Positions 1 through 43,261 of a stretch of 43,261 nucleotides of DNA are shown here, in pieces. The notes beneath the pieces were generated by a model that worked only from the letters and a program-made list of their open reading frames with translations, was not told where the DNA came from and ran no database searches. The position numbers were made by a program, and so were the translations under genes. The stretch is taken from the NCBI GenBank assembly GCA_016840085.1, contig JAEOTA010000079.1, positions 1 through 43,261 of the forward strand, read 5' to 3'. Numbering within the stretch: the stretch's first letter is position 1; each line of letters begins with the position of its first letter. Source of the stretch: Promethearchaeota archaeon. GTDB taxonomy: Archaea; Asgardarchaeota; Lokiarchaeia; Sigyniarchaeales; SOKP01.

Positions 1-162
1 AATTTTGAATATTTCGTGTCTAGTATTGAAAAACCAATGTCAATAGTTTTAACAATGCTGAATCCATCAAAGAAATTAGATGTAGGATTCACCGTTAAGA
101 ATGGACTCGAGTTTTTTTCAAGAAATTTGTTGAAATGGTCAGAAGAAAGAAGAAAAAGTTAG
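1..162 (+). CDS. 3' end of an unidentified protein (partial, runs off window start)
   Basis: Frame 1 is open from base 1 (NFEYFVSSIEKPMSIVLTMLNPSKKLDVGFTVKNGLEFFSRNLLKWSEERRKS) to TAG at 160-162. Confidence 0.6.
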   Translation, partial: NFEYFVSSIEKPMSIVLTMLNPSKKLDVGFTVKNGLEFFSRNLLKWSEERRKS

Positions 163-228
163 GGATAGACTTAAAAAAAGAACCGAAAATTAAATCCGCA
201 CAAGGGTAATAAATTTTAATTCAAATAA

Positions 229-1368
229 ATGGATGAAATGGGATTAAAACATCTATTTAGCCCAGGAAAAATTGGTAATGTTGAGATTAAAAACAGATTT
301 ATCAGATCCGCAACTTGGGTTGCTAAAGCAACAATAGATGGTTATGTAACAGAGGATTTGATTGAATGTTATAATCAACTTGCTGAAGGAGGAATAGGTT
401 TAATTATTTCTGGATATATTGCTGTAGATCCATCAGGCGCTGCCACACGTCGTATGGCATGTTTATATGATGATTCTTATATTTCTGGTCAAAAGAAATT
501 GGTAAAAACTGTTCATGAACATCCAGATGTGAAAATAGCAGCTCAGATTGCTCATACAGGTAATGGTGTTTTTATTTTTGGAAATCAAGAATTTGAACCT
601 GTCGGACCCTCACCAATGATGAATTTAGTTCTAAATAAACCTTGCCGTGAACTGACAACAGAAGAAGTCAGACGAATCATCAAAAATTTTGTGGATACTG
701 GCTGTAGGGCTTATGATTGTGGTTATGATATGGTACAAATTCATGGTGCTCATGGTTATCTGCTTAGTGATTTCGTTTCACCTTTCACAAATAAGCGTAC
801 TGACGAATATGGAGGAACTATACAAAAACGAACTAAGATATTAATAGATATTTATAATCAACTTAGGGATGAGTTATCAAAGAATTTTCCAATATTCATT
901 AAATTAAATACACAGGATTATCTCCAGGAAGGATTAACATTAGAGGAGGGAAAAGAAGTTGCAAAAATTCTTATAGATATAGGTTATGATGCCATAGAGC
1001 CAAGTTCTGGTCGATATAATTTAAAATTTGGCAGCAAGAAGACTTATCCTAGTGTTATATTAAAATCGAAAGATGATGAGAATTATTTTTTACCAAATGT
1101 TAAAATCTTGAAGCCTATAATGAAAAGTCGACCAATCATTTTTCAGGGTGGTATTAGAAATCCTTTAACAGCCGAAAAATTTATCCAAGAAAACAGCGTT
1201 GATTTTATAGCTATGAGTAGACCTTTAATTTATGAACCAGACCTTCCAAATCGCTAGAATAATGGTGATTTATCAGCTCCACTTTGTACCAGTTGTAATG
1301 CTTGTTTAAGTGTTGCAGCTACTGATTCAGCATATTGTGTTGTTAAAAATAAGCTGGAAGAAAGCTAA
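229..1368 (+). pseudogene. NADH:flavin oxidoreductase (Old Yellow Enzyme family) interrupted by in-frame TAG at 1255-1257
   Basis: LFSPGKIGNVEIKNRFIRSAT, QIAHTG, HGAHGYLLSDF, NKRTDEYGG and SRPLIYEPDLP motifs. The frame continues past TAG as NNGDLSAPLCTSCNACLSVAATDSAYC to TAA at 1366-1368. Confidence 0.85.
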
Positions 1369-1459
1369 TATAGCAAGCTAAAAATCATTTAGTGCTCGAA
1401 ACAATTGTGAAGAGATAATAAATTTCTTGATTATAGAAATATTAGATTCAAGAAAGGAT

Positions 1460-1612
1460 TCAGTACTCTGCACGATATATCCATCCCGTATTATGCGCAG
1501 GAATGAAATTACAGTCAAAACCTCCGAGGTAAAGTACATGTCCTTCTTCTACCGTGAAGGGAGAGTGGGCAATGCTACGAACCATATTGAATCTTTTGTC
1601 GAAATGGTACAT
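1460..1612 (-). pseudogene. Short ORF / probable C-terminal gene remnant (MYHFDKRFNMVRSIAHSPFTVEEGHVLYLGGFDCNFIPAHNTGWIYRAEY)
   Basis: 50-codon minus-strand frame covering a locally GC-richer patch with protein-like composition; closed upstream by TAA at 1628-1630. Confidence 0.4.
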
Positions 1613-1958
1613 CGTAAGAAAAAGAAATTAGATTTAGACTCAAAAAAGACTCCTACTTTTAAAACTTTATGACTGAATAATGGTTCAATTTTTTCTCACT
1701 CTTTATAACAAGCTAAAAAGAACTGTATCTTTTTTTATTAAAATTAAACGAATTTTTTAATAATCAATATTATTTAAAATTCTCTCACTGATAAAGAAAA
1801 ATTTTTTGTTTAAATAGTTGAAAATTATTAAAGTTCTAATGAGCTTAATCGAATAATATTAGTAATCATATTTTTTGTGGTAGAATATTTAAATATTTGA
1901 TTATAATTTTATTTTCTTATTTATTTAAATCGATTAATATCTAAGTAAAAGAAAAAAA

Positions 1959-4916
1959 ATGTCAAATCGGAGTCTTACTGGAATAGATAAACGGGAACTC
2001 CAATATTATGAAGGATTAGAAATTGGGGCAGTATCTGTAAAATGGGTTCGAAGAACTATTAATGGTGTGGTAGCAAGTGAGGTTGTACGACACGAAGGTT
2101 CTCCTAGGAAAAAGATAAAAGAAATATTTAAACGTTATAATGTTGATACTAATTCAAAAATCGTAATAACTGGTCAAGCTACAAGTAGTTTTCTCAATTT
2201 ACCATATGTTTCAGAAGTAGAATGCCTAGAAAAGGCTTTATCCTTCTATAATCTTAAACCTGACATTCTACTCTCACTTGGAGGAGAAACTTTTAGCGTT
2301 TATCCAATGAAAAACGGCATAATAAAAAATATTATTTCAACTTCGAAATGTGCTGCTGGTACGGGTGAGTTCATTGTCCAACAACTTCAAAGGATGGGAT
2401 TATCTGTTGAGGAGGGAATTAAAGCCAGTTTATATGGTAGTTTCACCCAATTGGCAACAAGATGTTCCGTTCATTGTAAATCCGATGCTACTCATAAACT
2501 CAATAAGGGTGAATGCAAACCTGAAGATATAGTAAAAACTTTAATCTATGACTTAGCAAGAAAGGTAGGTGAGATGATAGAAGCAGCTCAATGGTCCACA
2601 CGGCTAATTGTAATATCTGGGGGAGTTGCTTTAAATAAAGTCTTCATTGAGAATCTTCGTGGTTTTTTAAAGGATTCAGAAATTATTGTATTGCCAGAAA
2701 GTGCTTTCCTCGAAGTATTTGGAGCATCTTTATACGCATCCGAATTACAAAATTCATTCTTCCTTCGTGATGATTGGTTTAAATCATCGAAAGTTGAGTT
2801 TCAAACTCAAGAACGACTTAAGAAAGCAGAATCTCTTCTGGATTACCGTGTTAACACAGACAGTAATATAAAAATAAGGGTTGGAGAAAAATATATCCTT
2901 GGTATAGATGCAGGTTCTACTACTACTAAAGCTGTATTATTTAACATTTCAAACGATTCAGTAGGGGCAAGTGTTTATTTAAGAACATTGGGAAATCCTA
3001 TAGTAGCGACTAAACATTGTATCAATAAACTTATGGAAAAAGTAGGTAATAACTCTATAAAAATAATTCAATGTGGGGTAACAGGTTCTGCTAGAGAGAT
3101 GGTATCAGTTTATTTAGATAATAGTCGAAGTTTTAATGAGATACTAGCACATGCAAGATCCGCTACTGAAGAACTCCCAGATGTTGATACTGTATTTGAA
3201 ATTGGTGGCCAAGATTCAAAATTTATTTCATTTTTAAATGGTGTGCCGGTTGATTATGCGATGAATGAAGGATGCTCTGCAGGGACTGGCAGCTTTCTTG
3301 AGGAATCCGCATCAGTTGATATGGGCATAGCTGTAGAGGATATAAGTGACATAGCGACAAAAAGCACTCACCCAATAGCATTTGGTGAACGATGTGCCGC
3401 CTTTATTAATACTGATTTAAGGAATGCCCTTCAACAGGGAGCTAATCTAGAAGATGTTGTTGCTGGTTTAGTTTATTCAATTGCTGATAATTATATTTCA
3501 CGTATTGTTGGTTCCCGTCAAATAGGGAAAAATCTTCTTTTTCTTGGAGGAGTTGCTCTTAATAGATCTGTTGCTTTAGCTATTGCTACTCGTTCACAGC
3601 GAAAAGTAGTTGTTCCTGCACATCCTGAACTTATGGGGGCTGTGGGTACAGCTCTTATGACAAGGGATCTTCTACAAAATAATGTTATATCTGAAGAAAA
3701 TTATAAACTCAAGAATCTTACAAAAGGGGAAATACAAATCAAAAATACTTTTAGATGTAAAGTATGTGAAAACAATTGTGAAATTCAGAGAATTTCGATA
3801 AGAGGAAAAGTTTATCCATTTGGAGGTTTATGTTCTAAATATAAATTATTACGACAAAAAGGTGCAAAAGTTAAGGAAGGTCAAGATCTTATCGAATTAA
3901 GGAATAAAATGATAATTGAAGAATTCGGAGCCAAATCTTTAAAGAATCCTCGTGGCACGATAGGTATACCTATGGCTTTAACTTCTCATAGACTTTTCCC
4001 TCTATATGCAAAATTCATTAATGAGCTTGGTTATAATGTAATGTTATCAAATCCTTCAAAAACAGGTAACACTAAGACAAAAGCACCTATTTGTTATCCC
4101 TGTGAATTAGTTCATGGAGCAGTAAATGATCTTATTAATCGTAATGTTGATTATATTTTCTTACCTCATGTAATTGAAATGGAAATACCAAAAGGTTTTA
4201 TTCATGGATATACATGCCCTTCTACAACAACTATTCCAGATATCATTCGCGCAGCTTTTGAGAATGCAAGTGAAAAGATATTAGCACCTCATATTGGTAT
4301 CTCAGAAGATCTTATAGAAACAACGTTGAAGGAGTTTGGAAAAGTTGCTCGTTTATTAGGATTAGATTATAAAATGGGCATTAATGCAGGTTTTATAGCT
4401 TTATCTCACTACAAAATGTTCAGAGAAATATATAACGAATTTGGTAGAGGAAAATTGAGGGATTTATTAAAAAAACCCTCTGTAATTATTGCTGGAAGAC
4501 CTTATGTTGTTTATCCACCAGATGTGAATATAGCACTCCCTCGTAAGATCGTTAGCAGAGGATATAATGCTATTCCCTCTGATCTCTTACCTCTTTTAAA
4601 AGATGAAGCACCTCATTCAAGGAATGTATGGAGTTTTACTCAAGAGATCAATAATGCTGTCGAATATGTAAAAAAATACCCCAACTTATACATCTGTTTT
4701 GTTTCTTGCTTCTCTTGCGGTCCTGATGGTACAATGTATCATCATTATAGACAACAACTTGAAGGACACACGTTCTGTTACCTTGAAATAGATTCTCATA
4801 CGGCCCATGCTGGTTTTGAAACAAGAGTAGAAGCCTTTCTTGATATTATTGAAGAACGTCATCGAAAGAAAAATAAGGATATTAAGAATTTATTAAATCA
4901 AAGTATAACTGTCTAA
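1959..4916 (+). CDS. PlsA/Ger-like acyl-CoA dehydratase activase: two BadF/BadG/BcrA/BcrD ATPase domains plus DUF2229-type domain
   Basis: Domain 1: GLEIGAVSVK, KCAAGTGEF, RCSVHC, SGGVALN. Domain 2: GIDAGSTTTK, EIGGQDSK, MNEGCSAGTGSF, RCAAF. Linker CKVCENNC. C-terminal IGIPMAL, CYPC, YTCP, FSCGPD, LEIDSHTAHAGFETRVEAF. Confidence 0.9.
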   Translation: MSNRSLTGIDKRELQYYEGLEIGAVSVKWVRRTINGVVASEVVRHEGSPRKKIKEIFKRYNVDTNSKIVITGQATSSFLNLPYVSEVECLEKALSFYNLKPDILLSLGGETFSVYPMKNGIIKNIISTSKCAAGTGEFIVQQLQRMGLSVEEGIKASLYGSFTQLATRCSVHCKSDATHKLNKGECKPEDIVKTLIYDLARKVGEMIEAAQWSTRLIVISGGVALNKVFIENLRGFLKDSEIIVLPESAFLEVFGASLYASELQNSFFLRDDWFKSSKVEFQTQERLKKAESLLDYRVNTDSNIKIRVGEKYILGIDAGSTTTKAVLFNISNDSVGASVYLRTLGNPIVATKHCINKLMEKVGNNSIKIIQCGVTGSAREMVSVYLDNSRSFNEILAHARSATEELPDVDTVFEIGGQDSKFISFLNGVPVDYAMNEGCSAGTGSFLEESASVDMGIAVEDISDIATKSTHPIAFGERCAAFINTDLRNALQQGANLEDVVAGLVYSIADNYISRIVGSRQIGKNLLFLGGVALNRSVALAIATRSQRKVVVPAHPELMGAVGTALMTRDLLQNNVISEENYKLKNLTKGEIQIKNTFRCKVCENNCEIQRISIRGKVYPFGGLCSKYKLLRQKGAKVKEGQDLIELRNKMIIEEFGAKSLKNPRGTIGIPMALTSHRLFPLYAKFINELGYNVMLSNPSKTGNTKTKAPICYPCELVHGAVNDLINRNVDYIFLPHVIEMEIPKGFIHGYTCPSTTTIPDIIRAAFENASEKILAPHIGISEDLIETTLKEFGKVARLLGLDYKMGINAGFIALSHYKMFREIYNEFGRGKLRDLLKKPSVIIAGRPYVVYPPDVNIALPRKIVSRGYNAIPSDLLPLLKDEAPHSRNVWSFTQEINNAVEYVKKYPNLYICFVSCFSCGPDGTMYHHYRQQLEGHTFCYLEIDSHTAHAGFETRVEAFLDIIEERHRKKNKDIKNLLNQSITV

Positions 4917-4919
4917 AAA

Positions 4920-6326
4920 ATGACCGAAATAGAACAATTTAAAGATTTAAAAGCAGATGACCCAAATAAAGTCAAACAAACTCGATTTTCAAAAGATCAT
5001 AAATACATCATTGACAGTGATGGTCAGAAAGTTGAATTTGATGATCCTAGGATTGTGTATATCAACCCAGAACCTCGTAATCCATATGGAAGACGACTAG
5101 TTATAAATTTATTCAAAAAATATAACCGCAACATTAGGATCAGCAAAGAAACTGATGCATCTATTTTACAATATGCCAAAAAGATTTGCTCTGGAAGGGA
5201 ATGTCTTGCGAGTATTGCTATAGCAGGGGCAGTCTTAAAGGATATAAATGAATATAGGGATGAAAATGAAATCAGTATTTATCGAACTCCAATAGATCAA
5301 CATGGTCCATGCCAAAATGGAGCATGGCCAGTTCTTTGGGAGACATTTGCAAAGAGGTTAAATTTGAAAAATGTAATTTTTTGTGCTTTTCCTAAGTATA
5401 CTAACAATTATTTAGGGTTGAATCGCGATTTATTAGCATGGGAAAACATTAATTTTATCGTAGGACAATATATTATTGAAGCACGGAACGCTTTGCAATG
5501 TGTTGCTGAAAACAAAATTATAGCTTTGGAGAAATTTGAAGATTTAACAAGTGAATTTATCAATAATATAAAAGAAGGAAAGAAAACACTGAATACAGGT
5601 TTAATAAAATGGGCAAAAGAAGTTGCGAAAATACCTCTTAAAGCAAAAGTTGATGAAACCCCAAAAGTATTAATTTTTGGAGGTTTAAACTTAATGTTTG
5701 ATCATTATCCAATAGAGGAATTTTTTCTTGAAAGAGGAATTATTACCAAAGTTGTTGATATAGTTGAATCGATGAGTCTAATTTTAGCCGAAAGTACTAT
5801 AAGATATGGATTTAAAAAAGGAATATTAACTCCAAAAGAACAATTTAGTGAGCAATTACTGGATTCTACTGATTTGGATGAAAATGATAGAAAAGAAGCT
5901 CTAAGAGCAAAAAGAAATAAAAGTGCTTTAAAATTCTTAAATTCGCAATGTAAAACTTTTAGAAAAATTATGGGAAAATCAGGATTATTGTTTGACTCAT
6001 TTATAGATTTTATTGATCTCTTTGAAGAAGGAAATAAATATGTGTCTTCAAATAGCCTTAGTGAAACTCCAATAATAACTGGTAGATTTTTACATTCAAT
6101 TGAGGAAGGCATCTACGATGGTTTGATCAATTTAGGGACTTTTAATTGTCAACCGGCAATGAACTCACAGGCTATTATACGCCCTCTAGCTAATAAGTGT
6201 GATATTCCATACGCAGCAATAGACTGTGAAGGTCCGTGGATTTCTACGAATCAACTCAGGCTTCTTGAAACCATTGCCATTCAAGCTAAGAGAGAAAGAA
6301 AAATAAAGAACGAATTATTAGCTTAA
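4920..6326 (+). CDS. PlsR-like reductase/dehydratase partner subunit (2-hydroxyacyl-CoA dehydratase-related)
   Basis: Starts 3 nt after the upstream stop; Cys motifs GRECL, GPCQNG and FNCQP match the C-terminal module of this family. Confidence 0.75.
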   Translation: MTEIEQFKDLKADDPNKVKQTRFSKDHKYIIDSDGQKVEFDDPRIVYINPEPRNPYGRRLVINLFKKYNRNIRISKETDASILQYAKKICSGRECLASIAIAGAVLKDINEYRDENEISIYRTPIDQHGPCQNGAWPVLWETFAKRLNLKNVIFCAFPKYTNNYLGLNRDLLAWENINFIVGQYIIEARNALQCVAENKIIALEKFEDLTSEFINNIKEGKKTLNTGLIKWAKEVAKIPLKAKVDETPKVLIFGGLNLMFDHYPIEEFFLERGIITKVVDIVESMSLILAESTIRYGFKKGILTPKEQFSEQLLDSTDLDENDRKEALRAKRNKSALKFLNSQCKTFRKIMGKSGLLFDSFIDFIDLFEEGNKYVSSNSLSETPIITGRFLHSIEEGIYDGLINLGTFNCQPAMNSQAIIRPLANKCDIPYAAIDCEGPWISTNQLRLLETIAIQAKRERKIKNELLA

Positions 6327-6345
6327 GGACAGCAGATCTAAAAAA

Positions 6346-7074
6346 TTACAAAAATGGGTAAAAATATTTTACTAAAAATTCTCCACCGGCTACTTCTCGA
6401 TCGTTATAATCATCTTTTAATCTTGAGAAATCATAAGGTATATTTTTGAATGTAATATTCAAGGTTTTATCATCGATTTCCATTAAACAGAAGGAGGTAA
6501 TAGGTTTCCAAGTAATACTTATTGATCCGGGATTTATAATCTTTTTACCCTTCCAGGAGATATATAATTGTTCATGAGAGTGCCCAACCAAAACAATATC
6601 AACATCTTTAGGGTAATCTCTTAAAAATTCTTCTAAGGTTTTTCCTTGATACAATAAGAGATTATCTTGAATCGACCTACCAGGAATATCATAGAAATGC
6701 GAATGAAGCATTAATATTTTTTTACCATTTACCTCTAAAATTTTTGAGGTAGGTGTATTTTGAATTTTCTCAATCAAATCTGCTCCAAGTTGGTTTACAT
6801 TCCATTCTCGATGAAGTCCTACTCCTTTATGCCATTCATGTTCTCGTTTTCCCAATACAATCATTTCATTATTTCCAATAATATTTATAAATCGCTTATC
6901 AGAAAAAATCGTTTGTGTCACTTCTTTTGGATGAGGTCCAATAGAAACAAAATCACCAAGGTTCAGAATTTTATCAACTTGGCTATTTTTATCAATATAT
7001 TGAAGAAAACTGTCCAAAGCATATTTGTTTGCATGGATATCTGAAATTATAGCAAATATAGTTATGTTTTCCAT
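6346..7074 (-). CDS. Metallophosphoesterase (calcineurin-like, YfcE/MJ0936 type)
   Basis: ISDIHAN, LGDFV, GNNE, GHSH and NPGS motifs. Confidence 0.9.
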   Translation of the reverse strand: MENITIFAIISDIHANKYALDSFLQYIDKNSQVDKILNLGDFVSIGPHPKEVTQTIFSDKRFINIIGNNEMIVLGKREHEWHKGVGLHREWNVNQLGADLIEKIQNTPTSKILEVNGKKILMLHSHFYDIPGRSIQDNLLLYQGKTLEEFLRDYPKDVDIVLVGHSHEQLYISWKGKKIINPGSISITWKPITSFCLMEIDDKTLNITFKNIPYDFSRLKDDYNDREVAGGEFLVKYFYPFL

Positions 7075-7113
7075 TTTAAATCCCCTATAGACAAAATTAT
7101 AAGTTTAAAGTAA

Positions 7114-8628
7114 TTAAATATTTGAATCTAATTTCTTAAGTATATTAGCGAGAAATTGCCAAGTTTTTTCGACAGACTTTACGTGTAAACGTTCATTAGG
7201 TGAATGAACGTCTTTTGTAGTAGGGCCCATTGCTATTGCTTCTATTTCAGGATTTAGGTGTATTAAAAGCGTACTCTCTAAACCTCCTTGAATGAAGATA
7301 ATCCTAGCTTCTTTATTAAATAATTCTTTATAAGTGTCTTTAGCTAAATTTAAAAGTCTAAAATTAAAATTCGGAGTCCAAGGGGGATAACTCCCTGTAA
7401 TTCTTTTGGTCATCTCAAGATCAGACATTTCTAATAAGACTATGACTTTTTCACAGATATTTACATTGTGATAGTCGCTAAAACTTCGGTGTAACATCCT
7501 TAATTTAATGTAATCTTTTTTAGTTTTTAATATACCTAAATTAGTCGATGTAAATGCATACGCTCTAACTTTTGGATGAATGGATATAGGTCCACTCGGG
7601 ATTACATATAAAAGGTTTAGCAATTTTGGCTGTACTTCATCAGAAAACACTGTATCTTCAGTATGAGTTTCTACTACGTCAATTAAAATTTGCATATTCT
7701 CTTCAATTCCTTCATAATTCTTTTTTATTTCTGTGAAAAATTGGATGATGGTAGAATTAATTTCTGAAAATTGGTCTTCTTTAATATCTAAAATCGCATT
7801 AGCTTCTCTTGGTATAGCATTAGCAGCCCCTCCTCCATTTATAGAGCTAATATAAATCAGAAATTTATTATTTAACTTCCAAAGAATTTGACATAAGAGT
7901 TTTATAGCATGTGCTCTTCCTCTATTGATATCTCCTGCAGAGTGTCCTCCAATTAATCCCTTAAGAGTAATTTTTATAGGTTTTACTTTTTCATCTATTT
8001 GATCTACAGAGATAGGCTTAGTTTTTATTTTAGCAATAAAACCGATTCCGCCAGTGCACCCGATTGTAATCATACCATCCCTTCCAGAATCAAGGTTAAT
8101 TAAATATTTCCCATCCATTAAATCTTTATCAATATTCTTAGCACCACCCATATCATATTCCTCACGAACAGTAAATAATAATTCTAAACTCAATGAACTA
8201 AACTTCAAAGTATCCTTATAAATTTCTTTCATTATAGTTAGAAGATAACATATACCAGTCCCATTATCTGCTCCCAAGGTAGTTCCATCTGCTGTTATCC
8301 ATTTTTCATTATCGATATCCATGATTTTCAGTTTCAAAGGATCTTTTGAAAAGTCATGTATAACAGCTTCATTTTTCTCACAAACCATATCCATATGGCA
8401 CTGTAAAATGCATTTTTCCTTCTGAGAGGATTTTGCAGGAATAAATACTGCAAGATTACCCGCCTTATCTACTAGTGTTTCAAACCCGAATTTCTCTGCT
8501 TCATCTTTGATAAAACTTCTGATTCTTTCTTCATATCTAGAGCAACGCGGAATTGAAGAAATTCTTTCAAAATAATCCCAAAACTCCTCTGGCTGCCCTA
8601 AATCTTTTATTTTTAACATATTTATCAC
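7114..8628 (-). CDS. pepD: Aminoacyl-histidine dipeptidase (peptidase M20C)
   Basis: IPRCS, LQCHMDMVCEKN, GTTLGADNG, REE, INLDS, GGHS, GGLE and HSPNE motifs. Confidence 0.9.
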   Translation of the reverse strand: MINMLKIKDLGQPEEFWDYFERISSIPRCSRYEERIRSFIKDEAEKFGFETLVDKAGNLAVFIPAKSSQKEKCILQCHMDMVCEKNEAVIHDFSKDPLKLKIMDIDNEKWITADGTTLGADNGTGICYLLTIMKEIYKDTLKFSSLSLELLFTVREEYDMGGAKNIDKDLMDGKYLINLDSGRDGMITIGCTGGIGFIAKIKTKPISVDQIDEKVKPIKITLKGLIGGHSAGDINRGRAHAIKLLCQILWKLNNKFLIYISSINGGGAANAIPREANAILDIKEDQFSEINSTIIQFFTEIKKNYEGIEENMQILIDVVETHTEDTVFSDEVQPKLLNLLYVIPSGPISIHPKVRAYAFTSTNLGILKTKKDYIKLRMLHRSFSDYHNVNICEKVIVLLEMSDLEMTKRITGSYPPWTPNFNFRLLNLAKDTYKELFNKEARIIFIQGGLESTLLIHLNPEIEAIAMGPTTKDVHSPNERLHVKSVEKTWQFLANILKKLDSNI

Positions 8629-8648
8629 AGTAAATTGAAAAATAACCT

Positions 8649-8666
8649 AATTGATTTAAATCAATT
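8649..8666. promoter_or_regulatory. 18-bp perfect palindrome AATTGATTTAAATCAATT in a divergent intergenic region, candidate operator
   Basis: Exact inverted repeat between the pepD start (8628) and the TIGR04076-like gene start (8738). Confidence 0.4.
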
Positions 8667-8737
8667 GCATAATAATAAAACTAAATATAATTGAATTTTT
8701 GATTATATAAAATTATATTAATAACGGGTAGAATAAA

Positions 8738-9022
8738 ATGAGTGAAAATGTAAAGATTGGATATAAAGTTGTAGGAACCATAAAAGAAGTAAAAGGGCAT
8801 TGTAATGCAGGTCACAAAATAGGGGATAAGATAGAATTAAGTGGTTATAGTGCTGGGGGATTATGTGGATTCTTCTATCATGATATATTTCCATATATAA
8901 TCATGCTTCAATTTGGAGGGGGATTTCCTAAACAATGGGTAGCAGATCAGGATGTTGTTGAGCTTGAATGCATGGATAAACTTAATGCTGTTAAAATTGA
9001 ATTAAGGAGAGTTAAAGAATAA
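8738..9022 (+). CDS. TIGR04076-family small Cys-containing protein
   Basis: VKGHCNAGHKIGD...GLC...PY...C.D..N.V pattern, 94 aa. Confidence 0.75.
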   Translation: MSENVKIGYKVVGTIKEVKGHCNAGHKIGDKIELSGYSAGGLCGFFYHDIFPYIIMLQFGGGFPKQWVADQDVVELECMDKLNAVKIELRRVKE

Positions 9023-9055
9023 GTAAATATTTAAATAAATTGAGGAAGATAAATT

Positions 9056-9853
9056 ATGCCATATTTTAATAACGATGGAATTAAAATATATTATGAAATT
9101 GAAGGAGAAGGCTCACCAATATTAATGATTCATGGGTTTGCTTCAAGTCTAGAAGGAAATTGGAAACAAACAAATTGGGTAAATTTCTTAAAAGATGATT
9201 ATCAATTGATTCTTATAGATTGTCGTGGTCATGGTAAAAGCGATAAACCAACAGATCCTGCCCAATATGGACCAAAAATGGTTGATGATATAATTAAATT
9301 ATTAGAGTATTTATCAATCGAAAAAGCTAATTTCTTCGGGTATTCTATGGGATCGAGATTAACTCTCAATGTATTATTAAGTAACCCACAGCTTTTTAAG
9401 TGTGCCATTCTTGGAGGTTTTGTACTTTTAATTCCTAATGAGGAAGAAAGGTCTATATCAGATAAACAAACACTCCAAATAATTGAAGCCTTAAAAACAA
9501 CCAATAAAGATCAAATTAAAAATCCAGTTGCTTTACGGTTTCGATTATTCGCAGAATCAACTAAAGCAGATTTAAATGCTTTAGCTGCCGTTATGACTGC
9601 TGGTCTTCAGGTTCAAGAAAATTCATTCCAAGATCCTGCCCAATTGAAAGAAAGATTGAAAAAAATTAATGTACCTGTTATGAGTGTAGTCGGTTCTGAT
9701 GATTTTATTCCAGGAGATAAGACCCTGATTGCTCAATTAGTTCCTGATGCGTGTCACTTTCAGATTCAAGGTAAAGATCATCTAACTGTAGTTCCCGATC
9801 CTAAGTTTAAAATGATTGTTAAAGCATTCTTGGATTATGTAAATCGAAGATAA
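9056..9853 (+). CDS. Alpha/beta hydrolase
   Basis: IHGF, DCRGHGKS, GYSMG nucleophile elbow, GSDD and DH; GAGGA SD upstream. Confidence 0.9.
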   Translation: MPYFNNDGIKIYYEIEGEGSPILMIHGFASSLEGNWKQTNWVNFLKDDYQLILIDCRGHGKSDKPTDPAQYGPKMVDDIIKLLEYLSIEKANFFGYSMGSRLTLNVLLSNPQLFKCAILGGFVLLIPNEEERSISDKQTLQIIEALKTTNKDQIKNPVALRFRLFAESTKADLNALAAVMTAGLQVQENSFQDPAQLKERLKKINVPVMSVVGSDDFIPGDKTLIAQLVPDACHFQIQGKDHLTVVPDPKFKMIVKAFLDYVNRR

Positions 9854-10022
9854 TTAATTTGTTGGATAAAAAGATACATTATTTCTTACTTTTTTTCTAA
9901 TATAATTAGTAAAGCTAAACCAAAATTATTCACTTCTAAAATTTTTTTTCCAATACCTATTCCAAAAACTTTAATTACTAGAGGTTCTTATCGTTTCAAC
10001 ATTAGATTTACTTCAATCAAAG

Positions 10023-10916
10023 ATGAATTATATGAAATCAATGGATAAAGCATCTCAGACTATAACTTTAAAGGATGGGCGGAAATTCGGTTATGGGGAA
10101 TTTGGTGATTCAAAAGGTAAACCAATTTTCCATTTTCATGGCTATGTAGGATCTCGTTTAGAAGGAAAGATGCTTGAGGATAAAGCACTTCAACATGGTG
10201 TTCGAATAATATCAGTTGATCGACCAGGGATTGGACTTTCAGATTTTAAGCCTAAACGTACGCTTCTAGAATTTCCAGATGATATTGTGGAACTTGCTGA
10301 TGCTTTAGGTTTCGACGGATTTGTTGTAGAGGGAATATCAGGAGGAGGACCATATGCTTTGGCATGTGCTTATAAAATACCAGATCGCCTAATAAGATGC
10401 GGGGTAATTGCTGGAATGGGGCCTATTGAGCTGGGTACAAAAGGAATGATGAGGAGCAATAGAATAGAATTCTTTTTAATTAAACGGTTCTTTTGGTTAT
10501 TCAAAATCCTTATAAAAAGTCAAGGAAAGGTATTTACCAATCCTGAAAAGGTTAAAAAAGCATTTCAAAAAAGCGCAAATAAATTACCTGAGCCTGATAA
10601 AAAATTACTTTTAGATCCTGAGTTTCAAAATCTAATGATAGAAGAAGTTGCTGAAGCATTTCGTCAGGGTCCAAAAGGACCAGCATATGAAGGTAAAATC
10701 TATGTTAAACAATGGGGATTTAATTTAGAAGATATTTCACGTGACCTGAAGGTGTATTTATGGCATGGTGAATTAGATGTAAATGTTCCTATAACTATGG
10801 GGCGTACCATGTGCAACGCAATACCTAACTGTGAGGGAAAGATTTATCCAAATGAAGCACATCTCTCCGTAGCAATTAATAATATAGACGAGATATTGAC
10901 AACATTAGTAAAATAA
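10023..10916 (+). CDS. Alpha/beta hydrolase
   Basis: FHG, DRPGIGLSD, GISGG elbow, HGELD and EAH. Confidence 0.9.
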   Translation: MNYMKSMDKASQTITLKDGRKFGYGEFGDSKGKPIFHFHGYVGSRLEGKMLEDKALQHGVRIISVDRPGIGLSDFKPKRTLLEFPDDIVELADALGFDGFVVEGISGGGPYALACAYKIPDRLIRCGVIAGMGPIELGTKGMMRSNRIEFFLIKRFFWLFKILIKSQGKVFTNPEKVKKAFQKSANKLPEPDKKLLLDPEFQNLMIEEVAEAFRQGPKGPAYEGKIYVKQWGFNLEDISRDLKVYLWHGELDVNVPITMGRTMCNAIPNCEGKIYPNEAHLSVAINNIDEILTTLVK

Positions 10917-11005
10917 AAGATTGGGATATTTTTTTTAAAACTATTAGCAAAATGTAATAATATTATAAACAATTATAGAAGTGGGAATAATCAGAAGAAT
11001 CAAAT

Positions 11006-12876
11006 TTAAAATCTATATTTTCCATTATTAATCCCATCAAAGATTTCTTTAGTTAATTCAGCATATTCAGAAGTACCCGGTAAAAGTACAAATAAGGGGT
11101 CTTCGATTTTATTAGGATCAAAGCCTTCTTTTTTCATATCAATTTTTTGGATTTTAAGAGTCGCTGTTGTTTCAATTTCCTTTCGAAAGCGTATAAACTT
11201 AGGGACCGCATATTCTGGTAAATATTCCTGTAAATAACTTAAAAAACTCGAAAGTTCAAATTTCTTAATATCAGAGTCTCCAATAACGATTGAAGCCATT
11301 CCAGCACGCCCTTCTGTATTTGGAATCAATACTTCATATACGGCACAAATTTCTACTTGTTCAAAATTGTTGATAACAGTTTCAACTTCTTCTGTAGATA
11401 CATTTTCTCCTTTCCACCTGAAAGTATCACCAAGTCTATCCACAAATTGAGCATGACTATGGCCAATATCGCGTAAAAGATCTCCTGTGTTAAGATACAT
11501 ATCTCCCTCTTCAAAAACATTGCGAAAGATTTTCTTTTCATCTGCTCTTTTGTCTTTATACATATAAAAAGTATCAGGTTCAACTTGACCCAATAATAAA
11601 CCTGCTTCTCCAGGTTCAGCTCTAATTAAAAATCCATTCTCATCATGTATGGGTTCATCAGTATCGATATCATATTTAACAATAGCATAAAGACCAATAC
11701 AAAAGCCAACAGTACAATCTCTATTAAATATATTAGCAAAATTTGGATTAAATCTTTCTGTAGCACCATAAAACTCACAAATTCTACGGATTCCGAAACG
11801 TTTTTTAAAATCTTTCCATATATCAGGACGAAGTCCGTTTCCTACACACTTTTTCACTGGATTCTTTTTATCATCTTTCTTTGGGGGCTGGTTAAATAAA
11901 TACCTACATATCTCTCCAATATAATTAAAACAAGTAGCTTTGAATTTTCTTGTATCTTTCCAGAAATTACTAGCGCTAAATTTTCTCCTAATAGCTTTAG
12001 TGGAGCCATATCTTAAGGCTGCAGCATATGCTACATTAATTGCGTTTGAATGAAAGAGTGGTGTTGTAATATACATTACATCTTTTTTTTTCATACCAAA
12101 AACAATATCACCCCAATAATAACCAGCACCAACTGTATGTCCATTGGTTATTATCGCGGCTTTAGGTAAACCTGTTGTACCACTAGTAAATATATAAGCA
12201 TAAGGATCTCTTGCCTCTATTTCTACTGAAGTTGGGGGATTTTTAATATCCTCATTTTTAACTTCTTCAAAGAGGTTAATGAATCCTTTTGGCATATTTT
12301 TTTCACATTTTTAGGTAGAAAGTAGAGATTACGGGCTTGATCTTCTGTTATTTCAAGTTTAGATTTAACCTCTTCAAAAGCATCAATAAGTTCTTCACCT
12401 ATTATAAAAACCTTCCCAGGAGCATGTTTTATACTATGAGTAAATGGGTCCTGTCTTTGATTTGTATTTATCAATGAAGATATCACACCAATTTTAGCCA
12501 TTGCGACAATTATAAATAATATCTCAGGACGGTTTTCCAAGTAAACAATAGCAACATCTCCTTTCTTTAAACCAACTTTATTAAGGAAATAATTAGCATA
12601 CCGATTAATCCATTCATTATATTCTTTATAGGTATACTTAATATCTTCATACAATATCGCAATATGCTTAGGTTGCTTTTCCGCAAATTTTTCTGTCCAC
12701 ACTCCAATAGAATCTTTATCTTCAGGTTTTCTATCTAAATTTATTTCTACAGCTTTACGAATTTTTCTTCGTCGTGGAAGAACATATAACCGTCCCATTA
12801 GATAATCTTTTTTTGTTATGAGATATGAATTTTTTTTATTTAGAGTTTTTGGCAAGATAATCTCTCTTTTTCTCAA
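11006..12876 (-). pseudogene. Long-chain acyl-CoA synthetase (FATP/FadD6-like), frameshifted near 12297-12307
   Basis: The N-terminal ORF 12223-12876 (YTYKEYNEWINRYA, GDVAIVYLENRPE) overlaps the C-terminal ORF 11006-12295 (YIFTSGTTGLPKAA, YIGEICRY, GNGLR, FYGATE, DRLGDTFRWKGENVST). One added base joins them. Confidence 0.85.
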
Positions 12877-13026
12877 GTTTTAATAGATAAATAATGGTCT
12901 GAAAAGAAATTTTAATTCAAAAAATTAATACTATGATTAATTTTCTTGCCTTATAAAATTATAATTGGCGTATACTATTTTGTCAATAGACCTAATATGT
13001 AAGAGGAAAATTATTAAAAAATAGAA

Positions 13027-14211
13027 TTACTCTTCTTTATCTCTTTCAAAATGTTTTGCTTCTTCAAACATTTGCTTTTCCCATTCAAACGCCTTTTTTT
13101 CTTCTTCGAATTGTTGTTTTTTCCGATTAAATGCTTCCTTTGCTTCTTCAAGTTTTTGTTGCTCTTGCCAATATTTTTCTTTTTCTTTTTCAAATTCCAG
13201 TTTCTCCTGTTTAAATACTTCTTTTTCTTTATTGAACTTTAATTTATCCTCCCTTAACTTCTCTCTTTCCTCAATTTCAGATTCTAACCTTACTTTTTGA
13301 TTTATTTCATCTTCTACTTTTTCTCTTTCAAATTGTTTTGCTTCTTCAAACATCTGCTTTTCCCACTCAAATGCTTCTTGTGCTTCTTCAAATCCCCGTT
13401 TTTCTTGTGTAAATTTTACTTTTTCTTCTTCGAATTTTTGCTTTTCCTTATCAACTCTCTTTTTTTTTTCAATTTCAGGTCTCTTTAATTCTATTCCTAT
13501 ACTTTCTTTTATTGTATCTTCTATGATTTTTCTTTGCTTAATATCTCTTATATCTTCAAATTTTTCAACCTCTATCATCTGAGAGGTTTCTTGTTTTATT
13601 TTATCCTGCAATATGTCAATAAACTTTTCTTCTTCTCGTATTATTAAATTTAAATTAATTTGCCGAGCTAAGTCGATGATTTCCGTTGCTGTTTGAATTG
13701 CTTCTTTATATTCCTCTTTAGTATAATGATCTTGTTTCTTTTTTTTCAAATTTTCTATTTGATTGCTCAAATGTTCTTTAGAGTGTATTTTATTTTGTAT
13801 TTCAGTGATGAAATATTTTTCTTCATTTACAATAAGTTTTAGATTATTCTTGATGGCCATATTTATTATTTTTTTACTGAGCTCAATGGCTTTGTCATAA
13901 TTGTTTTCATCATAATATTTTTGTTTGAGTTCTCTTAATTCTTCAATCTGTTTTTTAATTTCACTTATATTAATTTTCGGTTCTTCTATTTTTTCTTCTT
14001 TTTCAATTTGTTCACTTTCTATTAATCCCTTTCTTAATTTTGCCTCAATTACTCGACTCTCCTCTTTAGTCGCGCTGTCAATTATATCTATTTTAGAAAA
14101 AATACTGCTCTTTTTCATTTCATCTTGATCTTCTTTATTTCTTTCCATTTCTTGATTTTCTGATTTTTTCTTTTTTTCCTTTTTTTTCTCTTTTTTTTTC
14201 TTAGAACTCAA
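13027..14211 (-). CDS. Highly charged coiled-coil protein with two helical (TPR/MIT-like) repeats and duplicated AFEWEKQMFEEAK motif
   Basis: 394-aa ORF, E/K-rich heptads, visible internal repeats; TTG start is uncertain. Confidence 0.7.
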   Translation of the reverse strand: MSSKKKKEKKKEKKKKSENQEMERNKEDQDEMKKSSIFSKIDIIDSATKEESRVIEAKLRKGLIESEQIEKEEKIEEPKINISEIKKQIEELRELKQKYYDENNYDKAIELSKKIINMAIKNNLKLIVNEEKYFITEIQNKIHSKEHLSNQIENLKKKKQDHYTKEEYKEAIQTATEIIDLARQINLNLIIREEEKFIDILQDKIKQETSQMIEVEKFEDIRDIKQRKIIEDTIKESIGIELKRPEIEKKKRVDKEKQKFEEEKVKFTQEKRGFEEAQEAFEWEKQMFEEAKQFEREKVEDEINQKVRLESEIEEREKLREDKLKFNKEKEVFKQEKLEFEKEKEKYWQEQQKLEEAKEAFNRKKQQFEEEKKAFEWEKQMFEEAKHFERDKEE

Positions 14212-14479
14212 ACTTTATTATCATTCCATTATTTTTTTGATTTTCAATTTTTAAAATACAGCACTCTATCTAGAAAAAGAATTTGAATAAAAATATTACT
14301 TATTGAAGATTGAAGCTATCAAATTAAAATTATTGAAAGTAGATATCTTATTCATGAAGCAATTCTTTTATTTAAAAATAAAACTGATAGACCTAAAAAT
14401 TCTAGTATAAAAAGTAATATATTTCCAGGAAACACCAATATCTTCCCGATCCAGAGTATTCTTTTTTTTTAAAACTACT

Positions 14480-15430
14480 TTAGATTCCATCCCAGTGAAT
14501 CCGTAATTCATTGCATTTACTGAAAAGATCTAATGCATTGAAGGGCGCATCCCAAGGCTCTACATTCCGGAATTCTCGATAGGCCCTGTTAACATTAAAG
14601 AATAATCGCTCTGGCTCGGTCCAATCAGTATAAGGTCCGAGATTGATCTTTTTCGATGCCTCAAGAGGATCGAGTCCCTCATTAAAGAAACGCTTGGCCT
14701 CAGAATATACAAACTCGAAATAAGCCCGTAACTCCTTCACTTCATTGACGCCACAGAGAGGACCATGCCCTGAAACAATAACCTCGGGCTCAAAGGATAA
14801 CACAAGATCTAACGCTTCAATCCACTTATCATGCGTGCCTTCCCAACCGATTGGTGTGCATTTCCAGAAGACAATATCGCCAGCAAAAATGACTTTATGT
14901 TCGGGGAGATACACGATTATATCCCCAGAAGTGTGTGCTGGGCCAACATAAATAAGTTGGCAGGGGTAGCCATCAAGTTCAAGATCAAACCTATCTTCGA
15001 TTAAATGATTTGGCAACGTAAGCTCAATTCCCGAAAAGTCAAACTGACTTAATCCCACTACAAATTGTTTCATTCCAGGTGGAAAAACCTCAGGATTTTG
15101 TATCCATTTCTGGAATAACCCCGGCAAATTACGCTTTTTTTCTTTTTCTATTTCTTCAGCACAGAGGCGATGTGCAATAATCTCAGAGTCTTGGAAAAGT
15201 TGATTACCCCAAGTATGATCACCATTGTGATGGGTATTCACGAGTCGTCGTGCTGGAGTAGGTGATATTGTTTTATAGAGCTCGATCATCTGCTTTGTAC
15301 GGTTCAAATCGTAAAAGGTATCAATAGCCAACCCTCCACCAAGATTCACGAACCCTGCGTTATTCCATCCAATTCCTCTGTCCTCCTGTAAGCAGGCATA
15401 TACGTCCTTTGCTATTTCTTTTAGTTCCAT
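14480..15430 (-). CDS. MBL-fold metallo-hydrolase (cyclase-like subgroup)
   Basis: NTHHNGDHTWGN, AHTSGD, FAGD and SGHG motifs; GAGGA SD upstream. Confidence 0.9.
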   Translation of the reverse strand: MELKEIAKDVYACLQEDRGIGWNNAGFVNLGGGLAIDTFYDLNRTKQMIELYKTISPTPARRLVNTHHNGDHTWGNQLFQDSEIIAHRLCAEEIEKEKKRNLPGLFQKWIQNPEVFPPGMKQFVVGLSQFDFSGIELTLPNHLIEDRFDLELDGYPCQLIYVGPAHTSGDIIVYLPEHKVIFAGDIVFWKCTPIGWEGTHDKWIEALDLVLSFEPEVIVSGHGPLCGVNEVKELRAYFEFVYSEAKRFFNEGLDPLEASKKINLGPYTDWTEPERLFFNVNRAYREFRNVEPWDAPFNALDLFSKCNELRIHWDGI

Positions 15431-15602
15431 TATTATCCTCTTATACTTAATTTATATCTTGTTTATTAACTCTAACACTTTTTGCAATTATATTAAGAAA
15501 TTTCGTTAAGAGAAGTAGATTTCTATAATTAAAAAATCTATATATGTTAAATATCAGATTTTAGTCGAATTGAATTAAGATGATGGATATGCACGTATGG
15601 GT

Positions 15603-15815
15603 CTAAAAAGAAGAGTTTCCTTTATTTCCAGTCATGATTAATTCTTTATTTTTTTCCTTTGCTTGTATTTCTGATATTTCTATAGCCTCAATGATTCTTT
15701 TATTTAATTCATCTAAGGATTTCGCTTGTGTATGACAACCTGGTAATTCAGGGACACTTGCAATGTAATATCCATCTTCATCCTGTTCAATGATAATATT
15801 AAACTCTTTTTTCAT
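15603..15815 (-). CDS. hicB: HicB-family antitoxin-like protein (orphan)
   Basis: IIIEQDEDGYYIASVPELPGCHTQAKSLDEL...EAI signature; GAGGA SD. Confidence 0.8.
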   Translation of the reverse strand: MKKEFNIIIEQDEDGYYIASVPELPGCHTQAKSLDELNKRIIEAIEISEIQAKEKNKELIMTGNKGNSSF

Positions 15816-16260
15816 TAGCTTCCTCTTATTTAATATAAAAAGTTAAAATTAATCTTATTTAATCATCTAATAGTAATATAGATTAATATTTTTATTTAAA
15901 GATGTAAAAAATATTTTAAAATAAAGAATCATCATCTTTTATTTAACTCTTACAAATATCTTTTGATATCAAGCTATTGGATTATGATTTGTTAAAACTG
16001 AACTATACATATATAAATTACTTAGATTTAATATTTTTGTTCGATATTACCCAAAAATCTCAGAATTATTAAAAAAAATCGTATTTTTTAATAGCTTATA
16101 ATATCTTTGATAATGTTATTTAATCAAAAAATTATTTAAGTAAAATTCTATAATATAACTCAACATTTAACAATAATTTAAATCATTACATTAAAAATTT
16201 TAATAAAAAACATTAAAGCTAAAAGTTAACAAATATAACATAGAGGAAATCACCCAAAAA

Positions 16261-17451
16261 ATGATAATCTCGTTCCCAAATATGGGACCCAATTGGGTTG
16301 CGTTTAAAACATTGTTTGAAACCTTAGATCCATCGATTAAAGTAGTAGTGCCCGATCCTACCAATCGTGAGGCAATCAAAATCGGCGTAAAATATAGTCC
16401 GGAATTTGTGTGTTTTCCATTTAAAGCCACTTTGGGAGATTTTGTAAATGCAATTAAAAAGGGTGCTGATACTTTAGTGATGGCTATAGATTGCGGACCA
16501 TGTCGTTTCGGATTTTATCACGCAGTTCAAGAAAGGCTCCTTCATGATATGGGATATAAAAATGTGAGAGTAATCCCTTTAGACCAGGCAGATCTCTTGG
16601 AATTTCACTGGGTCAAAACTCTCCAAGAAGTTAGTGATATAAGCGGTCTTTTTGCATATCCTCGGTATTTAAAAGCAGTGATCTTTTTCTTGAAAAAAGC
16701 TAAGTTCTTACATGATATTCAGACTGCTGAAGGGTTATTCCGCGCATATGAACGAAATCAAGGAGATACTACCCGTGTATTAAATAACTTATTAAATAAA
16801 CTTGATCAAACTAATACTCTTACAGAATTACGTAATTTTAAGAATGTCATTAAAGAAGACTTTAATTCAATTGATGTTGACAAAACAAGAACTCCTCTAC
16901 GGGTTGCAATATTTGGTGAAATTCATATTAGTTTAGAGCCATATGTTAATGTGGATATTCGTAGAAAACTTGGAGAATTAGGAGTTGAAGTTCACCAAAA
17001 TTTAAGCCTTAAAGATTGGGTTTATCATAAATTTCACCTTAATTTTCACCGTAAGTGGCTTGAACATTTAGCACATCCGTATATGCCAATGGATATTGGA
17101 GGAGAATGCTTATGGGTAATTGGTGAATATATAGATAGAGCCCAAAGTGGTTTTAGTGGGGCGACCCATATATACCCCTTCACGTGCATGCCCGAAGTGA
17201 CTGCCAGGACAATTATAACTAATAAATTAAAGAAAATGTACGATCTCCCCATAATATTTTTCTCTTTTGATGAGCAAACTGGAATAGAAGGAATGCGTAC
17301 GCGCCTCGAAGCATTTGTTGATCTAATGAATTCAAGACGCAACCATAAATTAAAGACTGAAAAATTTTCCCTTGAAAAAGAAAAGAAGAGTTTTTATGAA
17401 TCAAATGGATCCCATTTTTTTCATGAATGTGTTGAATTATTGCTAACATAA
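16261..17451 (+). CDS. PlsR-like / 'CoA protein activase' reductase-dehydratase subunit
   Basis: ISFPNMG, SPEFVCFPFK, GPCRFGFY, GEI, PFTCMPE and FDEQTG...TRLEAFVD motifs. Confidence 0.85.
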   Translation: MIISFPNMGPNWVAFKTLFETLDPSIKVVVPDPTNREAIKIGVKYSPEFVCFPFKATLGDFVNAIKKGADTLVMAIDCGPCRFGFYHAVQERLLHDMGYKNVRVIPLDQADLLEFHWVKTLQEVSDISGLFAYPRYLKAVIFFLKKAKFLHDIQTAEGLFRAYERNQGDTTRVLNNLLNKLDQTNTLTELRNFKNVIKEDFNSIDVDKTRTPLRVAIFGEIHISLEPYVNVDIRRKLGELGVEVHQNLSLKDWVYHKFHLNFHRKWLEHLAHPYMPMDIGGECLWVIGEYIDRAQSGFSGATHIYPFTCMPEVTARTIITNKLKKMYDLPIIFFSFDEQTGIEGMRTRLEAFVDLMNSRRNHKLKTEKFSLEKEKKSFYESNGSHFFHECVELLLT

Positions 17452-17466
17452 TAAAATTGTGATTAA

Positions 17467-18504
17467 ATGGTACAGGTACAAGTGTCAGAAGCTGACAAGG
17501 TTATAAGTGACGATGGAAAGCAGGATGCTTTTCTTGGAATTGATATTGGGAGTGTAACCTGTAAATTTGTGTTGATGGATAGAGATGGGAATGTTCTGAG
17601 TTCTGTTTTCTTACGTAATCGGGGCTCTCCGATAGAATCGGCTAAAGCTGGGATGGCAGAATTAAGGGAAAATATTGAGCAGAGTGATGAATTACAAGAA
17701 TATGCAATACGCAGTTGTGGAACGACAGGTTCGGCAAGATATTTAACGAAAGCGGTAGTTGGAGGAGATCTTGCTAAAACAGAGATTATTGCCCATGCTG
17801 TAGCTACACAATCTATAATTCCAGATGTAAGAACTATTTTAGAAATCGGGGGACAGGACTCAAAAATAATAATTCTTCGAGATGGTATTATTATAGATTT
17901 TGCGATGAATTCTGTATGTGCTGCGGGAACAGGTTCTTTCCTTGATCATCAAGCTGCGAGACTTGGAATCCCAATCGAAGATTTTGGTGATTATGCGATA
18001 AAGTCCAAAAATCCGGTAAGTATTGCAGGAAGATGTACTGTATTTGCCGAATCTGATATGATCCATAAGCAGAATGCGGGTTATTCAAGAGAAGATATCA
18101 TTGCTGGGCTCTGTGATTCGTTGGTAAGAAATTATATGAATAATTTATCTAAAGGGAAGGAATTAGAGGAACCTATTGCATTTCAAGGAGGAGTCTCTTA
18201 TAATAAAGGAATTATTCAAGCATTTGAAAGGCATTTAGGTTGTAAGATTATTGTTCCTAAATATAATGTATTAATGGGGGCTTTGGGAATGGCTATCCTC
18301 GTAAGAGATTATTATATAGAACATCCAACAGAAACACTCTTCCGAGGTCTCCAGGTTGCTGAAATTGAATTTACAACAAGTGCATTCAATTGTGGTGATT
18401 GTCCAAACAATTGTGAGATTGTACAGGTCAAAATGCCTGAATTTGGGAATAAAATAATAGCACGCTGGGGCAGTAGATGCGGAAAATGGGACCAGCTAAC
18501 TTAG
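17467..18504 (+). CDS. Single-domain acyl-CoA dehydratase activase (BadF/BadG/BcrA/BcrD ATPase, [4Fe-4S])
   Basis: GIDIGSVTCK, TTGSAR, EIGGQDSK, MNSVCAAGTGSFLD, RCTVFAESD, QGGV and C-terminal CGDCPNNC...RC. Confidence 0.9.
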   Translation: MVQVQVSEADKVISDDGKQDAFLGIDIGSVTCKFVLMDRDGNVLSSVFLRNRGSPIESAKAGMAELRENIEQSDELQEYAIRSCGTTGSARYLTKAVVGGDLAKTEIIAHAVATQSIIPDVRTILEIGGQDSKIIILRDGIIIDFAMNSVCAAGTGSFLDHQAARLGIPIEDFGDYAIKSKNPVSIAGRCTVFAESDMIHKQNAGYSREDIIAGLCDSLVRNYMNNLSKGKELEEPIAFQGGVSYNKGIIQAFERHLGCKIIVPKYNVLMGALGMAILVRDYYIEHPTETLFRGLQVAEIEFTTSAFNCGDCPNNCEIVQVKMPEFGNKIIARWGSRCGKWDQLT

Positions 18505-18521
18505 AAGGTGTATAAAGGAAA

Positions 18522-18716
18522 ATGGCAGAATTTTTAAAACAAATAAAAGAGTTGGGTGAAGAGGTTTTTGAGACTCTACAACATAAGACGAAGTTATCGA
18601 CAATTTTTGACCTTTTTTTAGAAAAGGTTATTCCTACATTTGTATCCGAAAAGGATTTAAAAGAGTATTATGAAAAAAGAACGGAAGAAGTTGATGATTT
18701 TATAGATAAATTATAA
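18522..18716 (+). CDS. Small acidic helical hypothetical protein
   Basis: 64-aa ORF filling the gap in an apparent operon (17 and 18 nt spacers). Confidence 0.65.
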   Translation: MAEFLKQIKELGEEVFETLQHKTKLSTIFDLFLEKVIPTFVSEKDLKEYYEKRTEEVDDFIDKL

Positions 18717-18734
18717 TAAGAGGTAATAAAAAAA

Positions 18735-19433
18735 ATGAGTGAAAGTACAAGTCCGGAAAGTTCAGAAGATTCTGATAAGGTAAATATGAAGGTTGTTGCG
18801 TTTGATATGCTTTATGCCGCAGTAAAAGGCTTAAGTGGGTTATTTTTTAAAACCTTCATGGGTTTGAAAATCGAGGGAGAAACAAATATCCCGTTGAGAG
18901 GAAAAGCTATCTTAACTACAGTTACTCCAAATATCATCCGTGATATGCTTATTATTAGTCAAGTAACAGGTCGTAAAATTCATTTTATGCTTGATCCTAA
19001 ATTAATGAAGCATCAAATTGCGGGACCAGTTTTAAAGTCACTTGGAATGATTCGTGGAACGGAGAGTAAAGAAGACACAGAACCTATTGATAAAATTTTT
19101 GAAATATTAAATGAGAAGGGAGATCTTGTTGGTATGACTCCTGAAGCACGCCATGATCGTGAAGTGCAGGTGAAATCGATGGCAGCAATAATAAAGTTTG
19201 CGATTGTTGGAGAAGCTCCAATTATTCCGATAGCCATCTATACTGAGAAAATAAAGATTTTAAACATGTTTAATGGAGATGGCATTAAAGTAAAGGTTGG
19301 TACACCATTAAATGTCGAAAAGCGATTGAATCGAGAGAAATATCGAGCTGAACGCTATGAACTGGCTGAAGATATAATAAATATTATTGACTCTCTTAAA
19401 GAAACACCTGAAATCGAAGAAAGTGAACTATAA
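18735..19433 (+). CDS. PlsC-like lysophospholipid acyltransferase-fold protein with degenerate catalytic motif
   Basis: KIEGETNIP..GKAIL, RKIHFM, PEA (for PEG), APIIPIAI and VKVGTPL blocks; the HX4D position reads TVTPNIIRD; GAGGT SD. Confidence 0.75.
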   Translation: MSESTSPESSEDSDKVNMKVVAFDMLYAAVKGLSGLFFKTFMGLKIEGETNIPLRGKAILTTVTPNIIRDMLIISQVTGRKIHFMLDPKLMKHQIAGPVLKSLGMIRGTESKEDTEPIDKIFEILNEKGDLVGMTPEARHDREVQVKSMAAIIKFAIVGEAPIIPIAIYTEKIKILNMFNGDGIKVKVGTPLNVEKRLNREKYRAERYELAEDIINIIDSLKETPEIEESEL

Positions 19434-19492
19434 AAGATAATTTTGGAATCTATTTTTTATTTAATTTTTAAATTTAAAAGAATTCTACCAAT

Positions 19493-20281
19493 TTAATAAA
19501 TTTGTTCCAATAATCCTTGATATTTGTCAATATGTTTCTTTCTATTTTTTTCACTCAATCCATTAATATATTTCATATTCACTCTGTAATCCGAATATCT
19601 TCCTTCTGGGGGTTCTTTCAGCCACTTTTCTTTGGGATTTCTTAATCCAAAATAAAGCAATATTAAAAAAAATAAAATTAAACTAAAAAGGCTGCCTCTT
19701 GGACTCCTTGGGGATAAATTAATTGATAGATATAAATTCAAAATATGAAAAAAAATAATTATAAGGACTACAATTACCGCATAATTTCCAATTTTATACA
19801 TCTTAGTTTGACGGTATCTAGCGTCCCAATATCTACCATGATATCCATCTGTTTTATCACAATATCTATTAATAAATCGAGTGTATTTTTTTCTTCTAAA
19901 CGGATTTTTTCCCCACATTATTCCATCCCCACTCGCTATTGTATCAATTACAAAATGACCACAGTAAATCCCTACAACTGAAATCAGAGAGTAGAGGGGA
20001 TTAAAATTGATAATAATACTAACTATGAAAATAATAATAAAAGGGGAAAAAATGAGAGGAAAATGAGTAAGAGAGTTTAAATGGTGCTGATATTCCATAG
20101 TGAGCTTTAATTTCCCTTTACTTTTAAAGAAATAATATATCACGTCAAAATCGGGAAGTATAGAAAAATAAACTATTGCATTGAAATAATAACTTGGAAC
20201 TATCAGCGATTTAGTCCAAATTATATATATTACATAATAAAAAAGAATACCAAATGCACAATGATGCTCAATTCGACTCAT
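19493..20281 (-). CDS. Membrane-bound metal-dependent hydrolase (YdjM-like)
   Basis: HH near N-terminus, LPDFD, HH..SLTH, GHFVIDT and GIMW motifs with hydrophobic segments; ATG at 20281 preferred over GTG at 20314. Confidence 0.7.
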   Translation of the reverse strand: MSRIEHHCAFGILFYYVIYIIWTKSLIVPSYYFNAIVYFSILPDFDVIYYFFKSKGKLKLTMEYQHHLNSLTHFPLIFSPFIIIFIVSIIINFNPLYSLISVVGIYCGHFVIDTIASGDGIMWGKNPFRRKKYTRFINRYCDKTDGYHGRYWDARYRQTKMYKIGNYAVIVVLIIIFFHILNLYLSINLSPRSPRGSLFSLILFFLILLYFGLRNPKEKWLKEPPEGRYSDYRVNMKYINGLSEKNRKKHIDKYQGLLEQIY

Positions 20282-20542
20282 TTCATAATCCTTATAAATA
20301 TCAATCCATTCCACCAGTCTTGATGAGAACTATTCATACTGAATTAAAAAAATTATTATTATAATGAATAATTCATAACTACTTAAAAAAAAAAAGATTA
20401 AGGTGCAATTATTATATTCTTGTTATTAGACTCGGAAAAAACTCAAAAAATAACTCCTTATAAGTGTTTAGATGAAACAAGAAAGTTCTCGAAAGAAGTT
20501 TTGGCATCTTTAAATTAAAATTTTATTTAATATGTCTAATTC

Positions 20543-21160
20543 TTACTTTTTTTCATTCCAATGTACAAAAATTTGGAATTTAAAAGCTTTTCCCTTGTAT
20601 TCACCTCTATTTATAGCGGAGAATTCAAATCCATTATATTCATGCCAATAAATCGAAGCTTTATTAAATAATGGTTTTTCTACTATAAAAACAACGACAG
20701 GAGTGTCTATGTTTGCTAACGCTTCTTTAAAAATGGCAGTAGCTATTCCCTTACGTTTATATTCTGGTAAAATGCTCACTTGGTCTAAATAAGCAAATTC
20801 TGTATTCTCACTTAGGAGTAATTCTTTTGTTCTTTCATTTTCAAAAGAGAGTTGACCAATTACATCACGAACTTTCATTATGTTATACTTTTTTCTGTGA
20901 ATGCTTGCAAAACCAATAATATTTCCTTCAGTATCACTTGCAATATAAATATCAATATTAGGGTCATCGATAAGTTGTTTATAATATTTAATATCGACTT
21001 CCTTTCGTAAAAAACCTTGTTCTTCTAAGTTTTTTCTTTCTTTTCTTGAGATTTCATCAACATCTCTTATTTCAATTAGATTTTGTTTAAGTGCGTTTTG
21101 AATGCCAGGAGCATCTTCTAAACTAGCAATTCTGACATTAACGTTAAATTTCTGTGGCAT
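20543..21160 (-). CDS. GNAT family N-acetyltransferase
   Basis: VRIASLEDA, IIGFA, VSILPEYKRKGIAT (motif A) and N.AS...H...GF. Confidence 0.85.
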   Translation of the reverse strand: MPQKFNVNVRIASLEDAPGIQNALKQNLIEIRDVDEISRKERKNLEEQGFLRKEVDIKYYKQLIDDPNIDIYIASDTEGNIIGFASIHRKKYNIMKVRDVIGQLSFENERTKELLLSENTEFAYLDQVSILPEYKRKGIATAIFKEALANIDTPVVVFIVEKPLFNKASIYWHEYNGFEFSAINRGEYKGKAFKFQIFVHWNEKK

Positions 21161-21444
21161 GATGATATATAATCTCCCAATATATAACTAATAGTTATGG
21201 TCATCTTTGTAATAGAATTATATTTGCTTTTCAAAAAAATCAGATTATTTTATTTTTTAAGAAGCATAGTATATATTAAGAATTATTAAGGGATATTTAT
21301 GATATATTCAACATCAGAAGAGGAATATACATTTAAGGTAACTCTAGTTTTTTGGAAATTCTATGAAATAGGAAAATATTATGAATTGCCAGAATTATGA
21401 AAATTAATAGATAAATTTTAAATATCAAAAAAGACGGGTTAAAT

Positions 21445-22593
21445 GTGGTTGATTATATTAAACTAGAGGGTAATCGTGTTGAAAGAGGTTTCCAACAGGG
21501 AAATTTTTTGAAAGATAAAATTCATAGCATGTTTGATATTGTTTTTCACTCAGAAATGTTTTCTGAAGTAACCTCTAAATTTATTCCTCTCTCCATAATT
21601 AAGCTTGGATTGGGTGTTATGGGTAAAAAGAATTTGAAAAAGGCTTTGCAAGAGCATCTACCAAATCAGTTTAACAGGATGAAAGCATTGTGTAAGGGAG
21701 CGGGGATGAAAGAACTAATAATTTATGGAGCTCATTTTTTAGAAGTTATGTCAGGAGACCCCAAATCTATGTATAAGAACCCTCCAGTGCCAGCATGTTC
21801 AATGATATTTGCCCTCCCAGAAGCTACTTTAGATAAGACGATGATATTTGGACGAAACTATGATTTTCCTAATGTTCTCCAACCATTCCAAGTAGTTCGC
21901 AAAGAAATACCTGACGATGGTTATAAAAATCTGAATTTCACTCAATATCCTCTTATAGGCTGTCATATGGGAATTAATGAAAAAGGTTTAGCAATTGGTT
22001 ATAATTATGGTCGCTCTTGGAAAAAAAAGCCGCTTGATTTTAGGTTAAAAGGTGTTCCTGGTACCTTTATAGTACAAAACGTTTTAGAAACATGTGCGAA
22101 TACCCAAGAAGCTGTTGATTTTATTACTAAATTCAGTGCGCGCTCAAATGGATGCCATTATGGACTCATAGATGTTTCTGGAGATTTATGTGTAGTTGAA
22201 ACTACAAGCACTCGCTATGCAATTCGCAACCCTGTCGATGGGATTTTAGCACACACTAACCATTATCAGACAGAAATTCTTAAAGATGCGAATCTACCTG
22301 ATTATGTTCGATTCAAAATGGATGACATGGATATAAGTCCTATTGAATCTCCGATAAGACGTTATAAGAGAGAAATTGAGTTATTAAAAAAATATCGTGG
22401 CAAAATTTCTATGGATATAATTAAAAGCATTTTAAGTGATCATGATAATAGAGACCCTGATGATTTCACAGTCTGTACTCATGGACCCTCTGCGGGAACC
22501 TTGGGATCAATAATTGTTCTCCCAACTAAAAAGGAATTCTGGGTTACTGATAATCATCCATGTAGTTCTGAATATGAGAAATTTAAATTATAA
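21445..22593 (+). CDS. Peptidase C45 family autoproteolytic acyltransferase/hydrolase (Ntn fold)
   Basis: ERGFQQG, AC|S nucleophile site, GRNYD, GINEKGL and HTNHY motifs. Confidence 0.85.
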   Translation: MVDYIKLEGNRVERGFQQGNFLKDKIHSMFDIVFHSEMFSEVTSKFIPLSIIKLGLGVMGKKNLKKALQEHLPNQFNRMKALCKGAGMKELIIYGAHFLEVMSGDPKSMYKNPPVPACSMIFALPEATLDKTMIFGRNYDFPNVLQPFQVVRKEIPDDGYKNLNFTQYPLIGCHMGINEKGLAIGYNYGRSWKKKPLDFRLKGVPGTFIVQNVLETCANTQEAVDFITKFSARSNGCHYGLIDVSGDLCVVETTSTRYAIRNPVDGILAHTNHYQTEILKDANLPDYVRFKMDDMDISPIESPIRRYKREIELLKKYRGKISMDIIKSILSDHDNRDPDDFTVCTHGPSAGTLGSIIVLPTKKEFWVTDNHPCSSEYEKFKL

Positions 22594-22712
22594 TAAAAAA
22601 AGCATAAAAATAATAATACTTTAATATCTCGTTCTTGTTGCTAAAAATTTTATCTAAATATGTTTTTTTATTGAATTAAGTTCTAATATTTAACAGTTAA
22701 TAATAATCGAAG

Positions 22713-22747
22713 AAACTGATAATAGAAAAACCGATAACTATTAAATA
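22713..22747 (+). promoter_or_regulatory. Candidate archaeal promoter (BRE/TATA-like) with AAACYGATAA direct repeat
   Basis: AAACTGATAA (22713) and AAACCGATAA (22728) followed by TATTAAATA, upstream of the 7TM gene. Confidence 0.35.
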
Positions 22748-22793
22748 TTCACATATTAAATAATTATAAAGTAGTATTTTTTATGTACTCTCA

Positions 22794-23549
22794 GTGAGGT
22801 TTATGTTAATGGTTGAATTGGACTTTTTAACTCAATTATCAGGAATTTTTGGATTTGTTTCCGTTAGCTTGGCATGGTTATATGGAGGAATTGCTCTATA
22901 TAAAGCAATAAAATTTAAGGAAAAGATGCTTTATTTTTTCTTCCTTGCTGTAATATTTACTATCTCACCTTGGTATCCAAGTGGTTTAGGTTATATGTAT
23001 TGGTTATTTACTCGCGGTGAAATAATTTATCCTGTTTATGTCTTATTAGGTACCATTGGTGTGCCTATTGCTTTATATTCTTGGTTACAAATATATATGC
23101 CCGCTTTGCATCCTAAACAGAAGAAACTTGTTACAATAATTACAATAGCTATTTCAATAGCATTTTACATATATATATTTGTTTTCCTCTTTGCTTTAGG
23201 TGATCCAGTAAAAGATTTAATAGGTATTCAAAGAAACCCAATCGACATTGATTATAAAGGTTTTGTGTTGGTTTTTCTTGCATTTTCTCTAATAATAAGT
23301 ACAGTTACTGGCAATGATTTTTCTATTACTTCACTAAAAGTAAAAGATAACCCGGAAATTAAATGGAAAGGTAGGTTTTTAATACTGTCATTTAATTTAT
23401 TTGCTATTGGTGCTATAGGAGATGGATTTTTACCGTTGAATCCTATTACTTTGGTTATTTTCAGAACCTTTATGATGTTTTCAAGTTTGTTCTATTATAT
23501 CGGTTTTATCATGCCCAAATGGATGAAAAAAATGCTTGGTTTAGAATAA
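22794..23549 (+). CDS. Stand-alone 7-transmembrane protein
   Basis: Seven hydrophobic segments, basic loop IKWKGRF before TM6, C-terminal GFIMPKW; no attached soluble domain. Confidence 0.75.
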   Translation: MRFMLMVELDFLTQLSGIFGFVSVSLAWLYGGIALYKAIKFKEKMLYFFFLAVIFTISPWYPSGLGYMYWLFTRGEIIYPVYVLLGTIGVPIALYSWLQIYMPALHPKQKKLVTIITIAISIAFYIYIFVFLFALGDPVKDLIGIQRNPIDIDYKGFVLVFLAFSLIISTVTGNDFSITSLKVKDNPEIKWKGRFLILSFNLFAIGAIGDGFLPLNPITLVIFRTFMMFSSLFYYIGFIMPKWMKKMLGLE

Positions 23550-23565
23550 TTAACATTTTCTTTTT

Positions 23566-24492
23566 TTATTTATAATTTATAATAAGAACTGCTACTAAAA
23601 CAATAACACCGCCTATGATATTCCATAGAACAATAGTTTCAGTTCTCTGAAGTAAAAACGAAAAAAACAGTGTAAGAAAAGGTTCAATATATAAAAATGA
23701 AGCTGCTTTAGAGGATTTTAAATTTTTTTGTGAGTTCTGCCATACATAATAACCTAAGACATAACATCCTAAACCTAAATATAAAGCAGATAAAAATAAT
23801 GCGATATTTAAGAAATTAATAAAGAATACTACAAGTTCTCCATTAATTAACACAAAAATAGTTAATTCAATAAAACCTAGATATGAAATGTACTTATTTA
23901 ATACGTTGCTTGAACGATTTTTGGTTAATTTTTTTGTTATTGTTGAATAAATTGCCCATAAAAAAGGGGTTAAAAGAGCAAGTAAATAGCCAAGAAAATT
24001 GGGAGATGTAGGAGTTAAAGTTTCCAAATTACCGCCTGTCACTAAAAGAAAACCACCTAATGTTGCAATAACAAATCCTATCACCTTTAGGATATTTAAT
24101 TTTTCATTAAAAAGGAACAATGCTAAGATAGTTATTGCTACAGGAGCTAATAAGCATACAAACAAAGCAGGAAGCGATGGACCAATTATTTCAATAGCAG
24201 TATATTGAGCAAGAAAAAAAATTGATACTCCTGTAAAACTTGCAAGTACGAGCAATATCCATTCATTTCTCGAGAATTTTATTTTTTCGCTACTATTATT
24301 ATACTCCTTCAATTTTTTCTTTCTACTTAATTTTACATAAATATCAATGATTAAAAATGATGCAGATGCGATAATAAATCGATATAACGCAAGTGATAAG
24401 GGTGGAATAAATTGGACAGCAATATCTACCAAAACGAATGAAAAACTCCAAATTATAATCATAATAACTAATTCTAAATAGATTATTAACAT
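23566..24492 (-). CDS. DMT/EamA family transporter
   Basis: IWSFSF..V, P..LALYRF, WAIYS and YIEP motifs; about 10 TM in two repeats. Confidence 0.9.
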   Translation of the reverse strand: MLIIYLELVIMIIIWSFSFVLVDIAVQFIPPLSLALYRFIIASASFLIIDIYVKLSRKKKLKEYNNSSEKIKFSRNEWILLVLASFTGVSIFFLAQYTAIEIIGPSLPALFVCLLAPVAITILALFLFNEKLNILKVIGFVIATLGGFLLVTGGNLETLTPTSPNFLGYLLALLTPFLWAIYSTITKKLTKNRSSNVLNKYISYLGFIELTIFVLINGELVVFFINFLNIALFLSALYLGLGCYVLGYYVWQNSQKNLKSSKAASFLYIEPFLTLFFSFLLQRTETIVLWNIIGGVIVLVAVLIINYK

Positions 24493-24585
24493 AGTATCAA
24501 TTTAAATTTAAGTCAATATTGCATTAAAAAATCCCACTAAAATTATTTATTAATAATAATAAATTAAGAACAGTAATAACTATTT

Positions 24586-25188
24586 TTGGAAAGATATAGC
24601 TTGAAGAAAATAAGCTATAGTTTAAGGATTGGAATTGTTGGCGGTAAAGATACAAAGAAAGAGATTTTTTTAGATAATGTCAAAGAAATTGCTATTGATT
24701 CAAAATCTTTTGAAGAATACTTTGAATTTTTCTTAGTTTTCAAGCAAATTCCAATTAAGATGAAGATATTTTTAGTAGCAAATATAGATCAATTAATTTA
24801 TAATTATAATAAAATTGAGAACCTTGATGTGTTAATTCTTGCTATGAATTTAAATGATTCAAACTCAGTTCATGATTATAGTGAAGAATCAATGAAAGAA
24901 TTTAATGAAGTTTATTCATTTCAAGGTTTATCCGTTCTTGTGGGCATGGATATTTCTCAAATATTCAAGATCCCCCCACTTAATAGTTTAAGGATTAGTA
25001 GATATAATTTAAAAAAAAAAACAAAAGAACTTGATCTAATTTATTGCTTTGAAATCTATAATAAAGCTGAAGATATAACTGAGATTTACAATAAAATTCT
25101 TGATGATTTTATTTTTAGATTCCAATATTCAAATCCCGAATTGTATGAACAAGCACAAAAATATGGAATAGAACTATTAAAAGAATAA
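24586..25188 (+). CDS. Degenerate small-GTPase-fold (Ras/Rab-like) protein
   Basis: LRIGIVGGKDTKKE (G1-like), IKMKIF, DVLILAMNLND.NS, VLVGMD (G4-like) and CFEI...EDITEIY (G5-like); 200 aa. Confidence 0.6.
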   Translation: MERYSLKKISYSLRIGIVGGKDTKKEIFLDNVKEIAIDSKSFEEYFEFFLVFKQIPIKMKIFLVANIDQLIYNYNKIENLDVLILAMNLNDSNSVHDYSEESMKEFNEVYSFQGLSVLVGMDISQIFKIPPLNSLRISRYNLKKKTKELDLIYCFEIYNKAEDITEIYNKILDDFIFRFQYSNPELYEQAQKYGIELLKE

Positions 25189-25209
25189 ACAAACTTAAAT
25201 TTGTATCTA

Positions 25210-25218
25210 TTTTTTTTT
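25210..25218 (+). terminator. Oligo-T tract, candidate archaeal terminator
   Basis: T9 run starting 22 nt after the stop at 25188. Confidence 0.35.
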
Positions 25219-25321
25219 AAAGTATTTGAAGGGATAATTTGCTAGAAATTCATGTAAAAGAGAAAAGTTATAAAAACAATATAATACAATTTAAACTATA
25301 AGTAGTACTTTAACGAAGTAG

Positions 25322-25531
25322 GTGTTGAAATTTAAGATGGAAGAAAAACCAGATGAGATACTAACTATTGAAAAAATTGAAGGGCGTCGGAAGTGCCCCT
25401 CTTGTGGAGAGGAGAATAAGAATATGATACATGAATCTGTTGATAAAACAAGAATCATAAATGATTACCCTCGTGTTTATGGTAATAAATATAGATGCGG
25501 TCAGTGTGGTACTGAGTGGCGGGAAAAGTAA
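25322..25531 (+). CDS. Small zinc-ribbon protein
   Basis: CPSCG...CGQCG..W; the true start may be ATG at 25337. Confidence 0.75.
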   Translation: MLKFKMEEKPDEILTIEKIEGRRKCPSCGEENKNMIHESVDKTRIINDYPRVYGNKYRCGQCGTEWREK

Positions 25532-25715
25532 TTGTATAATCTCTAATTCCATTTTGCGATTTTATAGCTGTAATAAGAGATAGAATGAAATTTTAGTTTC
25601 ATGAAGAGAAATTAAAAATAACCTTTAAACAACAAAATAATAAATATAAAATGATAAATTGTTACATTAACAAAATATTATTTAAAATTAAATTATGATT
25701 TAATGTGTAGTTAAT

Positions 25716-26435
25716 ATGACTCTATATCAAATGACAATAACCAGAGCATTAACAGTATATGTGGTTCAAGGGCTTGTATGCGTTTTTTTTATATTTTTAG
25801 CATACAAAATTCTAAAAAGAGACAGGAAAAGATTAAACATAATCTTCTCAGGATTCTATTTATCTGCAGCATTTGGATTATTTGTGAATTTTATTTACGC
25901 CCCACTCGATAACGTAAATGTTATTTTATTTTTAAACTATATAACAAATTTTGGGATTTTCTATTCAACAATTTTCCTTGTAGTTTTTAACGTAATACTC
26001 TTAAAATCAGAAAAAGTCATTACACCCCTCAAACAATTAGCAATTTTCATAGTGTATGGTATTGCTATGTTTTGTATGATCTTTTTTGTCTATGTTGAAG
26101 GATGGGGTGTAGAGATTGATCCAGAAAGTTGGAGTCCGCATTGGATGCTTCCTTTCTTCCTCTACCTGTTAATTATTGAATCTATCGCTACTGGCTTCTT
26201 TTTCTACTTTTCATTCTTGATATTTAAAAAATTTGAAGATGAGCAATTAAAAAAAAAGTGGAAATTTTTTATATTCGGAGCTGTTGCCCTAATAACCTTT
26301 ATGTATGGGATTTTTGTATCGAATTTTTTGAATGATCCAACATTTAGATTAATAATGGGAGCAATAGGTTTAATTTTAGCTATTGCTGGGGGATATTTAA
26401 TGTATATCGGTGTAGGACGCCAATTAGAGAAATAA
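25716..26435 (+). CDS. Stand-alone 7-transmembrane protein (HisKA_7TM-like sensor fold)
   Basis: Seven hydrophobic segments; basic LKKKWKFF loop before TM6. Confidence 0.75.
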   Translation: MTLYQMTITRALTVYVVQGLVCVFFIFLAYKILKRDRKRLNIIFSGFYLSAAFGLFVNFIYAPLDNVNVILFLNYITNFGIFYSTIFLVVFNVILLKSEKVITPLKQLAIFIVYGIAMFCMIFFVYVEGWGVEIDPESWSPHWMLPFFLYLLIIESIATGFFFYFSFLIFKKFEDEQLKKKWKFFIFGAVALITFMYGIFVSNFLNDPTFRLIMGAIGLILAIAGGYLMYIGVGRQLEK

Positions 26436-26442
26436 ATTCTAA

Positions 26443-26457
26443 TTTTTTTTATTTTTT
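26443..26457 (+). terminator. Oligo-T tract, candidate archaeal terminator
   Basis: T8-A-T6 just after the stop at 26435. Confidence 0.35.
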
Positions 26458-26593
26458 ATTAACTTCAATCATATTAAATTTTATTTTGTCTAATTAACAT
26501 TATTATATATAATTAGATTCAAAATTAGCATTAAAACTAGAAGTTTCTAAGAGAATAATTTCCCTTCTTAACTCTTAAAATTGTGTTAAATGT

Positions 26594-26941
26594 ATGATGG
26601 AAGAATTAGTTCGTGTGAGAGGAATTGGCCTTACTGCAGCAGAACGATTAGTAAATGCAGGTATTAAGTCCATAGAAGAAATTGCTAAATCTAAGCCTGA
26701 AGAATTAGCTTGGATTAAGGGTATAGGTATGATATCTGCGGGTCAAATTATTCAAAATGCTAATGAATTACTTAATTTAGAGAAAGGTATACAAAAAGTA
26801 TTAAATTCGATTAAAGAAAATTTTGCTAAAAGTTGCCCTAAATGTGGAGGGGACATGAAAGAAAAACTTATTATTTTAGGACCAGAAAGGAGATTACGAG
26901 CAAACCAATGTGCATTATGTAAATTTTATATGCCAATATAA
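26594..26941 (+). CDS. Helix-hairpin-helix protein with C-terminal zinc ribbon
   Basis: Tandem HhH motifs VRGIG...AERL and IKGIG; CPKCG...CALC. Confidence 0.8.
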   Translation: MMEELVRVRGIGLTAAERLVNAGIKSIEEIAKSKPEELAWIKGIGMISAGQIIQNANELLNLEKGIQKVLNSIKENFAKSCPKCGGDMKEKLIILGPERRLRANQCALCKFYMPI

Positions 26942-27043
26942 ACATTATTATTGTAGATTAATCTAAATAAAACTTTTTTTATATACATACAAAAAAAATC
27001 CTGATAATTATATAACTTAAAGAACAAAATAAATTGATGTATC

Positions 27044-28024
27044 TTGTTAAAAGAGGATGAAATTTATAAGGAGGACATAAAAGAAATAAAATTGATTTGT
27101 CCTAAATGTCATGCGACAAAATTAGTGAAAGTACCTAAAAAAATGGTGCAAAAGTCAAAAACCCTATTGACAATTTCAGTTCCTTCAAATTATATGTGCG
27201 AACATGGCTTTCAAGCATATATAGATAGATGGTTCTCTGTTAGAGGTTATCAAAATGCTGATCTTGAACTAACAAATCTAGAAATTTATGAAACAGGAAG
27301 TAAAAATATTGATGATATTGCTACTTATGTTGTGTCTTTAGTCATTAAAAAAATCGCTACTAATTTAAAGAATGATGAGGAAGATGGAGTAATTTTGGGC
27401 GGCACTCTCTTTAATCAAAAAGGAAATGTATTACATTTTTCCTTACCAGATGAAATCTTTCTTAATATTATACATCAATTTGAGCTTCAAAAAGAAGATC
27501 ATGATATCAAACTGAAAAAAATGATCTTTGAATTGGAAAATAATCAAAAAATATTTACCGAATTTCTAAAAGTGGAAGATACCACTCTAACTATTGTTAT
27601 TCTTTTTCCCGCTGTTGTTAGTATCAGGGATGCAGAGTCGTATCTAAATGATTTTAAAAAAACCGTTATGGAATATGAGGATCCTATAGAATTAAAAAAG
27701 AAAGAGCAATTAAAAATGAAAAGAATAGAGGAAGCCCAAAAACGAAAGGTTGAGCCTAAAGCACCATCAAATTTTTGGGTTTATTCTAGAATAACTAGTG
27801 AAGTACCTTTGGAAAATTTAGACCGAATTTACATTAATAAGTTAGGAATCGAAATTGATAAAAAGAATATCTTAAATCTAGAGGAAATTATAGAATTTAG
27901 CAAAAATAATCCATTTGAAGGAAAAATTTATTTCTCTGATAATTTTATAAATTTAATGGAAGGTTTAGCGTTAACCATGAAAGATGCGTCAGTATTATTA
28001 AGTAAATTAAATAAAAAAACATGA
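27044..28024 (+). CDS. Zn-binding N-terminal domain plus roadblock/longin-like central domain protein
   Basis: CPKC...CEH.FQAYID N-terminus; ILGGTLFNQKGNVLHFSLP beta-hairpin pattern. Confidence 0.55.
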   Translation: MLKEDEIYKEDIKEIKLICPKCHATKLVKVPKKMVQKSKTLLTISVPSNYMCEHGFQAYIDRWFSVRGYQNADLELTNLEIYETGSKNIDDIATYVVSLVIKKIATNLKNDEEDGVILGGTLFNQKGNVLHFSLPDEIFLNIIHQFELQKEDHDIKLKKMIFELENNQKIFTEFLKVEDTTLTIVILFPAVVSIRDAESYLNDFKKTVMEYEDPIELKKKEQLKMKRIEEAQKRKVEPKAPSNFWVYSRITSEVPLENLDRIYINKLGIEIDKKNILNLEEIIEFSKNNPFEGKIYFSDNFINLMEGLALTMKDASVLLSKLNKKT

Positions 28025-28049
28025 TAAGAATTATTTCTTTTAATATATT

Positions 28050-29024
28050 TTAAATTCTTAACCAAAATGTAAAAAGAAAAACATAAGATAAGAAATAAAG
28101 CGAAATAAATAAAATACCGGCTTTTTTATCAATCTTTTTTCTTACTGCAACGACAGTAATCACTATAAAGCTAGCTATTAGTGTGTAAAGCACAGTTGGA
28201 ACAGCAAGAGCAGCGGTAACAGGATTTGGATTTTGATTGAAAACCAGCTGTCCAATACCAATGGATAAAGTGGAATCAACGATACAACTTCCAATAATAT
28301 CTCCAATTGCAATATCATGATGCTTTAATCTTAACGCGTTGACATCAACTGCTAATTCTGGCAAGGAAGTTCCTACAGCTACAATAAAAAAACTGATAAT
28401 ATACTCATGTACTCCTACGGCTTCTGAAAGTACTATTACCGAATCAACAATCATGAATGAGCCTAATGTAACTCCCCCAAAGCCCAAACTGGCAATTAAT
28501 AAATGGAATTTTTTGCTTTTTGGAGCCTTGATTCTTTGAATCATCTCTACTCTTTGTAAAACACTTTCTTTATTAGCATTATATATTAGCCAGATATAGA
28601 TTCCTAGACTTCCAACCATAAATATTGCATTTAACCGTGTAATGTATCCCTTTTCTACAATTGAAAAAATTAATAATAATGATAAAATTTCACATGACCC
28701 TAAGATTATGATATCTTTTCTGCGTGTATAAATAACTCCGGTAAGTATGGGCAGTAATCCAAATATTAAAGTAAGTTGAGTGAGATCTGACCCAACAGAG
28801 TCACCTACATCGATATCTCCATGACCTAGAGCACATGATATAAGAGAATTAAAGATCTCTGAAATATCCGTTCCAATTGAAACTAAAGTAACACCAATTA
28901 CTAATGGTGAGACACCTAAAGCAGCCGCAAGAATAGCAGAATGTTTAACCGCTTTTATACTTGAAAAAATGACTAGTGGTAATCCACCAATGAGCATAAG
29001 AATTGCTATGATTATCTCAAACAT
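28050..29024 (-). CDS. Ca2+:cation antiporter (CaCA, YrbG-like)
   Basis: Alpha repeats GTDISE...GDSVGS and GTSLPE...GDIIGS. Confidence 0.9.
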   Translation of the reverse strand: MFEIIIAILMLIGGLPLVIFSSIKAVKHSAILAAALGVSPLVIGVTLVSIGTDISEIFNSLISCALGHGDIDVGDSVGSDLTQLTLIFGLLPILTGVIYTRRKDIIILGSCEILSLLLIFSIVEKGYITRLNAIFMVGSLGIYIWLIYNANKESVLQRVEMIQRIKAPKSKKFHLLIASLGFGGVTLGSFMIVDSVIVLSEAVGVHEYIISFFIVAVGTSLPELAVDVNALRLKHHDIAIGDIIGSCIVDSTLSIGIGQLVFNQNPNPVTAALAVPTVLYTLIASFIVITVVAVRKKIDKKAGILFISLYFLSYVFLFTFWLRI

Positions 29025-29218
29025 TTTTTTACTTATACTAGATTACTTAAACTTTATTTTTTATTCAGATTACATCTGAAAAGAAGATTCCACGAAAATA
29101 AATACTGCTTTTATCTATCTAAGATAAATTAAGATTATATTTTGGTATTATATAAACTATTTACTATGATAATTTCTTCTAGTTTTAATAAATGTTAAAT
29201 GAATATATATATAAAATT

Positions 29219-29255
29219 ATCCATTTTTTATCCAGAATCATCCATAATAAATCCA
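29219..29255. repeat. Four phased ATCCA boxes (spacing 11/10/11 bp)
   Basis: ATCCA at 29219, 29230, 29240 and 29251. Confidence 0.6.
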
Positions 29256-29299
29256 TAAATTATAAAAATATTAAATAAAATTATGAAATAATTTATATT

Positions 29300-29455
29300 A
29301 TGGATAATGAAAAACATGAATTCCATATTGCTATCGAGAAAGATCTTTTTGATAAGTTAGAATCTATTAAAGAGTATCATGGAATAAAAAATATCACCGA
29401 AATAATTAGATTTTTAATCACTAAGGAATATAGAAAAATAAACAAATCGAATTAG
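29300..29455 (+). CDS. Ribbon-helix-helix DNA-binding protein (51 aa, absent from ORF track)
   Basis: MDNEKHEFHIAIEKDLFDKLESIKEYHGIKNITEIIRFLITKEYRKINKSN: alternating beta strand, helix, G-turn, TEIIR helix. Confidence 0.7.
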   Translation: MDNEKHEFHIAIEKDLFDKLESIKEYHGIKNITEIIRFLITKEYRKINKSN

Positions 29456-29588
29456 TTCGAAAACCTATTCCAAATTCCTGATTAATTTCCTAAGATTTTA
29501 TAATTTTCAATAAATGTGTGAAAATTTCACCAGCATTTCCTTTCAAAAAAATTATTTCATTTTCTTAACTTTTAAGGATTTCTTAAAA

Positions 29589-30482
29589 TCATAATCTAGT
29601 AAAATCAACAAAATTTTCCTGAAATCCTAATTTTGTTAGTAATTCTTCAGACTCTGTGATTATCATTTTTATAAGTTGTTCTGCTGATATTATCTCATTA
29701 ATAGTGCCTGCCGCTAAGGATAATGGAACCGCTTTCATTTGATCAGATTCAAAATGGCATACATTTTCAATTATGCTAGGATCAAAACAATCAGCATCAA
29801 GTATGTTCTGTTTCCAACCATCAGAAATGGGACTTTCCTCTGTTGCAAGAAATGTTGTACACATATGTATTGCTTGTGCTCCAGAGATTAATGCCATCAT
29901 CATACCCTTGCCATTACTAATCCCTCCTGAAGCTATTATTGGGACACTTATTCTGTCTTTTGCATTAACCATGTTAATAAAAAGTGTATTCTGCTTAGGA
30001 TTTTTAAATCCTGCTCCTTCAAGTCCAGTCAAAATAATGGCATCTACTCCCATTTTGTCTCCATACTGAGCATGTCTCATTGTAGTAACTTTATGAATCC
30101 AATTCATTCCATATTCTTTAATTTTTTTTCCAAATCCTTCAACTCGAGGACCAACAGTAATTATGGTCTTTATTTGTTCTTCTTTAGCAACCTCCAGATA
30201 TTGACCAAACAGTTGATCAAGATCTTTTTGAAAATCTAATGGTTTGTTTGGAGAAAAATTGATGCAAAAAGGGTTTTTTGTGATAGCTCTAATTTTCAGG
30301 ATTGCATTACGCAATTTCTCTTCATTTTTAAAATAAGATCCCGTTAAAATTCCTGCTCCACCAGCTTTACTTACTGCTGCTGTTAATTCCGTATTATCAG
30401 ATCTCGCAAAAGCAGCTGAAAAAATAGGATATTTACACCCTACCATTTCTGTTATTTTAGTTTTCCATTCCAAATTCATCAC
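29589..30482 (-). CDS. Nitronate monooxygenase / FabK-like FMN oxidoreductase
   Basis: CKYPI, AAVSKAGGAGIL, GLEGAG, PIIASGGISNGKG and TFLATEES motifs. Confidence 0.85.
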   Translation of the reverse strand: MMNLEWKTKITEMVGCKYPIFSAAFARSDNTELTAAVSKAGGAGILTGSYFKNEEKLRNAILKIRAITKNPFCINFSPNKPLDFQKDLDQLFGQYLEVAKEEQIKTIITVGPRVEGFGKKIKEYGMNWIHKVTTMRHAQYGDKMGVDAIILTGLEGAGFKNPKQNTLFINMVNAKDRISVPIIASGGISNGKGMMMALISGAQAIHMCTTFLATEESPISDGWKQNILDADCFDPSIIENVCHFESDQMKAVPLSLAAGTINEIISAEQLIKMIITESEELLTKLGFQENFVDFTRL

Positions 30483-30512
30483 AAAATTATTTTATAAATA
30501 AAGTAAAAAATA

Positions 30513-31187
30513 TTAAAAATTATAAAATTTTCTCTTATCTTCTAGATGAAAAAATCCAAATCGTTGCCTACGTACTTCTCTCATAGCATCAGTTTGCCAT
30601 CCCATATCCTTAGTATAAAATTGAGATTTATGCAATTTTAATGCCTTATAGACTTTAAATCTCAAATCTCCTAACTTTATTTTAACTAAATGTTCTCCTT
30701 GAGCTTTAATAGGGTTATAAAGGGCATATACATAGAATTCAAGGTTATGTAAGTTAAGCTCTTTAGCTACTCTGATTGCAATATCGTGAGTAGCTTGGTG
30801 ATCTGCATGGTTATTATTTCCGCTCGGAATAACAACTCGATCCGCATCTCTTACAATATCCTTGATTTTTTCTACAGCATCATTAATATGATTTTGCAGC
30901 TCTGAATCATAGAATTTTAAAAAGTGTCTATTTTCTTTTCTTATACCAAGGAATTCAGCTGCAATATCTGCTTCGGATAACCTAATTTTTGCAAGTTCAT
31001 CTTCTGAAATCCTTGTAGCTTCACAATCTTCAAGTTTATTCTCTTCTCTAGCTTTTCGATATCCCGCTCTGCCATCTGTGAACCAGATAATATGCACATC
31101 ATGATCTTCTTCGAGCCATTTCATAATTGAACCACCAGCACCATAACTCTCATCATCTGGATGAGGAGCAAATACTATTATTTTCAG
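30513..31187 (-). CDS. PIG-L/LmbE family deacetylase with probable CTG start
   Basis: The frame extends 21 codons upstream of the listed ATG to LKIIVFAPHPDDESYGAGGSI; TDG, R..E and HADH motifs; GGTGA SD at 31194-31198. Confidence 0.85.
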   Translation of the reverse strand: MKIIVFAPHPDDESYGAGGSIMKWLEEDHDVHIIWFTDGRAGYRKAREENKLEDCEATRISEDELAKIRLSEADIAAEFLGIRKENRHFLKFYDSELQNHINDAVEKIKDIVRDADRVVIPSGNNNHADHQATHDIAIRVAKELNLHNLEFYVYALYNPIKAQGEHLVKIKLGDLRFKVYKALKLHKSQFYTKDMGWQTDAMREVRRQRFGFFHLEDKRKFYNF

Positions 31188-31318
31188 ATAATATCACCTA
31201 TTAAATATAATCTACAAATAATTATGCTAATTCTTAATATTATTATAATTTAGTTACCTAAATAATTACATCTTATATTGAGAAATTAAAATTTCTTGTA
31301 ATTGTTTAGTTTTTTTAA

Positions 31319-32237
31319 TTATAGCAAAGGAACAAAGTAGGGGACAATTGCTAAATATAGTACTATACTCACAATTGTACATAGGAAAAGGTTTCTCCTT
31401 TTAGTATATAAAAACGCACATATTAACCCATCTATTAATATAAAGATAAAAAAGTCTAGATTTACAGATAAAACAGAAATTGAAAATCCTGATGATAAAA
31501 GAGCATAGAGAATAATTCCACCAAGAGAAAATAATGTATTTAAAATAATACTTTTAAGTTTTGTATACTTGTTTAAGAGAACTGTTAATATTATTCCCCG
31601 CAATAATACTTCTTGCCAAAATAAGAAACTTATAATCGAAAGAAATACCAAAAGGTTTTGTAAATCTATAACCGGAATAATAAATTTATGATTGAAATTC
31701 CAATACTGATTAGAAAAAGAATAGGATCTGAAGTTCTATATACATTATAAGAGGAAAAGCAATCATTATTACAATGATTGGTATATCAAAACTACGAAAA
31801 ATAGTTAAAAATACTAATTTCTTCAATTTTTTTTTTGTAATAGGTAACGTTTGGAACCACTCAAAAATCCTACCCGACATTATCATGCCAGTCTCTAACA
31901 TTCCCATTAAAAAAAAATTGAAAAATTGAAGAATAAAAAATAAACTAATAAACAAACTTCCATGAAAAGTAATTATATCTGGTGAAATACCACATTCGAG
32001 TAGTAAATCTGCAATTTGAAAATATCCTAAAAGAGGTGTTATGGGTAATATTCCAAATATTATAGCGTAAAAAATTTTAGTACGAATAATCTTTATTTTT
32101 ATAGATCTATTTTTTCCTTTATTTTGACTTTTAGTTTCTAATTGGTTTTCACCTTTAGTTAAGATTATCTCATCTATAAGGAGTTCATGATTAGTGTATT
32201 TTGCTAGATAATAGAGAGATAACTTCTCGCTCCTCAT
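31319..32237 (-). pseudogene. Membrane protein (permease-like N-terminus plus CPBP/CAAX-protease-like C-terminus) with frameshift and probable internal deletion
   Basis: N-terminal fragment with LPI..KKL motif, frameshift near 31736, second frame change near 31674-31684, C-terminal fragment with WQEVLLRG and LYTKRRNL. Confidence 0.6.
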
Positions 32238-32447
32238 AATACTTTATTATTTTAATCTGTTCCTTAATTATTTAAATTTATGAAAAATGTCTAAAAAATT
32301 GTATATAGGCTATAATGATTTTTATTCAAGATAGAATATTAGAAACAATAGTTTTTAAATTCATAAGTAGAATAATTAATAAATCAAAAAATTGTGAATT
32401 AAAATGTAATTCAAATAAAAATATTAAAAAAATAAGGTGAAGATTAA

Positions 32448-33713
32448 ATGTCTTCAGAGTTTGAGAAGAATTTAGATAAATATGCGGAGGTTATCGTCAA
32501 AGTTGGACTTAATTTACAACCAGGACAAAGATTGTTGATTGGGGGACCAATATACGGCTTTTATGGAGTTTCTCTTGAGCTAGCCCCATTAATACGAAGA
32601 ATTGTTAAGAAGGCTTATCAATTAGGTGCTAGATTAGTAGATGTAATGTGGAAAGATGAAGAATTGCAATCAACTCGGTTACAATACGCTCCAACAGATA
32701 CATTAAATGAATACCCTATATGGCGAATAGATGCTGCACTCAAGGTTGCTGAAGCAGGAGATGCGTTTCTCGCTATATATGCCGAGAATCCCGACCTCCT
32801 TATTGAACAAAATCCTGACAAAATAACAGCTGTTCAACAGACTAATTTCAAACAAAATAAACCTATAATGGATCATGTAGTAAAAGGCTCGATGAACTGG
32901 GCAATAGTGACAGCTCCAGTAGATGGATGGACAGATAGAGTTTTTCCTAATGTTCCATCAGATAAGCGAAAAGCTAAATTTTGGGATACAATTTTTGAAA
33001 TTTGTCGTGTAAAACAAGAGGATCCCGTGTCTGCTTGGCTAGATCATGTTAATCAACTTGCTGCCAGAAGTAATTATCTAAATAAAAAACGATATACACA
33101 ACTGAAATTTACTGCAACAGGTACAAACTTAACAATAGGACTACCCGAGGAGCATATTTGGAAAAGCGGTTCTATGACAAGCCAGAATGGCATTACTTTC
33201 ACAGCAAATATCCCAACTGAAGAAGTTTTCACAATACCACATAAGGATAAAACTGAGGGAGTAGTAACAGCAACTAAAGCACTTTATTATAGCGGGAGTC
33301 TAATTGAAGATTATCAATTAACTTTTTCTGAAGGAAAGATTGTAAATGCGGTTGCGAAAAAAGGGGAGGATTTATTGCATAATCTTATCGACACAGATGA
33401 AGGTGCAAGTTATTTAGGTGAAATAGCATTAGTTCCTCATAGTTCACCTATTTCACAATCCGGATTACTCTTCTATAATATTCTCATCGATGAAAATGCA
33501 TCAAATCATATTGCGTTAGGACAAGGATACAAATTCAGCTTTAAGAATGGTGAAACTTTATCTGATGATGAATTTGAAGCTTTAGGAGGTAATAATAGCC
33601 TTATACATATTGATTGCATGTTTGGTTCAGGAGATATGAATGTAGAAGGAATACTGGAAGATGGGACCACTGAACCGATTATGCAAAATGGAGAATGGGC
33701 TTATAATGTATAA
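32448..33713 (+). CDS. Aminopeptidase, peptidase M29 (AmpS/PepS/AmpT type)
   Basis: GLNLQPGQ, ANIPTEEVFT, LGEIALV, DENASNHIALG and NNSLIHID motifs; AGGTGA SD. Confidence 0.92.
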   Translation: MSSEFEKNLDKYAEVIVKVGLNLQPGQRLLIGGPIYGFYGVSLELAPLIRRIVKKAYQLGARLVDVMWKDEELQSTRLQYAPTDTLNEYPIWRIDAALKVAEAGDAFLAIYAENPDLLIEQNPDKITAVQQTNFKQNKPIMDHVVKGSMNWAIVTAPVDGWTDRVFPNVPSDKRKAKFWDTIFEICRVKQEDPVSAWLDHVNQLAARSNYLNKKRYTQLKFTATGTNLTIGLPEEHIWKSGSMTSQNGITFTANIPTEEVFTIPHKDKTEGVVTATKALYYSGSLIEDYQLTFSEGKIVNAVAKKGEDLLHNLIDTDEGASYLGEIALVPHSSPISQSGLLFYNILIDENASNHIALGQGYKFSFKNGETLSDDEFEALGGNNSLIHIDCMFGSGDMNVEGILEDGTTEPIMQNGEWAYNV

Positions 33714-33837
33714 ATAATTAAAGACTTTCATTAGAGTAATTTTTTATTGAATTATTGGAATTTATATTTTATTGATTATAGTTATTAATTATTTTAATTC
33801 TACTTATAATAAAAGAGCAATAAAATAATGATAACTT

Positions 33838-35076
33838 ATGGAAGCAACACCACCTACTCTAAAGAATAAATTCGATAAACATTTAATAATTATTTTTATA
33901 ATTATGTTTACGGAAGTTCTGGGATTTAGCATGGTCCTACCTATTATTCCTTTTTTAGCTTTATCTTTAGGATTAAATGCTTTACAAGTTGGTTTAGTTC
34001 TAAGCTTATTTAGTATAAGTCAATTATTTGCAAGTCCAATAACAGGTAAACTGAGTGATCGTTTTGGAAGAAAGCCTATTTTATTAGTTAGTCAGACTAG
34101 TACATTTGTAGGATTTTTACTTCTTGGACTTGCTGATGTTGTTTGGTTATTAATTGCTGCACGATTAATTGATGGACTTATAGGTAGTAATATGACTGTG
34201 AGTCAAGCTTACATTAGTGATGTATCAGAACCACAAGATCGAACAAGAGTATATGGATATTCAAGTGCAGTCTTTGGTGCAGGATTGATATTCGGCCCTG
34301 TTATTGGGGGAACATTATCAATTTTCAGTTATTCGACTCCAATGTTTTTTGCCGCGGGGGTGTGTCTCATCTCAATAATTTTAGTACTGATATTTCTACC
34401 AGAATCATTAGAGACAAAAGCGGAAAAATTCCAGCTTAAATTTATGGATATCATCCCGATAGACGAAGCGAAACGCTTTTTTAAGGATTCTACAGTCCGA
34501 AATCTAATGTTTATCTTTCTCACATATAATTTTGGATTTATGTTATTTATCTCGAGTTTTTCTTTATTTTCAGAAAAACAATTAGGTATATCTGCTTTTG
34601 AGGTTGGTTTTTATATGACTTGGATTGGAATTCTTCGTGTTATTTTTCAATCTACCCTTATCTCCCCTCTCCAAAAAAAATTTGGTGAGAATTCAATCTT
34701 AGGATTTGGTGTTGTAACTATGATCATTACTATGGCGCTCCTTATTTTTTCTAGAAATTATTTTTTTGTTTTCATCCCACTTACCTTTTTAGCTTTTGGA
34801 ACGGGTATTTGTCGTCCTATTCTAATGAGTAAATTAACACAAAAGGTCAAGAGGGAGGAGACAGGAAGCCTTTTGGGAGTAAATAATGCTTTTGCTAGTT
34901 TTGCTCAAATCATATCACCAATATTAGGAGGAGCTATGATTGAATATTTACCCTCTCAAATACTACCACTCCTTTCTTCAATCCTTTTTGTAATTCTTTT
35001 TCTTCAATGGCGTTATAAACTTATCGTTACTCCCCCTGATGAAACATTGAAGATTGAAGAATCTAAACTCTTATAA
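33838..35076 (+). CDS. MFS transporter, TetA/DHA1-like
   Basis: GKLSDRFGRKP motif A, ARLIDG, AYISD and GLIFGPVIGG motif C. Confidence 0.9.
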   Translation: MEATPPTLKNKFDKHLIIIFIIMFTEVLGFSMVLPIIPFLALSLGLNALQVGLVLSLFSISQLFASPITGKLSDRFGRKPILLVSQTSTFVGFLLLGLADVVWLLIAARLIDGLIGSNMTVSQAYISDVSEPQDRTRVYGYSSAVFGAGLIFGPVIGGTLSIFSYSTPMFFAAGVCLISIILVLIFLPESLETKAEKFQLKFMDIIPIDEAKRFFKDSTVRNLMFIFLTYNFGFMLFISSFSLFSEKQLGISAFEVGFYMTWIGILRVIFQSTLISPLQKKFGENSILGFGVVTMIITMALLIFSRNYFFVFIPLTFLAFGTGICRPILMSKLTQKVKREETGSLLGVNNAFASFAQIISPILGGAMIEYLPSQILPLLSSILFVILFLQWRYKLIVTPPDETLKIEESKLL

Positions 35077-35228
35077 CAAAGATTATTAAAACTGAAAATA
35101 TTTTAGATTTTAATATATCAATTGAGTGCTGTGCACTACCACTTGGATAAGGAAACAATATGTCAATGTCTTTATTATTACTAGTTAAATCGCTCAAAAA
35201 ATTAATTAAGCAAGATTAAAAATTTTAA

Positions 35229-36647
35229 ATGGAAGGTATTGAAATTATGGTGGAAAAAAGTGATGTTCTTATTGTAGGTGCTGGAACTGCTGGTACATAT
35301 ATTAGTTGGTTATTAGCTAAAAAAGGATTTTCAGTTATCCTAATTGAAAAAGATAAACGAGAAGAAGTTGGAAAGCGATTAGATGTAATTCATTTTGAGA
35401 CCGATAGAGTTCAAATGGCAGGAATACCTCCATTTAAGGCTGGAACTCCCGATTGTATTGAAATTAGAAACGTTTCAACAGTTATTACTCCAGACTTTAA
35501 AACAGAAATAAAAGTCAGAGCGCTTCAGACAATTGTACGGTTAACACCTTTTTTGAACAAAACGTATAAAATATTGGAATCCGATGGTATTAAGTTAGTA
35601 TTTTCAACTGAATTTAAAGAAATTATTTTTGAAGATAATAAAATTGTCGGCTTATTCGCTGAATCGGGTGGAAATAGACAAGAGTATCGTGCTCGTTTAA
35701 TTATCGATGCTTCGGGAAAACCAGCTGTTATAAGGACATCATTACCAGAAGATTATGGTATAGAAACTTTCGAATTAGGTCCTAATGATGTAATGTATGT
35801 CCTTTTAGAATATATAAAATGGAAATATCCAGATAAACCTCACCCTGCTACAGACACCGGATATAATTGGTGGTTATTATGGTTTGGACCATCTTATGAT
35901 CCAGAAGGTGCAATATTAGGAGTAGGCCAACCAGGGTCGTTTGAAAATGCTAGGAACGCTCGTGAAGATTTTCTTAAGAGAGCAAATCTCCCACCTTATG
36001 AGATAATAAAAAAAGAACAAGGCAGTACACCATATAGAAGACCCCCTTATTCATTAGTTATGGATGGATTTTTATGCATTGGAGACGCTGCAGCTGTAAC
36101 ATATCCTTTCTCTGGTCATGGTGTTACAGCAACCTGGGTCCTATGTATGATAGCATCAGATGTAATAGAAAAAGCTCTAAAAACCAAAGAATATATTAGC
36201 AGAGAGCATCTTTGGGAAATAAATGTGAATTATTTTAGAGATCAAGGTGCAAAATTCGCTGGACTTTTTACACAATTATCAGGGGTACTAAACTTTAATG
36301 AAAAAGAGTGGAATTACTTTCTGAAAAAAGGATTGATTTACAAAACTAGTGAAGGAGATGATATTCCTGAGCCAAATAAAGAGTATGAAGAAGAAATGAG
36401 TCTAAGTGAAATTTTAAAATTTCTATTCAAAATAATAGGAGGTCTAGTTCGAAGAAAATTATCTCTTAAACATATGAAGAGATTATTACAAGCAAATGCA
36501 CTAGCTGGAAAAATTAAAAAACACTATGAAATTTACCCTGAAAATCCTAAAAACTTCGGTAAATGGGTAGAAAAAGCTGAATTATTATGGACACAAAAAA
36601 AAATAGCTGTTAAAAAACTTAGTTTAGTGAAAATTGAGTATCATTAA
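35229..36647 (+). CDS. FAD-dependent oxidoreductase, geranylgeranyl reductase-like family
   Basis: DVLIVGAGTAG, IDASG and IGDAAAVTYPFSGHGV motifs. Confidence 0.8.
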   Translation: MEGIEIMVEKSDVLIVGAGTAGTYISWLLAKKGFSVILIEKDKREEVGKRLDVIHFETDRVQMAGIPPFKAGTPDCIEIRNVSTVITPDFKTEIKVRALQTIVRLTPFLNKTYKILESDGIKLVFSTEFKEIIFEDNKIVGLFAESGGNRQEYRARLIIDASGKPAVIRTSLPEDYGIETFELGPNDVMYVLLEYIKWKYPDKPHPATDTGYNWWLLWFGPSYDPEGAILGVGQPGSFENARNAREDFLKRANLPPYEIIKKEQGSTPYRRPPYSLVMDGFLCIGDAAAVTYPFSGHGVTATWVLCMIASDVIEKALKTKEYISREHLWEINVNYFRDQGAKFAGLFTQLSGVLNFNEKEWNYFLKKGLIYKTSEGDDIPEPNKEYEEEMSLSEILKFLFKIIGGLVRRKLSLKHMKRLLQANALAGKIKKHYEIYPENPKNFGKWVEKAELLWTQKKIAVKKLSLVKIEYH

Positions 36648-36817
36648 AATTATTTCTTCTATTAATTTTGTTGAAATTATAATAATTCAAATTTTTTCAC
36701 CATGATTTTGCTTAAAATGGAACAATATTTAAAAAATCTAAAGTATATATTCAATAAATTATTTTTAAATTAAAATTTGAAAATTAACGTGTTATTATAT
36801 TTTTGGAGTAAAAAATT

Positions 36818-38275
36818 ATGAGTGAGATTGAACTTGGAGGAAAGGAAACCTATAAAAACTCTAAACTTATTATGGCAAGTTATGGTTCTCGGGAGTTATT
36901 TGGTCAATGGATAACAGCCGCATTTGGGTTTACAGTATTCTTTTTCTATGAACAAGTAATTGGATTAGAATCATGGATTGCAATGCTAGCTTTTGTTTTA
37001 TATTCTGTCTGGAATGCTATTAATGATCCTCTTGTAGGTTATATTATGGAACGGGTTCATATGCCATGGGAAAAAAAATGGGGTATTAGAAGATTTCCAT
37101 GGATGATAATTGGAGTTATTCCGTGGTTATTTTCTTTTGTACTTATTTTTATGGTTCCACAAGGTTTATTTACTGTTGGGGGGGTTAGGGATGCTGATTT
37201 AGTAGATCAAAATCAATGGCTAATATTTGGTTGGTATTTAGGTTCCATCTGTTTATATGATACTTTTCTCACAATATACGATGTTAACGTTATTTCAGTA
37301 TACCCCGATAAATTCACCGGACTTGATGAAAGAAGAACAGTTCAAGGGTTCGGTACAATTCTAGGAATTCTAGGTTTAGTTCTAGCAGCAATAGTACCTC
37401 CTATGATTGTAGATCAAAATATTCCTTCAACATATCCGTTTATGGCTATGATTAGTGCAATTGTGGGAATTTTGATTTTTCTAATCGTGATACCGGGAGT
37501 GTGGGAGAATCAAAGAATTAAGGATCTAAATGCTCAGAGAAGAAAAATGCAAGGAGAAGAAAAAATTGAGCCATTCTTTAAAACAGCGAAAAGTACACTC
37601 TCAAATAGAATTTTTATGATGAAAATGATATTTTTTTGGGGTTATCAAATAGGAGCTGTGATGTTGCAAACATCGGGATTTTATATAACAACATTCATTC
37701 TAGATGAACCTGAAGAGGTGTTCACACTCCTTTTAGGAGCGATGCTTTTAGGGGCTCTCATATCTACTCCTCTTTGGACCTATTTTTCAAAAAGAATAAA
37801 TGATAACAAAAAAATGAGTATCGCTGCTGGTATTATGCTTTTTATCACATTCCTACCTTTGATATTTCTAAGAGATACGATTGGTTGGACAATCAGCTTA
37901 TTATTTTTTGGAATAGGTGTTGGAGGTCATTGGTTCATAGATCCCCCTACTATGGGAGACGTACTGGATGATATAACAGTTAAAACAGGAAAAAGGCAAC
38001 AATCGATTTATTATGGATTTCAAGCATTTTTCGTTCGCTTTGGAGGTTCTGTAATAGCAATGACTATCGCAATTACTCATATCCTAACGGGTTATGTTGA
38101 GGGTGGAACTCTATCTGAACAACCAGCTTCAGCTATTTTTGGGATTATAATACATTCTGCTATTATTCCTGCAATTATAGTCTTAATTACAGTTTTAATA
38201 TTTTGGAGATTTTATGATCTTACCCCAGATAAAGTTGCTGCTAATAAGAAGAAATTACAAGAATTAGATCTATAA
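36818..38275 (+). CDS. MFS transporter, GPH/MelB-like glycoside:cation symporter
   Basis: WNAINDPLVG, RRFPW, D...KTGKRQQSIYYG and C-terminal YDLT motifs. Confidence 0.85.
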   Translation: MSEIELGGKETYKNSKLIMASYGSRELFGQWITAAFGFTVFFFYEQVIGLESWIAMLAFVLYSVWNAINDPLVGYIMERVHMPWEKKWGIRRFPWMIIGVIPWLFSFVLIFMVPQGLFTVGGVRDADLVDQNQWLIFGWYLGSICLYDTFLTIYDVNVISVYPDKFTGLDERRTVQGFGTILGILGLVLAAIVPPMIVDQNIPSTYPFMAMISAIVGILIFLIVIPGVWENQRIKDLNAQRRKMQGEEKIEPFFKTAKSTLSNRIFMMKMIFFWGYQIGAVMLQTSGFYITTFILDEPEEVFTLLLGAMLLGALISTPLWTYFSKRINDNKKMSIAAGIMLFITFLPLIFLRDTIGWTISLLFFGIGVGGHWFIDPPTMGDVLDDITVKTGKRQQSIYYGFQAFFVRFGGSVIAMTIAITHILTGYVEGGTLSEQPASAIFGIIIHSAIIPAIIVLITVLIFWRFYDLTPDKVAANKKKLQELDL

Positions 38276-38495
38276 TTAATACCACAATATAATCAAATTT
38301 TAACCAAATATTTTTTTACTTTATTTTAATTTATTAGAATAAATTTGCGCATCATAATATTTAATGGTATAATTGAATTTTTTAAAATCATAAAAAAGTT
38401 AAGCAAATAAGCTCCGATTCTCTTCAAATTATAGTCCCAGAAATTAATTATGTTTATAACATAAAAAGAAATTAACAAATTATTAAGGTGATTTT

Positions 38496-39131
38496 ATGGA
38501 TGTAATGAAAAAAATAGAAGAATTCAAGCTTGTACCGGTCATTGTCTTAGAAAATTCTGAATTTGCCATTCCTTTAGGAACTGCACTTTTAGAAGGAGGG
38601 CTTCCTATTGCGGAAGTTACTTTCCGTACAGTAGCAGCTCCTGATTCTATTAAAATTCTTAAAAATGAATTTCCTGATATGTTAATAGGCGCAGGAACCG
38701 TCCTTACAGTTGATCAAGTAAAAAGTGCTGTGGACGTAGGTGCTCAATTTATAGTAACTCCTGGATTTAATCCTACAGTTGTTGATTACTGCGTAGATAA
38801 TAATATAGTAATTTGTCCTGGTTTAAATTCACCCTCTTTTATTGAATGGGGTTTAGAACGTGGATTGTCACACTTTAAGTTTTTTCCTGCAGATCTATCA
38901 GGAGGTACAAAAGCGATCAAAATGTTAGCAGGACCATATCCAATGGTGAAATTTATGCCTACTGGGGGAATAAATAATGATACACTAATAGAATACCTAA
39001 AATTAGAAAATGTATTTGCATGTGGAGGCAGTTGGATTGTAAAAAAAGATTTGATCATAACAAAAAATTTTGAGGAAATAAAATCACGAATAAAAAAAGC
39101 ACTTTCACTTATCAATTCAGAATTAAAATGA
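38496..39131 (+). CDS. eda: KDPG/KHG aldolase
   Basis: EVTFRT, GAGTV, FIVTPG, FKFFPA (Schiff-base Lys), MPTGGI and GGSW motifs; AGGTGA SD. Confidence 0.93.
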   Translation: MDVMKKIEEFKLVPVIVLENSEFAIPLGTALLEGGLPIAEVTFRTVAAPDSIKILKNEFPDMLIGAGTVLTVDQVKSAVDVGAQFIVTPGFNPTVVDYCVDNNIVICPGLNSPSFIEWGLERGLSHFKFFPADLSGGTKAIKMLAGPYPMVKFMPTGGINNDTLIEYLKLENVFACGGSWIVKKDLIITKNFEEIKSRIKKALSLINSELK

Positions 39132-39254
39132 ATAAGTCGCAATATTATTGTAAAAGTTGGAGGATATAGTGCTTATTTCGTTGATCTGGATAAAGAAATA
39201 CCAGATGAGATCATTTCAAGAACAGAACATATGAAGGTTTTAAAATCTAAATGA
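39132..39254 (+). pseudogene. C-terminal remnant of a second glycyl radical enzyme
   Basis: ISRNIIVKVGGYSAYFVDLDKEIPDEIISRTEHMKVLKSK closely matches the C-terminus of 40319-42901; its stop overlaps the activase start (ATGA). Confidence 0.85.
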
Positions 39255-40159
39255 AAGGAATTGTTTTTGATATTCAAAATTATGCGATATATGATGGACC
39301 AGGAATTCGAACATTAATATTTTTGAAAGGATGTCCATTAAAATGTTTATGGTGTCAAAATCCAGAATCTCAAAAGTTAAATCCTCAAATTTCATATTTT
39401 AAAGAAAAGTGTTTATTATGTGAAACATGTATAAAAACGTGTCCAAATAATGCTCTTAGCTTAAATGTGAATGAAATAACTCGAGATGAAAATCTTTGTG
39501 TGCTTTGTGGAAATTGTGTTGAAGCATGTCCAAATAAAGTTTTGGAAATAATAGGAAAGGAATACTCAATAGAAGAACTAGTTGAAATTGCTCTAAGAGA
39601 TAAACCTTTTTATGACAATTCTGATGGAGGTGTAACTATTTCTGGTGGTGAACCGACAATGCAATTTAAGTTTCTTATGGAATTGCTTAAAACACTTAAA
39701 AATAAAGGAATTCATGTCGCAATAGAAACATGTGGTTATTTTAATGAGGATTTAATAGAAGATTTAACTGATAATGTCGATTTATTTTTATTTGATATTA
39801 AACTCACTGACAATGAGAAACATAAGACCTTCACTGGTGTTAATAATGATACAATTTTAACAAATTTCTCAAAAGTTCTTTCTAAAGTGGGTAATGAAAG
39901 AATTATTCCTCGCATACCATTAATTCCAGCAGCAAATACAGATGAAAAAACCATTATGAATATCATATCTTTTTTACAACAAATAAATTACCTAGGTCCA
40001 ATACATTTAATGCCATACAATAAATTAGCAAAAACAAAATATGAAAAAGTAGGTATGGGGGATTTATATAAAGATATGGGAGATTTAACTGAAGATGATA
40101 TTAAAGAAATCACTAATATTTTTGAAAGACATTCATTTCAAGTTATAATTAATCATTAA
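39251..40159 (+). CDS. Glycyl-radical enzyme activating protein (radical SAM with ferredoxin-like insert)
   Basis: DGPGIRT..FLKGCPLKCLWCQNPE, two CX2CX2CX3C motifs, GGVTISGGEP and IETCG. Confidence 0.95.
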   Translation: MKGIVFDIQNYAIYDGPGIRTLIFLKGCPLKCLWCQNPESQKLNPQISYFKEKCLLCETCIKTCPNNALSLNVNEITRDENLCVLCGNCVEACPNKVLEIIGKEYSIEELVEIALRDKPFYDNSDGGVTISGGEPTMQFKFLMELLKTLKNKGIHVAIETCGYFNEDLIEDLTDNVDLFLFDIKLTDNEKHKTFTGVNNDTILTNFSKVLSKVGNERIIPRIPLIPAANTDEKTIMNIISFLQQINYLGPIHLMPYNKLAKTKYEKVGMGDLYKDMGDLTEDDIKEITNIFERHSFQVIINH

Positions 40160-40318
40160 ATCAATCAAGCTATTATTTACTCATAATCCAGAATGAGAAG
40201 AAATAAATATTTCAACTTTATAATATTTAATTAATTTTGAGTTATTATCCAATATACATATTTATTTTGTAAGATTTTAGTTATTTAATATTCAAAAATA
40301 GGTTTTAATGATAATATT

Positions 40319-42901
40319 ATGGAAATGATTGATAACGCTAGTGAGAGGATAAAAAGAATACGTAGAAGACTTCTTGATGAAATCCCTTTAATTTCTATAG
40401 AAAGAGCAAAGTACTACACAGAAAAATGGAAGGAAACTGAAAAGGAAAATTTAAATTTAAATGTAAGAGTTGCCCTTTCAATGAAACATATTCTTGAAAA
40501 TATAACCATTTATATTGATCCAGATGATCGAATTGCGGGTAAATGGACTCAAAATTTCATAGGAATACCAATAGATATCGAACGTGGATTGTGGAATAGA
40601 GTTTTTGAAATTGAACTTGATGAGAAAACAATGAAAAGATATGTAAAAGACAGTAATAAGAACTATATGTCTTATATGGTAAATAAAATTGGAGCTGATG
40701 GACTTCTTAAAATGTTAGAACACAGCAAAAAAATTAGAGCTTTAATCACAACTCTCGGAACGGATACTCTAGAAGAAAGAAAGATAAACCCATATAAAAT
40801 TAAAGAGGAAGACAAAAAGGTTCTCCTAACAGAACTCCTTCCTTATTGGAAAAATAAAACACTTGCAGACTTATTAGAAAGAGAGTATGCTAATTCTGAT
40901 GTATATACAGGGGAAGCTTATGATTTTCTATCTCATCTTCCGTTAAAAACAGCACAAAACGACATTGTAATATCTCCTTGTGCCGTAATTGGGGTTTGGC
41001 AAGGTCATTTAGTCCTTGATTTTAAAACAGTTTTAGAAAAAGGACTTTTAGCTATGCGAAAAGAAGTTCAGGATGAGATTAAAAATAATAAGGAATTAAC
41101 TGATGTTCAGAAAGGATTTTTACAATCACTTGATATTACCTATGAGGCTATAATAATATTTACCCATAGATTAGCAGAACGAATAAAAGACAAATTAAAT
41201 AAAACTGAAGATATTGAAAGAAGAAATGAATTATCAGAGATGTATGAAGCATGTAAAAGAATTCCAATGTATCCCCCTACTACATTTCGTGAAGCAGTCC
41301 AATCTTTTTGGATTATTAAAACAATGGTTGACTTGGCTATACCCTTTAATGTACATGGACCAGGTCGTTTAGATCAACTTTTTTATCCTTATTATCTTTC
41401 AGACATCATAAAAGGTCATATAACCCGAGAAGAAGCTCGTGAATTACTAGAAGAATTAGTTTTAAATATAATGAGTCATAATATACGTCCTTATTCTAAT
41501 GCTGTGAGTGATTTCAGTCAAAGATTTGAAGGTTCAGAGCCTGTTACTGTGGGAGGTTTGAATGAAGCGGGAGAAGATGCAACTAATGAGCTTACTTATC
41601 TTATATTAGAGGCAGCGGATAGATCAAAAGCATCTCTCAATTTTGCTGTTCGCTTCCATGATAAAACTCCTGAAGAACTTTATATGAAAGTAACAGAAAT
41701 TCAATATAATGGATATTCAAGCATATCAGTATTAAATGATAATGTATGTATTGAAGCACTAAAGAATCGAGGAATCTCAGAACAGGATGCAAATGCATAT
41801 TCAATAACAGGTTGTGTAGATATGTGCAGTCCAGGTAAAACAGGAGGAATTAGTTTTTCAGCTTTTTTATTATGTAGAACACTTGATATGACTTTAAGAA
41901 ATGGAAATTGTTTAACAATAGGTGGTTTAGTAAAAAACGTGGGGTTGAAAACAGGAGATCCGGATAATTTTATAACGTTTAATGAATTCTTGGATGCATT
42001 CTATCGTCAATCAGATTTTGTTCTTAAACAAATTGTCAAGGCAACAATAATAAGAGATCGATTATTTGCGAAATATTTTCCAGCACCTTTCATTTCAGCA
42101 TTCATGCAAGGTTGTTTTAAGAGGAAAAAAGATGTAACTCAAGGAGGTGCCTTTTATGATGCAGAAGGCATTCTTCTAATGAATAGTATTGCCAACACAG
42201 TCGATTCACTATATACCATTAAGAGACTTATCTTTGACCAGAAAAAATTTACCTTTAAAGAACTATTAGAAGCAATAGATCATAATTTTATGAATAGTTA
42301 TGGACATATTCATAAGCTAATCATGGATTTAGAAGGGAAATGGGGTAATGGCAATCCCGAATGTGATGAACTTGCTCGAGAAGTTTTTAACCATATATTT
42401 GAAGAAACATATAAATACAAAACTTATAAAGGTGGAGTCTATGCTCCTTTCATTATTTCTATGACTTCACACACTTACGATGGGAGAATAGGTATGGCTA
42501 CACCTGATGGGAGACTTGCGGGGAAGCCATTTGCAGCAAGCTGTAATCCTTACAATGTGGAAAAACACGGACCTACAGGAGTTATGCGATCAGTAGCAGC
42601 ACTCGATTTTCAACATGTATGTGGATGTGCTGTTAATATACGAATGCATCCCTCAGGGATAGGAAAGACAGAAGAAGCTAGGAAAAAATGGATAGCTCTT
42701 CTAAAAACCTATTTTACTTTAGGAGGACAACAACTTCAACCAACAGTTGTATCAACAGAGGTATTAAAAGCAGCTCAACAAAACCCAGAACCTTATAGGA
42801 ATATAATAGTTAAAGTTGGAGGATATTCAGCATACTTTACTGATCTCGGAAAAGAGATTCAAGATGAAGTCATTTCAAGAACTGAACATAGAATGGTCTA
42901 A
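40319..42901 (+). CDS. Glycyl radical enzyme (PFL2/eliminase-like, not canonical PFL)
   Basis: GRLDQ, TVGG...DATNELT, Cys loop TGCVD, ATPDGR, GPT and Gly loop KVGGYSAYF; 860 aa. Confidence 0.93.
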   Translation: MEMIDNASERIKRIRRRLLDEIPLISIERAKYYTEKWKETEKENLNLNVRVALSMKHILENITIYIDPDDRIAGKWTQNFIGIPIDIERGLWNRVFEIELDEKTMKRYVKDSNKNYMSYMVNKIGADGLLKMLEHSKKIRALITTLGTDTLEERKINPYKIKEEDKKVLLTELLPYWKNKTLADLLEREYANSDVYTGEAYDFLSHLPLKTAQNDIVISPCAVIGVWQGHLVLDFKTVLEKGLLAMRKEVQDEIKNNKELTDVQKGFLQSLDITYEAIIIFTHRLAERIKDKLNKTEDIERRNELSEMYEACKRIPMYPPTTFREAVQSFWIIKTMVDLAIPFNVHGPGRLDQLFYPYYLSDIIKGHITREEARELLEELVLNIMSHNIRPYSNAVSDFSQRFEGSEPVTVGGLNEAGEDATNELTYLILEAADRSKASLNFAVRFHDKTPEELYMKVTEIQYNGYSSISVLNDNVCIEALKNRGISEQDANAYSITGCVDMCSPGKTGGISFSAFLLCRTLDMTLRNGNCLTIGGLVKNVGLKTGDPDNFITFNEFLDAFYRQSDFVLKQIVKATIIRDRLFAKYFPAPFISAFMQGCFKRKKDVTQGGAFYDAEGILLMNSIANTVDSLYTIKRLIFDQKKFTFKELLEAIDHNFMNSYGHIHKLIMDLEGKWGNGNPECDELAREVFNHIFEETYKYKTYKGGVYAPFIISMTSHTYDGRIGMATPDGRLAGKPFAASCNPYNVEKHGPTGVMRSVAALDFQHVCGCAVNIRMHPSGIGKTEEARKKWIALLKTYFTLGGQQLQPTVVSTEVLKAAQQNPEPYRNIIVKVGGYSAYFTDLGKEIQDEVISRTEHRMV

Positions 42902-43065
42902 AAGATTTTATGAAGACCTATCAAGTTGTAATTAATCACTAATGTAGAAAGATCGTGCTTTAAATAAATGAAAGCTTTAAAAACTTGGTATTCCCTTATT
43001 TTAATTATAAACATTTTGAAATTCATATTATTGTTAAAACCTATTTCATAAAAAAAGTGAAAAAT

Positions 43066-43261
43066 ATGCTAAAAATAGAGAAAATGCCAAAAGAATGCGA
43101 AGAGTACATGACACCAATGGAAAGAATAACAGGACTTATAACACGGAAGAAATTAGATAGAATTCCGTGCTTTCCCTTCGTTTCAGCCGCAGCAGCTCAA
43201 ATTAGAAGGCTAAACTATGGAGAATATGCATCTAAACCAGATTTATTCTTAAGATGTCAAA
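43066..43261 (+). CDS. Uroporphyrinogen decarboxylase / MtaA-like family protein (partial, runs off window end)
   Basis: MTPMERI.......DRIPCFP N-terminal pattern; frame open to the end of the window. Confidence 0.65.
   Translation, partial: MLKIEKMPKECEEYMTPMERITGLITRKKLDRIPCFPFVSAAAAQIRRLNYGEYASKPDLFLRCQ

Follow-up and report, generated by a model that had tools for sequence, protein, structure and literature searches.

A split reductase gene pair of the PlsA/PlsR/Ger family within an acyltransferase cluster of Lokiarchaeia, a candidate ester-to-ether lipid enzyme

The window, by which we mean the whole stretch of 43,261 nucleotides analyzed, carries a pair of genes, 3 nt apart, for the subunits that we call A and R (Table 1). 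Both open reading frames (ORFs) are real, and both are under purifying selection (dN, 0.07 to 0.10; dS, 0.48 to 0.84). A contains two BcrAD_BadFG stretches (PF01869; E-value of 6e−53) and is matched twice by TIGR00241, and its residues 667 to 876 form a DUF2229 domain (PF09989; 9e−38). The ORF, Pfam, and TIGR00241 evidence thus bears out the first-pass annotation, which had described adjacent ORFs of 985 and 468 aa with two activase domains and a DUF2229-type domain. The first activase domain has C131 and C169, with Glu21 in place of the first Asp; the second has Asp317, C439, and C479; the linker motif consists of C600, C603, C607, and C625; and the DUF2229/first reductase half contributes C712, C753, and C920. 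With C95, C131, and C410 of R, the pair keeps all 14 family cysteines, each at a position conserved in 52 to 56 of the 56 alignment rows, and these residues would bind Fe-S clusters.

Table 1. Coordinates of features in the window
Feature	Position	Strand	Description
3′ end of second PlsR-like gene	1..126	+	Residues 392-433 of a 441-aa homologue
Bipartite motif TATTTAAA-N8-TATYTAAGTAAA	1922..1949	+	Conserved; candidate promoter/operator of the A+R unit
Subunit A	1959..4916	+	ORF, 985 aa; activase 1, activase 2, linker Cys motif, DUF2229/reductase half 1
Subunit R	4920..6326	+	ORF, 468 aa; reductase half 2, HGD-D/BCR-type fold; corresponds to C-terminal third of fused Ger
Second motif copy	16117..16144	+	Before core split system
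PlsR-like subunit of family-wide split system	16261..17451	+	396 aa; 355-aa DUF2229 partner on contig C24
Single-domain activase of core split system	17467..18504	+	345 aa; carries linker Cys motif
Acidic ORF	18522..18716	+	64 aa; inside core operon
PlsC-fold protein	18735..19433	+	232 aa; without catalytic His motif

R had no match in sequence searches of Pfam, NCBIfam, or PDB. It corresponds to the C-terminal third of fused bacterial proteins of 1,420 to 1,525 aa (42 to 49% identity) and aligns to residues 1003 to 1388 of the validated Ger (23%; 2e−24). The top fold matches of its AlphaFold model (pLDDT 89.8) are DCCP and the subunits of class I benzoyl-CoA reductase and 2-hydroxyacyl-CoA dehydratase, with E-values of 1e−5 to 3e−3 and TM scores of only 0.33 to 0.40. 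Neither subunit has a transmembrane segment, and nor does Ger; comparing the hydropathy of segments that might face the membrane was not decisive. Membership in the PlsA/PlsR/Ger family is defined by a PF01869 activase domain present twice ahead of PF09989 (BBD) (PMC13159169), and the pair shows this order together with an adjacent second reductase half and the conserved cysteines.

Within this family, the tree places the pair on the Ger side, in a clade with a support of 100/100 and apart from the Listeria PlsA-type protein WP_014600632.1, the only stand-in for Clostridium perfringens PlsA/PlsR, with which it does not cluster. Joined end to end, A and R align over their full length with the validated Ger of Desulfatibacillum (31% identity over 1,495 columns) and share with it C173 and the CAAF and DSHTA motifs, which are missing from the PlsA-type rows; identity to the latter, a separate clade, is 20 to 23%. 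For comparison, the identity of the genes of plasmalogen producers is 48 to 55% to PlsA and 41 to 42% to PlsR of C. perfringens. The pair nests among mainly Desulfobacterota paralogues (46 to 62% identity), a sister clade separated by a long branch from Ger as represented by the D. alkenivorans enzyme. Because Desulfosudis oleivorans has a Ger orthologue (61%) as well as a protein of the A+R clade, the pair is a paralogue and not an orthologue of Ger. The subfamily has no experimentally tested member among those placed. The split three-gene system described below has a long branch and was therefore omitted from the final tree. Homologues sought with the nearest outgroup as the query were Acidobacteriota, deltaproteobacterial or myxobacterial, and unnamed proteins, and neither Thermotoga maritima Ger nor C. 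perfringens PlsA/PlsR was among them; L119 to L134 were treated as Acidobacteriota. According to the literature, sequence does not allow Ger and PlsA to be told apart, and no diagnostic motif is known (PMC13274423). Hence, of the original assignment, membership in the family stands, and the tree did not show the branching with CoA-dehydratase systems that would have spoken against it; PlsA/PlsR as the closest relative gives way to Ger, the nearest tested enzyme.

The contig is archaeal, as a taxonomy check called for earlier now confirms: its nearest homologues are from Promethearchaeota, its tetranucleotide profile resembles that of the genome (r = 0.995), and its gene order is common to dozens of Lokiarchaeia loci. 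The profile and the recurring gene order rule out contamination as its source. The pair occurs in 22 of the 33 genomes of one Lokiarchaeia genus and is deleted in one, G474. It is an accessory acquisition from bacteria and not an ancestral Asgard trait. The genes would have derived from anaerobic bacteria and been inserted into the resident acyltransferase-reductase cluster of this genus, where they would supplement, rather than replace, the resident split system.

This cluster is partly on a second contig, C24, at whose end lie a tandem PlsC gene, the gene for the 355-aa DUF2229 protein, and the first part of a FAD-DUF2229 fusion. The matching ends of the split gene place the window next to C24 across a gap, a direct overlap between the two not having been found. 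Both the HX4D and the PEG motifs of the tandem PlsC are intact. In all genomes in which one contig holds both (11 of 11), R and the tandem PlsC are co-oriented within 16 kb, and the order PlsC, DUF2229, A, R recurs among relatives. What is new here is the setting of the pair, an accessory insertion into a cluster that occurs throughout the family and comprises tandem PlsC and a split PlsA-like system. An identification of the fused FAD domain as alkyl-DHAP synthase was rejected, the match being weak (5e−4).

The bipartite motif upstream of A provides another connection to the cluster. With a position weight matrix (PWM) trained only on the DNA upstream of A in relatives, the core reductase operon came 4th among 2,499 upstream regions and PlsC came 6th, and none of 300 column-shuffled matrices gave such ranks. 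The motif upstream of PlsC scores high in most relatives, whereas the peptidase and hydrolase neighbors score near or below zero. Apparently, the pair is coregulated with the fatty-acyl transferase cluster. However, non-lipid genes are also preceded by the motif, and it may be a promoter that was duplicated when the pair was inserted. Taken by itself, the 14-bp palindrome looks like a TATA box and is not specific, unlike the longer bipartite matrix; a sigma-70 scan was uninformative because the host is an archaeon.

Taken together, domain order, conserved ligands, fold, phylogenetic side, gene context, and the shared upstream motif lead us to propose that the pair is probably, by a modest preference, an ATP-driven Fe-S reductase that turns acyl-glycerolipid esters into ethers. 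A and R would form one oxygen-sensitive enzyme, the activase domains bridging one [4Fe-4S] cluster via C131, C169, C439, and C479, and ATP hydrolysis would drive low-potential electrons to three-Cys clusters in both reductase halves. Such cluster bridging and ATP-driven electron transfer are established in the chemistry of benzoyl-CoA reductases and 2-hydroxyacyl-CoA dehydratases. For PlsAR, the proposed path comprises two one-electron reductions, protonation, and dehydration (PMC8788747). The substrate may be a glycerolipid acylated by the neighboring tandem PlsC with the acyl-CoA of scavenged fatty acids or, alternatively, a scavenged bacterial lipid. As the product we tentatively rank a saturated, Ger-like alkyl ether first, ahead of a vinyl ether, which seems improbable.

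We favor ester-to-ether conversion because of the collinearity with Ger, the 14 cysteines, and the Ger-side clade, and because of the PlsC linkage, the shared motif, and the intact PlsC motifs; such conversions are the sole activities that we found reported for the family. The proposal is weakened by the low identity to Ger, the long branch, and the paralogy, and by the inactivity of several homologues in Escherichia coli, where Desulfatibacillum Ger2 and the Thermodesulfobacterium and Kuenenia homologues yielded no ethers. It is also weakened by the possibility of a copied promoter and by gaps in the lipid pathway: GpsA, PlsX, FakB/DegV, FabF, and a clear CdsA were not found in the metagenome-assembled genome (98.8% complete), and motif 2 of its PlsY-family protein is altered. 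The genome does encode tandem PlsC, FGGY kinases, GDPD, one CarS, and GGGP synthase. A further point against the proposal is that only isoprenoid lipids have been described from P. syntrophicum cultures, fatty acids not being discussed. Finally, the bacterial members of the A+R clade have no conserved lipid neighborhood, and two of them lie between a CoA-transferase and acyl-CoA dehydrogenases.

These neighborhoods, in which a glycyl radical enzyme and a pair of HGD-D genes occur besides CoA-transferase III and the acyl-CoA dehydrogenases, fit a less likely alternative. In this view, A+R is a radical reductase or dehydratase of catabolism whose substrate is a soluble 2-hydroxyacyl-, enoyl-, or aroyl-CoA thioester, and it lies in a lipid cluster only because the paralogous DUF2229 genes there attract insertion. 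The parent superfamily acts on CoA thioesters; a peptidase, a metallophosphoesterase, and other unrelated genes likewise lie in the stretch that follows the 355-aa gene; the distribution of the pair is patchy, with the deletion in G474; and the pair has no transmembrane segment, although Ger also lacks one. However, the bacterial neighborhoods are not conserved and therefore support no single catabolic pathway, the pair groups with Ger and shares its upstream motif with the PlsC operon, and the genome has a separate HgdC and HGD-type operon on contig C82. Canonical dehydratase and benzoyl-CoA reductase subunits match R at the fold level only; R has no match to PF06050, which together with a stand-alone activator marks these enzymes, and A scores far below the BcrA, BcrD, and BzdQ equivalog cut-offs.

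Somewhat less likely still is a lipid-related role other than in bulk bacterial-type ether phospholipid, namely, the reduction of chimeric isoprenoid/acyl lipids, the conversion of acyl donors to aldehyde or alcohol, or the degradation of scavenged bacterial ester or ether lipids. This would suit the regulatory and positional tie to acyltransferases, the incomplete canonical route beside CarS and GGGP synthase, the fused Ger-side proteins of Heimdallarchaeum, which occur with PlsY and with no PlsC found, and an earlier proposal of chimeric lipids in Lokiarchaeota (PMC6737245); against it, we found no such activity reported for the family, and Ger accepts ordinary host phospholipids.

A broader scheme is conceivable, although we consider it doubtful: the Lokiarchaeia family may run a coregulated module of tandem PlsC and up to three PlsA/Ger-type reductases, among them A+R and a reductase joined to a Delta24-sterol-reductase-like flavin domain. 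This module would make fatty-acyl glycerolipids and turn these into non-isoprenoid ether lipids, so that an archaeon would have a real mixed membrane. Fatty-acid-based lipids in Asgard archaea bear on how the eukaryotic membrane arose, a question still listed as open in a 2026 review (PMC12993045). The first-pass annotation had raised the archaeal/bacterial lipid divide; the Asgard origin of the genes holds and ether formation is a prediction, but the idea is not new, as Ger homologues in Lokiarchaeota were reported in 2022 (Sahonero-Canavesi) and the same inference is also in print (PMC13159169). Our work identifies the Lokiarchaeial copy nearest to a validated Ger, distinguishes two or more independent Ger-side lineages in Asgards, and ties this copy by position and upstream motif to the acyltransferase cluster, which defines a small gene set for expression. 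Because the pair was imported recently into a single genus and is dispensable, it tells little about the eukaryote ancestor; on that question, the split system found throughout the family and the fused form of Heimdallarchaeia carry more weight.

Compared with known systems, the pair is closest to Ger of Desulfatibacillum alkenivorans (SHJ90043.1), with which it shares full-length domain order, the cysteines, the motifs, and the side of the tree. It differs from Ger in consisting of two genes rather than one fused protein, in its identity (31%, compared with 58 to 64% for Ger orthologues), in the first activase Asp position (Glu in A, Cys in Ger), and in its archaeal host, and its activity is a prediction. 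The fused Asgard homologues (P. syntrophicum QEE14272.1, “Ca. Harpocratesius,” and “Ca. Heimdallarchaeum”) are likewise on the Ger side (33% identity), but they are single genes of about 1,400 aa in their own clade, and PlsC was not found in their fetched flanks. A single clade for the fused and split Asgard forms was rejected (AU test, P = 1e−23); the Promethearchaeum homologue is a lineage separate from A+R, and the Ger-side proteins of Asgards thus comprise at least two independent lineages. Besides the fused form, P. syntrophicum has the core operon, but it lacks A+R. C. perfringens PlsA/PlsR (CPE1195/1194) has the same activase-activase-DUF2229 protein, separate second reductase subunit, and cysteine set, whereas A+R lies in a separate clade and lacks the PlsA-side residues; the Listeria stand-in is about 21% identical over the alignment, with A at 27% by BLAST and R without a BLAST match. 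HadBC/HadI, HgdAB/HgdC, class I benzoyl-CoA reductase, and DCCP have homologous activase domains (1e−33) and the fold of R, but they consist of separate small subunits with no DUF2229 or linker Cys module and are about 10 to 13% identical to R.

Two adjacent open reading frames, separated by 3 nt, encode the 985-amino-acid protein A and the 468-amino-acid protein R, as the first-pass annotation had described; A has the two BcrAD_BadFG activase domains and the DUF2229 domain assigned to it there. R gave no match in a profile search or among PDB sequences. In fused bacterial relatives, the C-terminal third corresponds to R (42 to 49% identity), and the confidently predicted model of R (pLDDT 89.8) matches the folds of DCCP, benzoyl-CoA reductase, and 2-hydroxyacyl-CoA dehydratase subunits. 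Selection on both genes is purifying, and 14 cysteine positions are kept family-wide. The first activase domain of A is missing the usual Asp, as it is in all Ger-side groups tabulated. The DNA is archaeal and not bacterial: the closest homologues are from Promethearchaeota (Lokiarchaeia; 64 to 92%), the composition of the contig is consistent with its MAG (4.68 Mb, 98.8% complete, 7.6% contamination), and the genes around the pair are syntenic in many Lokiarchaeia.

We built a 56-row tree (IQ-TREE, LG+G4, midpoint root), in which the absence of Thermotoga maritima Ger and Clostridium perfringens PlsAR limits inference. The pair groups with the glycerol ester reductase (Ger) clade at 100/100, apart from the PlsA-type and Ger2 rows; the membership in the PlsA/PlsR/Ger family proposed earlier holds, on the Ger side. 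Within the Ger-side group, the split lokiarchaeial genes branch from inside a set of anaerobic bacteria that includes Desulfobacterota and Myxococcota, as would be expected had they been transferred into Lokiarchaeia. The bacterial homologue nearest to them comes from a MAG (L040/G002) deposited as "Eubacteriales," the sample members of its GTDB phylum being Acidobacteriota. In Desulfosudis oleivorans, a member of the A+R clade coexists with a Ger orthologue (61% identical to Ger), which makes this clade a paralogue of Ger. The sister of the clade is another Asgard group, whose members are fused proteins (including Promethearchaeum syntrophicum QEE14272.1, "Ca. Harpocratesius," and "Ca. Heimdallarchaeum"). 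A single clade of both Asgard groups was rejected (AU test, P = 1e-23).

A survey of 301 Asgard genomes found the split form in 22/33 genomes of the host genus and in 3/58 others of the family. Other Asgard families have fused forms (for example, in 23/27 and 9/9 genomes), and none was found in one 71-genome family. One genus member (G474) retains only residues 404 to 467 of R, the last 64 codons, directly behind a 355-amino-acid DUF2229 gene, which indicates deletion of A and R. The pair is thus accessory, in contrast to the tandem PlsC (81/91 genomes of the family) and a 396-amino-acid PlsR-like gene (74/100).

These last two genes belong to a resident cluster of HAD phosphatase, tandem PlsC, 355-amino-acid DUF2229 protein, 396-amino-acid PlsR-like protein, single activase, 64-amino-acid ORF, and a PlsC-fold protein without the catalytic His; P. 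syntrophicum has a compact version. A and R lie between the 355- and 396-amino-acid genes. R and PlsC share a contig in 11/22 genomes, in every such case co-oriented and within 16 kb. In the host, contig C24 terminates in the start of a FAD-DUF2229 gene and the window opens with the end of the last gene of the same operon; therefore, the two contigs are very probably neighbors. Bacterial members showed no conserved gene neighborhood. The FAD_binding_4 part of the fusion has "Delta(24)-sterol reductase" as its nearest Atlas cluster. The fusion occurs in 29/91 genomes of the family (88 to 97% identity); searches of other Asgard families did not find it. Speculatively, a C=C reductase may here be coupled to a PlsA-like system; the fusion is arguably more unusual than the pair itself. 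The early stop in the old yellow enzyme gene is a nonsense mutation or an assembly error.

Coordinates of the pair and of other features discussed
Feature	Location	Strand	Remarks
A	window 1959-4916	+	
R	window 4920-6326	+	
Site of A+R deletion, G474	L165:5971-7220		R remnant behind 355-aa DUF2229 gene
Tandem two-domain PlsC acyltransferase, 553 aa	G000 (host) C24:1293-2954; L135	-	intact at both catalytic motifs; almost universal in family
FAD_binding_4-DUF2229 fusion	L027:14114-16627; start at G000 C24:121-2	- (C24)	then activase + PlsR-like gene
PlsY-family protein, 400 aa	L155:3045-4247, G000 C20	-	about twice usual length; altered motif 2, GGQGNAT
Old yellow enzyme	window 229-1257	+	TAG stop at 342 aa; frame runs on into CxxCxxC motif; homologues 376-380 aa
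Long-chain acyl-CoA synthetase (FadD6-like)	window 11006-12876	-	appears split across two overlapping frames
Geranylgeranyl-reductase family	window 35229-36647	+	
Glycyl radical enzyme and its activase	window 39251-42901	+	below all equivalog cut-offs

A bipartite motif precedes A in most relatives. We trained a weight matrix only on A-upstream DNA of relatives, although it was built after their 396-amino-acid gene promoters had been seen. Across 2,499 upstream regions of the host genome it ranked A 1st, the 396-amino-acid gene operon 4th, and the tandem PlsC 6th, a ranking reached by 0/300 column-shuffled matrices. Its other matches in this genome precede non-lipid genes. In relatives, high scores recur upstream of PlsC but not of the adjacent peptidase or hydrolase. 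The motif could have been copied when A and R inserted; it is still the best homology-independent evidence tying them to glycerolipid acylation.

Besides the intact tandem PlsC and the PlsY-family protein, the host carries CarS, GGGP synthase, FGGY kinases, and a glycerophosphodiesterase. Searches of this 98.8% complete genome found no GpsA, PlsX, FakB, or FabF and no clear CdsA; published surveys of Lokiarchaeota (PMC6737245) agree with this gene content. Scavenged fatty acids would have to supply the acyl chains via acyl-CoA, and any route to diacyl phospholipid is putative. The split of the FadD6-like gene is probably a frameshift. Two genomes of the genus (G522:C224 and G607:C9) encode a protein of ~3,500 amino acids that contains two ketoacyl-synthase domains and may be an iterative synthase of fatty acids or polyketides. 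In "Ca. Heimdallarchaeum" (G322, G365), a fused Ger-side gene is accompanied by three PlsY-family genes, with no PlsC match. In P. syntrophicum, the matches were two PlsC and no PlsY; its reported lipids are isoprenoid.

We lean towards A and R reducing an acyl-glycerol ester to an ether by ATP-driven electron transfer, as their relationship to Ger suggests. The activase cluster would donate electrons to the three-Cys clusters of both reductase halves, and the ether formed would more likely be alkyl than vinyl. A soluble CoA-thioester reductase or dehydratase, to which the fold matches of R would correspond, seems unlikely beside the grouping with Ger and the upstream motif shared with PlsC. 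A lipid-related enzyme catalyzing a different reaction would fit that motif as well, and we consider it a little less probable still.

That Lokiarchaeota, P. syntrophicum among them, carry Ger homologues, and what this implies for the lipid divide, was already reported by Sahonero-Canavesi et al. (2022; PMC13159169). To this, our work adds that A and R are placed beside Ger, came from bacteria independently, and are linked to the PlsC cluster. Within this known family, the pair is a new representative, in a subfamily of putative function. The Desulfatibacillum references, validated Ger (D. alkenivorans, SHJ90043.1) and Ger2 (SHK01260.1), were confirmed by exact look-up. Three homologues, Ger2 among them, were inactive when expressed in E. 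coli, and Ger and PlsA activities are not separable from sequence (PMC13274423). The joined pair is 31% identical to Ger across an alignment of 1,495 columns (A, 36%; R, 23%), whereas BLAST aligns only A, at 27%, with Ger2 and a Listeria PlsA-type protein. Residue C173 and the CAAF and DSHTA motifs are common to the pair and Ger and are absent from the PlsA-type rows.

Follow-up and report, generated by a model that had tools for sequence, protein, structure and literature searches.

What might be done by a short run of archaeal genes that sets an ATP-dependent electron donor and a reductase-like subunit beside a protein with the fold of a glycerolipid acyltransferase? The question arises from 43,261 nucleotides of a Lokiarchaeial contig (JAEOTA010000079.1), the whole of which is here called the window. 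The original prediction held that four of its genes, R, A, S, and C, could be a PlsAR-like lipid-modifying unit. The features that bear on this idea are as follows.

1959..6326, + strand: paralogous fused set, an Act1-Act2-Red1 protein (985 aa) and its Red2-like partner (468 aa), recognized by Pfam and synteny
15816..16260, no strand: AT-rich stretch of 445 nt (16% GC) 5' of R, at the position of Red1 in the inferred ancestral layout
16261..17451, + strand: R, Red2-type [4Fe-4S] reductase/dehydratase subunit, PlsR-like (396 aa), recognized by Pfam, Cys motifs, and module map
17467..18504, + strand: A, single-domain ATP-dependent activase, the electron donor (345 aa), recognized by PF01869 and TIGR00241
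18522..18716, + strand: S, acidic three-helix protein (64 aa), characterized by conservation and predicted binding to R
18735..19433, + strand: C, PlsC/GPAT-fold pseudo-acyltransferase lacking the catalytic His (232 aa), recognized by fold match and motifs

The four genes fill 16261-19433 with spacers of 15, 17, and 18 nt, all on the + strand, as predicted (co-oriented genes 15-18 nt apart), and their identities also stand: R has DUF2229, A is a BcrAD_BadFG protein, S is acidic (pI 4.69), and C belongs to the Acyltransferase family PF01553. All four are under purifying selection (median dN/dS 0.04-0.09), and S is for this reason to be counted a real gene. A scan upstream of R for sigma-70 promoters and terminators, a model unsuited to archaea, gave matches at chance level only.

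R corresponds, by module map, to Red2 of fused proteins of the PlsA/Ger type. Cysteines C51, C81, and C309 are invariant in 103 homologues, the N-terminus matches DUF2229 (E 1.9e-9), and there is a C-terminal extension that is missing from solo homologues. A match to HGD-D is weak, below the cut-off, and covers about 50-60 residues rather than the full-length subunit typical of HgdCAB. A matches BcrAD_BadFG (E 8e-46) and, in the PDB, HadI, HgdC, and MbdQ, while a PDB sequence search with R gave nothing usable. Invariant in A are C151 and C190, of the sort that hold the cluster, and a four-Cys C-terminal tail (C309/C312/C316/C338), the combination that marks the activases of PlsAR and Ger; I infer that it works as a homodimer.

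The window has no Red1 subunit for this module. The first reductase subunit, D, lies on another contig of the same genome, C24, beside a tandem PlsC in which both HX4D motifs are intact. D matches DUF2229 (E 2e-47) and its cysteines C63, C101, and C289 are conserved, so D and R together supply the Red1 and Red2, with three conserved Cys each, that characterize PlsAR and Ger. C24 and the window were found to share no overlapping sequence; that they adjoin is argued from synteny, by which PlsC2-Red1, at the end of C24, is most likely placed just left of the window in this genome. In this genus the paralogous 985+468 set stands between Red1 and R, and a contig from the same genus gives the order PlsC2-Red1-985-468-...-R-A-S-C. 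The operon in this genome appears to have been broken up by insertions.

Relatives have the full run, HAD-PlsC2-Red1-Red2-Act-small-pseudoPlsC, and at ten loci the whole of it is contiguous. Among 35 Lokiarchaeia loci from other genomes that could be evaluated, 30 have the order R-A-S-C and 24 have it tightly packed, an arrangement that exceeds chance; conservation of neighborhood, which the original prediction had made its test across Asgard genomes, came out in its favor within Lokiarchaeia. Red1 immediately precedes R in 15 of the 40 loci open to evaluation, and in 69 of 76 loci Red1 is itself immediately preceded by an intact tandem PlsC. The cultured strains Promethearchaeum syntrophicum MK-D1 and Lokiarchaeum ossiferum B35 have a shorter version, PlsC-D-R-A-small. 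From these comparisons, R-A-S-C are best read as the 3' end of a Lokiarchaeial operon found order-wide. The predicted unit is then a split PlsAR-like system within a conserved operon, as supposed, but an incomplete one, its Red1 and tandem PlsC residing on C24. The linkage of the activase to C had been offered as the best evidence that the system acts on glycerolipids. The glycerolipid context holds; the stronger evidence for it, judged from gene content, is the intact tandem PlsC beside Red1 rather than C.

How near is this system to enzymes whose reaction is known? Each of A, D, and R has its counterpart in fused PlsA/Ger, as Act, Red1, and Red2 respectively, and for all three the best scores are with fused proteins from Thermodesulfobacterium and Kuenenia. 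These proteins were picked by means of A, and D and R were not used in the picking, yet D scores 1e-31 to 1e-49 on them as against 1e-15 to 1e-21 on the PlsA-type proteins of Listeria, Collinsella, and Fusobacterium, and R likewise scores higher on the former. Thermodesulfobacterium geofontis and Kuenenia are named ether producers with a "modified PlsA" (PMC8788747). With Ger, known from T. maritima (Tmari_0479) and Desulfatibacillum alkenivorans (PMC13159169), the Lokiarchaeial system has in common the modules BcrAD_BadFG, DUF2229 Red1, and Red2 and the Fe-S cysteines, a likeness judged through the Ger-like fused proteins of Thermodesulfobacterium and Kuenenia. It differs in being split into three genes in the order D-R-A, with one activase domain, and in sharing its operon with a 64-aa partner, a HAD phosphatase, and acyltransferases. 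PlsA/PlsR, the anaerobic plasmalogen synthase, is known from C. perfringens and in single-gene form from Enterococcus, Lactococcus, Listeria, and Collinsella (PMC12838417, PMC9702350). Here too the Act and Red modules are shared, R answering to PlsR/Red2, but identities to the proteins of Listeria, Collinsella, and Fusobacterium (A 32-33%, D 23-24%, R 22-26%) are more remote than those to the Ger-like ones, and A and D lack the Act1-Act2-Red1 fusion. The PlsA layout fits better the window's own 985+468 pair and the fused proteins of 1431-1482 aa in the cultured Lokiarchaea.

Two observations set the split system apart. The chain called BBD, which joins two activation domains and Red1 and is reported as conserved in all ether producers (PMC13159169), is not found here, A having a single domain and D being separate. 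The split activases, moreover, branch outside the clade of fused Act2 domains to which the PlsA-type proteins belong (support 94/99; the tree is unrooted, has long branches, and was built without T. maritima Ger or C. perfringens PlsA), which counts against a reading of D-R-A as an ester-to-ether reductase. Those activases linked to PlsC form one clade (support 100/98), separate from solo Asgard and bacterial ones. The split D-R-A system is best seen as a sister subfamily to fused PlsA/Ger, nearest to the Ger-like proteins of alkyl-ether producers.

It might be supposed instead that D-R-A works on soluble acyl-CoA, as a dehydratase or reductase of the HgdCAB or benzoyl-CoA reductase kind, its acyltransferase neighbors reflecting inherited order without shared function. 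A homodimeric-type activase with two cluster cysteines and two three-Cys subunits is indeed the layout of HgdCAB/HadIBC and class I benzoyl-CoA reductase, and PDB sequence searches with A and D turn up relatives of this kind alone. Many D-R-A sets have no lipid neighbors. The subfamily comprises 353 clusters at E below 1e-30, and in the contexts examined the bacterial and other Asgard sets mostly lack a PlsC neighbor. Bacterial three-gene sets, annotated as DUF2229, "CoA protein activase", and activase (Monoglobus, Nitrospirota, Dehalococcoidia; about eight contexts examined), share the D-R-A order and motifs, with R 33% identical to the Monoglobus protein, but have neither acyltransferase, S, nor C beside them and lack R's C-terminal extension. 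Loss of the reductase, moreover, can leave both acyltransferase genes in place. Set against this, D has DUF2229 rather than full HGD-D, A bears the PlsA-type four-Cys tail and is 44-46% identical to Act2 of the Thermodesulfobacterium and Kuenenia fused proteins as against 33% to its own genome's HgdC-type activase, and the lipid gene context, in which the link of PlsC to reductase is retained across two families, sets the system apart from HgdCAB. This genome also has a separate canonical HgdCAB-like set (contig C82), which I count in favor of the ester-to-ether reading. A soluble CoA enzyme is, all told, an improbable answer.

What, then, of C? It matches PF01553 (E 1.1e-7), its model is of good confidence (pLDDT 83), and its best fold match is T. 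maritima PlsC, 5kym (Foldseek E 1.3e-6; VIA Z 15.1, rmsd 4.0, 182 aligned), with which it shares the N-terminal helix, the block I Asp, and the block III Pro-Glu. C has, in short, a glycerolipid acyltransferase fold, but unlike PlsC it has no conserved catalytic His in block I, which instead has a one-residue insertion, and in block III only the Pro-Glu of FPEGTR is retained, Gly-Thr-Arg being replaced. HX4D is therefore absent, and a His at variable position 65 occurs in just 6 of 121 homologues. D70, P136, and E137 are invariant and the block II Arg/Lys107 is kept. A PDB sequence search with C gave nothing usable, and on a tree of PlsC domains it sits on a long branch whose parent is not clear.

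The prediction saw in C a lipid-presenting subunit of a four-protein R-A-S-C complex. Its tight spacing from S in 24 of 35 loci would suit that role, as would the retention of Arg/Lys107 and E137, and an unrelated His-less PlsC domain precedes Red1 in L. ossiferum and two relatives. C is matched in 93 of 105 family genomes, single copy in all except one. Five genomes, however, 89-100% complete and without a DUF2229 match, keep C intact (dN/dS about 0.06). It adjoins the tandem PlsC in four of the five, those with the region assembled, and in one directly follows it. Because C is retained under purifying selection beside the tandem PlsC where the reductase is undetected, it is probably not a reductase subunit. 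The MK-D1 operon, furthermore, has no His-less PlsC, and R-A-S-C themselves have no Red1. The proposed role for C finds no support here, and I regard it as distinctly unlikely.

The small adaptor of the original prediction fares better. S is 62-95% identical across 50 loci (dN/dS 0.09). Of 105 family genomes 85 have it, and it was not found in the five genomes without a detected reductase. Its model, of low confidence, has three helices, the N-terminal one amphipathic. In predictions of complexes, from which C was left out, S with R scored 0.71 against 0.29 for the best control, a mark reached by 58 of 80 solved and 2 of 110 mismatched pairs (counts that are only rough); the runs share at least 69% of contacts, with partner pLDDT of at least 59. 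R residues K145, K148, N261, W266, and F386, in the predicted interface, are invariant, but the interface as a whole is conserved to about the same degree as the remainder of R (0.80 vs 0.78) and so lends the pairing no independent support. The predicted binding to R, together with joint loss with the reductase, makes S a likely accessory subunit. It has no Pfam family and no usable Atlas match by features or by shape; a RelB/ParD match was weak and far below the cut-off. No acyl-carrier-type motif is evident in S. The ORFs that follow A in the family of the cultured strains (68-83 aa) align with it at an hhalign probability of 21% (E 0.001), a positional lead only.

I propose that D-R-A reduces acyl-glycerolipid esters to ethers, an idea I hold to be somewhat better than even. 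The tandem PlsC would esterify a glycerol-phosphate backbone with acyl chains, and the HAD enzyme may strip the phosphate. A homodimer of A, with its bridging [4Fe-4S] cluster, would use ATP to drive electrons of low potential into a heterodimer of Red1 and Red2, both of which would hold a three-Cys [4Fe-4S] cluster. The heterodimer would turn an acyl ester, probably at sn-1, into a vinyl or alkyl ether, as do PlsAR and Ger. Alkyl ether is slightly favored, since the closest of the fused relatives belong to organisms that make alkyl ethers. S would be clamped on R, possibly as a membrane anchor, and C would be a non-catalytic partner of the acyltransferase arm that binds lipid or acyl-CoA and is dispensable for the reductase. 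Concerning the supply of G3P, this genome gave no GpsA-grade or PlsX match, and glycerol kinase below the cut-off only, which counts against the proposal.

Suppose, though, that the operon acts on lipids without making membrane ethers. The acyltransferases and phosphatase would then build or remodel acyl-glycerols, with D-R-A performing some other radical chemistry, a reduction or a dehydration, at the acyl chain or the head group, and the product might be a storage lipid, a scavenged bacterial lipid, or a hybrid of isoprenoid ether and acyl ester. The conserved linkage to PlsC fixes the class of substrate and leaves the reaction free, and the subfamily is sister to fused PlsA/Ger, not inside it. 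MK-D1 is reported with isoprenoid ethers only, ether cleavage having yielded just phytane and biphytanes (PMC7015854), a result that also weighs against ether formation by D-R-A, and chimeric lipids have been proposed for Lokiarchaeota (PMC6737245). One paralogous Red1 is fused to an FAD-binding domain, which might speak for other chemistry. (The domain was considered as AGPS-like, but its best matches lie elsewhere.) Against all this, ester-to-ether reduction is the sole reaction shown for DUF2229 systems in the literature found, and I consider the non-ether alternative, with its candidate products, unlikely though deserving of thought. No published assay was found for any split D-R-A system.

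Lokiarchaeota are already known from separate publications to have PlsC/PlsY genes (PMC6737245) and Ger homologues (PMC13159169), and according to PMC13012113 archaea have no plasmalogens. No paper was found on a split enzyme that shares an operon with acyltransferases, though an earlier mention of three-gene pls forms is possible. The matter of the lipids is directly testable, because the operon is carried by two cultured strains, and E. coli can serve as a host in which the bacterial homologues of the enzyme are active. Ester-to-ether reduction, if true, would be the first function for the widespread D-R-A subfamily. I suggest, tentatively and at less than even confidence, that Lokiarchaeia, including P. 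syntrophicum and L. ossiferum, have an order-wide pathway of glycerol acylation followed by ester-to-ether reduction by a split enzyme with its own small subunit, giving in vivo ester and ether lipids derived from fatty acids (alkyl ether, plasmalogen, or isoprenoid hybrids), with a pseudo-acyltransferase that regulates or channels acylation. Non-isoprenoid lipids in Asgard archaea are an open issue in the origin of eukaryotic membranes (PMC12993045), and the operon may offer a candidate route to such lipids in these archaeal relatives of the eukaryotic ancestors.

Four genes lie in the same direction in the window with spacers of 15, 17 and 18 nt, as the original prediction described them:

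16261-17451, + strand: R, a Red2-type/PlsR-like subunit of 396 aa, matching DUF2229 at its N-terminus and, weakly, HGD-D
17467-18504, + strand: A, an activase of 345 aa (BcrAD_BadFG)
18522-18716, + strand: S, 64 aa, without a match in the family search
18735-19433, + strand: C, a PlsC-fold protein of 232 aa (PF01553 match)

A neighbourhood survey bears out the predicted linkage: of 35 evaluable loci, 30 have the genes in the order R-A-S-C, and 24 have them tightly packed. The named relatives are nearly all Promethearchaeota, i.e. Lokiarchaeia, and median dN/dS is 0.058 for R, 0.044 for A, 0.088 for S and 0.081 for C. Upstream of R is a 70-aa ORF (window 15603-15815, - strand), which we take to resemble HicB-type antitoxins; it recurs in loci L003, L021 and L036.

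The idea that these four genes make up the whole unit does not hold. PlsAR requires two activation and two reduction modules (PMC12838417), and only one reduction module is found among the four. The unit is larger, with further genes on contig C24 of the same genome; an HgdCAB-like set on C82 stands apart from it:

C24:205-1272: D, a Red1 (DUF2229) subunit of 355 aa, the genome's other stand-alone DUF2229 protein, 205 nt from the contig end
C24:1293-2954: PP, a tandem PlsC of 553 aa with two complete acyltransferase domains, HX4D and PEGT in each
C24:9415-10143: a HAD phosphatase
C82:165-3406, - strand: a separate HgdCAB-like set, a canonical-looking activase and two dehydratase subunits, adjoined by radical SAM-like genes

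D directly follows PP on C24. Among relatives, 69 of 76 loci have PP at most 600 nt upstream of D, 15 of 40 have R less than 1 kb after D, and in at least 10 the genes HAD-PP-D-R-A-S-C stand in one unbroken row. Other genes separate D from R in the source genome's genus, where one contig reads PP-D-[985 aa]-[468 aa], then homologues of window genes 6346-9853, and further on R-A-S-C. Because this contig shows the window's gene order after PP-D, C24 most probably adjoins the window on its left side, though the two contigs do not overlap.

The D-R junction is a hotspot of insertions and assembly breaks: many contigs (L057-L136, L001-L045) stop soon after D or start soon before R. In the source genus it holds a fused Act1-Act2-Red1 protein (985 aa) and its 468-aa partner (window 1959-6326), the latter matching the C-terminal third of a 1448-aa fused protein in the complete genome G196. 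Some genomes have a third paralogous set, D'-A'-R', at this place. In many relatives D' carries, fused at its N-terminus, an FAD-binding_4 domain (e.g. L146:10128-12641, - strand; open frames of about 800-840 aa), whose best PDB matches are cytokinin dehydrogenases, with AGPS matched weakly. One genus (L038-L045) has an extra helical ORF of 63-106 aa just after C, not present in the window.

What might D, R and A do? Profiles mapped onto 1400-aa fused proteins place A on Act1/Act2, D on Red1 and R on Red2. A keeps the cluster cysteines C151 and C190, as in HgdC-type activases, and a four-Cys tail found also after Act2 of fused proteins; R and D have three invariant cysteines each. Among the best fused relatives of A (41-48%) are proteins from Thermodesulfobacterium geofontis and Ca. 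Kuenenia, named as ether producers with modified PlsA (PMC8788747). D and R score higher on these proteins, which were chosen by their likeness to A, than on the PlsA-type proteins of Listeria, Collinsella and Fusobacterium. I infer that D-R-A works like PlsAR/Ger. Its layout, split over separate genes, does not qualify it as a member of that group. In an activase tree built without the group's characterised enzymes, the split activases lie apart from the fused Act2 clade. Single-chain PlsA-type proteins of 1431-1482 aa do occur in L. ossiferum and the related G196 (L159:4081-8529, L160:4576-8922, L161:4222-8517). One is 36-40% identical to the Listeria, Fusobacterium and Collinsella proteins, and they are probably the published 'Ger homologues'. 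Those homologues and PlsC/PlsY in Lokiarchaeota have been published separately; a literature search of incomplete coverage found no paper on the split, acyltransferase-linked operon.

Then there is C, predicted to present lipid to the reductase. Its model (pLDDT 83) best matches T. maritima PlsC, and D70, P136 and E137 are invariant in 121 homologues. The HX4D histidine is the general base in the PlsC family. Since block I of C has no conserved histidine (one occurs at variable position 65 in 6 of 121), C most probably lacks acyltransferase activity. Nor is a lipid-presenting role in the reductase supported, and it seems improbable, as C persists in five genomes (89-100% complete) where no DUF2229 match was found, and MK-D1 has the reductase in an operon without a His-less PlsC. 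In three of the five, C stands two genes after an intact PP; it follows PP directly in G247 and is at a contig end in G261. On the C tree these genomes do not all fall together, a sign that the reductase may have been lost more than once, and dN/dS of C among them is near 0.06. S was not found in any of the five. C, kept beside PP without the reductase and absent beside the MK-D1 reductase, therefore goes with the acyltransferase, not with the reductase.

S was predicted to be a small adaptor, and R is its probable partner. Folded with R and A, it gives an S-R prediction score of 0.71 against 0.29 for the best control, with no listed contacts to A. Among solved complexes 58 of 80 attain that mark, among mismatched pairs 2 of 110, though these counts apply only roughly here. 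Different runs share at least 69% of contacts, and partner pLDDT is no lower than 59. S is modelled as three helices (pLDDT 69, pTM 0.35), the first amphipathic, and the confident contacts join S 43-64 to R 141-148, 187-194, 255-269 and 384-386, the last patch in a tail absent from solo homologues. The model supports binding of S to R.

Homologues of R turned up in 41 of 45 genomes from its own family, in all 4 from the sister family and in two more Asgard families; searches of other families gave none. Among 105 family genomes, D is matched in 87, C in 93 and S in 85. P. syntrophicum MK-D1 has PlsC(intact)-D-R-A-72 aa, and L. ossiferum B35 the same run with an added His-less PlsC; identities of their proteins to the source genome's are 49% (R), 61% (A) and 44% (D). 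The cultured-strain family also has, between the active PlsC and D, a second PlsC-fold gene that lacks the His (L152:9244-10035, L137:9882-10691, L138:11428-12252); not close to C, it clusters on long branches with the C-terminal PP domain. No acyltransferase neighbour was found beside the D-R-A sets examined, which came from the two other Asgard families and from some eight further contexts, bacterial or unassigned. In the activase tree one clade (100/98) unites the PlsC-linked activases of the two Lokiarchaeial families and leaves out the solo sets. The lipid link is therefore the mark of one lineage, not of the whole D-R-A subfamily. Such solo sets would suit an enzyme of soluble CoA esters; for the PlsC-linked lineage I think that improbable.

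From the genes, motifs, order, pattern of co-loss and module map I propose a scheme that I hold somewhat likelier to be right than wrong. PP would put acyl chains on a glycerol-phosphate backbone, with C as non-catalytic partner in that step, and HAD may remove the phosphate. An A homodimer would drive electrons with ATP into D-R, with S held on R, and D-R would turn the acyl ester into an ether. Against it, the literature search found no assay of any split system. Ether cleavage in MK-D1 reportedly gave isoprenoids alone (PMC7015854), which also counts against ester-to-ether reduction; that the operon performs another lipid reaction has perhaps one chance in four. The same paper states that ester-lipid genes are absent from MK-D1, contrary to the intact PlsC directly upstream of D-R-A (L153:10072-10998). 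Searches of the source genome match PlsY and the GGGP synthase family but give no clear GpsA, PlsX or CdsA, and glycerol kinase only below cut-off; the PlsY domain (C20:4674-5204, - strand) is part of an open frame of 402 residues that has an extended C-terminal region. Lokiarchaeia may even make fatty-acid ether lipids in vivo, a reading to which I give rather less than even weight.
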